Shown: positions 1 to 64,000 of the stretch, in pieces
Layout of the letters: every line of letters starts with the position of its first letter
Position numbering within the stretch: the first letter of the stretch is position 1
DNA from: Ascidiella aspersa
Lineage: Eukaryota
Assembly (NCBI GenBank): GCA_963924565.1
Contig: OZ004615.1
Coordinates: 6,758,001-6,822,000 of the forward strand
Length of the DNA: 64,000 bases
Direction: 5' to 3'
The notes under the pieces: generated by a model
The model's input: the letters and a program-made list of their open reading frames with translations, nothing else
The model's database searches: none
What the model was told of the DNA's origin: nothing
Position numbers and translations under genes: made by a program

Positions 1-311
1 TTTTTTATTTTGCCGATAATTTAATAAAGAATTGCATTTTTTTTAATACGTCACACAACTTAAATTAAATGACTTATAATTCAAAGATTATTCTCTACAT
101 TTATTGACCCACATTTTTAGATTTAACGCAACTTATATTGTATCCCAACCGAAACTTTATTAACCGGTTTTGAAATAACGACGGTCGAACCGGAGCTGAA
201 CCGGAAATTTTAAAATGCTCGAAACCAAAACCGGAACTGAACCGGATTCCGCAAAAAACCTTGAACCCGAACCGAACCTGAACCAGAAAAGTCAAACGGT
301 TCGACTCCCTG
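1..311. mobile_element. Right part of hAT-type MITE, same family as 34790-35361
   Basis: Colinear and highly similar to about 35060-35361; ends in TTCGACTCCCTG (reverse complement of the CAGGGAGTCGAA TIR); internal GAACCG repeats; truncated by the window edge. Confidence 0.85.
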
Positions 312-1032
312 CTTTAAACACCTGCCTTGCTTACGCGAACTTTTAAAACAAACCACGATTTGAATAGAATAACAGCTATCGTGTTTCCTTATCTATAGGC
401 CTATTTATTGTGAGTCAATAAATAGCAGGGAATGTCATTCAATACAACACTGTTTTATGCCATGCTATATATATATATATATTCATATTGAGCCACGCTT
501 AAGTAAATGTCCATCCCTTTGGGAAGTGGTATGCTGGATAAAGTCCCCTTTATTTCCCAAGGCTGATATTTTTGGTTAGCAGACTGCAAAACTTATTACA
601 TTGCGTAATGATATTAGGGTAGTTTTGTTAAAGGGTTTTCCCCAGATAAGGCCCTTTCAAGCACGCGCCGAGAGCCTGACATTAAACTAAAATGTTTAAG
701 CAAAACTATAGTTCCTCTTGCGCCACAGTTAGCAGCGTATATAAAGAAACAGCTGTTTTTTTCTGCCATAAGTGTTCGGGAAGGCTTGTTTGTCTTTAGC
801 TCCGATAAGCATAAAGCTAAAAGCACGTAGATTAAAACAGTGATTTAGCAGGCGTATTCGCTGAAGTACTGGATGAGATATGACTTTGTCGAATATTATT
901 TATAATAATCAGTATAGTTTTGACTTTATGAACAACTTGGTTGAAAGCGAAAAAAACTTGTTCACTTTTGGTTTAATTTACGACAAGGTGCGTGTTTTTC
1001 GCTGTCGGTGCAGCGCTTCAGACGGTTTAAAC

Positions 1033-1110
1033 CAGTGGTTCTCAAACTTTTTTAGAAAAATTGCGCAACGGTCCCTCAGCAACTTTTTAAATTGCTCGCG
1101 GTCCTTTTTT
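1033..1110. mobile_element. hAT/Charlie-like MITE end fragment
   Basis: Starts CAGTGGTTCTCAAACTTTTT, similar to the left end of 13451-14279; right end not found. Confidence 0.55.
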
Positions 1111-1505
1111 ACTACATCCTAATTACCTAAACCTCCAAAAAACATATTTGACAGACACTCTCAAACAGCAATACAACGAGCTTGCACTATGTATCACGTA
1201 CGACTGGCAAATTTGCGTTTGAATTTTTCTGTTGGTCGAAATTAAAGCCAGGACGTAGTTAAACTAGCCATACCCAATTACCCAGAGACAAAAACGGTAA
1301 GTACGACGTCGACAAAAAAAAAGCTGGGCTGTCGATTAAACACAGCCTTTTTCGATGTCGGTGAGTCTGAACAATAACTTATGGCCTTGCAACAATAGCT
1401 AATAGAATGCAGCGCCGACAGTGCGAAGTATGACAGTCGAAATTGGGTCGTTGTTGTAATGTTTTGAAGCGAAGCAAAAAATGCAGTTTGCCAATCGAAA
1501 GAGAA

Positions 1506-1758
1506 GGCGCTCTTTTACTTATGTACGTGAAAATTAATAAAAAAAAACTTTCTTCAAATGCCGCATACCACAACACATATTGTTTGGGTTAGCGTTTGGT
1601 TGAGGGTAGGTCAAGTTATTATTAATAATAAACATAATATTACTTGACCCACCCTCACCCAAACGCTAACCCTAACCCAAACAATATGCGTTGTGGTATG
1701 CGGTATTATTTTGTTTTGTTTTTTTGCAACTTTTCACGTACATAAGTAAAAGACCGCC
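1506..1758. mobile_element. Foldback MITE with 8-bp TSD
   Basis: Almost entirely palindromic (GGCGCTCTTTTACTTATGTACGTGAAAA ... TTTTCACGTACATAAGTAAAAGACCGCC); AAAGAGAA duplicated at 1498-1505 and 1759-1766; inner arms carry GGGTTAG/CTAACCC. Confidence 0.9.
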
Positions 1759-1936
1759 AAAGAGAAGTTTGGGGTGAAATGAATGTCGAGATTTAACTGA
1801 ACAATTTAATAAAGTCGCAGTTTTTTCAAACTATGTGGTAAATAGACCTAAAAATATATTGTTAATCAGATTTGAAAACATTAAGAGTGTTAAGCATCGC
1901 TTTGATTTGATATCCTGTTGAAACCTTCTCAGTAAA

Positions 1937-2001
1937 ATGGATCCTAAAACCAAAGCCAACAACGACAATCATGCCGACCAGTGCAACCCAAACAACGACA
2001 A
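1937..2001 (+). CDS. Exon 1 of 57-aa DNHxxQxNPNN-repeat microprotein (MDPKTKANNDNHADQCNPNND-K)
   Basis: ATG at 1937 just after an acceptor-like CTTCTCAG (1925-1932); GT donor at 2002, phase 2; peptide motif repeated in exon 2. Confidence 0.8.
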
Positions 2002-2564
2002 GTAGGCCCAAGCATTTCTATTTTAAGCATATAAAGTTAATGTTTTTGTCGTAATTTTTTTTTAATTCGGTACAAACAAAGATCAATTTTGTGCTCCTCA
2101 AAATGTTGCAGATCTGCCTAAATTAAGATGAATGAACAAATCAAACGAAAATATTTAAAGTAATGTGATTTGTCTAAAAGCAGTTAGACGCACAACCCAA
2201 CAGTTAGACGCACAACCCACTACATCCAGCATTGTAGCACGCACATGTGAAAACTATGGCCTGCTTTCATTTAGTCTTGTCCAAAAGACGTTTTTATAAA
2301 TTAGTAAAATGGCCAATTTAATTTTGTTTCAAACGGTTAAAATTTAACACACAAAATGCGTGACAACATCTGGTCATCCATTTAATAAAAAAAACTCAAA
2401 TGAGTGTATTTAACATTTTTATAAACTTTTCAACAGTAAAACTGTATTGGCTCGCATGAAAAAATTAAATGAAATGAAAACCCATGATTACAGATAAAAA
2501 ATGCCCTCCCCTGATTAAAATATTTATAAAAGGACAGTGACAAAAAATCTGTGATTTTCTGTAG

Positions 2565-2654
2565 GTACGAAGGTTACAGTTCCAGTTACACTGGTACTGG
2601 GGACAAAGCTGACTTGGACAATCACGGTAATCAGCTGAATCCTAATAACGAAAG
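2565..2654 (+). CDS. Exon 2 of DNHxxQxNPNN-repeat microprotein (YEGYSSSYTGTGDKADLDNHGNQLNPNNE-R)
   Basis: TTTTCTGTAG acceptor, AG|GTAAGA donor, 90-nt symmetric phase 2-2 exon, open frame carrying the second motif copy. Confidence 0.85.
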
Positions 2655-3062
2655 GTAAGAAAAGATCTCTGCTGTGCTAGTGTTTAATGCTCGCGGTTTA
2701 TTGCCTTAATAAAGCTAAAACACGGCGAATAATACTTCACAAACTTTTATTTTTCAACTTTTGGACCTTCAGCCTATATAAAGTTATCACGCCTGGTATA
2801 AAACAACTTGTGACCCCTGCTATAGAATATAAATCGTGTTCAGGCTACTGGTAAACCACAAATTTTTTATTTAAAAATACTATCATTTAGTCGCACCCTG
2901 ACCATGAAATTTCACACATTTTTAACCAAAGTTTTTTGTGATTTACACATTACCGTGATTGAGTTAATAAATATCACACATATCGCAGTCACTATAAAGC
3001 AGTACAAATCAATAACACGTCAATGTGTTGTTGTTAAAATAACATAAATAATGTCGTTGCAG

Positions 3063-3081
3063 ATACCAACCGAAGAAGTAG
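3063..3081 (+). CDS. Exon 3 of DNHxxQxNPNN-repeat microprotein (YQPKK*)
   Basis: GTTGCAG acceptor; phase 2 join restores the R-Y that parallels K-Y after the first repeat; TAG at 3079-3081. Confidence 0.7.
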
Positions 3082-3576
3082 AGATTTATACCTTCAAGGA
3101 GACTGTACTCGGTGTAAATTGTAGTTAAACAGTTTAAATGTACTTACTTGGATTTTTTTTGCTTACAACAAATTACCTTCCGACGTGTTTTTGGATTTGA
3201 GTTTTAACTAAAGGTGCGCCGCAGACAAATTTTCAAGAAATTTTAACGAACCAATCCGAAATTTCTAGTTTTGACTGTTTTACTGGTAAAAGTTTATCAA
3301 ACATGGAGCCAATCTTAAAATGTACTTTAATTTTAAAAATATTATTTAAAAAACATGTACAGCAAAAATATTACTATTGTACCATTTCTTTATCATTTTT
3401 CTTTTCAAATCTGCGGCGCATTCATTTGTTTACTCGAAAATGGCAAACGTTTAAATAAATAAACAAATTTGACACATCGACTGTTGTGACATTTCCTACT
3501 CGTAAACTTATCAGCCAAATATAAATGTTGTTTTGTGCAGTCTGGTATTAAATATTTACGTAATGTACGTTATCAC

Positions 3577-4043
3577 TAGGGCGATTATTTTTTGACTTGT
3601 CAAACAAAGTCAAAATTTACATGTTAGGTCAAAATTATTTCAAGTTAAAATCGAATAAAAATGCACATAATTGGTTTTCAAATAACAAAAAACACTTACA
3701 GTCAGCTTTTTAAAATTGTCGTTCAGTTTTCTCACAATTTGTTGTTCAATTTTATCAAAAAAATTAGTATTGATTTATGTACAACGACATTTTAACTGTA
3801 CTGTATCTTGATTAGAGCAATTTACGGTGTACGCGAGCCGGTATAATTAATCACCTTGGCTTCTCTGAATTGGACAAATGTAATTTTTTCTAAAACAACC
3901 AGCTTCTTTTTTTGTTTGGTAGTTTTAGAGTAATTTGTCTTTTTTGACAAAATATGACAAAAATATGTATTTTCTTGAGTTTTGCAGCCTATTTCTAACA
4001 GGTTAAAATTTCCTATTATATAGGTCAAAAAATAATCGCCCTA
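3577..4043. mobile_element. hAT-type MITE with perfect 8-bp TSD
   Basis: TIR TAGGGCGATTATTTTTTGAC / GTCAAAAAATAATCGCCCTA; GTTATCAC at 3569-3576 and 4044-4051. Confidence 0.92.
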
Positions 4044-5980
4044 GTTATCACATACCAAATTTTAATAACTGTTTTTAACGATCCATTAAGGCAGGGATTC
4101 TAAAAGTGTGGTAGGCGTGCAAGTTTATTTTACTGGCGTTTTTCTCACGCTTTGGATTCATTATTGTCTTTGCGCAACAAATGAAATTTTACATGGCATT
4201 GTGACGTTCGTAACCGCAACTACAATGAGGTAGTGAAGTTCGCTTTCTACCGGTAATGCGCCGAAATGTCTTTCGACTAAACTTTATTGAAGATGAAAAC
4301 ACGTTTTTTATGTTTTCATTTCATAATTTTTAAGGGTTTACGCCATATATGGAAAATAATTATCAAATAGGTATAATCTGAAGCAGCTAAAAAAGAGAAC
4401 CCTTGTCTAAAGGTAATTCCTGCTACAAGACTCCTGCAGTGCAAAACGAGTACCAGGACTAATCACATCAAGCAAAACTTGGAAAAATCTGTAGTTACTG
4501 ATGCCCAAAGCGTTTCAAGTGTAGAATTTAATATAAACTCGGTAATCACGAACGAACTACTGCCTACCGTTTCCCAATTAAGAAGAAAATTACGACCAAC
4601 CTAAAACCATTACAAATCTTTTATGACACTGGGAAAATCATAAAACAAACAACTCTAAATTAGGTAAGGCACAAGCAAAATTGCAATTGTGCTTTACATT
4701 AAAAATATATTTGCCAAATACGTAAAGCCATCTGTTTGCTCGTCACTAGATTTTTAAAAGCAATTATGGTGCAATGTATTTTCCCGCAGGAATGTAAGGC
4801 AGCATAAACGCCTGTGTCGTATTGTAGTCTGAGTAGGCCAAAGTCCCCAAACATTCACTTCTCAATTGTCATATATCGAATTACATTGCACCAAAATTTG
4901 CGAGGATCTTGCGTTATGACATTACCTCATCGGGTACAGCGCTGCCACTCTCAAAATTGAAAAACACTAGATCCGAAAAAAAAACACTAGATTGTTATTG
5001 CGACAACGAATGACCATTTTTGGCGGTTTAACATCGCTAGACGTTTAAATAACTTAAAAAATAGATTATTTTCAAGTCTGTGTGCCATAATTGCTTTATT
5101 GAAGCCACTATTTTCTAAATATAGCCTACACGAAAAGTCAAAGAATGACAAGCACTAGAAAACATTATTACAAAGCGAAATAATAAATTCTTTTCAGGCT
5201 TACCGGTGTCTTTGTACAGAACATTAAAAGGTCAATTTTGTTTGGTTGTTTTAACTTTATAACGCAAACTTGGCATATTTCTGTATATCTATCTATCAGT
5301 CTTGTCGGGTTTCAGCCAGGCTTTAAAATTATCATTATTCAACCAAATCGGTTTAAAAAGGTTGGCGATAAAAACTTGGTTTTTCGTGGTGTCACCACTT
5401 ATACAACATCCTTAAAGTTTGCTATATCCGACTATGACATCAATTGAAATGTAAAGCACAATAAAATGGTACGGTCTAGATCACAGGAGCTGAGATTGGG
5501 TTTTGGCCTTAGGGGCAGTTCTTCTATTCGCTATAAATAATTATAATTGAACCTGGGGTCCTAGCAAGGGATTGCCAGGAATTCCTCCCTAGATGCCGAC
5601 TTTTTAAAAAGTGAGTTTTCATTTTGCCAGCTAATTCGTCAGCATTATATTATACCCTAGACCTGCCTGCTCCTTTCTCTCATTCCCTCTTCCCCCTTAA
5701 TTATCTTTGTTTGGCAAGCGGTGACTAAATAGGCCCACAAAAGCCCCACATCCTACACCTATACACATTTCGTGCAGCACGGGAGCTGCAGAGCAACTTG
5801 TTATTAACAAGCATCAAGCCATCACCGATCACCTAACATAAGTGGGCTTTTCACATTTCGTTTTGGATGCCCAAAGTTGAGAACATTTTTTACAATAGTA
5901 GGGTGGGAAATAACATAAAGTATATTACTAGATTTCAAGGTTATAAAAAACAACAAGATTCTCCAAGACAACCACTAGAT

Positions 5981-6293
5981 GAGTGGTTCTCAACCTTTTT
6001 TCTTTCGTGGCCCATTTACGTTGCAAAAAAATTCTGTGGCCCAATGCATTTTTATTAAAGAAAAAACTGTAAAATAAGTTTAGAACAAAACACAGCAGAA
6101 AATATTTCAAAACAGATTATTTATTCAACCGTAGTGAGATACTTGTGGCTGAACAATCAATTTACATTCCTTTTTAATTCTTCCCCAAGCCATTATTCCT
6201 GTAAAATTAAATATAGTGACACAAATGAAACTAAATATAGCATTTTTAAATTGGTCTGTGGCCCACTTCAAATGTTCTTATGGCCCACCAGTG
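5981..6293. mobile_element. hAT/Charlie-like MITE, longer relative of 47583-47684
   Basis: Both ends match the reverse complement of 47583-47684 (AGTGGTTCTCAACCTTTTT...; AATGTTCTTATGGCCCACCAGTG); the far TIR is missing. Confidence 0.7.
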
Positions 6294-7386
6294 TTTATTG
6301 AAAAACTTGTTTCATCGACTATACGCTTGAGTGCACGATTCGTCACAGAGAAATTACAGTTTTGCTTGAGCAAAACCTTAGTTTCCACTTGAGACCGTTG
6401 CCAGTTAGGAAGCAATTAACGCAGGGCGCTTTACAACATCGAAAAATAAACTAATGTTGTAACCTGAAGGAGAAGCCTGGTGTCTAGCGGCAAGCAAATC
6501 GCACGTTTTGTTTTTTATGTAAACTTCATTAACAACAAAAATGCCTCGGTGTGTGTTTGCTATAGGCACAATAACCTAGCGTTCTTTGAACCGTGGTAAT
6601 TGCGACATTATCGATCAATCAATTTTGGATTTTCAAGCGCTTGTAATGCACAACCAATTTGCGTCTGCTTTTACGTATTTAGATGTATTTTCTCTTGTCA
6701 TATCTATAGCAATATAATTAATCTGAAGTAGACATGCACTATGCTTTTGGCCCTTGCAACATATTCGATAATCGAAATAATATTACGTAGCCTTATCCAA
6801 TATCCATGGCTGTGGAGTTGGAGTCGGACTGGGCTCTTGACTGGAGGGAATCGGTAAATTTGCCCGAGTCAGACTCGAAACTAAAAGTCGAAATCGAGTT
6901 GTTTTTACTCCGCAATTCTGACCTTATTAACTGAGACATTTCGGATCCTCTTCAGAAATCAAATAAAACTCGTAATCAAGGTAATTTCATTAAAAAATTG
7001 CACTGTGCAAAAACTGAAGAATGCAAAAAGTGTTGAAGAAACACAAGCATTGAAACGTCCACCATTATGTAGGTAAAAGCAATAAAACAGTAATACGATA
7101 TTTCGGAAAATATTTACAAATATTTTGCGGACACGAATAGCAATTATATTTGTTTGAAGCATAACGGTTGAAGGTTGTCCTGGGACGTAATACAGGGGAT
7201 GGTAACTTTTCTCAAGCTTAAGAGTTTTAATCATTCAGAACTGCGCAGTGCATGTTTTCTCGACCAACTAGTTAAAAATTCTGTCTCAGCGTAAAAACCT
7301 AAAACCCCACGGACATGGCCCTTGCGTCTTAACAAAGAAATTTAAAGGCCCGGAAAAAGACAATGAGCCCGGTTCAACGCACAGGC

Positions 7387-7610
7387 CTAGCTTTTCCGCC
7401 TTTTCGTGCGCGGAATGGCGATTGTGAGTTTCTCGAAAAGGCAGTTGCGCAGAAAGACCCGGGCGGTCTTGTACATGTGCTTGGCGGCCTTCTTGTCGGA
7501 AAGGCTGTGGTCCTGGTTTGCGTACAACACCGTGCTGATGGTTCCCACCGAAAGGTCTTGTTCAACCGACAAACGATCCAAGAGAACGGTGTGCTGAACC
7601 GGAACAACTC
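7387..7610 (-). CDS. DPP6/10: DPP6/10-like last coding exon (triad His, stop)
   Basis: VVPVQHT...LYANQDHSL...FLRNCLF...RRKS*; AAG acceptor, phase 1. Confidence 0.9.
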
Positions 7611-10600
7611 CTTTAAAAAGGGAGAACAAGATATATTTCACTTCGGGTCCAATCTATTGTCAGAATTTCACATTTTCAAGTATTAACCTTTGCATACATG
7701 GCAGCAACGTGCGCAACACACTGCCCAAGCAACATTCTCGTAAGGTTTGCGCTGAAACGTCATTTACACATGTAATTTCCAGCGAATGGCTTCAAATTGT
7801 TTCATTGATAAAGATTCGTTTTATTTAACATTAGGGTATCACCAAACACTTTTAGAGTAAAGGTGAGAAAAGCAATATATTAGAAGGAAAAATATTGCGT
7901 AAAACTATAACTAAAACAGTCTAACGATCGAAGCATACGCTAAGCGACTTGCTTCTTAAAGAAAGTAAAAAATAACTGAATTAGGTGCATGGCAATTAAT
8001 GCTAAATATTAAATCGGACAAAAGCCTACAACACCCGGTATTCCCAGGCGGTCACCCATCCAAGTACTAACCGGGCCCGACGTTGCTTAACTTCCCAGAT
8101 CGGACGAGATGGGGTGGATTCAACGTGGTATGGTCGTAGGCGAAGGACGGTGATTAGGCTTAGCCTTTATAGCGCAGGCTTCGAGCGTATGGCTTTGTGA
8201 CGACACAACGAATAAATGCGTAGCTTAAACACAAGCTTTCGCCTACGACCATACCACGTTGAATCCACCCCATCTCGTCCGATCTGGGAAGTTAAGCAAC
8301 GTCGGGCCCGGTTAGTACTTGGATGGGTGACCGCCTGGGAATACCGGGTGTTGTAGGCTTTTGATTTTTTTAGGCAGTGTATTTCTAACGAGATTGATCA
8401 CGAAAACGCTTACATTTATTTGTTAAGGGGCAAGACACTTGTGTAGTGTAGTTGTATTTTTGTGTCGCTTTGCTTAGTAAAGATAGCCGATAGGCTTTAG
8501 GCTGCCTAAAGGTTGGGACGGAATCATATTGGTAAACTTTGTTTTCGTTTTATTTGGGAAAGAATGTTCTAAATACATAAATATAAGCCATAGAACATTT
8601 CGATTGCATTTTCTTCTTAGCAAAATGTTTATCAAATTTGTTTTCAATGTTATGCGTTTTTCTTATAAAGATTATAACCTAAAAACGTTTATTTAGGGAA
8701 TATGTGACCGCATTGACCATCCTGGTGGCGAACGACCTATTGCTTGCTCAAGTTTTTCTCAATTCTTGACTAAAGTGCCCAAGTCACTGTTTTCAAATGA
8801 AAATGACTTTACTTGACTGAAGCCTTTTGGCCAAAATGACTTGATTTGACTTAAGTTTTTGAAACAAATGACTTTGGAAGCATTTTTTCTTTTAAATTAT
8901 ATTATTTCTCATAATTTTTATACATAAAACAATTTGATTGTTATACGTGTTGTTTATGATATGTTTTATTAAGATATTGCTCATAATCGGCTACGTTTAT
9001 CAGTGTTTTTTTTTGTATGACTACGACTTGAATTGAAGTTGACTTACTCCAATTATGACTTGAGTGGGACTTGATTGGACAACCGGTGACTTAGACTGGG
9101 ACTGGACTTTTGAAAGGACTTAAATTTACAACACTGCGAAATTCCCACTTACGATCTTTGAGGCCGTGAAAGACGAGCAGCCTCCGTTCGTCATCCCTTT
9201 TCAGGTCGATCTTTGCTAGTAGGTCGCTTCTCTGGTATCCGAAGGGGTTCGACAGTGGAGTGCCAAGCACCTTTTCCGCTCCGAAAGAAGCTGCAACCAA
9301 AAGTAAACATAAGTTGGCCTAAAGTGTGTATTATTTAATCATAATTGAAAAGTTTGATGCCTTTAAAGTTGAACTTTATCGGAATTTGTTTTTTTTATGT
9401 CGCATTACGCCTCATAGCACGCTTTTTTACACCCAGCGTACTTTGAAGTACAGACCTCTAGTTATTCAAGTTTTTTGCGTCAGTAACACACTTCTTTGCG
9501 AGCACGTGCCTGTGGATATAGTGGACTTCACCACCGCATTTTACTCGGGCTTGTGCTTCTACTTCGTGCATTTTAATTGCTTTCATTCTACCTTGACCTG
9601 ATGAAGCACGGTTGTGTGAAAGCTTGTCGAGAATCCAATACAATTTTTCTTTTTTACTGCCACCTGATTATCCTATCTTTAATCGTTACCCGTACCATTC
9701 AAAGGGGTGTCTCTATGCTCAGTTGGTAATGTCGCGAATGATTCTCTCGAAGTTAAAACGTGGTGCTTTTGTCCGTTTAAGCAAATGTGACCGATGTGTT
9801 CGCTGCACGAATGTTATCACGGCTTTTTTCTACTTCAGTTAATTTTGAACACGACTTCGTTCGACAACAGCTGGTTTCTTAAAATTACTTGTTTTATGAC
9901 GTAATAAAAGTTTTTTTTGGTCCATCCCAAATAAAATAACCGGATCCGCCCATGATAATGCTGGTTTCTCTGCTTATGATTTGATTTGAAACTTGCCACG
10001 AAAAAATAAGGGCTATGGCTAAAAATATGTTTCTTCCAAATTTAGTGTTATATTTTTTTCGTGACAACATTCATACATAGTGTGCTTAATTAGTCAACCG
10101 AGAACATCGAGTCCTTAGGACTTTGCTAGTTATACGTGGTCTTAATCGAGTTCCGAGTCCCGAGTGCGACTCTAGCAAAACAAACCGACGGAGTGTTCCG
10201 AGTGCGCAGCCTTGATCAGTACTGCTAATTTATCTGTTTTCACATGAATCTACTTTGCACAAACTTACTTAGACCGTGTATCACACGTTAAAACAAGTTT
10301 CGTAGACAAGCTGTAGTTTTGTAAAAAAGTTAGACGTGTTTTTCGGGCTATACTTACAGTAGAGTTTCCAGTCGACGATTGGCGCCACGGCGACGCCACA
10401 TTTGAAGGTAGGATCGCTTTGGCCCAGGGCCAGAATGGACACGAAGCCTCCGTAGCCAGTTCCTATCAGTCCAACCGTTGAAACGAGCACGCCCCACTTT
10501 GTATGCAAGTACCTGGGTGAAAAGAAAATTCGAAATTAGAACCTTATCAAATACGGCGTAATAGAAAATGTTGCACTTTAAAAACCGTTAGGAAGGTATA

Positions 10601-13600
10601 AAAGTTTAGCTTTTTATCAAAATGTTAAATCAGGCAAAAGCCTACAACACCCGGTATTCCCAGGCGGTCACCCATCCAAGTACTAACCGGGCCCGACGTT
10701 GCTTAACTTCCCAGATCGGACGAGATGGGGTGGATTCAACGTGGTATGGTCGTAGGCGAAGGGTTTTGTTAAAGCTACGCATTTATCCGTTATGTCGTCA
10801 CAAAGCCAGACGCTCGAAGCCTGCGCTATAAAGGCTAAGCGTGAACAGGTAACTTCGCCTACGACCATACCACGTTGAATCCACCCCATCTCGTCCGATC
10901 TGGGAAGTTAAGCAACGTCGGGCCCGGTTAGTACTTGGATGGGTGACCGCCTGGGAATACCGGGTGTTGTAGGCTTTTGAGCATTTTGAGGGTTGTATTG
11001 ATTGGTTTCCAGCAAAACATTTTTTTGGAATATCACTACTTCGGTTATGGAGAGTTTATATTTTGTTTATTAGTTTGGCCGTTTAATTTACATCGTATTG
11101 CATCGTGTTTACATAATTTAACGGAGAGCGGCAAAGCAATTTCAAAATAAAAACTTTTACACAAGGGGCGGCCAACAACGGCTACGGCTAGAGAGCGGTA
11201 TTTTTTTTAGAACCTTTGCTTGATTTACCTATTACCGGTACTGACATGTCTGACTTAAGCTACGACAGCTTGCCTTGATTGCATTATTGAAAAAATCCTC
11301 CCGTGTGAATAACAATTTGTATTAATATAGCCTACTCAATATTGTTAATATTCAACATTTACAACCCATTTAGCTGGCCAAAGGTAGGCCTGTACCCGTA
11401 ACGTGATACAAGTCCCAAACATTGACGTCACAACTTACTCAAGAACGGCCATCATGTCCTTGACCTCCAGGGTGCCAGGGTCGTCGGCGGGGGCTAAGAG
11501 GGTCCGGTCGCCCCTATCGGACGAGCCCCTGCCGTCCACATACACAGATATCACCCCGTCATTGGTTGTCATGTACTCGCCGAAGCCCAGACGAAAACGA
11601 AAGTCGGCGCTCTGACTCTCTAGCTCCCCGCTGCGGAAAATATTAATTTACTTTATTTTAAGATTTGCTTTTAAGATTGCTTTCGTTGAATACACTGTTG
11701 CTGCCAGGCAATTTATCAATCGCAAAATTTATCTTCCCGGAAAACGAAATATTTACGGTTCTTTACCAGAACATTGTTGCGAATAATTTCTCTCGTTGTT
11801 TTGACTGGAGCAACCGAACAATTACAGTCGTATAATAATCGACTATGTTGAGGTGAAGTAAATATATCCAATTGTAATCCAATTAGTGATTACAGCCTGT
11901 GTGCTCAAATTATTTAGTAAAAACAGTTATTGTTAATATCAAAAGAGACGGTGTCTTTAATCAGCGCAAACCGACCTCATTCTCAACAGGACGACGTAGT
12001 AATGTATGAACTTTTTTCAGGTGGCATTGAATTATTTACTAATCGTATTTAACACAAACCAACAACTCCATACAGAATCGGAATAGCATCGATCACAAGC
12101 GCAATTAACGCAACACCGGCTTAGAATCCTATAGTTATAATTTTACAAAATATCGGCCCTTTTTAGACCGCATTGGTATTTAGCTTACATCAGCAGTAGG
12201 CTACAACTTACACGTGGATTACGACGGGACGCTTGACGATCAGCTGCGATGGCGGGAGAAGAAATTTGAAGTTGATTTCTACGAGAAGACAAAATTGAAA
12301 ACTTGAACCTCTATTTTTGGCAGTTTTTGCGACTAAATTCTGTGGGTGGTTTTCACAGAAACCCAAAAACAGTTTACCTTTATTGTCTATACGGTAATTA
12401 AAGAGTATTGTACAGTTTGCCTACCCCTAAATAACCCTTCAGGTCGAGAAAACCAGGTTTAGACTGTATCGTAAAATGTAATCAAGTCAGTCATTTTTTA
12501 AGACATAAGGTTACGTCAGATGTTATAGTTCTGCATTACGAAACATTATCGCCATTTAAAACCAAAGCCACATTTAAAATTGGGCTAACCTTTCAAAGAG
12601 TTTAATTTTTTTGATACACATTCAGCGGAGAAACACTTATGCTGACGTGTTCGATATTTGACTCATAAGCTTGTTTCTTATATTTCCTCTGCAATCGAGT
12701 GTTAATGTTTTCAAAATCCGTACAAAACACAATTTGTTTTCTACTAAAGCGTGTCGAGAAAGCCAACGTACTTCCGTTACTCGTTTGTACAGAACCGCAT
12801 CGAAAGAATGTTGTCAAGTTCCGAGTCGTTGTGTTTGCGAGTTGGCTATACGAGTTAAGTAGACGAGTCTGAGTTATTTCCACATCTATTGCACTGGTCG
12901 CGACTGAATTACCGAGTTCAGCGACCGACGAGTAGGGGACCATAGGGCCTGTAGGAAAAGAGGGATTTTTTTTTAGTTTTAATTTTTACTAAATAAAAGT
13001 AAAATGTTGCGTATCGGGTGAATGTGCAGTGACAGTATTCTGCCCATTGGCCCAAAAGTAGACCGGTAATCATTCAAGTGTCAGTAAGTGTTCGGACCAA
13101 GTGCTCAGAAAACCATTCTCCATTCAAGGAGCTGGAGTTGCCACTTGGTTGGAGGTAGGGCCAGACTTAAACTGCGCATCGGCAGAAAGTTAACTTTTTT
13201 AGCTTCAGGTTACGGTGTAAGTGTTAATATCTAAAATGGAGGTTAAAGTTTAATATTTACTGCCCCAAAACAAATTCGGCTTTACCCAGAAAAATGGCAG
13301 GATACTAACCGCAGAAAATCGTTCTACAGTCGTTTTACGTGCAAAAAAAATGTCTTATGTTAAGTATACAGTAAAATATGGATTTCGCATAATTCGAATT
13401 GCGATTTCGTTCCGCAAATAACGACTTTGCTTGTTTTTGTTAGTTTAGAACAGCGGTTCCCAAACTTTTCTAAAAAATTTGCCTGGCGGACCCATTGCAA
13501 TTATTTTGATATTTCGCGGCCCTATAAAATTTCAAGGGTCAGTCGACCCATATTTCCTGTAATACACTAGTGCAGTCACGGTTCTTTCTAATGTAACAAC

Positions 13601-16600
13601 CTTCCAACTCAGGGTGGTCCACGGTTGACGGCATCGCGGGCCACAATATTTCTTGCATATTCTTTGCGGGCCACATAAAGTAGAATAAATAAATGCGTAC
13701 CAGAAGCGGATCAACGTTTTTCGTTTGGTCGAGGCATGAAATGTTTAATGATAACGTCACAAAGTAACATGGAAAGACAGATACGCTCCAGAAACTTTCT
13801 TCTGTTGTCGTACTTGTGCGCAAATAAAATCGAATGTTATGAGACTGGGAAAACCGGTGTGCGCGAAGCTCGAAAAATTTGCGTACTTGACAAAAATTTT
13901 AATTAGAAGACTGCATTTTATAAGCGTAGAATGTTCGCGTAAACGAGATGTTATCATTTCGCGCAAAAAGGTTTAATTAGCCAGATATATTTGGCTAAAA
14001 TTGCAGCTGGGCTTGGACCACCCTGTTCTAACTAATGCGAACGATTCGCTGATAGCAGGTAGTACAGCATAATAGATGCTATATGATATCACAATAGACA
14101 TCATAAAACACGCTATATTATCGAATAATAAAGCATAACTAAAGACAATAAAGATGGCAGATAATGTTTAAAACATAGACTAATGTTTAGGCACTTAAAA
14201 GACTAATTCTCCTTGCGGACCCTCCGAAAATGCCGTACGGATCCCATTTGGTCCGCGGACCCCAGTTTGGAAACCGCTGGTTTAAAACAATGGTTCTTTG
14301 CAATCCCTTATGATGGACATTTAACAACAACACTTCATGTACCCCAGTCATTTTTGTCAAAAGTCAAGTCAAAAGCCAGGTGTCAGTTCAGAATCAAGAA
14401 ACATTGTTTCAAATTCAAACCTAACTTGAAGTTTCGAATTTAAAAATGTGATGCGAAAAGCCTTTAAAAGGTTGAAAACGGATCGCAAGAAATGCCTGAA
14501 ACGTGAATATAATACTTAGTTATCCGATAGGCACTGGACGCGTAGTAAAAGGCCTATTACAACCTGTATTAGGGTGTTGGTTCCTATCCCAATATCACCC
14601 GACATCCCTATAGCTCGTACGCAAAACCCAGTTCTCGAAGCAACTCACCCAAACAGTGCAATAACAACCAGCTCGACGATTCTCCAAACTTGGCGTCGTA
14701 GTAGAGGCAGGGCTCGGCCCAAACCGGCGCCGGACCTTTCTCGGTGGCACCGCAAAGGTCCCGGTTCCCGTCCGGACAAGTCAGGCACTTTCGTAGGGGC
14801 CGGGCGCCCACCGACACCGCATAGACGTGGCGCTCGCGTTCGTCCGCCTCGTTGCTGACGTAATAGACGAGGCGCTTTGTGACGTCATAGTGAAGCAGCT
14901 TGCTGACCTCCCAGAGGCCGTCGGTGAGAAATCGCTGGAAGGGAGGTTTCTACGGCGAAAAGTTTTTTTTTCTCGTTATATGTAAAAACAAACTTGCCCA
15001 CACAGACAATGCAACGAAGTTATGGTTTTCATGGTTTCGAATTTCCATTGTATGAGGTTAAGAAGTAAAACTATTTGTAAAAAAGGCAACAATGACTTTA
15101 CCATAAACATTTAACTGAAGCACCGAATCGGCCTTAATTGCCCAGATAAAACTGCTAATTACCAAAACTAAGTGATGGGTATAGGTTTTATTCAATACTT
15201 GTGAAAGACTTTACAGTTTAAAAAATCCGAAGGTACATAACCTGCTTCAATCAGAACATAAAAATGCTCAAAAGCCTACAACACCCGGTATTCCCAGGCG
15301 GTCACCCATCCAAGTACTAACCGGGCCCGACGTTGCTTAACTTCCCAGATCGGACGAGATGGGGTGGATTCAACGTGGTATGGTCGTAGGCGAAGGGGTT
15401 TGTTAAAGCTACGCATTTAGCCGTTATGTCGTCACAAAGCCAGACGCTCGAAGCCTGCGCTATAAAGGCTAAGCGTGAACAGGCACCTACGCCTACGACC
15501 ATACCACGTTGAATCCACCCCATCTCGTCCGATCTGGGAAGTTAAGCAACGTCGGGCCCGGTTAGTACTTGGATGGGTGACCGCCTGGGAATACCGGGTG
15601 TTGTAGGCTTTTGGCCGATTGACAGTTTAGGGTAGTACATTGCAATTGTACGAGACAATTTTTGAACATTTAACAAAAAACAAACAACTTTTTTTAATTT
15701 GTAAATAGCTTCTCTATCAAATATAAGCCTTTGTATTGGATCTGGGAAGAGCGAATATTGTAAAACCAGTTACTTCATACAAATAAGATTTTGCTTAGCA
15801 GGTCCCTTGCTGATTTTTTAAAGATTAACTTGTCAATATTATGCAAACCGCGCAAATATCAAGATTCCTGCAACATTTTTGTGGCAGCCTTAAAATGCTG
15901 AGAGCAACTACGCGTTGATAAATTAACCCGACGCTCCCAAACCGGCTTACCATTGTGTAGTTGACCATTAGAATGTGTCTGTACCGCCCGTTGTTGCCGT
16001 GGTTATACGGAGCAATGTAGAAGAATACCCCGGGATGGTCAGTTGTCAGGTAAGGTTCATTCTGTGTAAGAGGTGTTAGTGGTTTATGATTAACATACCA
16101 ATCGACAGTCTAGTTGCATACGAGTTTTAAGCCTTATAGTGAGTATATAGTTGACTACACCATCTTATTTTTAAACCAGTATGAAACTTTTAGGTTTTAA
16201 AAAGCTTATGTCCAGCAATCCAACCAATGCAGTACTCTGGCAATTTAGTATTATTGCCATCTACAGATGTTTAGAAAACGATTTAATTTGCATAGCAAAC
16301 CTGCCCTTATCGAAAAGTCCGCTGCTACATTGCATGACAAAAGTGTACTAAATTTTAAGGTAATTAGAGCAAAAAGCAACGACTTACCAGGTTCGGAATC
16401 CATCCGCCAGGGGTCTCTAGAGAGGACTTGACCTTGAGAATGTCATCCACGCACGTGCTCATGGTTGGGTAGCATTGTTGCGTCACACTAACGGTCTGCG
16501 TGCGGTTGGACCACGTGATCAACAGGGCTTCGTCATTTCGCATCCACGTGACTGCCTGGAGGGTGTCTAGGCGCTCTCTGTGTGATGTCATAAGAAAGGT

Positions 16601-19600
16601 TTTGAGACACATCATTAGTAGAATGGACAATAACTCTTATCCTTTAATTGACCCACGTCATAAAGTAGCACTCCTGAATTGTTGTTTGTAAAAAAAATAA
16701 TAAAAATGAGTTCTAACGCAGTTCGAATGTTATCTCAGCGACAGGTGGCAATTGACAAGCAAAACGAAGCTAGACATAATCATTTTTTTTTAATATTGAA
16801 CGCATTCGTAGCCCAAAATGCTTTTATAACCAGCTAAAAATCACTATTTGTTAAACGTGCTTTGTGCCATAAAAAAGTTCAAATAGGAAACGTACAACCT
16901 TTAAACCCCTCTTAAAAACGACTTGTTTACTTTTACATTTAACAACTAACCTGTCAACTAGGGGCCGCACCAGAGTGACCTTGTTCAAGGTTATAAGGTC
17001 AACCACGTGCATCGTCACGGTTGGATTGTGGTAGCCAGGCTGAAAAAAAAGTGGATTGTAACAAACTTATAACGATTACTTTTATAAATAATGTAAAATG
17101 AAGTAACACGTGTAACAAAACGTTTAAAGCCATTAATTGTCACAAAAACGCCTAATCCATTCAATGTTTTACGCCTTCGAAGAGAAATATTTTTCACGCT
17201 TTTAATTAAACACCTTTCCGACAACCTTCTATTTTGTGGTCTTGCAACGTCCAAATCGGCTCGACTTGATAAAACGTACCTTTGCGTATCTCAACGATTC
17301 GATAGCTGGGTACACCAGGGACTTTCTCCCTGCGACGTATGACGTCATCTCTTGTTGGGGTACAAGGGAGTCGTCGAAAGTGGCGAAGGCCAAGTAGCGG
17401 CCACTTGGAGACCACCAGTGGGCAATGTGCGTCTTCAAGATTTCTTCTACAATAAAAAAGGCAGCTTGATATACTAAGACTTTAATCTTTGATTCTTGCA
17501 TATTGAAATACGAGCCTATAGACACTGCGTCAGTCGCTCATCCTTGAAAGTGAAAAATAGTAATTGCTACAAATATAGGAACGAATATCAAAGACACAGT
17601 GTAGACTGTTGACGTTGTATACAGCACATTGTAAATCTTCTCATCACAAAGCGTACATTTTTAGGGTGCTCAACTTTACATATTTGGGTGCACGCGAAAC
17701 AAAACGAAATTTTAGTTGTGAAAACCTGATTCTTTATAACCTTCGAAACACTCCTTGGCAAAGTTATTTTAATTTGGGATTACGATCGCAGACCGGCAGA
17801 CTTCGAATATGAAGTCATTGTTGCCGTTACAGTTGTTATTATTATTATCCGTCAGGCCGCGTTTTGCGCAACGGCGAGCCTTTATGGCTTCCCGAGGGAC
17901 AGAAAGCAATTCGAAACTCATGCTTTTTTGAAGTTTTGGGACCTTGGGCGCACTTCTGACTTGCGGCATTGATTTGACTGATGGTCGATCAATGGGCTTT
18001 CGCCCATCTCCGCCAAGGAAATTGATCGGCGGGAGGGGCGCGGAAATCAATGTTTCCACAAACCAACTAGCCACAACTCTTGATTTGCACTTAGCAAATA
18101 GAATATTATGTTTGATTTCGGAACTTATGCAGACCGTTGGCCTCTTTAAGACATTTTAAATTTACAATTCACGTTGACGGGTCATCTCTTAAGTATAATC
18201 GGTGTCAAGGACACAGAGGATATACAAACAAACACCTGTCAAATCAGGTGTAAAAAACAGTCACAGACAGAGTAAAACGTAATAAAAAAAATTCATGAGC
18301 ACAACGAGGCATCTAAAATGAATAAATAGCCTTAAAAATAAAAACCAAACTTGGCCCTTATGAAAGACAAAGAAAAGTGCGCCGAGCATATTTAAGGTTT
18401 ACCTGATTACCCTATTTAGAATTACACGGCTAATTACAAAGATTGAACACATTCAAAGAGCTTATGCTGCAGTTAAAGAATCTATAGCCGTGGCGTTTGG
18501 GCATGGCATTAAGCACATGTGCTCTAAACGTCGTACGATGACAAACAGCAAATAAAAGCACCACACCTTCGTAAAGCCAGTCGGCTATCCCGTTGGTGAC
18601 CTGTCCTGGAATCCCGTTACCGGTCAACGCTTGTGACTCGGCATGTACGCTCTTGCGGTAGAAGATGTCGCCTCCGACGATGTAAATTAATTGGGTGCGA
18701 TTTGGCCCGAAGCCGGCAAACTGGAACCCGGCTTTCGAGTTGTTGTGAATCAGCTGCCTTGGTTTGCTGCGAAGAAAGCCGTATATATTTTAAAGAAGGG
18801 GTTCTTTACCTTTTTGTATGTTTTACCCTATTAACAAAGATGAATATCAGATTTATGCTCAATATATAAAGTGGTGCTCATTTAATAAAAAAAACGTAAG
18901 TAACAAGTTACAGCAGTTATATTCAGTGCGACGGCTGCCCTTGCGTTTTGGCAACGAGTTTTTTCAATGTCTTAGAAAGTAGTAGGTAGTGCACAACGAA
19001 TATCAGATTTAAGTCGGTTTCGTTCTTTAGATTTAATAGTAAGCAATGCAGAGAAGCCGCTTCGCATAGGTTAGTTAAAGAAACGAATCAGAATATTCAG
19101 AGCTTGAATGCCTATCCTTGGATTTACCAAAACGATGAAATTTATCCCCTGGGGTAAATTTACCCCAGGTTAAGAAGGGCTATTTAAAGCCTTTGTTTCG
19201 CCTTTGGCATGCGAATAATTTTAGATTTACTCGACGAAGGTCAAGACTTCCCGAAAACGATATTCACAATTCGAACGAATAATTAATGAGACAACTAGAG
19301 GTTCTCGTGAGACTTCGGGGATTTCTGCTGATTTATCGGTGCTCAATAAACTTGCGGAATATCTGGTACTGTAATAAATTTCAGGATATTTATAGAGTTT
19401 ATAAATATAGTTCTGGGATTTTTCCGATATGTAAATAACGTGGAAGGTACCTGATTGTACTAAATTTCAAGACATTTTTAGAGTGTTTTATAATTTGAAG
19501 AAATCATAAAAATGATTTCATTTTATAAAGATTTTCCTATACAGCAGTTTAATAATAGGGATTGCTGACACTATACTGCGAAACAGGTCGATATTTTCCT

Positions 19601-22600
19601 CGAATCAGGCCTATATATACATGCTAACTGAACGCATATAGATAACAATAAGGAGGGTCAAATAGGTTCACTGTCTACTGATCGATTGCTACGCTTTGAC
19701 CATTGTTTAGGACTTAATGCGATGCGGGTTCTTCTTTCTGAATATTTGATGTCAAACTGCGTATCGTGAAGGATACATGGTGCTGACGTAAATCAGTAGG
19801 AAGAACAGTTTGGTGGCAAGCAGGATTTAAAGGTTTGATTTGGTTGACCGCTAAGTAGTTTTAAGAGACCGCAAGTGTTTCATTTAAATACCAAAAAGTT
19901 GCAAGTCCAAAATTTGGGAAACCGCTGGATAAAGCACTGGCGCAAGTAACGCAGTTTTGTAATAAAAACGGTATACCAGCAATCCAGCATATAGGGATAT
20001 CCGGTATCATCGAATCAGAACCGGTACCTGATGCCAAGTGCTAGTATCGGTACACCTGATACCAAATAAAAAGAGGAATTTCATGATTTTCGATATTAAC
20101 GAAGCGATTCTATTGAAAAAAAAATGTTTTAAAAAGTAATAGGTTTGCAACTCTAGGTAACCCAACTTCCCAACCCTAAAGCAAATTTCGGCTTGAGAAC
20201 CTGGGAAAAAGACCTTTAACAATATTTCATATGTTTCGCTTGTATCAGCAAAGGAATTACGTCATTGGGTGTAGGATCGGATTGTGATACTTTTTGTCTA
20301 AAATGTTGAGCATCGGTATCGGCATTGAATGTAAGCTATCAAACATCCTTGCCAGCATGCATTACGCATATTACGTGAATATCGAATGCATAAAAAAGTT
20401 GAATCAATGACAGGTTCTGTTTACCGAAACCGTTGTTTGCCCGTACCAACACCAAACAGGATGTCAATAAACAGCCGTCAGTTAGCTGAATTTAACACAT
20501 ACAAAGGAAACGGGGCCGAAAATCTCCCCTAAACCGTTTACGATGGATGTTTTGCAAAAAAATGAACGCGGCTGCCTCATTTTAAATGCGTTTTAAATTG
20601 TGCTGGTGATTTCCACCAGAGATGCGAATGTGCGTGCGATTTGCATCAATTTAAATCACAAAAGGAGGGACCGTATATTGATTCCTGAGGAAATAAGGCC
20701 ATCAGCGCCAAGGAACGGTCCGGCGGTCTATTGATCGAGGAAGGAAATACAAGATGGACATCCAATTGCGTGCACTGAATAATTCATTTTCGGACGACGA
20801 TGTCCGTTCGCGAGTGGCCCGCGGTGTCGCGATTTTCGACAGGCTCGTTGCTTTTCGCTTTGAAAACGTGTTTTTATGCATGTGCCGATCGATCCCCTAA
20901 CGCTGTAATAACTTTGAGGGTCGTTTAGATGTTGTGTGCGGAAACAGTGTGACAGTATGGTAAACAAGTCGTTTGACTCAAGTCCAAGTCAAGTCATTTT
21001 TAACGGAACTTGAGTCTAAGTAAAGTGAAGTCAAGTCCCATTAAAGGGTTAATGAGAGCAAGTCAAGTCATAAATAGAGCAAGTCAATTTCAAGTTAAGT
21101 CCAACTAATGGCTAAATTATTACAATTGATTAACTCGTCCAATTTAACTAAAAAATATCACGAAACGCAACATATAGCAATGCCTTCTTCCCGATAGGGA
21201 TACCAGCCACGTAGCACGAATATAAAAACTAGAAGCCATTTAAACGACTTTAACATAAAACTTGCAGTTTATATTGGCGAGAGAATAATGGCTTGTAATT
21301 TTCTACATAAATAATAAAAATCGTAAATACGAGCTTGAATTAAAGGGACTATTGGTTTTTAAGAATTGCAACCTTTTGGTTCGAAACACTAATTCCAACA
21401 CATAAGAAACTCAAAACGGCCGAGAAATATGCGACGAAATTTGACATTGTTACTTGTGCTTCGTGTCGTAGATGAAGTAGGAAGCGTTGTATTGTCTCGC
21501 GGTGACCTTCTGCTGGTTGTAGGAGAGAAGGGCGAACCTGAAATCGGCCGACACGTCGTAGCTGCTTATTGCGTAGTCGGACTGAAACAAAAATCACCCC
21601 AAAATAAATTGGTTAACATGTTGATTTCAAGTTGGTACACTGTGCATGAAGAGAAGACAGTATTTTGTCTGAAATATCGTGTGTCGGTATCTGAATATAC
21701 GATGTATAGCAAATCCCTAGTTTGGTATTGACTAAAAGCTTTAACATTTAATCTTACTGCAACAAACACCAAAGGCAGTAAAATTGCGCACATTGTAAAT
21801 CTAATTATATTAGTATGAACACCAGGATAATGTGATCGATATGTACAATTTTTAGTCTTAAATTTGATTAAGTAGTCTTAACACTTGTTAGTCAAATTTT
21901 ATAGGTAGTCGGTGCAGTCTACGGTCGAATGTGTTGTTATAGAAAAATGTCTTCAAAAACCCACGTTTGATGTGTTGCTTTAGCCGCCATTCAAAATAGC
22001 AACCTTAAAAGACCGGATCAAAATAATTATTTTCCGCCAACCGATTCCAATATTAATGGGCTTCGTGCATAATTAACACACAGATATGCCGAGATAAACG
22101 GATTCAAAGCATTATGCAAATTGGTCGTAGAAACAGCTTAACTTTCTCGCGTTTCGAAATTGGATTCGACAATTTTTTACTTGATGTAAGCGCGCCATAC
22201 AAACCATTGGACTGATCAGAGAAAACAATGTATATTAAGGAAGGTAGGTTTAAATGTTAAAGTGCAAGAATATTCGCTAATTTGTTTGGTTAGTCATAAA
22301 ATATACAAATTACAAATACAGTCTTATATTATATTATAAAATAAGACAGGACTTTAGCTGAGCAGAGCAATAACGTCAGTACTCATGCTGTTCTAAATAA
22401 ATGTTAATAACGTTAAAAGTAATAATATAGAAAACGTCAAACCCTACTACTAAGTCAAAACCAAACGTTCAGCACATTAAAATTAACTTACCATTTTTTC
22501 GTTGGCCAGGATGATTTTTGCTTCGCTTTCGGGTGACGTCAGCTTCATAAGATCGCCCTTTTCATCTTTCCAGATTAGGGCCCCGCTCATCCACTTTGCG

Positions 22601-23360
22601 GCGCTGAAAAGTTTGCTCTCCCAGGCCTTGTCGACTATGTCATTGAGGTCGACCGTGGGGTGCATCATCACAGATTCGTCTGCAATTACACGGGCTCATC
22701 ATCATACACACGTTCAAACGTAGATAACAGTTCGCGTATAAGTAACGGATCGAAAAGTATTCCGTGTAACGAGGCTTGGATCCACAAATAACTTAAAACC
22801 TCAAAAAATGCTATACATGAAGCCAGTTATAATGCGACGAAACAAACCTAGTACACAAAATAGATACGATTAATTGATCTTACAAGATCCACCGAGATAA
22901 ACTTAATATTATAGTGTTTGAGAAACAGGCTTATAAAAATTATTTGCCAGATTCCTTTAAACTCTTATTATTGCTGAGACGAGTTTTATATTTATAGCTT
23001 TAACTTAAGACTAAAGCTGTTCACAGTGTAATGCAATGACGGCAGCCACTTTAGCCCTTTCGGATTATCAAGTTGAAAAACAAACGATTTGACATTTTTA
23101 ATTTTTGATTTTTGCGTTACTACATTATTCCAATTGTATTAGTACAGTTGTGGAAAGGCATGTCAACTTTGCCAATACAACTTGTCTCACCAGTACCGTT
23201 AAACGTGCGAATTGCCAAACGACTGGTCTGTAGACGAGAGTTTACCTGAGGATAGCAGAACGACGGCGAGCACAACGAATCCGCAAACGGCCAGAATCAC
23301 GAGCAGCGCGATCATCATTCCTTTCCAGTTGCGCTGCTCCGGGTTGTTTCCAACCAGCTC
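7387..23360 (-). CDS. DPP6/10: Inactive dipeptidyl peptidase-like protein (DPP6/DPP10 family, S9B), span of 15 common exons
   Basis: join(23246-23360,22492-22679,21454-21581,18567-18766,17280-17446,16951-17039,16388-16577,15951-16061,14649-14949,12772-12948,12212-12278,11439-11630,10358-10512,9153-9290,7387-7610) = 2442 nt; all introns GT-AG, phases consistent, no internal stop. Family motifs: [14 protein letters not shown] followed by a TM helix, [45 protein letters not shown]. Confidence 0.95.
8022..8141 (-). rRNA. RNA5S: 5S rRNA (cassette 1, left copy)
   Basis: 120 nt GCCTACGACCATACCACG...GTACTTGGATGGGTGACCGCCTGGGAATACCGGGTGTTGTAGGCTT followed by a T-run Pol III terminator. Confidence 0.97.
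8142..8240. promoter_or_regulatory. 99-bp inter-5S spacer, putative bidirectional Pol III upstream element
   Basis: Reverse complement of the spacers in cassettes 2 and 3; TATAAAGG about 30 nt upstream of one gene and ATAAAT about 29 nt upstream of the other. Confidence 0.6.
8241..8360 (+). rRNA. RNA5S: 5S rRNA (cassette 1, right copy)
   Basis: Identical 120-nt 5S sequence with TTTT terminator. Confidence 0.97.
8765..9136. mobile_element. GACTT(G)-rich non-autonomous DNA element remnant
   Basis: Dense GACTT/GACTTG motifs ending in TTTACAACACTG; opposite-orientation relative at 20953-21105; left boundary approximate. Confidence 0.55.
9153..9290 (-). CDS. DPP6/10: DPP6/10-like exon (triad Asp)
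   Basis: [11 protein letters not shown]...LLVFHGLKD; CAG acceptor, GTAAGT donor. Confidence 0.92.
10358..10512 (-). CDS. DPP6/10: DPP6/10-like exon (nucleophile elbow GTGYGG)
   Basis: [11 protein letters not shown]...[16 protein letters not shown]; CAG acceptor, GTAAGT donor. Confidence 0.95.
10638..10757 (-). rRNA. RNA5S: 5S rRNA (cassette 2, left copy)
   Basis: Identical 120-nt 5S sequence with T-run terminator. Confidence 0.97.
10758..10856. promoter_or_regulatory. 99-bp inter-5S spacer
   Basis: TATAAAGG starts at 10827, i.e. -30 relative to the 5S start at 10857. Confidence 0.6.
10857..10976 (+). rRNA. RNA5S: 5S rRNA (cassette 2, right copy)
   Basis: Identical 120-nt 5S sequence with TTTT terminator. 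Confidence 0.97.
11439..11630 (-). CDS. DPP6/10: DPP6/10-like exon
   Basis: [12 protein letters not shown]...[10 protein letters not shown]...[12 protein letters not shown]; phase 2-2. Confidence 0.93.
12212..12278 (-). CDS. DPP6/10: DPP6/10-like exon
   Basis: [22 protein letters not shown]; TAG acceptor, GTAAGT donor. Confidence 0.88.
12772..12948 (-). CDS. DPP6/10: DPP6/10-like exon
   Basis: GPMVPYSSV...; continues the C-L-G|P motif; GTACGT donor phase-compatible with the next exon. Confidence 0.82.
13451..14279. mobile_element. hAT/Charlie-like MITE (host of a nested element)
   Basis: TIR CAGCGGTTCCCAAACT / AGTTTGGAAACCGCTG; TSD GTTTAGAA / GTTTAAAA (7 of 8). Confidence 0.85.
13610..14025. 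mobile_element. Nested hAT-type MITE
   Basis: TIR CAGGGTGGTCCA / TGGACCACCCTG; TSD TTCCAACT / TTCTAACT (7 of 8). Confidence 0.82.
14649..14949 (-). CDS. DPP6/10: DPP6/10-like exon
   Basis: [16 protein letters not shown]...ERHVYAV...KCLTC...CLYYDAKF...LLHCL; TAG acceptor, GTGAGT donor. Confidence 0.93.
15272..15391 (-). rRNA. RNA5S: 5S rRNA (cassette 3, left copy)
   Basis: Identical 120-nt 5S sequence with T-run terminator. Confidence 0.97.
15392..15490. promoter_or_regulatory. 99-bp inter-5S spacer
   Basis: Same orientation as the cassette 2 spacer, 5 substitutions by manual comparison. Confidence 0.6.
15491..15610 (+). rRNA. RNA5S: 5S rRNA (cassette 3, right copy)
   Basis: Identical 120-nt 5S sequence with TTTT terminator. 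Confidence 0.97.
15951..16061 (-). CDS. DPP6/10: DPP6/10-like exon
   Basis: [18 protein letters not shown]...[13 protein letters not shown]; phase 0-0. Confidence 0.9.
16388..16577 (-). CDS. DPP6/10: DPP6/10-like exon
   Basis: AVTWMRND...ITWSNRTQT...GGWIPNL; GTAAGT donor. Confidence 0.92.
16951..17039 (-). CDS. DPP6/10: DPP6/10-like exon
   Basis: [15 protein letters not shown]... (family motif GxxNPTV). Confidence 0.9.
17280..17446 (-). CDS. DPP6/10: DPP6/10-like exon
   Basis: [27 protein letters not shown]...YAK; [12 protein letters not shown] matches vertebrate DPP6 as I recall it. Confidence 0.96.
18567..18766 (-). CDS. DPP6/10: DPP6/10-like exon
   Basis: [23 protein letters not shown]...NGIADWLYE. 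Confidence 0.94.
19992..20351. mobile_element. hAT-type MITE (ATCGGT-rich family)
   Basis: Degenerate TIRs TAGGGATAT.. / ..ACATCCTTG; TSD CCAGCATA / CCAGCATG; right part similar to 46215-46293. Confidence 0.7.
20953..21105. mobile_element. AAGTC-rich element remnant (family of 8765-9136)
   Basis: Repeated CAAGTC motifs; boundaries approximate. Confidence 0.5.
21454..21581 (-). CDS. DPP6/10: DPP6/10-like exon
   Basis: [22 protein letters not shown]...YNASYFIYD. Confidence 0.92.
22492..22679 (-). CDS. DPP6/10: DPP6/10-like exon
   Basis: [10 protein letters not shown]...AKWMSG...IILANEKM; CAG acceptor, GTAAGT donor. Confidence 0.9.
23246..23360 (-). CDS. DPP6/10: DPP6/10-like first common exon (juxtamembrane region and TM helix)
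   Basis: [38 protein letters not shown]; phase-0 acceptor CTTTTTCCAG; compare DPP6 [23 protein letters not shown]. Confidence 0.95.
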
Positions 23361-25413
23361 CTGGAAAAAGGTGGCAACACCGTTTAAGTCGGATGCTTTT
23401 TAAGGGAACCGGTCCACATTAAAACGACAAAGAAAAGCTTTTATGCGAAGAGATTATTTTCTTTTGCCGCCACGCTTGGGCCGATGTTTCTTGTCAGGTT
23501 TTTCACTATTTCAGTCCACTTTTTGTGTTTTTGTTAAAACGCTCGATAACGGAACTGAGCATTGAGAGTCAATTCACACACATTTTTCGCAAAGAAGTTT
23601 CAGAAAAGTAGTCGAAAATTGGTCCTTTAGCTGCCTCTATACTAAGCAGAGTGAGAATTTCACAAAAAAAATGAATACCAGTGTAAGTTTTTACACTGGA
23701 GTCAAATAAATTAAACCGTTGAAAATGCCCAACTTCTGTTTTCTATATCTTATACGAAAAATAGAGTAAACTTAAAAATGAACGAAAACTTGAAGCCGAA
23801 CTTTTACAACGTGGAGGACCGCGTATATCGCTCACAGCGCATGCTTTTCATTGTCGAAAACAATCGCGAATAATCACGGTCTACTGCCTACGAGCTTGCC
23901 GTTATTCCCGTGACTGTACTTTCAATTTCCCGATTCATTTACCGGAAATTTGCGGTCGGTACAGCAATGATATTACGAAAATAGCTTTTGCTATTCGATA
24001 AAGTTTCACAATTGATGACCATCTTTAAATATTGGCTGCAACGAACATTCAAAATGTCTTCCTCTGACAGCCTGTTTTTATATTAATTTTATTATTATTT
24101 TGCTATGTATAATATGTATTTTACTTTACTTATGGTAACTGACGATGTTCTTCCATTTCATGGTAGGCGAACTATATATTTCATTAAAAAATATCTGAAC
24201 CTTGTTTACCCTGGTTTTAAGATTGATTTTTTGTTTGTGAATGATTTAAAAACTAGTGTTTTTCGAAATAGTTTTTAGTGGTATTAAATCAAAGGGAGGG
24301 TTTAATATTTTCAACCAACTTGCAGCGAAATTAAATTTAACTTGATTTTTTAAATTGCAAACTTGTATATCAATTATAGTAAGAATGTATTTCTTTTGCT
24401 TGCGCATAGATTGCGTTTTAAACAGAAATTTTAAAGCCTGTTTTGCTTGGTTATAAAGTGAACAAAAAACACAAAATTTGAACAGCCAAAGATTTCGTGT
24501 AACAACACAGATCGGCAATAAAATGTCGGATTTAGGAAACGACATTGACAATTTACAGAGACGCGTTCAACTGATGGCTATAAATTATGCACAAAGCTTC
24601 GAGCGACGTATTCTCCAATACGGCAAGTCTATTATACTTATATTATTGCTATCAATCGATCTACTGTATACTAAAATCTGAATAATAGATCCAATTAAAA
24701 TCGTAGAGAAGAATGGCAATGAATCCCTATTCATGTTTCGTTTTCACTATTCAATTTGATTGAAATACATATCCGCGTAACATATGCCCATTTTTTATGA
24801 ATATATAGGAATAGAGAACTGGTTATTGAGCGCACATATGTTTGACGTTGTTGCGGACAAGACCTGACCTCTTTCTTTGGAAGATAACACGAGAAATCGA
24901 TAATTATGAAAAGAGTCCAATTGCCACATAAATGAATGGCAGATACAAAACACTTTATTGAGTATAGATAGTTCTTTTCAACCAATCATTTATAGCTTAT
25001 AAGTTGTGCTAAAGGTTTAACTGAAAATTATATTTCGTACTTAACTTTTCGAATCGCGAAGTCTAAGTATATAATAATTATAACTTTGATAAAAACGCGT
25101 ATCAGGGTAGCTTTGAGTCTTGTGCACAAGATAGTAAATCCGCCCGACTTTGTCAATCGTTTTTCGGCAGGCGATTAACTATTTGTGTCGGTCCATTACC
25201 ATTAAACACTCTACACACCACAAGGTACGCAATCATTCCTCCAAAATGGCGTTCCGAGGTGGAAAGATATCGCCGTGAAAACTAATATCGCACCAGCAGT
25301 AATCTCAAAGACACCAAAAGTCAAACGAAAAATAGGAGTGTAACCTATGACGTACCATCAGTCCTCATATTGACGTATATGACGTTTGTTTAAGTGGAAA
25401 ACCGATGGCTCAC

Positions 25414-25431
25414 CTGAACCTTTTTTAACAT
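25414..25431 (-). CDS. DPP6/10: Candidate alternative first exon A (MLKKVQ)
   Basis: ATG followed by a strong CAG|GTGAGC donor in phase 0; very short, so could be chance. Confidence 0.4.
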
Positions 25432-25642
25432 ATATACACAGCGTTCTCGATAATAAACTTTGTTAAGAACGGGATTAGTGCTAGGGTGATTGCGTGCGCT
25501 AGGGTGACAAAGTGACATTCAGCGAGCTATATAGGAAGACGAAGAGTGTACCGAGAACGAATGGTCTACTACAAGCAGCTTTGTTTCTTAGGTTGGGTTT
25601 AACATTAGCAAAACTGTGCCACATAAAGCCAATAGAGTATAC

Positions 25643-25798
25643 CTCGTCTGTTCCGTCTTCCAGCGAGCTAACGACGTCGTGCGAGCCCTTGGTTTTGATG
25701 AAGGCGCGTTTGGGCGCATCAAGGCCGGATACACGCCTTGCGCGGGGTAAGATGGGTGAACAGGCCGTGTAAAGGTGGGGGCGCGTGGCTGCCAGCAT
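25643..25798 (-). CDS. DPP6/10: Candidate alternative first exon B (52 aa, MLAATRPHLY...SLEDGTDE)
   Basis: GC-rich ATG-initiated frame; GAG|GTATAC donor in phase 0; acidic end reminiscent of the long DPP6 N-terminus. Confidence 0.55.
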
Positions 25799-27112
25799 TT
25801 CAATGCCCGTTTGGTTCTATATTGCACTATGCACTTGAAAAAACGAGAGATTTTGAAGAGCAGCGACAAATATCGAGCAGCATTTACTGCTGTATTGGCA
25901 GAATACGTTTTGTTTTGGATTACGCAAAAGCTGTTAGTGCTTTAATAGGACGGCTGCCTTTACTCCTTGGGTGGTTGCTATCTGTTATCTAGACTTTGCA
26001 TATTGCTTGGCTGGTAGCTTACACAATACTGGTTCTGGCTGCGCTTTACCATTTCACGTTTAGGTAGCAATTACTAACGAACCTCTTAAGGGTAATTAGC
26101 ACGAGATTACGTTTGCGAATTTCATTCTGTCAAAACGATGGATAATAAAATACTATATTTTACGATAAAGCTGAACGTCGCCAAAGTATGCAACAAGTTG
26201 CGCCTCAAAACATCATTTCGTGTAAAACTGCACCATCGGACAACGATGGGTTTAAAAGCCATGGAGCTTCCCTACAGCGTTATATTTCGAGCAACATAAA
26301 TGCTACATGAAGAAATATAAATTAATAATAAGCTCTAAATATATGTTAGTGTTTTAAACACTGCCGGTCCCCTATTTCTCCCAGGCGTTTAGGTGCTTTC
26401 TGAATTCTGCATATGTGACTGGTTTGTGTAGTTTGCGCTAATATGCTCTTTCTAAAACGTCTTCAGTAACCTAAACAGACGTCGCGCAGTTGACCTACAA
26501 CAACTCACGAACTAACCTAATTAATATTTCGCGTCTGCTTTTCGTTAAGCGTCTTGAACCGATATGGCCTTCGCTCCTTTACCTGGCTCAAATCGTAACG
26601 ACTCTATCCAGTACACGGGTGATTTTCGCTTAACTCGATTTGGACGCCGACTGTTATAAGGCGGTCATAAAATATTAAAAATCCACTGTAACGATTGCCT
26701 ATAGCCAGAAACCTGTGCGTTCCAGCACACTGGCAAACTGGCAAGTTTTATGGCAACTCCTCGATCTCCAGTCTTACGCAACGATTGCTGTTACGCAACC
26801 TTTCTCCCGTTGGTTTTGCCACAACTCAATTCCAATTGGAAAATCGGCGAGATCGCAAACGAAAAACAAGGTGATTGAGACGCCACAAGCAGATCCCATG
26901 TGACTGAAGTGCAGTAGGTCAAAGTTGGACTGACCTGACAAAGCATGACAACTGTGTTTGACTACTCAACAATGCTGTTCAGACACTTCTGGATATTGTG
27001 TGACGTTACTGCTGAAAGGTAAAGGGATTTTGCCTAGATTTTCTTAATTTCCTGAACAGACTAAATATATAATGTCAGACTGCTTTCCAGTATTTTTCCT
27101 GCTTTAGCTAGA

Positions 27113-27378
27113 TGCTCAAGGGTGAAACGTTAAGTAAAGGCTCTGGTGTCTATCAATGTAAATTCCGTAACGGGCTAATGGTATAATAATACTACAGAAC
27201 TGATTCGGTACTTATCCTGACCAAAGACTACTGCTCAAAAGGGTGAAACGTTAGTTAAATGCACAATATTAGTACAGTCGACGCTAGAAATGGTAAATTC
27301 CGAACCGGACTGAAGGTATAATACCACAGTAGTGCCTCGGCACTTATCCTGACTACAGCTTACTGCTTAAAAGGTTAA
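27113..27378. repeat. Diverged tandem duplication, units of about 120-130 bp
   Basis: TGCTCAA..GGGTGAAACGTTA...GTAAATTCCG...GGTATAATA...ACTTATCCTGAC occurs twice (from 27113 and 27232), with the start of a third unit. Confidence 0.8.
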
Positions 27379-30300
27379 TGACCAGGCGCCTATCGGTAAA
27401 CGACGGGCGACGCTGGACATGCCTTGCTGTTTCTGATGCGCAAGAGTTTCGGCAGCCAGCAAAAAGACCTCGAAGGAGCGCTAGAAATGCAGAAACCACG
27501 ACGGTTTACTTACGACCGCAGTGGCGCAATTCCCGCGAGATCCATTAAATATGTGCGGTCGATTTTTTTTCGACTGGCAAGGGTGCCGAGTAGGCGGACG
27601 ACGAAGTGATGTGTCAAATTGGAAGAGGGCCGGCAGTCAATAAATTCTCGCCGTCCCTGACGACGATGGCCTTTTGCGCCTCGCCTTTTGCTACTTTCTT
27701 CGTCCGCGCTCCTGAGATCTAATCGCCATCTGCATTTGTCTCAATCGGATTACGGGCAGGAGAAAAACCGACGCGACGCTTGTTTGCTATTCTCATCAAC
27801 CGAAAGGGGCTCAGAACATTTTAAATCTCTGTTGTACTCTCGGGGACAAGACGAAACGCAGAAGCAATCTTGATCAAAACACCACGCCGTATATGAAAGT
27901 CGTATATACTGGCTTGCACATCTGATCGCCAAAACTAATTTCAAATGGTCACATTTACTTTAAACTAGCGTAAGCATAACAACCGATCGTGTCACGCCCT
28001 TGGAATTCAAGTACCAACTGCACTGTCGAGCCGGTGATAAGACACTGACTGGTTTATGGTCGTTAATATTTCGACCACAACTACTACACCACTGACAACG
28101 AACATACGCCGCATATAGATAACTTTTTCCCCGAACAGAACAACAAGAACCATGTTTAACTCTATACAAAACGAAAACCCTGGAAAATTCGCCGCCCGAC
28201 TTTGAACAATCAATTTAGAATGATTAATGGCCGCGCCGAATCTGTATGACGGCTTTGAAAGTCTGCAAGATGTCAACTGACGGCAGGCATTGTGAAGCGC
28301 TCCTAATATACACATGCAGAGCGCACAGGCCGCGTCGAGGATCGCAAAAGCGCATGCAGGGGCATTAATTTATATTGCAACAAATTCGTCGACGCGGCGG
28401 CTGCGGTCGGTCCGGGTCATTTGCGTTTGCGAAAATACACTTGGCCGTCGATTGGGCCCGAGATAAGCCGGGCGTCAGAGTGAAGGTACGAAGGGTGGGT
28501 TATGAATTTTTTATGAGTGGCGAGCTGAACTATACATAGTTGCACGATTCGACGACAGTTTGCCGTAGACAAAGGATGCGGAAGAGGGGGGTGGTAGTGG
28601 CGGATCCACGGGGAGAGTTCATTGCACACACATCTTGCCCCAAAATTATATATTTACCTATTTTGCCTGCACAAACGTCATTTTTTTTTTTATGAAACTG
28701 ATAAGACGTTTTGGGAAAATCCCTAACTGCATGTTTCTGTTTTCCGCATTTTGCCCAAATGTTTACATTTTTAATCGAGAGTGTAACGGGCCTATATAAA
28801 TTACAATAATTGGGCTGACTTAAAATTTTAAGGGCTTCAAAATACTAACTTTAACCTAAAACGATAAACGCACGGTATGACAATTTAGCTTTGCGCGAAC
28901 GTTTTGCGTGTTTTTCTGTTCATCTGTGGAACTACGGGCCCCATAACTTATCCGCTAAAATCATCTTGATAAATCACAATATATTTAGTAACGTGCTAAT
29001 ATTGATCGCAACCTAAAGGCGAAGTTCGCCTAAATTACGGTTTTGTCAATGTAGACTGCTAATACTTTCGCTCAAACGCGAATGCTTGTTTCCATTTCCT
29101 ATAATATATTTCGCCCTCTGTCAGTTGCACATTGGCGCGCGAGTTTGACAGGCATCAAAAAGTTGCTGAATGTTACCTGTATCATGAACACGGTACTACG
29201 TAACTTGTAACGCCATCTTTAAATAGTTTCATGTCCCGAAAACATGCAAACAGAAAACGTCCTACATCCGCACCTGGCGAGAAGGCATCGAGAGCAAAGA
29301 CAACAGTCGACAAACAGAAGGATTTAATTGTGAGAGTTTAGCAACGAAATCCACAGCTTCCTGGTGACTGTAAAAACATCAATTTGGAAAATGCTTACAG
29401 TGAGTTTTCGCCATTTTTGGTCGAGTGTGGCCTTTCTTGTAACAATGGGAATCAAAGTATTGGAACTAAAAGGCAACACGCAGTCCATAATAATTTATTG
29501 ATTCGTTGTAAAATCACAACCGCTACCATATTCATATGATCAAAACAAAATGGCGTTATGCGAAATCCTCCTGTCTGAAATGATCAGGCAGAAACATACC
29601 TAGAGATCATCTGGTTGAAGTTTGAGTGTATAAAATTTTACCGATTCCACGTCCCATGAGTAACAGATATCTGATAAGGTGTACCGCATTTCAAATGTCC
29701 ATTTCACAAACATACTCTGCAAGTCGGCCTGACAAAGGCATAACCTCGGACACCAAAATAAATTGCGCTTGTACGCCACCATGCGGTTGGCCATTAGAAT
29801 AATGTCGGCCACCAGATGTCGCCATCAATCGTGAAGGCAATAATAAGTTTAGGACACTGCTCTGACGTTGCTAGTGTGAGTATAGGTGAACGACTAAAGC
29901 CAATTCAGACAACATAGCTTGGCAGTTGGCTTATAGCAAAAATACTAAGCCATGTGGGTAGTCGTTTAGTTGTTCAGCACATCTAGTATATATGCAAGAA
30001 TGACGGGTTGACGCAGAGCTCCAAGTTTTAAAATAACAAAATAGTTTTGGGTACGTTAGATTTTTAGAGTTTTTTAACGTTAATCGTACGTTATTTATTT
30101 TACGTAGCCGAAGAGAAAAATCGACTTGACTTTGTCTTTTCAATATAATGTTACAATTGATCGCCCTGTTTCACATTTTATAAAGCGACGGGAAATCAAT
30201 ACGTCTGTCCCAAAATAGTTTGGGATCACACCTAGCTGGCAACCAGAGATGATCTAAAACAGCATTCTCGAAAAAAACTAGTTAAGCAACAGGTGCATTT

Positions 30301-33300
30301 CTTGTATCAGGTGCATTTCAAGTCTATTTACAGCATTTCGATATGGTATTGGCGAGGTGTGACGATGTTATTGACGCACTGGCCTCTAATAACATGCTAC
30401 AATGCACCAGGAAATTGGGTTGTGTGCACATCCTTGGTTGACCAATAATAACAAAACAATAAATTTGTTAAATTGTTGGGCACAAAGCGAACAACTAAAT
30501 TCGAAACTGGTGTTAAAAGTAACGTTTTGTATTCCTTGTAATGGTTTGGCGCAGTGGTTTCGCAACCTTTTGTACTTTTTTTGGTATTTTTGCGACACCC
30601 TATACAGAAATAAGAAATAGTAAGCGGTATCCTTACTGGGATTTTGGCCACGTGGTTTATGTAACGTCCCGAAAAACAAGATTAAAACAGCACACATATC
30701 AACTGTGCACAAGGCTGAAACTTTCTTAGTAATAGTTGCACTCTAATCGTACACAAAACATCGCATCAAGAAGATTACTGAATAATAAATTTGAAATCAA
30801 AGGGAATAGAAATATATCTCGGCAGTATAGCAGAATGCTGGCGACTTGGCGACTATGTCCGCTGAAGAAACAGCCAGAAAACCGAATAAATTTAGGCTAA
30901 CAAAATATATATTGTTTTTTTTAGACCAAAATGCTTGTCACCAGAAGGCTGGCAAGATTCTGTCAGCACTCTTATTCATTAAAAATGGGGCCTCAATAGG
31001 GTTGCCGCGGCACCCTGGTTGGAACCACTGTTCTAGTGAGTCAGACGTCAATTCCCTATTATTTTATGTTTCCATGTATAATTTATCGTCTGCGAAGTTT
31101 TCCGCGTCTTGCCTGCGTTGTTTATGACGCATTCATAAACAGAAAGATACAAAAAGTTTCGAAACCCAATTGGAGCATAAAACTGTTTTGCGTTCTAACA
31201 CAGGACAAACAACGTTGCATATAGTCAACATGTCACCAAGAAATGGGTCTATCTTAAAAAGCTGTTTGCCAGCTCGACGTCGTGTACAGAGAGTATCACA
31301 GGGTAGCAGGAAAAACCCTAAATAATGTGAGTCTATGCTTCTCAGTTATGAAACATTGTAAAGACGTTACGCATAAATCGCTTTAGGTGAAAAACCCTTT
31401 GTTGTAATATGACATGAAAGGCGTGCGAAGTCGAATACAAAGCGTAAAGTTCCCAGTTATGCACCGCAGTGTCATCTCTTCCAAATAGGAAATTGATGTT
31501 TCCGCACTTTCTCCGATACAAAACGTCACTTATCAAGGAGCAAAAATACAAACGGGTATTTCCTTGAAACCGTCGTTACCTTATTTTAAAACGGGGAACT
31601 ATAGTTCGGGGAGGTGCAAAGCCACATTGGACACGACGTAAAATCCCTGATCGACTTTTGCGGCACTTTGGCAAGGGTGGTTTTCCAAATGCTTCCCAGA
31701 AATAACACTATATACATATCGCGAAACACCTTTCGGCTCATCGGCTTTGTACAGTCAACTAATGTATTTATTAAAAAAATAAGTACACATTCCCCAACTT
31801 GCGTGATAGGTTTATTGTTCTAGGTAAACACTTTTGATTTTAAATAATGACTACACGGAAATGCAGTTGTCATTTCGAATCAAATCAGTTTCCATTTTCT
31901 AGTACAATAAACGACAAATTCGGAATCACCATTGTTTTAATCAAAACATAGTATTATATGTAACGTATATTCATGATATCTACATAAGTTACATCCTTAA
32001 GAGAATTGATATGTAACCGCAGGCGTAATACGATATTGAATGTACGTAAACATTCCTATATTAGTTCTTAAAAATACGCGAAACTTTCACTAGACAAGCG
32101 TCCACATACCGAAAGGAATATGGAATTCTAACGAAACTAATCAAACACATAAAGCGAGAGGATAATAAATAATTAAGGCAATTCCCAATCGTTTCCCCAA
32201 TATAACGGCAAGTCAAGATCGCGATCGCGAACGCTTGATCTCTTTTAGGTCGCCATCAATTCGACCGCTTATCAATATTTCATAGGCCGAGCCTAAAACA
32301 AGGAAGGAAAAACTCGCGCGGCGCAAGCAAGCAAACAACAGGCGTTATCTGACTGGCGGCTGTGCAGCACGCGTGTAATTTATCCCCGATCGTTATTTTC
32401 CGCCTATGTTACGGATTGCGGAAAAAATCAAGGGGGGGTGGGGGGTATGGCGCGGCTGGCACGATGATTTCATCCGGGGGAAAATAGAACCGCACCGTAC
32501 GTGCACATGTCGGTAAAATGCGGATCGATCGTAGTGCGATAGCAGAAAGGACTAATGGCATAGAGGCAGTAGCAGGCTTTTGCGAGTCGTATCAACTCTG
32601 CTTGCCTCACAGTCTAAACACGCGGGGCTTTTAGGCCCCGTTCGGTAATGGGGTCAGTGCGATTTAAAGACCCTTGACACCCAGCCATCACACCCACCGA
32701 GAAAAGGGCTTGGGAATACACTGCAAAATTTCGATCGACAGAAACACAACATTCGACAAAAGGTTCGTAATATTGGAGGGCATTAAAGCAGGCCATTTTG
32801 GATTTTGCATATGGTTTTATTTCGGTGTAATCAACTGTTTTTTAAAACATTTTCAACAAAACAGGCTATTTCCACCAAACACCATTCATACATGTACAAC
32901 AGAATCGGGCGCCACGATAAATAACAAAACGTCGGTACCAAAATATGATTTTCAGTGTTAGAAAGGGGTGCTTCTTGTACACCAAGAGCCATATAAAATT
33001 GGCCTCAAATGTTATGTAAAAAATACATCAAAATATACTATTTAAATATAATAAAGATATTCAAACGAGCTCTTAGCCTAACCCTATACCTGAAGTAGAA
33101 CATCCTCAGGTATGTCAGCCACTTACTTAAACAGAATCAAAAGTTTGGCCACATGCTAAAACGGCGCAAACTTTTTTCAGACTTAAATGGGCGGGGGCGC
33201 CATATCGGAAATCTGGACCTGGTTGTAGGCCCGTGTAGGGTTAATTCTATTAATATTATAAACAACACATTGACTAGTTACAGTAAGCAACGACCGTAAA

Positions 33301-34789
33301 GCAAATGAGAACAACCAAGTACGACGTCAATAGATATATTATTTGAAAGGTTTATTTTACCATCCATTCTTACCAGTACGTTTCCCTGCATGGGAGTAGT
33401 CTTCATAACAGGTTGTCGCTTGATGCCAAACAAAGTAAAACGCCTGGCTCTGTTAAAGGAGCCAGCCGTCAGCGCGGCCTTACTCATAACTAGCGATTGC
33501 CTGGGTTAGGGCACTCTGCATTGAAAAGCAACAAAGGCTGTAAAACTCAAGATAAAAAAGAAACGTACACACACAAAAGTCGGAAAAAATACGGCAAATG
33601 CTTTTTAGAAGAATCCTGAAGAAACTTTGTAAATATTTATTCACAACAAGTCTGTGTAGATTGGCTTAGACTTTTCGAATAATATTTTTCTAATAAATCG
33701 TGATTTCAAAACCTGAATAATACAACCAATACCTGCCATAGCTTTGTTTTGTTCTTTTTGCTATGCTCACTGACTCCTAATTACTTTGCAGCGAAAAGCA
33801 ACCGCTTTCCGGCAAAGTAGAATTGAATTCCCCTTTCCGGCCAGTGACATTCTGAGCACAACAAAAAGCGGCGGGAGTGGTAGAGGGTCGTCGGTGCGTT
33901 TATTTTTAAAAAAAACGAACGAAAAACGGCGTATTTACTTCGACGACGCCTGTTGGCCTTCTGGTCCCGGAAAGACAACATCAAGGAAATAGGCCAATTT
34001 TAAGGCCATTTGAGAAGCCGTTGGTTCTCTGGTTTAACAACGTTTGTTGGTTATTGTTAACTCTTCGCTAGCAAACGGAACCGTTCTTAAAGAAGGCGAC
34101 GCTTTTATGTGCATTCCTTTCGCTTTCAAGGTACAAAACGAGTAAACAGAAAATAGGCCAAAAACAGGGTGCCGGCCACTATTTGAGCGGCCACGTAAAC
34201 GGGCCTTCAAACCCCGGAGAGAAATCAAGTGCGTTTAAGGCGTGACGGCTTGTCAATTTGCAGCCATCTTTCGTCATGATTGGTTTACCGGGTGGCCGTG
34301 GAAATGCCGATCTCAAAATGCCCCTTTTGGATTTTTCGCTAAATCGCAGATCGTGTTTCACACTCACGTTTAGCTTCCATTTTTTAAATGGTACTTGTTT
34401 TTTTGTTCCAGTGTTTGACTTTGTGTAACGCCAAATGAGTCACGTTCAATTGGGAAAGTTTCGAAGGTTTTTTAAAATACGCCTGGACCATTTCTCAATC
34501 ATTTTTTTTTTTCAGGATAAAAAATAGAGCGAAAAGGGGTTGCTTTTCAAATTCACATGTTACGGGGAGAAACAATCACCAATAAGTTGTTAAAATAGGT
34601 ACTTGGAACTTCGAAAATTGTCCAGGTAAATTGCTCTTATACTGTATGCTGCCTTTTTTTAAATAGGTTTTTAAGTCTGAGTTTATTGAAGTCAACATAA
34701 TACACATTCGTTTTAAAACTATGTGATAATTTACACCTTTAAATGGTGACTGTGGAAAAACATCGTAAATTAAAACAAGCAGTTTCTAT

Positions 34790-35361
34790 CAGGGAGTCGA
34801 ATTGGAACTTTATGAACCGGTTTTGGGTCAATTTTTTCCGAACCGTATCCGAACCTGAACCGTGTTTTGTAAGATTTTAAGGAGCCGAACCGAAACTGAA
34901 CCGAATAATTCAAAAGAACTTGAACCTTAACCGAATCTGAACCTGTAAACACAAGCGGTTCACTCCAACATGACGTCACAGCTGGTATTCTACAGAGTCA
35001 AGTTACACCATGCTCGAAATTTTATGAAAAAAAAAATGAATATTGATTAAATAAAGCGTTGATTTTTTATTTTTCTGATATTTCAATAACAAGTGCTGTT
35101 TTTTAATACGTCACGAAACTTAGATTAAATGACTTACAATTCAAAGATTGTTCTCTACATTTAGTGGCCTCATTTTTAGATTTAACGCAACTTATATATG
35201 GTGTACGAACCCTAACTTAATTAACCGGTTTTGAAATAACGAAGGTCGAACCGGAACTTTTAAATTGCTCCGAACCGAAACCGGAACTGAATAAGATTCC
35301 GATAGAATCTTTGAACCCGAACCGAACCTGAACCGGTAAAGTCAAACGGTTCGACTCCCTG
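34790..35361. mobile_element. hAT-type MITE, complete
   Basis: TIR CAGGGAGTCGAA / TTCGACTCCCTG; TSD GTTTCTAT / GTTTCTAC; second copy at 1-311. Confidence 0.9.
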
Positions 35362-38300
35362 GTTTCTACACTTAAAAAATATTAGCTGTCGCAGGTCACG
35401 TTTTGACAACGTAAACTCAACATCACATTCTTTATTACTAGTTGCATTATACATAAAATCATACTCTAATCTCTAAAAAAAAATAGCTAAAAAAAACAAA
35501 AAACGCAATGCCAAAACATTTTGCTAATCGTAGTACCAAAACACTTTGTTTATCCGATTTTGCGATACGAAAAAGATAAATACTTTCTCCATGCGACACA
35601 TTTGTTACAGGAACGCCAAAAGTCGCTTTTCCAACAAAAAAACGATTATACAAACGAAACTGGACCAAAGGTCGATTAATTCACGAACATAAAAGCAACT
35701 TAGGCTGTTCTAAATGCACCAAAGCAAGCGGTTGCACCACGCATAACACAGCGAGGCTTGTTCATTTTTTTATAATCTCCGTTGTTGGATCGATAGGATC
35801 GCGACGACCTTATCAGAAAACTAATTACGCACCTTATAGCGAACAGGGAATCAGCGGCAATACGAGCGTGAGTGCATTGAGCAATTTACTGTTTAATGTC
35901 GCCCTGCCCTTCTTGCTAAGTCAACTAAGTGCGTGGTTTTGAATATAGCGTTAATACCGCCTGATGCGCCCTAGATCGGCAAGAGACTTGATTTCCCTTG
36001 ATGGGTAGATTGGTTGGTATATAGGCACAGGGCAAAGAATTTCACGCGCTAATATTGTTAAATGCCTCACGTCAGAGTGTGGTGCATTTTGCGTTTTAAA
36101 ATGGTTCATTTGGAAATAATTTGATGCCCTATCGGCTGGGACTCTTGAGTTAATTTCACGAGCAAACCAGTTTGTTTGCGTTTCATTTCTTTTTTATGAG
36201 AAATTCTTCGAAATACCATCAGAATTAATAAAAAAATACAAATCCCAGGCCAAATAGTTTTTTTAATAAAAATGTTTTATTAAAGAGTTGATTTTGTTTA
36301 GGTCTGGCTTTTTATTGGCATTTCAAGCTGCTTGACAATAAACAGGAACTTGGTCGTTTCGTTGGATCGATAACATAGCTCATTCCGTGTAATATATTTC
36401 ATTTCCATTAAAATTATTGATTATTTGACGGAAACAACTCACAGCTGAAATTATCGACAACTTAGCTGGCTTGTGGCCATACAAGCTCGTAAAACGTAAT
36501 TTTCTAACTCGCCGATACCGGGTTTTCCTGTAAGTTTGAAAGCCAAGGAAATAATAAGGTCTGACGTTTGTTAAAAGGTATAAAAGTAGTTCGCCTTTGT
36601 AATATACATTTTCGACCCAGATGCCATCAACACACAAACAAAAAGTACTCCGATTTTGTTGTTCATGGTGGTTTTCTGAATATTTTAGTTCCACAGGAAC
36701 TGGTAATGCTACTGAAGCGAAACATAGGCCCTTAACTAAACGCCTTATGATGTACTTTCATGAAACTTTGAGCGGAACTTGTTTATAGACGCGTCAGTGG
36801 ACCAGTGATCGACATGCACAAACCTACTGTCAATGGTTGGAATATTATAATAAGGACACAGCCTCTTGTCCACAATGGTATGGAAACTGTAATTTGGAGA
36901 ACCTGACTAACGTTTGTTGTAAAAACGAAAATGTTTTTAGGCCAAACATAAGTATGTTTATGATATCGATATCGAATAAGTTATCGTTCAAAAACTTATT
37001 TTGCATATAACCATAACGAAACATATTTTATGCTATTCAAAGATAAAACAAAGAAAAAGCAGTACATTTTAAACACACGTTGTAAAAAGTACGCTAAAAT
37101 ACGAAAAATGACAGGTATATTTAGGCCAATCAAAAATGACTACCCCTGTTTATATCTGTAATTTGGCCTTTTTTCTTTCCACTGATTTCGATTATAACCT
37201 TTCGAAGGAATTCGATGCACTACTGTTTTTACCTGCCAAACTGTCCTTAAACGACCTAGCTACTTGCATACACAGCTGTTCCAACCCTGTCAGACCAGCG
37301 CTCGAGTAAGCAAGGACTTTAACGCGATTAATCCGTCGCCTCTGCGAGCCTTGACCTAGCATGAGCGCTGGTCCAGACCCTGTTTGGACTTCTTTTCCCC
37401 CGAGACGAGCAGCTCAGTTATGGAATGCATCACGCATCAAGCGAGCGGCAGTCGACAGTCGGCTTATCGAGTTGCGGTAGCAGCGAGCACTTACAAGAGC
37501 CGTCGATCCTTCAAGACACGCCGGCCTCGTCTTTACAGGATATTAAGATCGAGCCGAGAGCGAAGCGAAACGGGTTCCAGCAAAATAACGCATTACCCGC
37601 TCGGGCGTTCGCGTTAATTAGGCCCTAATGAGCTGGACCCGGTGTAAGTGACGCTCGCTCTAATTCTATGTGTGTAGCGCAGACTGCTAGACGACGGAAT
37701 TGGGCTGTCCCGAACTAAGGTATTTCATAAACCTAAATACATGTTTTATAACTAGAAACTACAGAGCGGTCTTGAAGGGGTCACTAGGCTAAATTATTCC
37801 AATTGTTCTTTGGTTAATGGTTTTATTACAATCAATCAAGGGCCACAGTGTATTGGGGGGGACAAAAAGGGGGACACAGCGAATGGAATATCGCGAACCA
37901 CTGGTTTGCGGAAAGCAGACAATGAGATGTACTATATTTTTTGTAATGCTGTTAGATTTGAAAACTAAAGCTGGATATAAAAAATAATCCAAAATGTGTA
38001 TACATGCCAAAGTACAGGTGGAACGTATAAACTGTATTTAATTGATAGTCCAACAGTTTGACCTTGTATTCTTTTTAAAGCAGGCTGTAATCAAAATACA
38101 TTTGATTATATACCTTAGTTTTTCATTGATTACATACCTTAGTTTTTTTCATGTATATATTTCCTGGTCATTTTTGTTCAAAAAATCATTTGACAGATTC
38201 ATTGAGATATTGGTAAGTTAATTTGCTTCCTTAGCAAGAAAAAAATACACTGACCTTCTTAAATGCTAAGATTATTTATCGATATACACCACAGACATTG

Positions 38301-41300
38301 CTAAACAGGATTTGGATTCGCGTTATATCTCAAACACCAAAAACGCGTTTAAAGAGGTATTTTCATATGGTTAGAGGTCTGCAGCAGTAAAATACGCAAT
38401 AATTGTGGTTTTCGGTGTAATTCGTATCTTACACAAAGTTTTTAGAAAGAAAGAAATGACATATTGGGTTTTCCAAAATCATAATTCTTTTAAAAATGAC
38501 AGCTATTCCGGGATAACCGTATACTCGAATAAAACACGCTTGTAAAAAAATAAAATAGTTTTAGTAGGCTACACACAATCTGCGATACACGAAACATGCC
38601 TGCCTGCTTCAGACTCATAATTCTTGCGTTTCAAAAAAAGTCGGAAACAGAATAACAGTTGTACGTCGAAATACAAAAAAGAAAACAAGGAATAATGCTT
38701 ATATAAAGTATTAAGCATAATTACTAAAACCCCAATACAGCCTTTCATGTTTTCAAATAACCTGTAAACTTAGTGTCTTTTAATGTGTTTGTGTATTTCT
38801 ATATTTGTTTAATAAAATATTAAAAGTACACATAAAATCCATTTTTTTAGGTTAAATAATAAACAACTTGACTAGCCATTAACTTAAACAACCTGCAAAA
38901 TATTTTTAACTACTTTCCGAAGACCCATTCAAATGACAGCATTCAGTCTGTCTTGGCTGCGCAACATGAAAGGTATCGGGTAAGTTCGGGAGACAGGAAT
39001 CAATTAATAATTAAATTCAAGGTAATACGAGACGAAACGAAAATGAGAAAACTGGCCACGTCAGTCCAAAGTCTTGGTGATCTGAAGCTGCGGAAGCTGA
39101 CCCTAATTTCGAGGAAGGGTAATTTGTCAAATTTTGTGCAGATGACGCTGATAGTTGAGTTCCAACTCAGAGCGTCCTTGGTGTTCATCAATTATTGAGA
39201 TAATATGGCGGTATAACCAGCGCCAGAATTTGCGACCACTGCATTAATGCACGTGATATTGAAAGCAACAACCGACATATTGAAGTGACGTTACACGTTT
39301 CCAGGAGGTTGAAAAATTACCTTCTTTTAAGTTATGATAGCGAAAGTGTGCACTGTAAATTTAGCCGTCAACACCCCACACTAAAATATGTCGAAATGTA
39401 GTAACACCCACATTATCCAGTTGTAAACTAAAAGTGGGTCTCTATATAAACATTCCACAACAGAAACGTATTTCGCGCAATCGTTTATTTATGTTAATCT
39501 AATATAAGCATTTGAAAATTTGTTTCAAAAAGGTGTTTTTACAGTTGGGCTCATTCACGTTTTTCAACGCGGTCTCGCAATCCGAAAACTCGTTACCACT
39601 CCGGCACGCCCACAAACGGTCAACGGCGGTATCAAACTTTTACCACTATTGGCAGCAACGCGCAACAGTGCCAAAAGTCGATCAGTTCGAATCCTCGTGG
39701 GTGTGATTGAAATTCTCGCGAGATCGCTTACAATAAAAGGCGGACGGAAGCAAATCAATAAAAGCGTAAGACCTTCGTCAATCAATGGGCTCGAGACACA
39801 GTGGAACAAAGCCGTGATTCGGAAAATGTCATAAAAAACTTATCGAGCGCAACTCAAATACGAACAGCGGTTCAACAGGGTGCGATGTTTCAATCGATGT
39901 GAACTTGATTGACGATGATGAAACAACGTAGCAAATTACGTTGGTGCGTCAATCAAATTTAAATAACATCGAGAAAAATACAAAAAATAAAATCAATTTT
40001 GGTTGTATTCGTTGGTCATGACTAAAGCGTTCAATAGAATAAATAAATTACAGCTTTTTTTTCGATTTTTGTTTTTCGATTAGCCAAAAAAAATGAAACT
40101 CAAATGGTTCGGCACAATTTTCGTTAACGTAAAAGCACTTTAGGGTAACTATGAAGATGAACAAATTTTCTCTTAATTGTGGGTCAGCTTACAGAAAGTT
40201 TTAAAGATCACAATCTTTAGGCATCATTAAATCTTAAAGCTTTTGTCAAATCCTTGGCCAGACAAGAAGTTTATATTTGTGGTGGCTATGTAAACTGACC
40301 GAATATGCGGCCGAAAAAGCAAACAGCCAACATACTACGTATTACGTATTATTACACCTTCTTTTTGAATCGCACCAAGCAGGGTTGGTATTTTGTTAAA
40401 ACGCTTTGCAATTAAAACGCAAAAGTAAATAAACTGGTATTATATAAACAATACACGATTTTTTTGCGTTGTTGTTTTATTTTTTAACTATACCTATGGC
40501 TGAGCATTGTCAGTCGTTAATTGCGTTGTACATCCAAAATAAACCAGGCAAAATATTAGGATCTAGATTTTAAAAAAATTTCAGAAACTAAAACACTTCA
40601 TTCAAGTAAGAATCGTCAGCTTTGATGAAAAACACAATCAAACTATCGCTTCGAACTGTTTTTCGGGTGCTTATTTCCATTATTCAAAAGCCTAATTTTA
40701 GTCAGACAGCCGACGTGGCATTTTTAGTTAATTAGAAACGTGAATCGGCGCCAGGATCGAAATGTTAGTCAGTTCTGAACGAAAAGACCATCTTGATTTG
40801 GAATACAATTCAAGAAGTGCGGTATACGTGTCGCCTTACAGTGTTATTATCGTTGCAAATCAAGATCAGTATTTTCCCGGTGCCATTAGCAGCAACAAAG
40901 GACTTAAAATCATTAGCGTGTATATTAGTTGAAGCTCGGTAGAGTAATTACATTTAATATGGTGTTTATTTGGTGGTTTGGGTCCACGCAACTGGCGTAT
41001 GCATTAGATCTAGTGCCCGTTCCCTGGTGTGCCACAAAAATCGGCGACAAACGCAGAGCTTTGCACAATCCAATTAAAATATTGACCCATCTTGCTTTTG
41101 TTTACTGCTTTAGCTGTTTTTGTTTTACACGGACCTTCAAATGGTGACAATTTAATTGCATTTCCTTTACGGTGATAAATGGAGACGGGAACTACGTTTT
41201 TTACTAGGGCAATTTAGATATACAGGGAATTTTTAAATTAGATTCGTGCTCCAGTTAAGCAAAAAAAATCGATTAGGTTCTCACAAAATAGTGTTGTGTA

Positions 41301-41524
41301 ATAAACGGAAAGACGATTTGATTTTTTTAAACGAAAAAAAAAAACGTTTTTGTTTTATTTTTTAGTGGCGAAAAATATTGTATAACCATAATAATTAGAT
41401 AGGCCTTTCTTACAAAAGTTTCCAAAATGTTTCGGTGCAAATGTGAACAAACGATTTGCAAACACACCATTTCTCCTCACAGAATTACCTCTTCAATCGA
41501 AATTCATAGGGAAAAAACGTTTAC

Positions 41525-41605
41525 CTCGGTTGGTGCCATTCCATCCATCTTTTCCACCGGCGTCGAAATTTTAGAGTGGAAGCATTTCCGTCCTAGGCAG
41601 CACAT
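41525..41605 (-). CDS. DPP6/10: Candidate alternative first exon C (MCCLGRKCFHSKISTPVEKMDGMAPTE)
   Basis: ATG directly after an in-frame TAA; GAG|GTAAAC donor in phase 0; lies at the edge of a GC-rich island. Confidence 0.4.
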
Positions 41606-42199
41606 TTATATCCCGACGACAGTTTGAAAGCGCAACAGCATTGGCGCTTGCTCAGAAGGCTACAATTAGCGCTTAAAACAATTCCTGGCAAGGTGCAACC
41701 ACAAATTAAACGCGTGCCGTGACAAATGAAAGTGCATACTGTCCGAGAATCCACAAGGGCGAATAGATACGGTTTCGATTGCCCTTGATCGTTTTTTCGC
41801 TTTGCAAAAATAGCCGACGCCGGCAGTATTTCAAACAAAGTCTCAAATAAATTCGAGCCCTGTTTTTCCCACAGTGCATACATTCGATCGAATTGGGCCT
41901 TCGGGTATGTGTATACGGACGAAAAGATGGTCTGGGTGAGGCTGGCCAAATAATTTTACGAGGGCCTTCAACTAATAAAAAACGATCCATAATCGATAAG
42001 CTATTGACTTTAATTAATAATAATGCTGGCGTCTCGCGCGGAAAAGTCACTGGGCATATTGTATGATATATGATTCAATGTTTACTGTCTCCAGTTGCCA
42101 GATGGTGTCTTGGCACAAGCTTAATCGGCAACGTCTAGTTCAAGCTATAGCGCGAAAAATAGAATGCACACTATAGTCACTAAGTATATTAAATTGGAA

Positions 42200-42594
42200 A
42201 ATATATGATACTAACGCTTACGTAATATCGTTTGACTTAGATATGCGAGTCCCTAATAATATTTTCTTGCAATATAACACTCTGGAATTCAGGTCTCGCA
42301 TTAATTGCTGGCTAATTATAACACACGGCTCGCTATAACGAATCATCCGTCAACGTCGACTCTCTGCGACTTGAAAATTAAACGTATTGTATAAGTTGAA
42401 TAATATGTGATACTGATGCTAAAAAATATCTTTTGACTTAGGATTTAGATAGGCGAGTCCTTGAAAATATATTTTGCAATTTACACTTTGGAATTCAGGT
42501 CTCGCATGCTTTGCTGGCTAATTATAACGAACGGCTCGCCATAACGAGTCATCCGTCAATATAAACTCGCTACGACTAAAAAATCGAACGTATT
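42200..42594. repeat. Diverged tandem duplication, units of about 200 bp
   Basis: TTTGACTTAG...GCGAGTCC...GGAATTCAGGTCTCGCAT...GCTGGCTAATTATAAC...TCATCCGTCAA...AACGTATT present twice. Confidence 0.85.
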
Positions 42595-45500
42595 ATAACG
42601 AGAGCTTTTAAACAAACCTTTCAAACTTTAATTTCTCAAGTCAAACGTTAACTAAATATGCCTAAACGGATTGCTTTATTAACTTACATTTTCACAATTT
42701 CCCCTTAAACACACTGGACACTGTTTCGGCTGTCGCACTTTACAGTAAAAATCTATTTAAGGCTTTAACTTTAAAAGAGCTAAGTAATAATATTTCACGG
42801 TGCCCGTAGGTGCGTACTCTGTGTTTTAAATATTCCATATTCCAATTATTGTTTTGCCCTAATAGGTCTATATAGGTTTAAATAGAAATCTACCCAGGTA
42901 AAGCTGCATAAGTGTCCGTAAATGAGCTTTAAGAACACAACATACCGAATTGACATAGCACATATTCACCACCCTTTGGTATCTACTTTCTCTCCACATC
43001 GTCATAGCACACGATACTCTTCAACAACGCCTCGACTCAGCGTGGCTTTCATCACCCACCACCTCTCGCACCTTTTCTAGCTGACTACCGTTGCGCGCCC
43101 TGCATAATTGAACAGTGACCGCCAAGCGAACGCGCTGTATAGTGTGCTGGGCAACTGTGCGCTGTCCGTGTGGCGCACATCTAAGAAACCAACTGAATAG
43201 ATACGCTGAGGGACGGTACACGTCAACAGAAATCCTTGCTTTCTCAACAATACAATAGTCTTGTGTTCACGGCCGGCTTTCGAAAAGGGTCTAACTCCCC
43301 CTTTTTGGTCACTCTTTTGTGCCCTTTTACGCGAACTCACGGCCTGTCTACAAAACCGCCTTAAAACCAACATTTTCACTGTGATTTAACCCTAAGCGGA
43401 CTTCTGCCAGAATTTAAATTTCAATAAGCCGGGGTCGTAAAATGACGAGAGCCTCTTTACAAGCTAGGACAACAGAATACTTTCGAAGCGGGTGTAAATT
43501 GGACTATTGTTCTCAAGCTTTATCCCTCAGGAAGAGCTATATTTTCAATTACTTTTCGTCCCACAGTTCCGACCGCTGACAGTTAAACAGGACGTTTTCC
43601 AGCATTTGGTGGAATTTCGAAAAAGGACTGTAAAGTAGTCGCCAACAAACGCTTCTCCAGGGCATTGTAAATTTAATGTGTTGAAATCCGCCTGACACCA
43701 TATCTGGAATTGCGATTTTCATTTTGAAGGTTTCGCAGAGCGATAGCTACGCTGGTGCGATAGGGCGTGGTGCACTGTAGCAGGTCCTTTGTAGTACATT
43801 AAAGACGAGTTTTAATAGTTTTACTGTATTTCATTTTATAATCCATTCACTCGATTTCCTCAAATGCTAAAACTTTCACAGACTTTACTCAACTGCGTTT
43901 CTCGAAAAATAGAAAACTTTTGTTAAGATCGGGCTCATCGCCTTGCTCGACTAAAGGCTTAAAAGCAATACTGCCTGGCATTTGATGGACCAGGTATTGC
44001 CATTAAACCTATTCAGGAGGCTGTTTTAAGTTGTAACTTTTAGCATAGTTTAGGTAGGGATCCAATCCTAAAAAGGGCACCCTTTACTTTCGAAAAGGGA
44101 AATTCGCCCCTTTTTGGGAAAAGTGGCACCGGTGTTCTTTTGACATAATATTAATATAAAAAAGAAAATGGGCGAAAAAGTCTTCTTGACCAACGGAAAC
44201 GTGACCTATCTACGTCAAAAAATATTCTTTCTAAATATTTTATGTCACTATATACAACCTCAAACATTTTGCTCACTCTTGCATCTGCATCTAAATTCGG
44301 CGACCATTGCAAGTTTAGTACCTCCAACTTTTCATAATATAATAAAAACTAAACTAATGTTCCTAACTGAGATTTGGTAACTTTGAGTAACTTGTTCCAC
44401 CTGTAATCGTATGCCTGTACTCAAAATACCATATCTCCTAACAAAACGAAGAAATTAAACTCAGGCAGTTCGCCAGCGGCCACTATAGTTTCGTCGAAAC
44501 TAATCCAGTAACAGTTTAGTGCCGGAACCGCCCTACTAAAAGCACCGATTTAGCCCGGCGGGAGCGAAGAACACCTTGTCCTTCGCAAGGCTGCGATGTA
44601 CGTGCATGTTGCAGCCTCTCGCGGGAACGCGTGTCGCGTCAATAATTTAACCCTGGCGCTGGCAATCTCGCGTCGCTAATGACCAAGTCGTATTGAATTT
44701 CTTCAGACGAACTACTTTTAGATGGGGACGAATATAAGACGGATGGGCGCGAAAAATCCATACTACAAGCTCGCGGTCTCGCGAAATGCCATCGGGTAAT
44801 GCGTATTGTGGTATTGCGCCAGACGTTTACGAAACATCCCTCTGGCAAACTAAACAAGAAAGACTAAGGCCTATTACCTATACGCATCTGACTTTTAAGA
44901 AATATTGTCTGACTTTTCAGAAATATGCAACTTGTTTAATAACTACTAGCTTCTTGATAAAACCCTAAACAATCCATACTGTATAACAAAGTTTAAATTG
45001 AACTATTTTTTATTCTAGACTTGTACTACATGGCCAACTTTACTGGCTGCCTTTACCACAATCCACAAATTATTATCTTATTACTAAATTATTCCTAGGC
45101 CATCTTATTATTGAAATATTATTACTAAACTATCTTATTACGCACTTGGTTAAACCTTTCACCAAATATTCATAAATAGTTGCACAACCCTAAGCCGTAA
45201 AACATGTATTTGCAATTGCAATGCGCGAACCATAGTTTCATCGACGACCACACAATACAGCGCTGTTCTATAAATGATATCAAGTTAATACCAAAAGTTA
45301 ACCAACACCCTCTTGAAAACGTGCAGTTATTACTTAAAACTATCCCATGTATGTGACTGAACAATTTTTCAGCTAAGAACTACATTGGAATACTGTTCAC
45401 TAGGCGAAACCGTTTTTGTCGGCCGAAAATGGTCGCCGATCCGGACAGAAGTCGACGAGGTTTTGATTCGGTTCAGTTGGCCCCAAAAGGCCGCGGGCGT

Positions 45501-45875
45501 TTCTTCTCGGCCGGAAAATGCGCCCAACATTTCTGTCATACTGGAAAAGTCAAGGAAACGGCGCGTTACACGGAGCCGCCTGGTCTAAGGGGAATACTTT
45601 CTAACACGCTTCCGGGAGGTGGGACCGTACACGCCCTTAAATTAACTCATTGTGTGTCAAGGTTTCACATGAGAATACACGGACGTGATTTTGGGGACCT
45701 TTGACCAAGAGAAAAGATTTCGCGTTTTTTTATGGAATAACATTTCCTGGTGATACGCCAAGTCAGCGGCAGTTTCGTTTCAGTTTCGTTTAGGAAAGCT
45801 CAAAGCTTCCAACTAAGCAACGCCTTGCTCAGACAGACTTTTGCAGTTAATATTATTACCTAAGGCGTCTATTTC

Positions 45876-46293
45876 TAGGGTTGTCCGATAATATCGGATC
45901 GGAGCCGATACCCGAGGCCAAGTTGTTGTATCGACACTCGTCCGTTAGCGGGGTGGTAACGGTGCAAACCGTCACTAAATTATATAGGAATTTAAGCCAC
46001 CTTTGCGATCCAATAGGGCGATTGCTAACTTGCAAGTTTAATTTATCAAAGAAATTGTAGATTAACAACTGGAGGTAACTAAAGCAAACGAAGGTAACTA
46101 TAGACCTCTTCACACTAAACCAAAATTTGGCCGAATAGGCTGATAAAATATACCATTGAACGTTTTAATTTCATATATTTTGTTTGATGGAGCATAGTAA
46201 TTACCTTTTTGTATCGGATCGAATCGCGATACTTTTCGTGAAAATCATCGGGTATCGGTATCGGATTATAATGTAAAGTATCGGACATCCCTA
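45876..46293. mobile_element. hAT-type MITE (ATCGG-rich family)
   Basis: TIR TAGGGTTGTCCGATA / TATCGGACATCCCTA; no clear TSD. Confidence 0.7.
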
Positions 46294-46927
46294 GTTGGTG
46301 CCTAAGACGAAACGGACAAGCACTTTTAGGATCAAATAATAATTGGACCAGGTTAACCCTATCAAATATAACCTCCTCAGAACTTACAACAAATAACTGC
46401 AGTTCGTAACGCAGCTAAAATATTGTAATACATTTTTTTTCATTCTTATCAAAAAAAGCTGAATATCTATCTGTTGTCCAACACAGACAAACCAAAAAGC
46501 TACAACTCCTAACAAAATTCAATTCTAAAGCTCCAAGTCTCGCTTAAAAACGTAACGACGCGGCTTGAACTGACAAAACGACAGCAGAACAAAGCACAAG
46601 ACAAGACAAGACGCAACAACACATTGCCACGGTAGCGTCACGCGTTCCTTAGCCGGGTCCGTGGAACTTAACGAAGCGTGGAAGAACCAAGGCAGCGACT
46701 CGACCGCAAACTTGTCTGCCGAAATTCGGCTCGCTGCACGTGAGCGTAACGAAACCCGGTCAAGCCCAGACCGAGGCCGGGCCGCCGAGCCCGACTAGAA
46801 GCCATTGCTTAATTGGTATTGATTAGAATTGAAAGTTAGTCGCCGTGAAATTACAGCCTCGGTTTTGTTCCTTTGCGCGGCGGAAATTAAAGGACAAAAT
46901 GCGTTTACTCTGCTGCTGCATCTAAGT

Positions 46928-47300
46928 TAGGAGTGTCCAACTCAAACATGCCGGCGTGCCAATTTTTATCCTATAACCACTTCCCATGCCAAAGTTTAGT
47001 AACTAATTTTTTCTAATAATAAAAGCGAAATAAAAAAAATTACAAATAATAAAAACGTGTAGTAGCAGTGCGCATTACTGCATCTAATTGTCCGTCGGTG
47101 AGCTGACTTTTTCTCCAACACCAAACTTAATAGTTATGTCAATGCTGGCCTCCACTATAATATAATGTTATAGTATTAGAAGTAACTGTTAGTTGTCTTG
47201 ATCGCCGCGATTGTTTTATATTGTGAATAAACAATGACAATTTACTGTATAAAAAATTAAGTATTTTTTTATGACGCGTTCCACTTGTTGGACACCCCTG
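46928..47300. mobile_element. hAT-type MITE
   Basis: TIR TAGGAGTGTCCAAC / GTTGGACACCCCTG; TSD decayed. Confidence 0.65.
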
Positions 47301-47582
47301 CTATAAGCTGCGTGCAGCGGTCGTAATCGGCCTCTTTGTATACGTTCGGCAGGTAAAATCTGACACGGTCACGAACATTACGCTGCATGCGGTTTAGGAA
47401 ATTGCATTCTGGATATTATAATTCAAAACCCTAAAATCACAGCTATTTTTTGGCGGAGGGGATTATTATCTATAGTTGTACCTATCGATAAAGAACGCTA
47501 ACCAAGCGGCGGAAAAATCACTAATTACCTTTTTGTATACGTTATCACTATTTACCTTTGCACTACACATCAATGTCTAGCG

Positions 47583-47684
47583 CAGCGGTTTTCAACCAGT
47601 GGGCCATGGCTCACTGGTGGGCCATAAGAACATTTGAGGTGGGCCGTAAATGGGCCACGAAAGAAAAAAGGTTGAGAACCACTG
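47583..47684. mobile_element. Minimal 102-bp hAT/Charlie-like MITE
   Basis: TIR CAGCGGTTTTCAACC / GGTTGAGAACCACTG; flanks GTCTAGCG / GTCAAGCA (6 of 8). Confidence 0.8.
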
Positions 47685-48072
47685 GTCAAGCAACTACACA
47701 TGGGTGGTTCATTTATTAATATACTTGATATTTTATTCCTACCGATAACCGATATTTTATGCAACAAGTCGAGTCGTCCGAACCGATACCAAGTGACGTC
47801 AAAATTGATAAAATGTTTCAACGTTTTGAGTTATTTTTTAGCGTATTTCAAAAAAATTACTTAAGCTTTATCGCGTCAATCTACTACTGTATCTAAATCT
47901 ACTGTTTTTAACTATTTTAGCGATTATTTTCTTTTTATTGTAGACTGCCGTTTTGTTGGATCGAACAGAATGTCTGAAATACCCGTACAAGTTTGGTATC
48001 GGAACGCTACCGACACAATTTTAGTTTTGGATAACGACCAATACTACCAACTTCAGGAGACGGGGATGCGAA

Positions 48073-48580
48073 CATTTTTTAACAATGTGCGCACATTCAA
48101 AACTGCCTTCAAAAATGTGCGCACCTTTTTTAACAATGTGCGCACATTTTGAACTACCTTCAAAAATGTGCGCTCTTTTTTAACAATGTGCGCACATTTT
48201 GGACTGCCTTCAAAAATGTGCGCTCTTTTTTAACAATGTGCGCACATTTAAAACTGCCTTCAAAAATGTGCGCTCTTTTTTAACAATGTGCGCACATTTT
48301 GAACTGCCTTCAAAAATGTGCGCTCTTTTTTAACAATGTGCGCACATTTTGAACTGCCTTCAAAAATGTGCGCACATCGCACATTTTGAACTACATTGAA
48401 AAATGTGAGCACTTTTTTTAGCAATGTGCGCACATTTAAAACTGCCTTCAAAAATGTGCGCTCTTTTTTAACAATGTGCGCACATTTTGAACTGCCTTGA
48501 AAAATGTGCGCACATCGCACATTTTGAACTGCATTCAAAAATGTGCGCATTGTTTTCACAGTGTGCGCACATTTTAAAAT
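48073..48580. repeat. 50-bp minisatellite, about 10 units
   Basis: Unit TAACAATGTGCGCACATTTTGAACTGCCTTCAAAAATGTGCGCTCTTTTT, period 50 (e.g. 48131, 48181, 48231, 48281, 48331). Confidence 0.95.
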
Positions 48581-48583
48581 GCC

Positions 48584-48710
48584 TTAGAGTTAGAGTTAGT
48601 TAGGGTTAGACTTAGAGTACAGAGTCTAGCTAACTCTACCTCTAACTCTACCTCTACCTCTACCTCTACCTCTACCTCTACCTCTACCTCTAACTCTAAC
48701 TCTAACTCTA
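48584..48710. repeat. Hexamer microsatellite (TTAGAG)n followed by (CTCTAC/CTCTAA)n
   Basis: Directly visible; the two tracts are reverse-complementary. Confidence 0.9.
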
Positions 48711-51700
48711 AAAAAAGGCAGTTTAAAATATGCGCACATTTTGGCGTGCACATTTTTGCGCACATTGTGCAAAATAACGCCACGTCCCCTTTTGAACTTC
48801 AGGCATCGGCCTGATCCGATATTATCGGACATCACTATAGTCCTCGATTTTTAGCATCTGGAAATTGTTTGCGCGTTATTTGCGGGTGACACACTGTATA
48901 GGTTTAATGAGTGCTATGTAAACATTTTCGACCCATGCTGAAGTGTTAAGATTTTTGAGTTAGGTAATAAAAAGACGGAACCTAAATGGAAAAAAATGTT
49001 TCACGGCCCACAGATGAAATAAGATGTAATTTATCAAAAAAAAGTCACAACATGATTTAACAAATTAACCACTGCCTAACGTTTATTTTTTCAAACACCT
49101 TGACTTTTTTTTCCAAATACCTTAACCCGTTTATTTTGCTAGCAGTCAGCAACCATTTCTCCAACTTGTTTCGTACGCTTTTTCAACTGAATGGCAGCAA
49201 GCACTGATTCGGACTTAATAGCGCACGCCGCTTTTAATTTGTTATTAAAGCTGGTCTATATCGGAAACGAGGTTGCATGTTTAGCCTAAAAGCATTAAAT
49301 GTGAGATTTAGTGAACCTTGTGGCTAACTGACGCCTGATTTTAACGAGTGAGCGTTGGACGTTTACGAGGAAGCCTCCAAAAACTACGACACCACGGCAG
49401 GCGGCTTTGTTGAATCACATTACGTCATCGGCCAACGCGCAGCGGCTGTTTCGTCCTCGTTTGACCTCTACACACACAACAACAGGCGCGCATTCAACAC
49501 TACAGACCGCCGTGGAACACCATGCTTCCAGTTCTACCCTGCCTCACACTATACGCCTTAATAAATATCAACAGCTTGCTCTTCGATTTTTCGAACTTTA
49601 TCACCTGCCGGAACACTTTTGCTTCCATATAATAATGAACATGCCAAAAATATAGGATGCAATAATGACCTTCCACTTATCCGTACATATACAAACCGCA
49701 AAAAATTTTGTATTAAGACAAAACATCAATTAAAATCGATCGACTCAAGCTAATAATTGATCAGTCATTTAAACGATGTTAAAGTGGCTGCTAAAAACTG
49801 TTTTAAGGACTCTTAGGTCTTAGGGGTTCACAGACCCCAGATTAAGAACCACTGCTATACAAAAACTGATAATTTAACAGTTGAACGAAAGCGATACTTA
49901 ACCCTGGCTGCGTGCGAGAACAGCAACAAACTCTGGGGTCCGGTGTCGCGCAGCGGATAATAGCAAAAAAAGGCCACCGGGCGACTTTTTTTCACGCGCG
50001 TTAGATTTAAAAAACAAGATTCGCGCAAGAGCGAAGGACGTCGCTGCTAAAAGCCGCCCACTCCGCGGCTAATGGCCTTTTCTATTTAAGGCTCCTGCAA
50101 TTTTTTACGGGCACGCCGCAGCTGCCGTGGCGTTGACGCGTCATCTATACGCTACACGGTTTATATCCCGACCGCATCCCCGGCGCACGGCCGAGCCCAC
50201 GAAGACACTTTAATAGCAGGCAACTTCTCGTAAAAAACGGCGCTCGGCGCGACGAGTTTAAACAAAGAAACGCAAAACGCATCAATTATTCAGCGCCGCC
50301 GTGGGCTTTAAATGTTCAACATATGATTTACCCGCCCATATTCGACCTTGGACGCGGCGCGCGGCCGTTCAAGGTCGCACACCTTTGCCGCCCTAAAAAA
50401 ACACATTTGCTTAATGCAGTCGTGGCCAGATGGCGATTAACGCCGCAGATAAGCCGGTCAAACAGCACATACAGGCACAAGTGCGGGTTTAAAGGTGCTG
50501 TTGAGTGTTTAGGACTGTTAACCCGACTGGAAGTCAAGCCAAAGCCGATTTAGTTTGCCGATACAATCGCCGAAAAACTGTATATAACCGTAAAACGTGA
50601 ACGCAATTCGCTGGCACGTTTCAATCAATCCTCGCACACTTTCGTGAAATTGAACGCAAGAATAAATGTTAATTTTATAAATGTTGCGAAACGTAGGTTT
50701 TCATGGACTTACTGTATCTTGACGGCGTACCCTAACTACATTTACCAAGTTCCAAGGTATAAAATTTTTCAGTACACACACTGACCCCCCTTACGGTTAT
50801 TATGTATGTCACGCTTATCCGCGTGGTGGCACTGTGCTACCAACAGCAAAATGGAGTAACTGGCTGCTTTATCCTTGTGTGTTATAGTTATGTTATTTTT
50901 AAATGTTTGAAATCTCGAATTACTCCGTTCAATTTCGACTGGTGCTCACAATTAAAAAATTCACATATCAAAAGTACACCAGTTTTGAAAAAAAAAAACG
51001 ATTTTTAGCGGGCAGCATACAACGTTAATGTAACCATTATAACGACTATACACAATTTGCGTTGTTTTTAAAGGGATATCGCCCAGTTAAAAAAAATCAA
51101 AAGCCTAAAATATCTTCTTCGAAGAAACGTGTTACAATTATCCTATCCCTATTAGTATAAGATAATGAAAAGGAAAAGTATGTCAACACTTTTAAAAACA
51201 AAGTAATAAATTCAAAATCATAAACCGAAAAACATTTTTACCTTGTTGGCCGATTTAAAACGTTTCGTGAGGCATAGGTTGTACAGGTCTGCTTCAAACA
51301 GCAATTTACATGGAAAGACTTATTTCTATTACTACATAGTGTGAAATCACGAACAAGGCGCCGTTCACACATTTTCACGGAAGTATAGACTTACACACGA
51401 ATTTTAAATTAACAATTTTTTTTATAAACTTTTTTAATTATTTTGTGAAATCGAGTTTAAATTGGTATAAGCTTGGCGTTTGGTTGTTGTGACAAGGTTT
51501 AAAAAAATGAAACTGTTAAAAAAAACGTGTAGTTTTGATTGGTGTTGTACGACGTTTTTTTAAACAAAACAAAAAAAATGGCGCACTTCTGTAAAAATGT
51601 TTTAGGATAGCACATAAAGCCAAATATCTGAGGCTTGTCGAAGCAGTGAGCAAATAATGAACAGTGAACATCATTCATTTGAACCAAATCGCACATTGAA

Positions 51701-51727
51701 ACGTTTTGTAGTAAGTTCTAAAAAAAC

Positions 51728-52182
51728 GACGCTGGTCTAGAATTCCATTACATTTTCGTCCAGGGGGATTATTGCTAACATAACTTGGATTAAGGCGCGA
51801 GTTAGCGTTTGGGTGGCTGAAGTATTATTATATTATTTATTCTTCCATATTTATTTATTTCCTACAATTTAATTTCTGACAACTCGTTCCGTTACTGTAA
51901 AAGAGTTGTAGGAATACCAGCTCTCCAAAAAGTTGGTGCAATAGTGTTTGTAGCAAGGGTATACCCGAACCCCAAACTCGTTTTTATGCTATTTTTTGCA
52001 ACCCTAAACTCGCGTGTAATAAAAATATGAAAACCGGTCTTGGTACTGGTCTAGAATTCTATAATAATAAATATATTACTTGACCCACCCAAACCCAAAG
52101 GTTAACTCGCACCCTAGCCCAAATAATGTTAGTTATATAAACCGCCGGACGAAAATGTGATATAGGATGCTAGACCAGCGCC
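51728..52182. mobile_element. Foldback MITE (GGCGCTGGTCTAG TIR family)
   Basis: GACGCTGGTCTAG..ACATTTTCGTCC / GGACGAAAATGT..CTAGACCAGCGCC; shares TATTACTTGACCCACCC with 1506-1758. Confidence 0.75.
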
Positions 52183-52296
52183 CTTTTTTAGAGTTGGTCC
52201 TTATTTAAGTTCTGGTAAATCATTACTCTCATTTTGTAGGAGCGAAATATTAGGAAAATTTAAAGCTACACGATGAAGAACTACCTGTAAAAAATT

Positions 52297-52491
52297 GGCG
52301 CTGGTCTACAATCCTACCACATTTGTTTTACACTAACGAAATGAGTGATAAAAGTTGAATAAATATGTAAGAATAAATATAATAACCATACTTGAACCAC
52401 CCTCACCCAAGCACTAACCGACACCCTAACCAAAAATATTGTGCGTTGCTTTATTTGTTTGAACGCTGTGCTAGGATTCTAGGCCAGCGCC
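52297..52491. mobile_element. Foldback MITE (GGCGCTGGTCTA TIR family), short copy
   Basis: GGCGCTGGTCTACAATCCTA / TAGGATTCTAGGCCAGCGCC; internal CCACCCTCACCCAA..CCCTAACC as in 1506-1758. Confidence 0.75.
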
Positions 52492-53519
52492 GAAATTTAT
52501 TTGACCTTTCAAACCATACAAATTATGAAACTTACCACGTGCAAACAGTAAACAAATAATCAAGACAAACTTCAGGCCAGGTCATTTTTGACAGATAAGA
52601 AATTGCTTGTCAGGCAACTCGTGTTCGAAAGAGCTGATACAGAATTCGACTGAGCTGATTGGTTCCCAGGTCAATCAGTTACGCATCGTTAAATTCATAA
52701 ACACCAAATATTTAGGATCGTTAATTGGTAAAAAGATTTTGGGTGGTAGGTTTTGCTGCTAATATGCAACATGTATTAATTATGTATTTAATTAATACAT
52801 GTTTATTATGTATTTTTTCTTTCTTGGTTTGTTTGGTATTTCGTTTTATGAGCATACGCCATGTTGGCCATCCTTTTATGTTGTTTAAATCAGATCCATT
52901 GTTTATCTATTTTTTACTGCTAATAGATTCATAACCAGGGGGCAACTGACTCGATGTTTCTAACGGCTTTATGTTGCCCTCGGGAATTTATTGCCCAGAT
53001 TTTGTGTGTTTTAATTTTGCGTTATATGTTCCAAATCAATAAATTTGTCTGCCATAGTGGTAAAAAAGGAAAATAATATGTTTGGGTTTGAATTGGGTCC
53101 GTGCGACTTTAAAGGCAAAATCCAGAAAACACATTTTTCAACATAGGCGACATGTGGAAATTTCCAATTTTTTTTGGTGAAAATCACATTTAATCTTAAT
53201 AAATATAATGTCTTGTCGCACCCCTGTTAAAATGACAGCCCGGCCATTCCGGCCAGCTTGGAGCGGCTTTAATACGTATTGATCCAAATACGTGTACCAA
53301 AACATTAAAAGTGACTGAACGGAGATACACAACAAAGATACGTTGTGCGAATCGGAGGTTTCACTAATAGTATTTCTCCAAGTCAAATGAGCACGCGCAT
53401 TACGGACTAATGCGCTTAGAGAAATATTAGTGGACTTGGCTTGCTGTCGGGCTGTGATAACCTCAATTGCAATAAACTCTCAAAATAACTATATTTAGGT
53501 ACACTATACACGGATCTGT

Positions 53520-53689
53520 AATGTAGCTTGATAATAAATTGCAAAGCCAAAAAGGTCGAGTAAATCGACAGCATCTTGATTGAAACGTTTCGATACGAGC
53601 TTGTATCATCTTCAGTTAATGTATCCACATCCAGATGCTGTCGATTTACTCGACCTTTTTGGCTTTGCAATTTATTATCAAACTATATT
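53520..53689. repeat. Long inverted repeat (61-bp arms, 49-bp perfect core)
   Basis: 53528-53576 is the exact reverse complement of 53633-53681; 48-nt loop. Confidence 0.92.
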
Positions 53690-54478
53690 TCCTTTTGCAA
53701 TTTTCAATAAGGTAATAACTTCAAAAGCTCTGCATAGCGTGAGTTTATGCGGAAACACTAATTTGGAAATAAGATTATGGGTTTGTCCTTTTGCTTTGAA
53801 AGAAAATCAACTATATATAAAATGAAGTTGTGCCGAGAATTTTTTATGGCTCAAGCTAAAAAGTTTCCACTTGAATAGTTCCATAAAGTAAATAGGGTTG
53901 TAAAAACTTTTGGCGTTTTAACCACTAATGACCCTATTTAACATATTTGTAGTTTGTCTGATTTTTAGTCCATTTAACAAGTATGAAATACTTTACACAT
54001 ATTAACAGTATATTTCAGCATCCAACACACAACAATACCACTTTTAGATTCTGTTCTGGAGAGATGGTAAAAGAAAGGGTTCAACTGAAGAAAAGGCCTG
54101 AAAAGTCAATTATGATTTACCTGCTAGGGTACTACTAACGGCGATTAAGAACATCCGACTGGGCAATAAATCCAATTAAAACGTTGGCGCATTCAAGGCA
54201 CAACAACACGACGTTCTATTCGTCCCATCGGGCTAGTTCATTGAGCCGTCAAAAGAAGGCTCCCCACGAGAATTGATAGCGTAATTAGTGACTGGGAACA
54301 CAGTCTCACGCCAAAGGAAAAGGTATTAAAGTTTTCAGGTTTGAAAAAGCTTGATGAAGATAAGGGCAAACACGTATCGTTAATTGGTAGCCCGAGAAAT
54401 TTTAGAAGACAACTACTTTGACAATCAGGTATCGGTGAAATATACTTCAAACGAATAGTTCTGATCATTCATTGTGGC

Positions 54479-54585
54479 AAGTTTTCCAACTGCATGATTT
54501 TTTTTCTTTACCTTGAAGCTTTAAATTTTCCCACTGTGGGCCACATTAGCACATTATAAAACGAACAACGAAATAAAAAAACATT
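54479..54585. repeat. Dispersed direct repeat copy 1 (copy 2 at 55780-55911)
   Basis: AAGTTTTCCAACTGCAT...TTACCTT.AAGCTTT...AGCACATTAT..AAAACGAACAACG shared between copies. Confidence 0.75.
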
Positions 54586-54829
54586 ACATGCATCACAATG
54601 CCACGCAGTATAGGATAATTTTTAGAAGGGTAATTTTAAATTCACTAATCGTAAATGTTGCTTTTCGGGTAGCTGTGTGATAAAAACGTCAGTCTTAGTT
54701 TTGCTTTTCGCCTTTCATTCAAAAGAAAAGACTGAAAAACAAATTCAAAACGAAACAAATCGATTATGCGCGACACGAGCGAAACGACTTGTTGCTCGGT
54801 CTTGAGACGACTTTTCAAGACGCACTTAC

Positions 54830-54892
54830 CGTCGAGATGTCCCTGTTTTTGTTTTCCTCCGACGATTTTCCACCTTGGTGAGTGGAGAGCAT
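54830..54892 (-). CDS. DPP6/10: Candidate alternative first exon D (MLSTHQGGKSSEENKNRDIST)
   Basis: First ATG after an in-frame TGA; consensus ACG|GTAAGT donor in phase 0; hydrophilic 21-aa peptide in a GC-rich island. Confidence 0.55.
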
Positions 54893-55779
54893 CTTTTCCT
54901 TTTCCTGCTTTTCGTCTCAGGGCGCAATTGGTGCCTTGGGCCGGAAAGCGGGGTTTCAGATCGCTAAGGCCGTCTCGTGAAATATTTAGTAGTCACTTTG
55001 ACACTAGCAACTTTAAACTTCGGCAAAGGCCAACCTGGAGGTCCTGAAAATGTACAAACCAATCGTATGGCCCGGGTGACAAAAATAAGGTTCAGCTTAA
55101 TTACATTTTTAGGTTGAAATGTACAATGTTAACAAAAGAGACAATATATATTTAGTTCAAAGGTAGATTTTTGTTTTTATTTTTAAAAATGACCCAATTC
55201 GTGCGTTATTTCCGTCAGAGTTTAACAGCAAAATTTTAAAAATATTCTATTTGTCACAAGTAAAAAAATTGAAATTAAAAATTTTGATAAAAGCTACATT
55301 TTTGATGCAAATATATCAATTACCAACTTTATCATGTTTGATAACATGATAAACGGAAGTTTCAGGAGCAGCATTTACAAAATTATATTTTGGGGTAAAT
55401 CAAATGATAATTAAGGATCAAAACGTTTTTTTAAGAAATCTGAACAACTATATTTTCAGAGCCTTACTATAAACTAAACTCAACGACGATCTGCACTCGC
55501 AAAATCCTGAAACGCTTGCTTTGCCTAGACTGCAATTAACTTGCTATAAATTATTTGAATGCTTTCCATGTTTACGGACAATAGCGTCCCTAAAACAATA
55601 GCAAGAGTCCTTAAAACACAGTGGTACTTCCGTACATCTGAATTTAGATCTAGCGCGACAGACCCTTTTGTCTTACATATAAATAGGCCGACAACACCAT
55701 ATTGTTGCAAATCGCCTAAAAATATAACACGATTTAAAGATCAATATAAAACGAATTCAGTTCTGCTAGCTATTTCGGA

Positions 55780-55911
55780 AAGTTTTCCAACTGCATAATT
55801 TTGTTTTTAAATTCCTTACCTTAAAGCTTTTACAGGGAACAAGTTGACCTAAATTTACTCACTGCATATCAGCACATTATTATAAAACGAACAACGTAAT
55901 TAAAAAATATT
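55780..55911. repeat. Dispersed direct repeat copy 2
   Basis: See 54479-54585. Confidence 0.75.
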
Positions 55912-56272
55912 GCCTTTTCTAAATGACGCAACAAGATAAAACTATGTTTAGTGTCAACAAATGATCATTGGTTTTAATAAATGCATACATAAAATTAAGC
56001 CTATTTTTGAAATTAAACAATACAACACTGTGAGTAAAAATCATACTGTGTACACCACTGTAGTTGTTGTATCAAACTCACATAACAATCAATCCTTAAA
56101 ATAAATTTTACATCAATATACCAAGTTAAGTCTGCTTTAAATATTCAATGGAAAATATCGACAGCTATAGTAAAGCGGGCCTGGCAACTTTGACCTTTAT
56201 GGCGTTTAATATTCAATGAAGTGGTTTCGCGGCGGCTGGGCTGCACCATATTTCCAAAGATTTAAAATGAAC

Positions 56273-56620
56273 GATTTACCACGATTATATTCAATTGTCT
56301 AACTAACTGCTAGCTCGCCTGATAATATTCTTCGAATTAACAAAGCAATGCTAAGTTACCTCAATAGCCTAACTGCTGGAAAACTGTTTAGGTATACTTT
56401 TGAAGATAAACCTAAACGTATTGCTTGATTGAGCAAGGCGATGGTCGATAGATTAACCACAATTATTTTATCTAACTGCTATCTCACCTGATAATATTTA
56501 TCGAATTACCAAAGCAATGCTAAGGGACCTAAATAGCTTAACTGCTGGTAAACTATTTAGGTCTATTTTTGAATGAAAACCTAAGCGTATTGCTTGATTG
56601 AGCAAGGCCAAGGTCGATAG
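56273..56620. repeat. Tandem duplication, units of about 175 bp
   Basis: CTAACTGCTA..CCTGATAATATT..AAAGCAATGCTAAG..CGTATTGCTTGATTGAGCAAGGC..GGTCGATAG present twice. Confidence 0.88.
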
Positions 56621-58970
56621 TACAGTCAACCGCGTGATTCAAATCACGTCTCAAACCTGAATAATAGAAAACCGGGAAACGTGGGTAGTTATGGCATTTT
56701 ACGCAATGATTTACTCATTCATTTTTAACGTGAATTTAGTGTAAAAAACATGCACATTGCACAGCAGGACGGCATTGTTTTTTAATTATTATTGATTTCG
56801 AGCTTACAGCAACACTATACCTCGAAATTGGGCAAAAGGTAAAGGGCTGTGACATATTATGTGGATGTCATTCATCGCTAATTAGCCCTACTTGCGTTAC
56901 GCGCAAAATCGCCCGCGAACAATCCAGTGGCACAAGATGAAATTAAGGCCATTAGGGCACAAAAGTTTTGTTTCTTTTGTAGCCCAACATTTTATTTTAC
57001 ATTTTAGCCAGCTTGGCATTCTATAAATTTAGGCTATAAAACGTATCGAAAACTAAAATTTGATTTTTTGCCTTAATGCAGTATAAAATACCCAAATACC
57101 GTAACTGCTGAGAACCTATTTACAACTTTAGACTGCTCTACCCTCCAGTGACGGCCCGAGTAGATGAAAAGGGTCACGTGGCCATGCCCCTGCCAAAAAC
57201 TGTACTTTTTTGCTTATTTTAACTAAGTAAATGCAAAAAATTCGTTTCTAGTATGTCTTGGTACATTTCGATACAATCGTTTTAGCCAAAATTCGTCGAT
57301 GCGTCTCGTCGCACCCCAAAAAATGAAAGTTTGGGCAATTCAAACGATATAAATGCGTTTGAAGCTTTGGGCAAATCGATGGCATTTACGTAATGTATAT
57401 AGTTTTTGTTATAATGAAACTAAAAAACTTTAACAAAATAAACGAACTGTGTGGTTATTTTTATAACGTCCCGTTTATCTGTAACTATGTGACGTCGAGT
57501 TTTGACATAACTTGTGACGTCATCTCTGAAAAAATTGTCATGGTTCCGAAAACAAAATCCTGGATTCGCGCCGTCTACTCTCTCAAAAAATCGATGTAAC
57601 CTTCGCGATCGAGTTTGCGTTAAAATGAAAAACAAAATTGTCCTGTGTTCGGAAATCGAAGAATTTGTCAGCTTTGACGTTTTTGTGTCACTCTTGGCCG
57701 CACATTAGGATCCTCAGGATCCTCAAAAAAATAACAAGCCCCGCAAAATTCCAGTCTTTTGCTGTTGGCTATAGCTGCCTTTAATTATTCAGGACGCCCG
57801 GGCCATGTTGACAAAACCAACCCTTTTATATCAATGTGCATTCAACTTCGCGCTTTTAAAACCGCTGCCGACTTGAGAAGAGACCGTCATTTAAAAGTCA
57901 TTTAAACGTGGTTATAAAACTTTAACACCTGACACACCATTTTGCTTCCTTGAAAGATGGACGACGCAACAATTTATACCACAAGGAATAATGTAAATTA
58001 AACAATCGTTTAAAAATTACTTACTTAGTATTCAACATTTTACTTGCTGTTACAAAAGCCGTGCAATTTTACCCGATTAGCGGGATAAGTATTTAATAGA
58101 TAATTCACAAACCTCCTAAATTCCCTTACAGATTCCAATAGGTCCATTGACCCTACTTTAGGAACCACTGCTATAAATCAATGATACGATCGTGACTGAT
58201 CAGTGGTCTTCCTGTAAACATGGTCAGTAATCATCATGTAAAGAGATTAACCTTATTAAACCTCTTTACTGTAATTAAATTTACAGTAATTAATTAACGC
58301 ATTTAGTAACTGTAAGAAATATGCCAAAGCGCCCACATCCCACAATATGGTGTCAAGGTTGAAAAACATCACAGTCATTGTCCAATACCTAAACAATTTT
58401 TTTCCGTAATTTTATTCTAACGAGTGGCGAAAGCCATGCTTTACTAAACAATTGCATGTTAACAAAGTCAGGCGGACCACTTTAGAAATATAATGACAGC
58501 TCTTTTTCAAGGGTGGTAAATGTTGTGAATGGGGCGCGGTGAGATAACCTTTATCACTTTGTTCTGAAACCCTATACACACCACTTAAAACTATGTATAG
58601 TCGGCGAGCCTCCATGACAAGACTATGCCCTACCCATCACGAAGTAGGTTACGCGGGCCCCACTGTGGTTGTAGGGTCATGGATCCCTAATGTTCTACCT
58701 GTACCGGCATACGTTTTCCAATGCTAATCGCACAACAACAATAAAGATCTTTCACAACATGGACCAACCTTATTGACCGTTTTACATTCAATCAATTCAT
58801 AATTCATCAACTGGTATGTAATCTCCCTGCCTTCGATTGGGCCACTGCTGATTAAACTGAGGTGACCGTTCTGTGAATCTATAATGTAATTTGTAATAGG
58901 CCGTCATGGCTTTTTGACCAATTTATAAAATACGCATAACTACAGATAAAAATTTCTGTTCCTCACATCC

Positions 58971-59460
58971 CATCCAGTTCACTTGCGCCGTAAAATTTGC
59001 CTCGACGCTCACTTTCAGAAATAGCTTAGTCTGTTAAGATCCAAGAATAAACCTGAAAAGTGTCCACCTTCGAAATGCTCACAAACAAGAGAAGCTAAGA
59101 AAATATATCGTGTATTTCGATCGCATTTTAAAATAATGCCTTGGCCTGTTGTAAAAGCGTCACTATTGACAAAAGCAAATTTGACCGTTTAGGGAACCTA
59201 TAATGAAAGGCATTCGTAATAGTTAAACAAGGCTTTCAGACTTGCTCAAACTACGCATGGTCGCTTTATGAAAAAATCGACTGTTTATCGTTTAGGAAGT
59301 CCAGTGTTTCCTCTGAGACGTGCAAATGCACAACACACCCAATTCACTTGCGTCGTAAAACTTTAGCTCGCTTACAGAAACAACTACATCTTTAGAATTA
59401 ATATAGCAATAAACCTGGAAATGTATCAACCTTATAAACTTAGAAAAACAAGACAAACTA
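58971..59460. repeat. Diverged local duplication (about 58971-59098 and 59336-59460)
   Basis: TTCACTTGCG.CGTAAAA...CAGAAA...AATAAACCTG.AA.TGT...AAACAAGA shared between copies. Confidence 0.65.
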
Positions 59461-62400
59461 TATTAAAGGTGTATATTTTGAGTATTTTATTAGACTTTCA
59501 TACTATTTCACAAAGTTAGAAATTAATTTTAGAGTCTATAGTAAGTGAGCCTTAACGAATTCATGCTCACTAAAACTAGCATTTGCTCAATATGAAACTT
59601 TCTAGTATAGGGGAGCTCTGGCTATGTCCTTGCCGTTTCCAGCCCTTAAGCAATACAATATCGCGCGTGTTCAGCAATTACGCGAGCTTCACCGTTGGCG
59701 CAATTATCGCGCCGCCACCCATTCCAGGTGCATTTACAAAACATCGCCAATCGCCGAATAAAATCGCCACACAGCCCCATCAATAATTCACAGGCCCGAC
59801 TTATGACAAGTGACGGCGTCGTGCGCCTGTATTCAATCCAAAGCTGCAGATGACAACCTAGATCGGTCCCTCTATCGCTGGCCGCCCGAAGACCCGCTAC
59901 CGATTCGTTCCAAATGAAATTATCTTTTAAGACTAAGAGTAGGACGGTTTAGTTTGCCCGCGCCTGGCACCCGCCCGTTCGATTGCTTTTTCAAGCAACG
60001 TCACCGCGTTTTTTGCTTCACCCGCTGACGTTTTAGCCGATCGATAGGAACACGACTGCAGACGTCTTGTCCCCGACGCATCTCGAACAAGGATCAGTAA
60101 AAGTGGATTCGGGAACCACCCAGAAAAATTAAAATGTTGGAAAAAATATTAGAAAAATATAAACGAAAAATAAAATCATTAAGATTATGCAATGGTAATT
60201 CATCTATGTTTGCACTTTGTACGTTACAAGTGATCAGCTTTGCCATGAGGGCTCAGTAGTGATTTACTTGCATTATGCAACTCTGAGGTTAACGTGGTTA
60301 CGTTGGCTAAAGTGAACAGATGAATTTAAAAAAAAATGGTTGAAAAACACTAGGAACCTATAGTTTCGTTGGAGTTTATTATTGAACTGTAGGCTATATA
60401 TTGATTCTAAAAAACATTCGGTGTTCCCTATATCAGTTTTTATCTAGGACTCCATAGACATATATAGTCTAAGTGTACAGTTTTACAATTATTTAGGGGC
60501 TAACCGTTTTTTTGTGGGAGGCAATGCTATATATTTTTTTTGTGGTTTAAAGAACCTTAAGAAACCATAAACCCATTTTGTTGTTGTGCAATGGAGCAGT
60601 AGCTTAGAGCATTTAAGTACGGTTTCGCCTGAAAAACATGGATGTCGCTCTGCGATGTGCCGTTTTCTGCAATTTGAATCGGCTAATAGAATGCAAAATA
60701 ACTATACTTCAGCAATAAAAAGTCTCTTGAGGATGAATAAAACATGGTTTTATTACAAAATAAAAAAGATCGGCTAATAGAGTTAACGAAATAGGCACGG
60801 AGGTTTTTAGAAAACACGAAATTTATAAGCCATGTCAAAAAGTCATCGCCGTTCATTATATAGCTAACATTAGGCTCGAGTACGGTTAAAGTATATTTCA
60901 TTTACATAATTTATTTACAAGTACAATTTCAGCCCACTATTCCCACCAAAAATGTATTTTTCAAATAAAAAAACTCTCTAAAATAGACTAAACTATACAA
61001 ACTAAAACTACATTTATTCCAATTAAGTTCACCAAGCAACTACCAAATCTAAAAAAAAGTGTGTGTAAGAACAAAAACATAGCGCCTTTGGCTTTTTTAT
61101 GGAATTTCAGCTTAAATTTTTTGCAAAATTTGTCACGCCTATAGCCAACATTCAAAGTTTCTAATAGTACAAGCTTCTGGCCATGTATTCATTTCAAAAA
61201 AGCGGATTATTAAACCTCAAGCTAAGGTACTAAACGCCGGAATCTAAACCTATAGTTTCTTATAAGCTTTTTGTACAAAAGTCTGTAAAATTTGGACACG
61301 TTTTAAGTAAGTTCAACGTGAATGGTTTTGTTGCACTTAATTTCGACTTTTATTAATGAAAATCATTTCACTTGTTTTTTATGGCGTCACTATTGCTGAC
61401 GTAATGATGTACACAAATGTTACGCAGGAGATATGGTTTTGAGTCGCTCTGAATTTTTATTAGGGAGAAAACTATGAGCTTATCTAACCAGCTTACATCC
61501 ATCACCAAATTCCAATCTTAAGCCATTAAATTAAACTCACTGTTCAGTACACTGAACGTTTCTTGATCACTTTCCAAAATACTTCAGCAAAATAACAATT
61601 AAATTAGTATCGTATCGGCATCGATTCCACCCTAGGAGTCCTGGTGCACCACTAACTTGCATTTAAGTAGGCTTTGGAAATGGAATTCCACATAATGCGT
61701 ACACAGTGAAGAGATTTACAGATGTGCAATATACTGTTTCTACTATAGACAAAGCAAACGTAGTAAAAGAGTTCACCTTGAGCTTTATTAGCAAAACGGC
61801 ATTTTTACAAAATAATAGCTAGCCTACTTGAGCTTTTGTCGGAATGGGGTTTTTATTGTAAAACGAAAATCAATCAAGCTCAATTCGGACGTCTCACAAC
61901 GGCTTAACCATGAACGAAACATCACTCTTGGGAGTGCGATGCCTTCATCGATCCCCCACACACAATTACAGATAATTTGTCGCGGCACCTCTTGTCCAAT
62001 TCAATTACTTTCCTACCTTCGCGATTTGAAAACGGTGCGGCGGAATAGGCGCCAATGCATTAGCGCGTGGAACGAAATGTCGCACGAAAAGGTCGTTAAA
62101 AGATAACGGTTGTTGTGGTTGAGGCAATTCATCTAATTTTTGAGCAGAGGGCTTTCCTGGTCGCCAGAGCAGAAATTTTATTCCGCGACAAATGAAAAGC
62201 GAACGTAAGCCCTATACCTATATCCAAAATCGATCTTTGCCGTACGATGTTGTACTTATGTCTTTAAGTCACTCAGTTGATGAAATTTAGCACACCAGCT
62301 GTTCAAATAGAATATTGTTAAATCTATATCTCCATGTATTTTATGTTTTGACTATTTGGGGGGAATAAAAACTTGATTTTTCAGCGTGAAAGTGCTATTA

Positions 62401-63521
62401 AAAATAACGCTAAGAGTTGAGTATTAATGGCAAATTGTACAAAAACTGAATTAAAAAATATTAATATATCTTATGCATAAAAAAATATTATTGATACAGC
62501 TCCTACAGAAATTCGTCTTAGTCTAAAGAGCCGTGCGTCACATCTCGCCCTAAAAAAAAACAGTTTTGGCAAGTAATGGCGTTTTATTCGTTTTGCGCGA
62601 ATCGATAACATATTTGTAATACAGCTTTTGTATTGAAATGCTGACCTCTTCAATTTAAAACAAAATAAACAAACTGTGTGCTTATAGTTACTTCTTTTAG
62701 ACGTCTAGATGTAGCTTTGTGACGTCACGTTTTGATGTAACCGTGTGACGTTACATTATGACGTCTGTTCAAAAATATTTTCTGCCATAATCCCGTCGTT
62801 AAAGCTGATGTTTTCTTATGTATTGCCATTTACCAGTTTGCGCCAAATAAGTGTTATTTTTATTTCAGTGGGATCCTTTTCAGCTGTGCGTCGAACGAAA
62901 CTTCCGGAATCTATTTCGCCTTCCGCTGCAAAGTGTGTCACTGCCACGGATATGACGTCAGTGGGACAAAGTTCAGGTCATGTTAAGCCATTTTACATGA
63001 TTTATATAGTATTGACGCAAAGCTGTGAGATACATTTTACTGTCGAAGTAAGTCAAGGTAGCAAATTGTACATTAGTCCGTTGCGGAAGTTTGTTGAATT
63101 ACAATACGCGTAAGGCACCTAAGGCAGATACAATAGGACAAATAATGAAGTCAGCTTAACTATATTTGTTTCAGTGTAGTATTCTATTTTACAACTGAGT
63201 TAAGTTAAAAATGCCATGCTTAGAGAATTTATTTTGAGCATATTGTTCTTATTTTAAGTTGGCGTACATTTAACCAGGCCCAGTATAGTGTGGCCAAAGA
63301 TAAACTTTTTAAAGTACCGGTATTCTGAAGTATAGGCTAACCTGCCAAATTTTGTATAAATTTTACTTGTAGAGATATGTCATTAGAAAACAAGAATTAA
63401 ATACTACACAGTACTGTAACTCGGCTAAATAAAAGTTTAGTTCTTTAATAATGTTTTTTATTATCCTTTATTTTTCAACTTGATACTTTAATATAGGGGA
63501 AGCGTTACATGCTTTAAAACA

Positions 63522-63598
63522 ATGAGCCGCTTCGGTCGACGGACCTTGCTTCTCTTCATAGCGCTTCTGGTCTTTCTGCTTTACAGATACACAATTCG
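63522..63598 (+). CDS. Candidate first coding exon of a type II membrane or secretory-pathway protein (MSRFGRRTLLLFIALLVFLLYRYTI)
   Basis: ACAATG start context; basic N-terminus followed by a hydrophobic helix; CG|GTAAGA donor; no downstream exon confirmed within the window. Confidence 0.4.
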
Positions 63599-64000
63599 GT
63601 AAGATCCGTTCTTATATCACTGTGACTTGTATTTGTTAACAGCCTCGTATTGTGTAACCACAATTCCAGATTTGCTTTACATTATCTTCAACGCGATTTT
63701 CGTATGCTTTGATACGTTCAATGAAATATTTTTTGTTTCAACACGCGATAATAAGTTACACGGCGGAAGAAAAAGACGCACGAGAGATAAAAGATAGGTA
63801 GCACCTAAGAAGCGACATGTGCACGTTTAAACACTGGCCCATGGCTCGAAAAGCTGCGAGGTTATTATTTCCCAGCGCAACATGGTATTCTGATTTTTTA
63901 CTGTTTTTACAGTGTTCTTGAACATCATTAAGGAGGGCAAAGTATAGGCGTATTTACATCGATAAATCAAAAAGCGAGCACAAATCAGTAAACAGTTGAG

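What the first reader, a model, noticed from the sequence alone, without database searches (positions are those of the whole stretch)
8019..15613. Three intronic cassettes of head-to-head 5S rRNA gene pairs dispersed through a DPP6/10-like gene
Seen: 8022-8360, 10638-10976 and 15272-15610 each consist of 5S(-), a 99-bp spacer and 5S(+), in three different introns of the host gene. All six 120-nt genes are identical and end in T-runs, while spacers and flanks have diverged. Helix III reads CCCAUC...GAUCUGGG instead of the common CCGAUC...GAUCUCGG, a compensatory pair change. Established: animal 5S genes usually form head-to-tail tandem arrays or are linked to other repeated genes. Inference: the repeating unit here is a divergently transcribed palindromic 5S dimer that spreads locally into introns, behaving like a foldback element whose inverted arms are complete functional genes. 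No TSDs were visible, so the spreading mechanism is unknown.
Basis: partly seen in the sequence, partly recalled or inferred. Interest (0 to 1): 0.85.

Follow-up and report, generated by a model that had tools for sequence, protein, structure and literature searches.

The report
Back-to-back 5S rRNA gene pairs in introns
Three introns of one sea-squirt gene each hold two identical 5S ribosomal RNA genes placed back to back around a shared 99-base promoter spacer; these belong to a small dispersed 5S class that sits beside a megabase tandem array of a second 5S type, much like the two-type systems of frogs and fish.

Summary
Six identical 120-nt 5S genes (Rfam 116 bits each) form three head-to-head pairs, each with a 99-bp spacer, in three different introns of a minus-strand DPP6/10-like gene. 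One correction: the spacers are conserved (83-95% identical among the three), and cassette 1 is simply inverted.

The genome is a tunicate. It holds about 30 copies of this 5S type, 22 of them identical, on five contigs. I found 7 complete and 5 truncated head-to-head cassettes at three loci, in or near the DPP-like gene, in IFT122, and on contig C5.

Two more cassettes just upstream of the window are segmental-duplication paralogs. Their flanks are 83% identical, yet the genes show only 2 differences in 360 nt. One paralog pair has an inverted spacer between colinear flanks, which shows recombination between the arms.

Contig C4 carries a head-to-tail array of about 1.6 Mb (roughly 8,500 units) of a second 5S type. 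It differs at 13 positions, including four compensated base pairs.

Best reading: functional, divergently transcribed Pol III gene pairs of a low-copy 5S class, kept by selection and gene conversion. I found no target-site duplications, so the mobile foldback-element reading is not supported. Other first-reader notes of this scan had already flagged related 5S loci in this genome.

The parts
8022..8141 (-). 5S rRNA gene, left arm of cassette 1
   Evidence: Rfam RF00001 116 bits; identical to the other five genes; TATA-like box (CCTTTATA on the + strand, 8164-8171) lies at -23 to -30
8142..8240 (.). 99-bp spacer of cassette 1, inverted relative to cassettes 2 and 3; holds two TATA-like boxes and a conserved core at 8191-8204
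8241..8360 (+). 5S rRNA gene, right arm of cassette 1
   Evidence: Rfam 116 bits; ATAAATGC at -29 to -22
10638..10757 (-). 5S rRNA gene, left arm of cassette 2
   Evidence: Rfam 116 bits
10758..10856 (.). 99-bp spacer of cassette 2; TATA-like boxes at 10779-10786 and 10827-10834, conserved core at 10794-10807; inverted relative to its flank paralog C9b
10857..10976 (+). 5S rRNA gene, right arm of cassette 2
   Evidence: Rfam 116 bits; TATAAAGG at -30 to -23
15272..15391 (-). 5S rRNA gene, left arm of cassette 3
   Evidence: Rfam 116 bits
15392..15490 (.). 99-bp spacer of cassette 3; 98% identical to the spacer of C9b, which lies 17.6 kb away
15491..15610 (+). 5S rRNA gene, right arm of cassette 3
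   Evidence: Rfam 116 bits
7438..7527 (-). last exon of the DPP6/10-like host gene (C-terminal motif with the catalytic-His position, NQDHSL)
   Evidence: tblastn to the C-termini of P0044 and P0049: weak E-values but at the right position
9121..9306 (-). host exon (Peptidase_S9 part with the Asp region)
   Evidence: tblastn with P0054, E 0.002
10356..10532 (-). host exon with GTGYGG in place of the catalytic GWSYGG (Ser replaced by Gly)
   Evidence: Pfam Peptidase_S9 E 2.8e-08; tblastn
11450..11617 (-). host exon (start of the Peptidase_S9 domain)
   Evidence: tblastn E 1e-05 to 4e-05
14668..14928 (-). host exon (DPPIV_N, C-terminal part)
   Evidence: tblastn E 7e-07
16364..16630 (-). host exon (DPPIV_N profile positions 180-237)
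   Evidence: Pfam DPPIV_N E 1.7e-04
17280..17447 (-). host exon (DPPIV_N profile positions 91-151)
   Evidence: Pfam E 2.7e-14; tblastn

Best explanation
Each cassette is a pair of functional 5S rRNA genes transcribed divergently by RNA polymerase III. Each gene has its own TATA-like box at about -30 to -22 in the shared 99-bp spacer, an intact 5S fold and a TTTT terminator. The pairs belong to a low-copy, dispersed 5S class ('D type', about 30 genes). This class coexists in a tunicate genome with a tandem array of about 1.6 Mb of a second, structurally compensated 5S type ('T type').

Shown here:
- The genes are held identical while neutral flanks of the same age have diverged by 17%.
- Spacers are exchanged between cassettes.
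- The inverted arms recombine: one paralog pair has a flipped spacer.
- One arm is often lost, leaving stumps.
- Cassettes multiply with segmental duplications.

Inferred:
- Purifying selection on the RNA, together with gene conversion, keeps the genes identical.
- The 99-bp spacing and the invariant spacer core are promoter constraints.
- The two 5S types are used differently, as in the oocyte/somatic systems of frogs and fish.
- The older copies in separate introns arose by DNA-level copying (duplication followed by decay of everything but the selected module, or local template switching), not by transposition.
For: - 5S identity and fold: Rfam 116 bits, and 33 of 34 consensus pairs formed.
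- TATA-like boxes at -30..-23 and -29..-22 in all three cassettes, and in every D-type gene in the genome. Such boxes are a known upstream element of animal 5S genes (PMC6204057, PMC3215682).
- 22 copies are 100% identical on five contigs.
- Paralog pairs C9a/w1 and C9b/w2 have flanks 82.5-82.9% identical over 363-848 bp. They show only 2 differences in 360 nt of gene, P = 2e-26 under 17% divergence.
- C9b and w2 have colinear flanks but an inverted spacer.
- Spacer similarity does not follow flank paralogy: C9b-w3 98%, C9a-w1 79%.
- Spacer length is exactly 99 bp in 6 of 7 complete cassettes, and 98-99 bp in all 5 truncated ones, despite 2-40% substitution.
- The T-type array is real. 19 of 19 sampled points between 23.38 and 24.95 Mb are array, and all units score 81-108 bits.
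- D and T differ at 13 positions, with pairs 31-46, 67-108, 68-107 and 69-106 compensated.
- The same genome layout (thousands of tandem copies versus a dozen spaced copies, 9 nt apart in sequence) is the documented maternal/somatic 5S system of zebrafish (PMC5340908).
Against:
- T4 is a minimal Pol III terminator.
- The existence of about 8,500 other 5S genes leaves open that the D type contributes little RNA.
- The D-type count is a lower bound, because only the best candidates were scored.
- How cassettes came to lie in different introns without detectable flank homology (w1, w2, w3; likewise in IFT122) was not shown.
- The palindrome was not confirmed with long reads.
Confidence: 0.7

Rival explanations
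1. The palindromic 5S dimer is a mobile, foldback-like DNA element that inserts itself into nearby introns. Its inverted arms act as terminal repeats.
For: Arms of 120-152 nt fold at -186 kcal/mol, z = -31. Cassettes with the same 99-bp spacer occur on three contigs. Within the DPP-like gene and IFT122, cassettes lie in different introns and share no flank homology beyond about 15 nt.
Against: No target-site duplications beyond chance in seven cassettes. Only 12 cassettes in 308 Mb. Spacers differ by 2-40% and paralog flanks by 17%, so the copies are old rather than recently transposed. Two cassettes arose by a segmental duplication that also copied host exons. Same-strand single 5S genes in ZW10 show the same 'core only' conservation without any palindrome, so sharp homology boundaries can come from selection on the Pol III module alone.
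Confidence: 0.12
2. The cassettes are non-functional relics. The working 5S rRNA comes from the C4 tandem array, and the identity of the dispersed copies reflects gene conversion alone.
For: The array has about 8,500 units that all pass Rfam at 81-108 bits. Each has a TATA-like box near -34 to -29 and a T5 run about 20 nt downstream.
Against: Conservation stops at the gene and promoter borders on five contigs. The array units themselves are heterogeneous (57 distinct sequences among 101 units, median 31 of 34 pairs), whereas the D type is uniform. Decaying D copies do exist (C2a left gene 92.5%, C9a stump), which shows that copies released from constraint drift quickly.
Confidence: 0.08
3. The palindromes are assembly artefacts, such as foldback chimeras of long reads.
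For: None found.
Against: There are seven complete cassettes with different spacers and flanks, five truncated derivatives, and paralogs with 17% diverged flanks that keep the same structure. The asymmetric 99-bp spacer occurs in both orientations.
Confidence: 0.02
4. The C4 array is a 5S-derived satellite rather than a second functional 5S type. On this reading the genome has one 5S class (D type) and no dual system.
For: Within the array, variation is not lower at paired positions than at unpaired ones (0.042 versus 0.027). There is a higher-order repeat structure, no T-run directly after the gene, and a G-G mismatch at pair 17-61 in the consensus.
Against: Four compensated pairs separate the T consensus from the D type, and both keep 33 of 34 pairs. 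12 of 101 units equal the consensus. Every unit is full length.
Confidence: 0.3

Closest known systems
Maternal (oocyte) versus somatic 5S rRNA gene systems of zebrafish and Xenopus (PMC5340908)
   Same: There are two 5S sequence types in one genome. One type is present in thousands of head-to-tail copies with short spacers at one locus. The other has a few tens of copies with kb-scale spacing elsewhere. The types differ by about ten nucleotides (13 here, 9 in zebrafish), including positions in the internal control region (67-69 and 97 here).
   Different: Stage-specific expression was not tested here. The low-copy class is split over five contigs, lies in introns, and is partly arranged as head-to-head pairs, none of which that paper's abstract reports for zebrafish. 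The organism here is a tunicate, not a vertebrate.
Conventional animal 5S rDNA: head-to-tail repeats with a TATA-like box near -30 (for example Donax clams, PMC6204057; Pollicipes barnacles, PMC3215682)
   Same: A 120-nt gene, a TATA-like element at about -30 to -25, a T-run terminator, and genes much more conserved than spacers.
   Different: In the cassettes, two genes face away from each other across one spacer, not head to tail, and they lie singly inside introns of protein-coding genes.
Inverted 5S copies or inversions inside 5S arrays (tilapia, Martins et al. 2002 as cited in PMC3215682; pike and quinoa as mentioned in 10.1101/774828)
   Same: 5S genes in opposite orientations exist in other genomes.
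   Different: Judging from a reference title and one passing sentence (I did not read the primary papers), those are irregularities or pseudogenes within tandem arrays. They are not a conserved dimer with a fixed 99-bp spacer, two promoters and intact identical genes.
Divergent small-RNA gene pairs sharing a short spacer: C. elegans 5S/SL1 repeat, and trypanosomatid tRNA genes placed head to head about 95-100 bp upstream of U6, U3 and 7SL genes (from my own knowledge, not checked here)
   Same: Two small-RNA genes are transcribed away from each other across a spacer of about 100 bp whose length matters.
   Different: In those cases the partners are different genes. Here both arms are the same 5S gene, so the unit is also a near-perfect palindrome that can recombine with itself.
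Dispersed 5S genes of fungi such as Neurospora (TATA box plus internal elements; cited in PMC6204057)
   Same: Low-copy, dispersed 5S genes, each carrying its own upstream TATA box.
   Different: The fungal genes are single, not paired, and no tandem array of a second type sits beside them.

Membership tests
5S rRNA gene (Rfam RF00001) | Covariance-model score above the gathering threshold over the full model | tested here: met
   116 bits against a threshold of 38, model positions 1-120, for all six genes
5S rRNA gene (Rfam RF00001) | Helices I-V of the consensus structure can form | tested here: met
   33 of 34 consensus pairs are standard pairs. The C31-G46 flip keeps helix III intact
5S rRNA gene (Rfam RF00001) | Pol III gene features: internal control region (box A 50-64, IE 67-72, box C 80-97), upstream TATA-like box, T-run terminator | tested here: inconclusive
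   The TATA-like boxes and TTTT runs are present. The internal control region was judged only by position (coordinates taken from PMC6204057), not by a binding model or an assay
5S rRNA gene (Rfam RF00001) | The RNA is made | not testable with these tools
Foldback / inverted-repeat transposable element | Long inverted terminal arms | tested here: met
   Arms of 120 nt at 100% complementarity (151-152 nt at 93-94%), with 41-43 nt between them
Foldback / inverted-repeat transposable element | Target-site duplications at the insertion borders | tested here: not met
   The longest direct repeats between 45-bp flanks are 5-8 nt, reached by 8-91% of shuffles
Foldback / inverted-repeat transposable element | Many dispersed copies with unrelated flanks and recent identity | tested here: not met
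   Only 12 cassettes at three loci. Spacers differ by 2-40%, and two cassettes share 83%-identical flanks through segmental duplication
Dual (maternal/somatic-like) 5S rRNA system | Two distinct, structurally valid 5S sequence types in one genome | tested here: met
   13 differences, four compensated pairs, and both types keep 33 of 34 pairs
Dual (maternal/somatic-like) 5S rRNA system | One type in a very large tandem array, the other in few spaced copies at other loci | tested here: met
   About 1.6 Mb on C4 versus about 30 genes on C2, C3, C5, C6, C7 and C9
Dual (maternal/somatic-like) 5S rRNA system | Stage- or tissue-specific expression of the two types | not testable with these tools
   No read data could be obtained
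Classical head-to-tail 5S rDNA array | Same-strand genes at a fixed short period | tested here: not met
   The cassettes are head-to-head and 2.3-10 kb apart. The C4 array does meet this feature, with a 183-193 bp period

The most novel reading that the evidence does not exclude
A tunicate, the sister group of vertebrates, runs a two-type 5S rRNA system. Its low-copy type is organised as palindromic dimers with a bidirectional promoter. These dimers copy themselves at the DNA level into introns of nearby host genes (for example by hairpin-induced template switching or re-insertion of excised circles), flip by recombination between their own arms, and are then held identical by selection. That would make them a gene family whose unit of function is also its unit of dispersal.
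Probability: 0.18. Interest if true: 0.8.

Novelty: new variant of a known kind. Interest (0 to 1): 0.6.

Why it matters
5S genes are a textbook case of tandem arrays evolving in concert. Here the same genome shows both that classical form and a different one: intact gene pairs sharing one 99-bp spacer, scattered in introns of unrelated genes, and kept identical although they are not in an array.

Segmental-duplication paralogs with 17% diverged flanks serve as an internal clock. They allow selection, gene conversion, arm-to-arm inversion and arm loss to be read directly from one assembly.

If the two 5S types prove to be used at different stages, the oocyte/somatic 5S system known from frogs and fish would extend to tunicates. 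That would raise the question of whether it predates vertebrates or arose repeatedly.

The perfect 120-bp inverted arms also mean that each host pre-mRNA intron can form a long double-stranded RNA hairpin. This may matter for the host genes, but it is inference only.

Tried and rejected
- **Read evidence.** Expression and long-read support for the palindromes are therefore untested.
- **Species name.** The window has no ORF of 130 aa or more to look up. Only the lineage was established: tunicate, from a cellulose-synthase GT2 domain and a GH6 domain 3 kb apart on one strand.
- **ZW10 check.** A Pfam Zw10_N search of the genome found nothing. ZW10_C2 and Zw10_middle exons were then found directly next to the C3 5S genes.
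- **Literature.** Searches for a described head-to-head 5S dimer or for tunicate 5S organisation found only primers 'in opposite orientation', inversions inside arrays, tRNA arrangements and bare 5S counts. The library lacks most subscription journals, so this is weak evidence of novelty.
- **Trypanosomatid parallel.** The paper I opened did not contain the statement I wanted about companion tRNA genes, so that comparison rests on my own knowledge.
- **Target-site duplications.** None found.
- **Linked Pol III genes.** No tRNA genes or other Rfam families lie in the window or in the other 5S loci.
- **Cross-species test of orthologous introns.** Not attempted, because no collection available here holds tunicate genomes.


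Full report
**What is there.** Rfam finds exactly six features in the 64-kb window, all 5S rRNA at 116 bits (gathering score 38) and covering the whole model. They lie at 8023-8141(-), 8241-8359(+), 10639-10757(-), 10857-10975(+), 15273-15391(-) and 15491-15609(+).
- The six 120-nt genes are identical.
- Each pair is head to head across exactly 99 bp.
- Each gene runs into a TTTT.
- As single-stranded DNA a cassette folds into a 120-bp perfect stem at -186 kcal/mol; shuffles give -48 +/- 4, z = -31.
- The repeat finder extends the arms to 151-152 nt at 93-94%, because the two promoter-proximal spacer ends resemble each other. That leaves 41-43 unique central bases.
- The helix III remark is right. 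The genes have C31-G46 where the Rfam consensus has G-C, and 33 of 34 consensus pairs form.

**Correction to the observation.** The spacers are not diverged.
- Cassette 1 is the reverse complement of cassette 2 over 354 nt at 95%.
- Read in one orientation, the three spacers are 83-95% identical with no indel.
- Each spacer holds two TATA-like boxes. TATAAAGG lies at -30 to -23 of one gene, and ATAAATGC (CTAAATGC in cassette 3) at -29 to -22 of the other.
- A central core, GTCGTCACAAAGC, is invariant in all nine related spacers on three contigs.
- TATA-like boxes at -30 to -25 are a recognised upstream element of animal 5S genes (PMC6204057 and PMC3215682).
- Beyond the T-run, the flanks share only about 12-15 nt, in two recognisable types.
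- There are no target-site duplications beyond chance.

**Host gene.** Exons of a DPPIV-family gene lie on the minus strand. Pfam finds DPPIV_N at 17229-17525 and 16364-16630, and Peptidase_S9 at 10281-10508.
- I mapped exons one by one with full-length relatives recovered by a representative search. They lie at 23381-23223, 18738-18538, 17447-17280, 14928-14668, 11617-11450, 10532-10356, 9306-9121 and 7527-7438.
- The catalytic-serine motif reads GTGYGG, so 'DPP6/10-like' is fair. The vertebrate DPP6 relatives in the same alignment read GKDYGG.
- Cassette 3 lies between the 16364 and 14928 exons, cassette 2 between 11450 and 10532, and cassette 1 between 9121 and 7527. These are three different introns, as claimed.
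- The last exon rests on a weak but correctly placed match.

**Lineage.** The assembly is 308.6 Mb in 75 contigs. A cellulose-synthase GT2 domain and a GH6 domain lie 3 kb apart on one strand of contig C5. From my own knowledge, that fusion is the hallmark of tunicates. Other agents' notes on this genome also call it a probable sea squirt. I could not name the species.

**Genome-wide picture of this 5S type ('D type').** A BLAST of the gene against the whole assembly lists 22 copies at 100% over 1-120 on five contigs (C2, C3, C5, C6, C9), plus eight at 93-100%. The tool scores only the best candidates, so this is a lower bound.
- Two more cassettes lie just upstream of the window. C9b (L035:7629-7967) is complete. 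C9a (L035:1344 onward) has lost its right gene after nucleotide 9.
- Contig C2 has three complete cassettes: two with 99-bp spacers, and one with an 86-bp spacer and a decayed left gene at 92.5%. It also has one gene with a 10-nt stump of a partner exactly 99 bp upstream.
- Contig C5 has three same-strand genes, each preceded at 98-99 bp by an inverted stump of 9 or 25 nt of 5S start.
- In total that makes 7 complete and 5 truncated head-to-head cassettes at three loci. The dimer is therefore an old, recurrent unit that tends to lose one arm.
- The nine genes of the C3 cluster and the single genes on C6, C7 and C3b show no stump.
- Every D-type gene has a TATA-like box near -30 and ends in TTTTG.

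**Other hosts.** The C2 cluster lies in introns of IFT122. Pfam finds IFT122 beta-propeller and TPR exons on either side of the cassettes. The C3 cluster lies in and after ZW10, between its Zw10_middle and ZW10_C2 exons, which confirms an earlier first-reader note. Within the C3 cluster, some units share over 300 bp of flank (local tandem duplication). Others share only about 45 bp upstream, the gene and the terminator.

**An internal clock.** Downstream of the host gene lies a partial copy of its 3' part.
- One pseudo-exon of the copy contains stop codons. The copy runs over window coordinates about -750 to -9260, that is inside L035.
- C9b sits in it where cassette 2 sits in the gene, and C9a where cassette 1 sits.
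- The flanks are 82.5-82.9% identical over 363-848 bp.
- The three surviving gene pairs show 2 differences in 360 nt. Under 17% divergence that has P = 2e-26.
- The cassettes therefore predate this duplication, and the genes have been held fixed since.
- C9b and cassette 2 have colinear flanks on both sides but an inverted spacer. This is direct evidence for recombination between the inverted arms. It agrees with another first-reader note, although that note named cassette 2 as the recombinant, and I cannot say which of the two flipped.
- Next to C9a, a 1.3-1.7 kb segment is inverted relative to the flank of cassette 1.
- Spacer similarity does not follow flank paralogy. C9b is 98% identical to cassette 3, whose flanks are unrelated, and only 93% to its paralog cassette 2. 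C9a is 79% identical to its paralog cassette 1 but 91% to cassettes 2 and 3. Spacers are therefore exchanged between cassettes by gene conversion.

**A second 5S type ('T type').** Contig C4 carries a head-to-tail array with a period of 183-193 bp, all on one strand.
- All 19 sampled points from 23.38 to 24.95 Mb are array. Points at 23.37 and 25.0 Mb are not. The array is therefore about 1.6 Mb, or roughly 8,500 units.
- Every unit in a 10-kb sample scores 81-108 bits.
- Its consensus differs from the D type at 13 positions. Pairs 31-46, 67-108 and 68-107 are compensated on both sides, as is the helix-extending pair 69-106. Two changes are one-sided but still pair. One D-type mismatch is repaired in T, and one pair (17-61) is broken in T. 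Both types keep 33 of 34 pairs.
- T units have a TATA-like box near -34 to -29. They have no T-run at the gene end; a T5 lies about 20 nt downstream.
- The array is heterogeneous: 57 distinct sequences in 101 units, with a mean of 96.5% identity to its consensus.

**Reading.** The layout of thousands of tandem copies of one type and a few tens of spaced copies of another, about ten nucleotides apart, matches the maternal/somatic 5S system described for zebrafish (PMC5340908). I take the cassettes to be working, divergently transcribed Pol III gene pairs of the low-copy class.
- Shown: structure, promoter-like boxes, terminators, extreme conservation against a dated neutral background, inter-cassette conversion, arm-to-arm inversion, arm loss, and spread with a segmental duplication.
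- Inferred: transcription, the functional meaning of the fixed 99 bp and the invariant core, differential use of the two types, and the route by which older copies reached separate introns.
- For that last point two routes fit. One is duplication of blocks that included exons, followed by decay of everything except the selected module. The other is local DNA-level copying of the small unit, for example template switching provoked by the palindrome.
- The same core-only conservation in the non-palindromic ZW10 cluster shows that sharp homology borders need not mark a mobile unit.
- The foldback-transposon reading fails the target-site-duplication test and the copy-number test.

**Limits.** Expression, Pol III occupancy and long-read support are untested. 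No collection available here holds tunicate genomes, so orthologous introns were not compared. My literature searches found no description of a head-to-head 5S dimer unit or of tunicate 5S organisation beyond gene counts, but the library is incomplete.

**Verdict.** This is a real and well-defined feature, a new variant of 5S gene organisation, and probably one half of a two-type 5S system in a tunicate. It is not a mobile element on present evidence.

Noticed in passing
G000:C4, about 23.38-24.95 Mb (samples L041, L042, L044-L061, L080): A head-to-tail array of about 1.6 Mb, with roughly 8,500 units of 183-193 bp, of a second 5S rRNA type. It differs from the window's type at 13 positions, including four compensated base pairs. 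The units are heterogeneous and show a higher-order repeat.
   Followed up: partly
L035:742-9252 (window coordinates about -9260 to -750): A partial copy of the 3' part of the DPP-like gene lies just downstream of the gene; one of its pseudo-exons contains stop codons. It carries paralogs of cassettes 1 and 2. One segment of 1.3-1.7 kb is inverted relative to the original.
   Followed up: partly
L032:6005-9809 and L036:320-8927 (G000:C2, 10.711-10.724 Mb): Four 5S cassettes (three complete, one truncated) lie in introns of IFT122. In cassette C2b the palindrome extends 22 nt into the spacer on both sides, so both genes have the same promoter-proximal sequence.
   Followed up: partly
L034 and L037 (G000:C3, 24.643-24.663 Mb): Nine same-strand 5S genes with their own promoter type (TATATAGC near -30) lie in and after the ZW10 gene. 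Some units are tandem duplicates sharing over 300 bp of flank. Others share only about 45 bp upstream plus the gene.
   Followed up: partly
G000:C5:19610700-19614090: A cellulose-synthase GT2 domain and a glycoside hydrolase family 6 domain lie on one strand 3 kb apart. This is the tunicate cellulose synthase signature, and I used it to place the genome.
   Followed up: no
window 10356-10532: The DPP-like host has Gly in place of the catalytic Ser (GTGYGG). This suggests a non-enzymatic DPP6/10-type protein in a tunicate.
   Followed up: no
window 48075-48585: About nine tandem copies of a 50-bp unit that contains a short palindrome (TGTGCGCACA), with 88- and 138-bp higher-order periods. Unexplained.
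   Followed up: no
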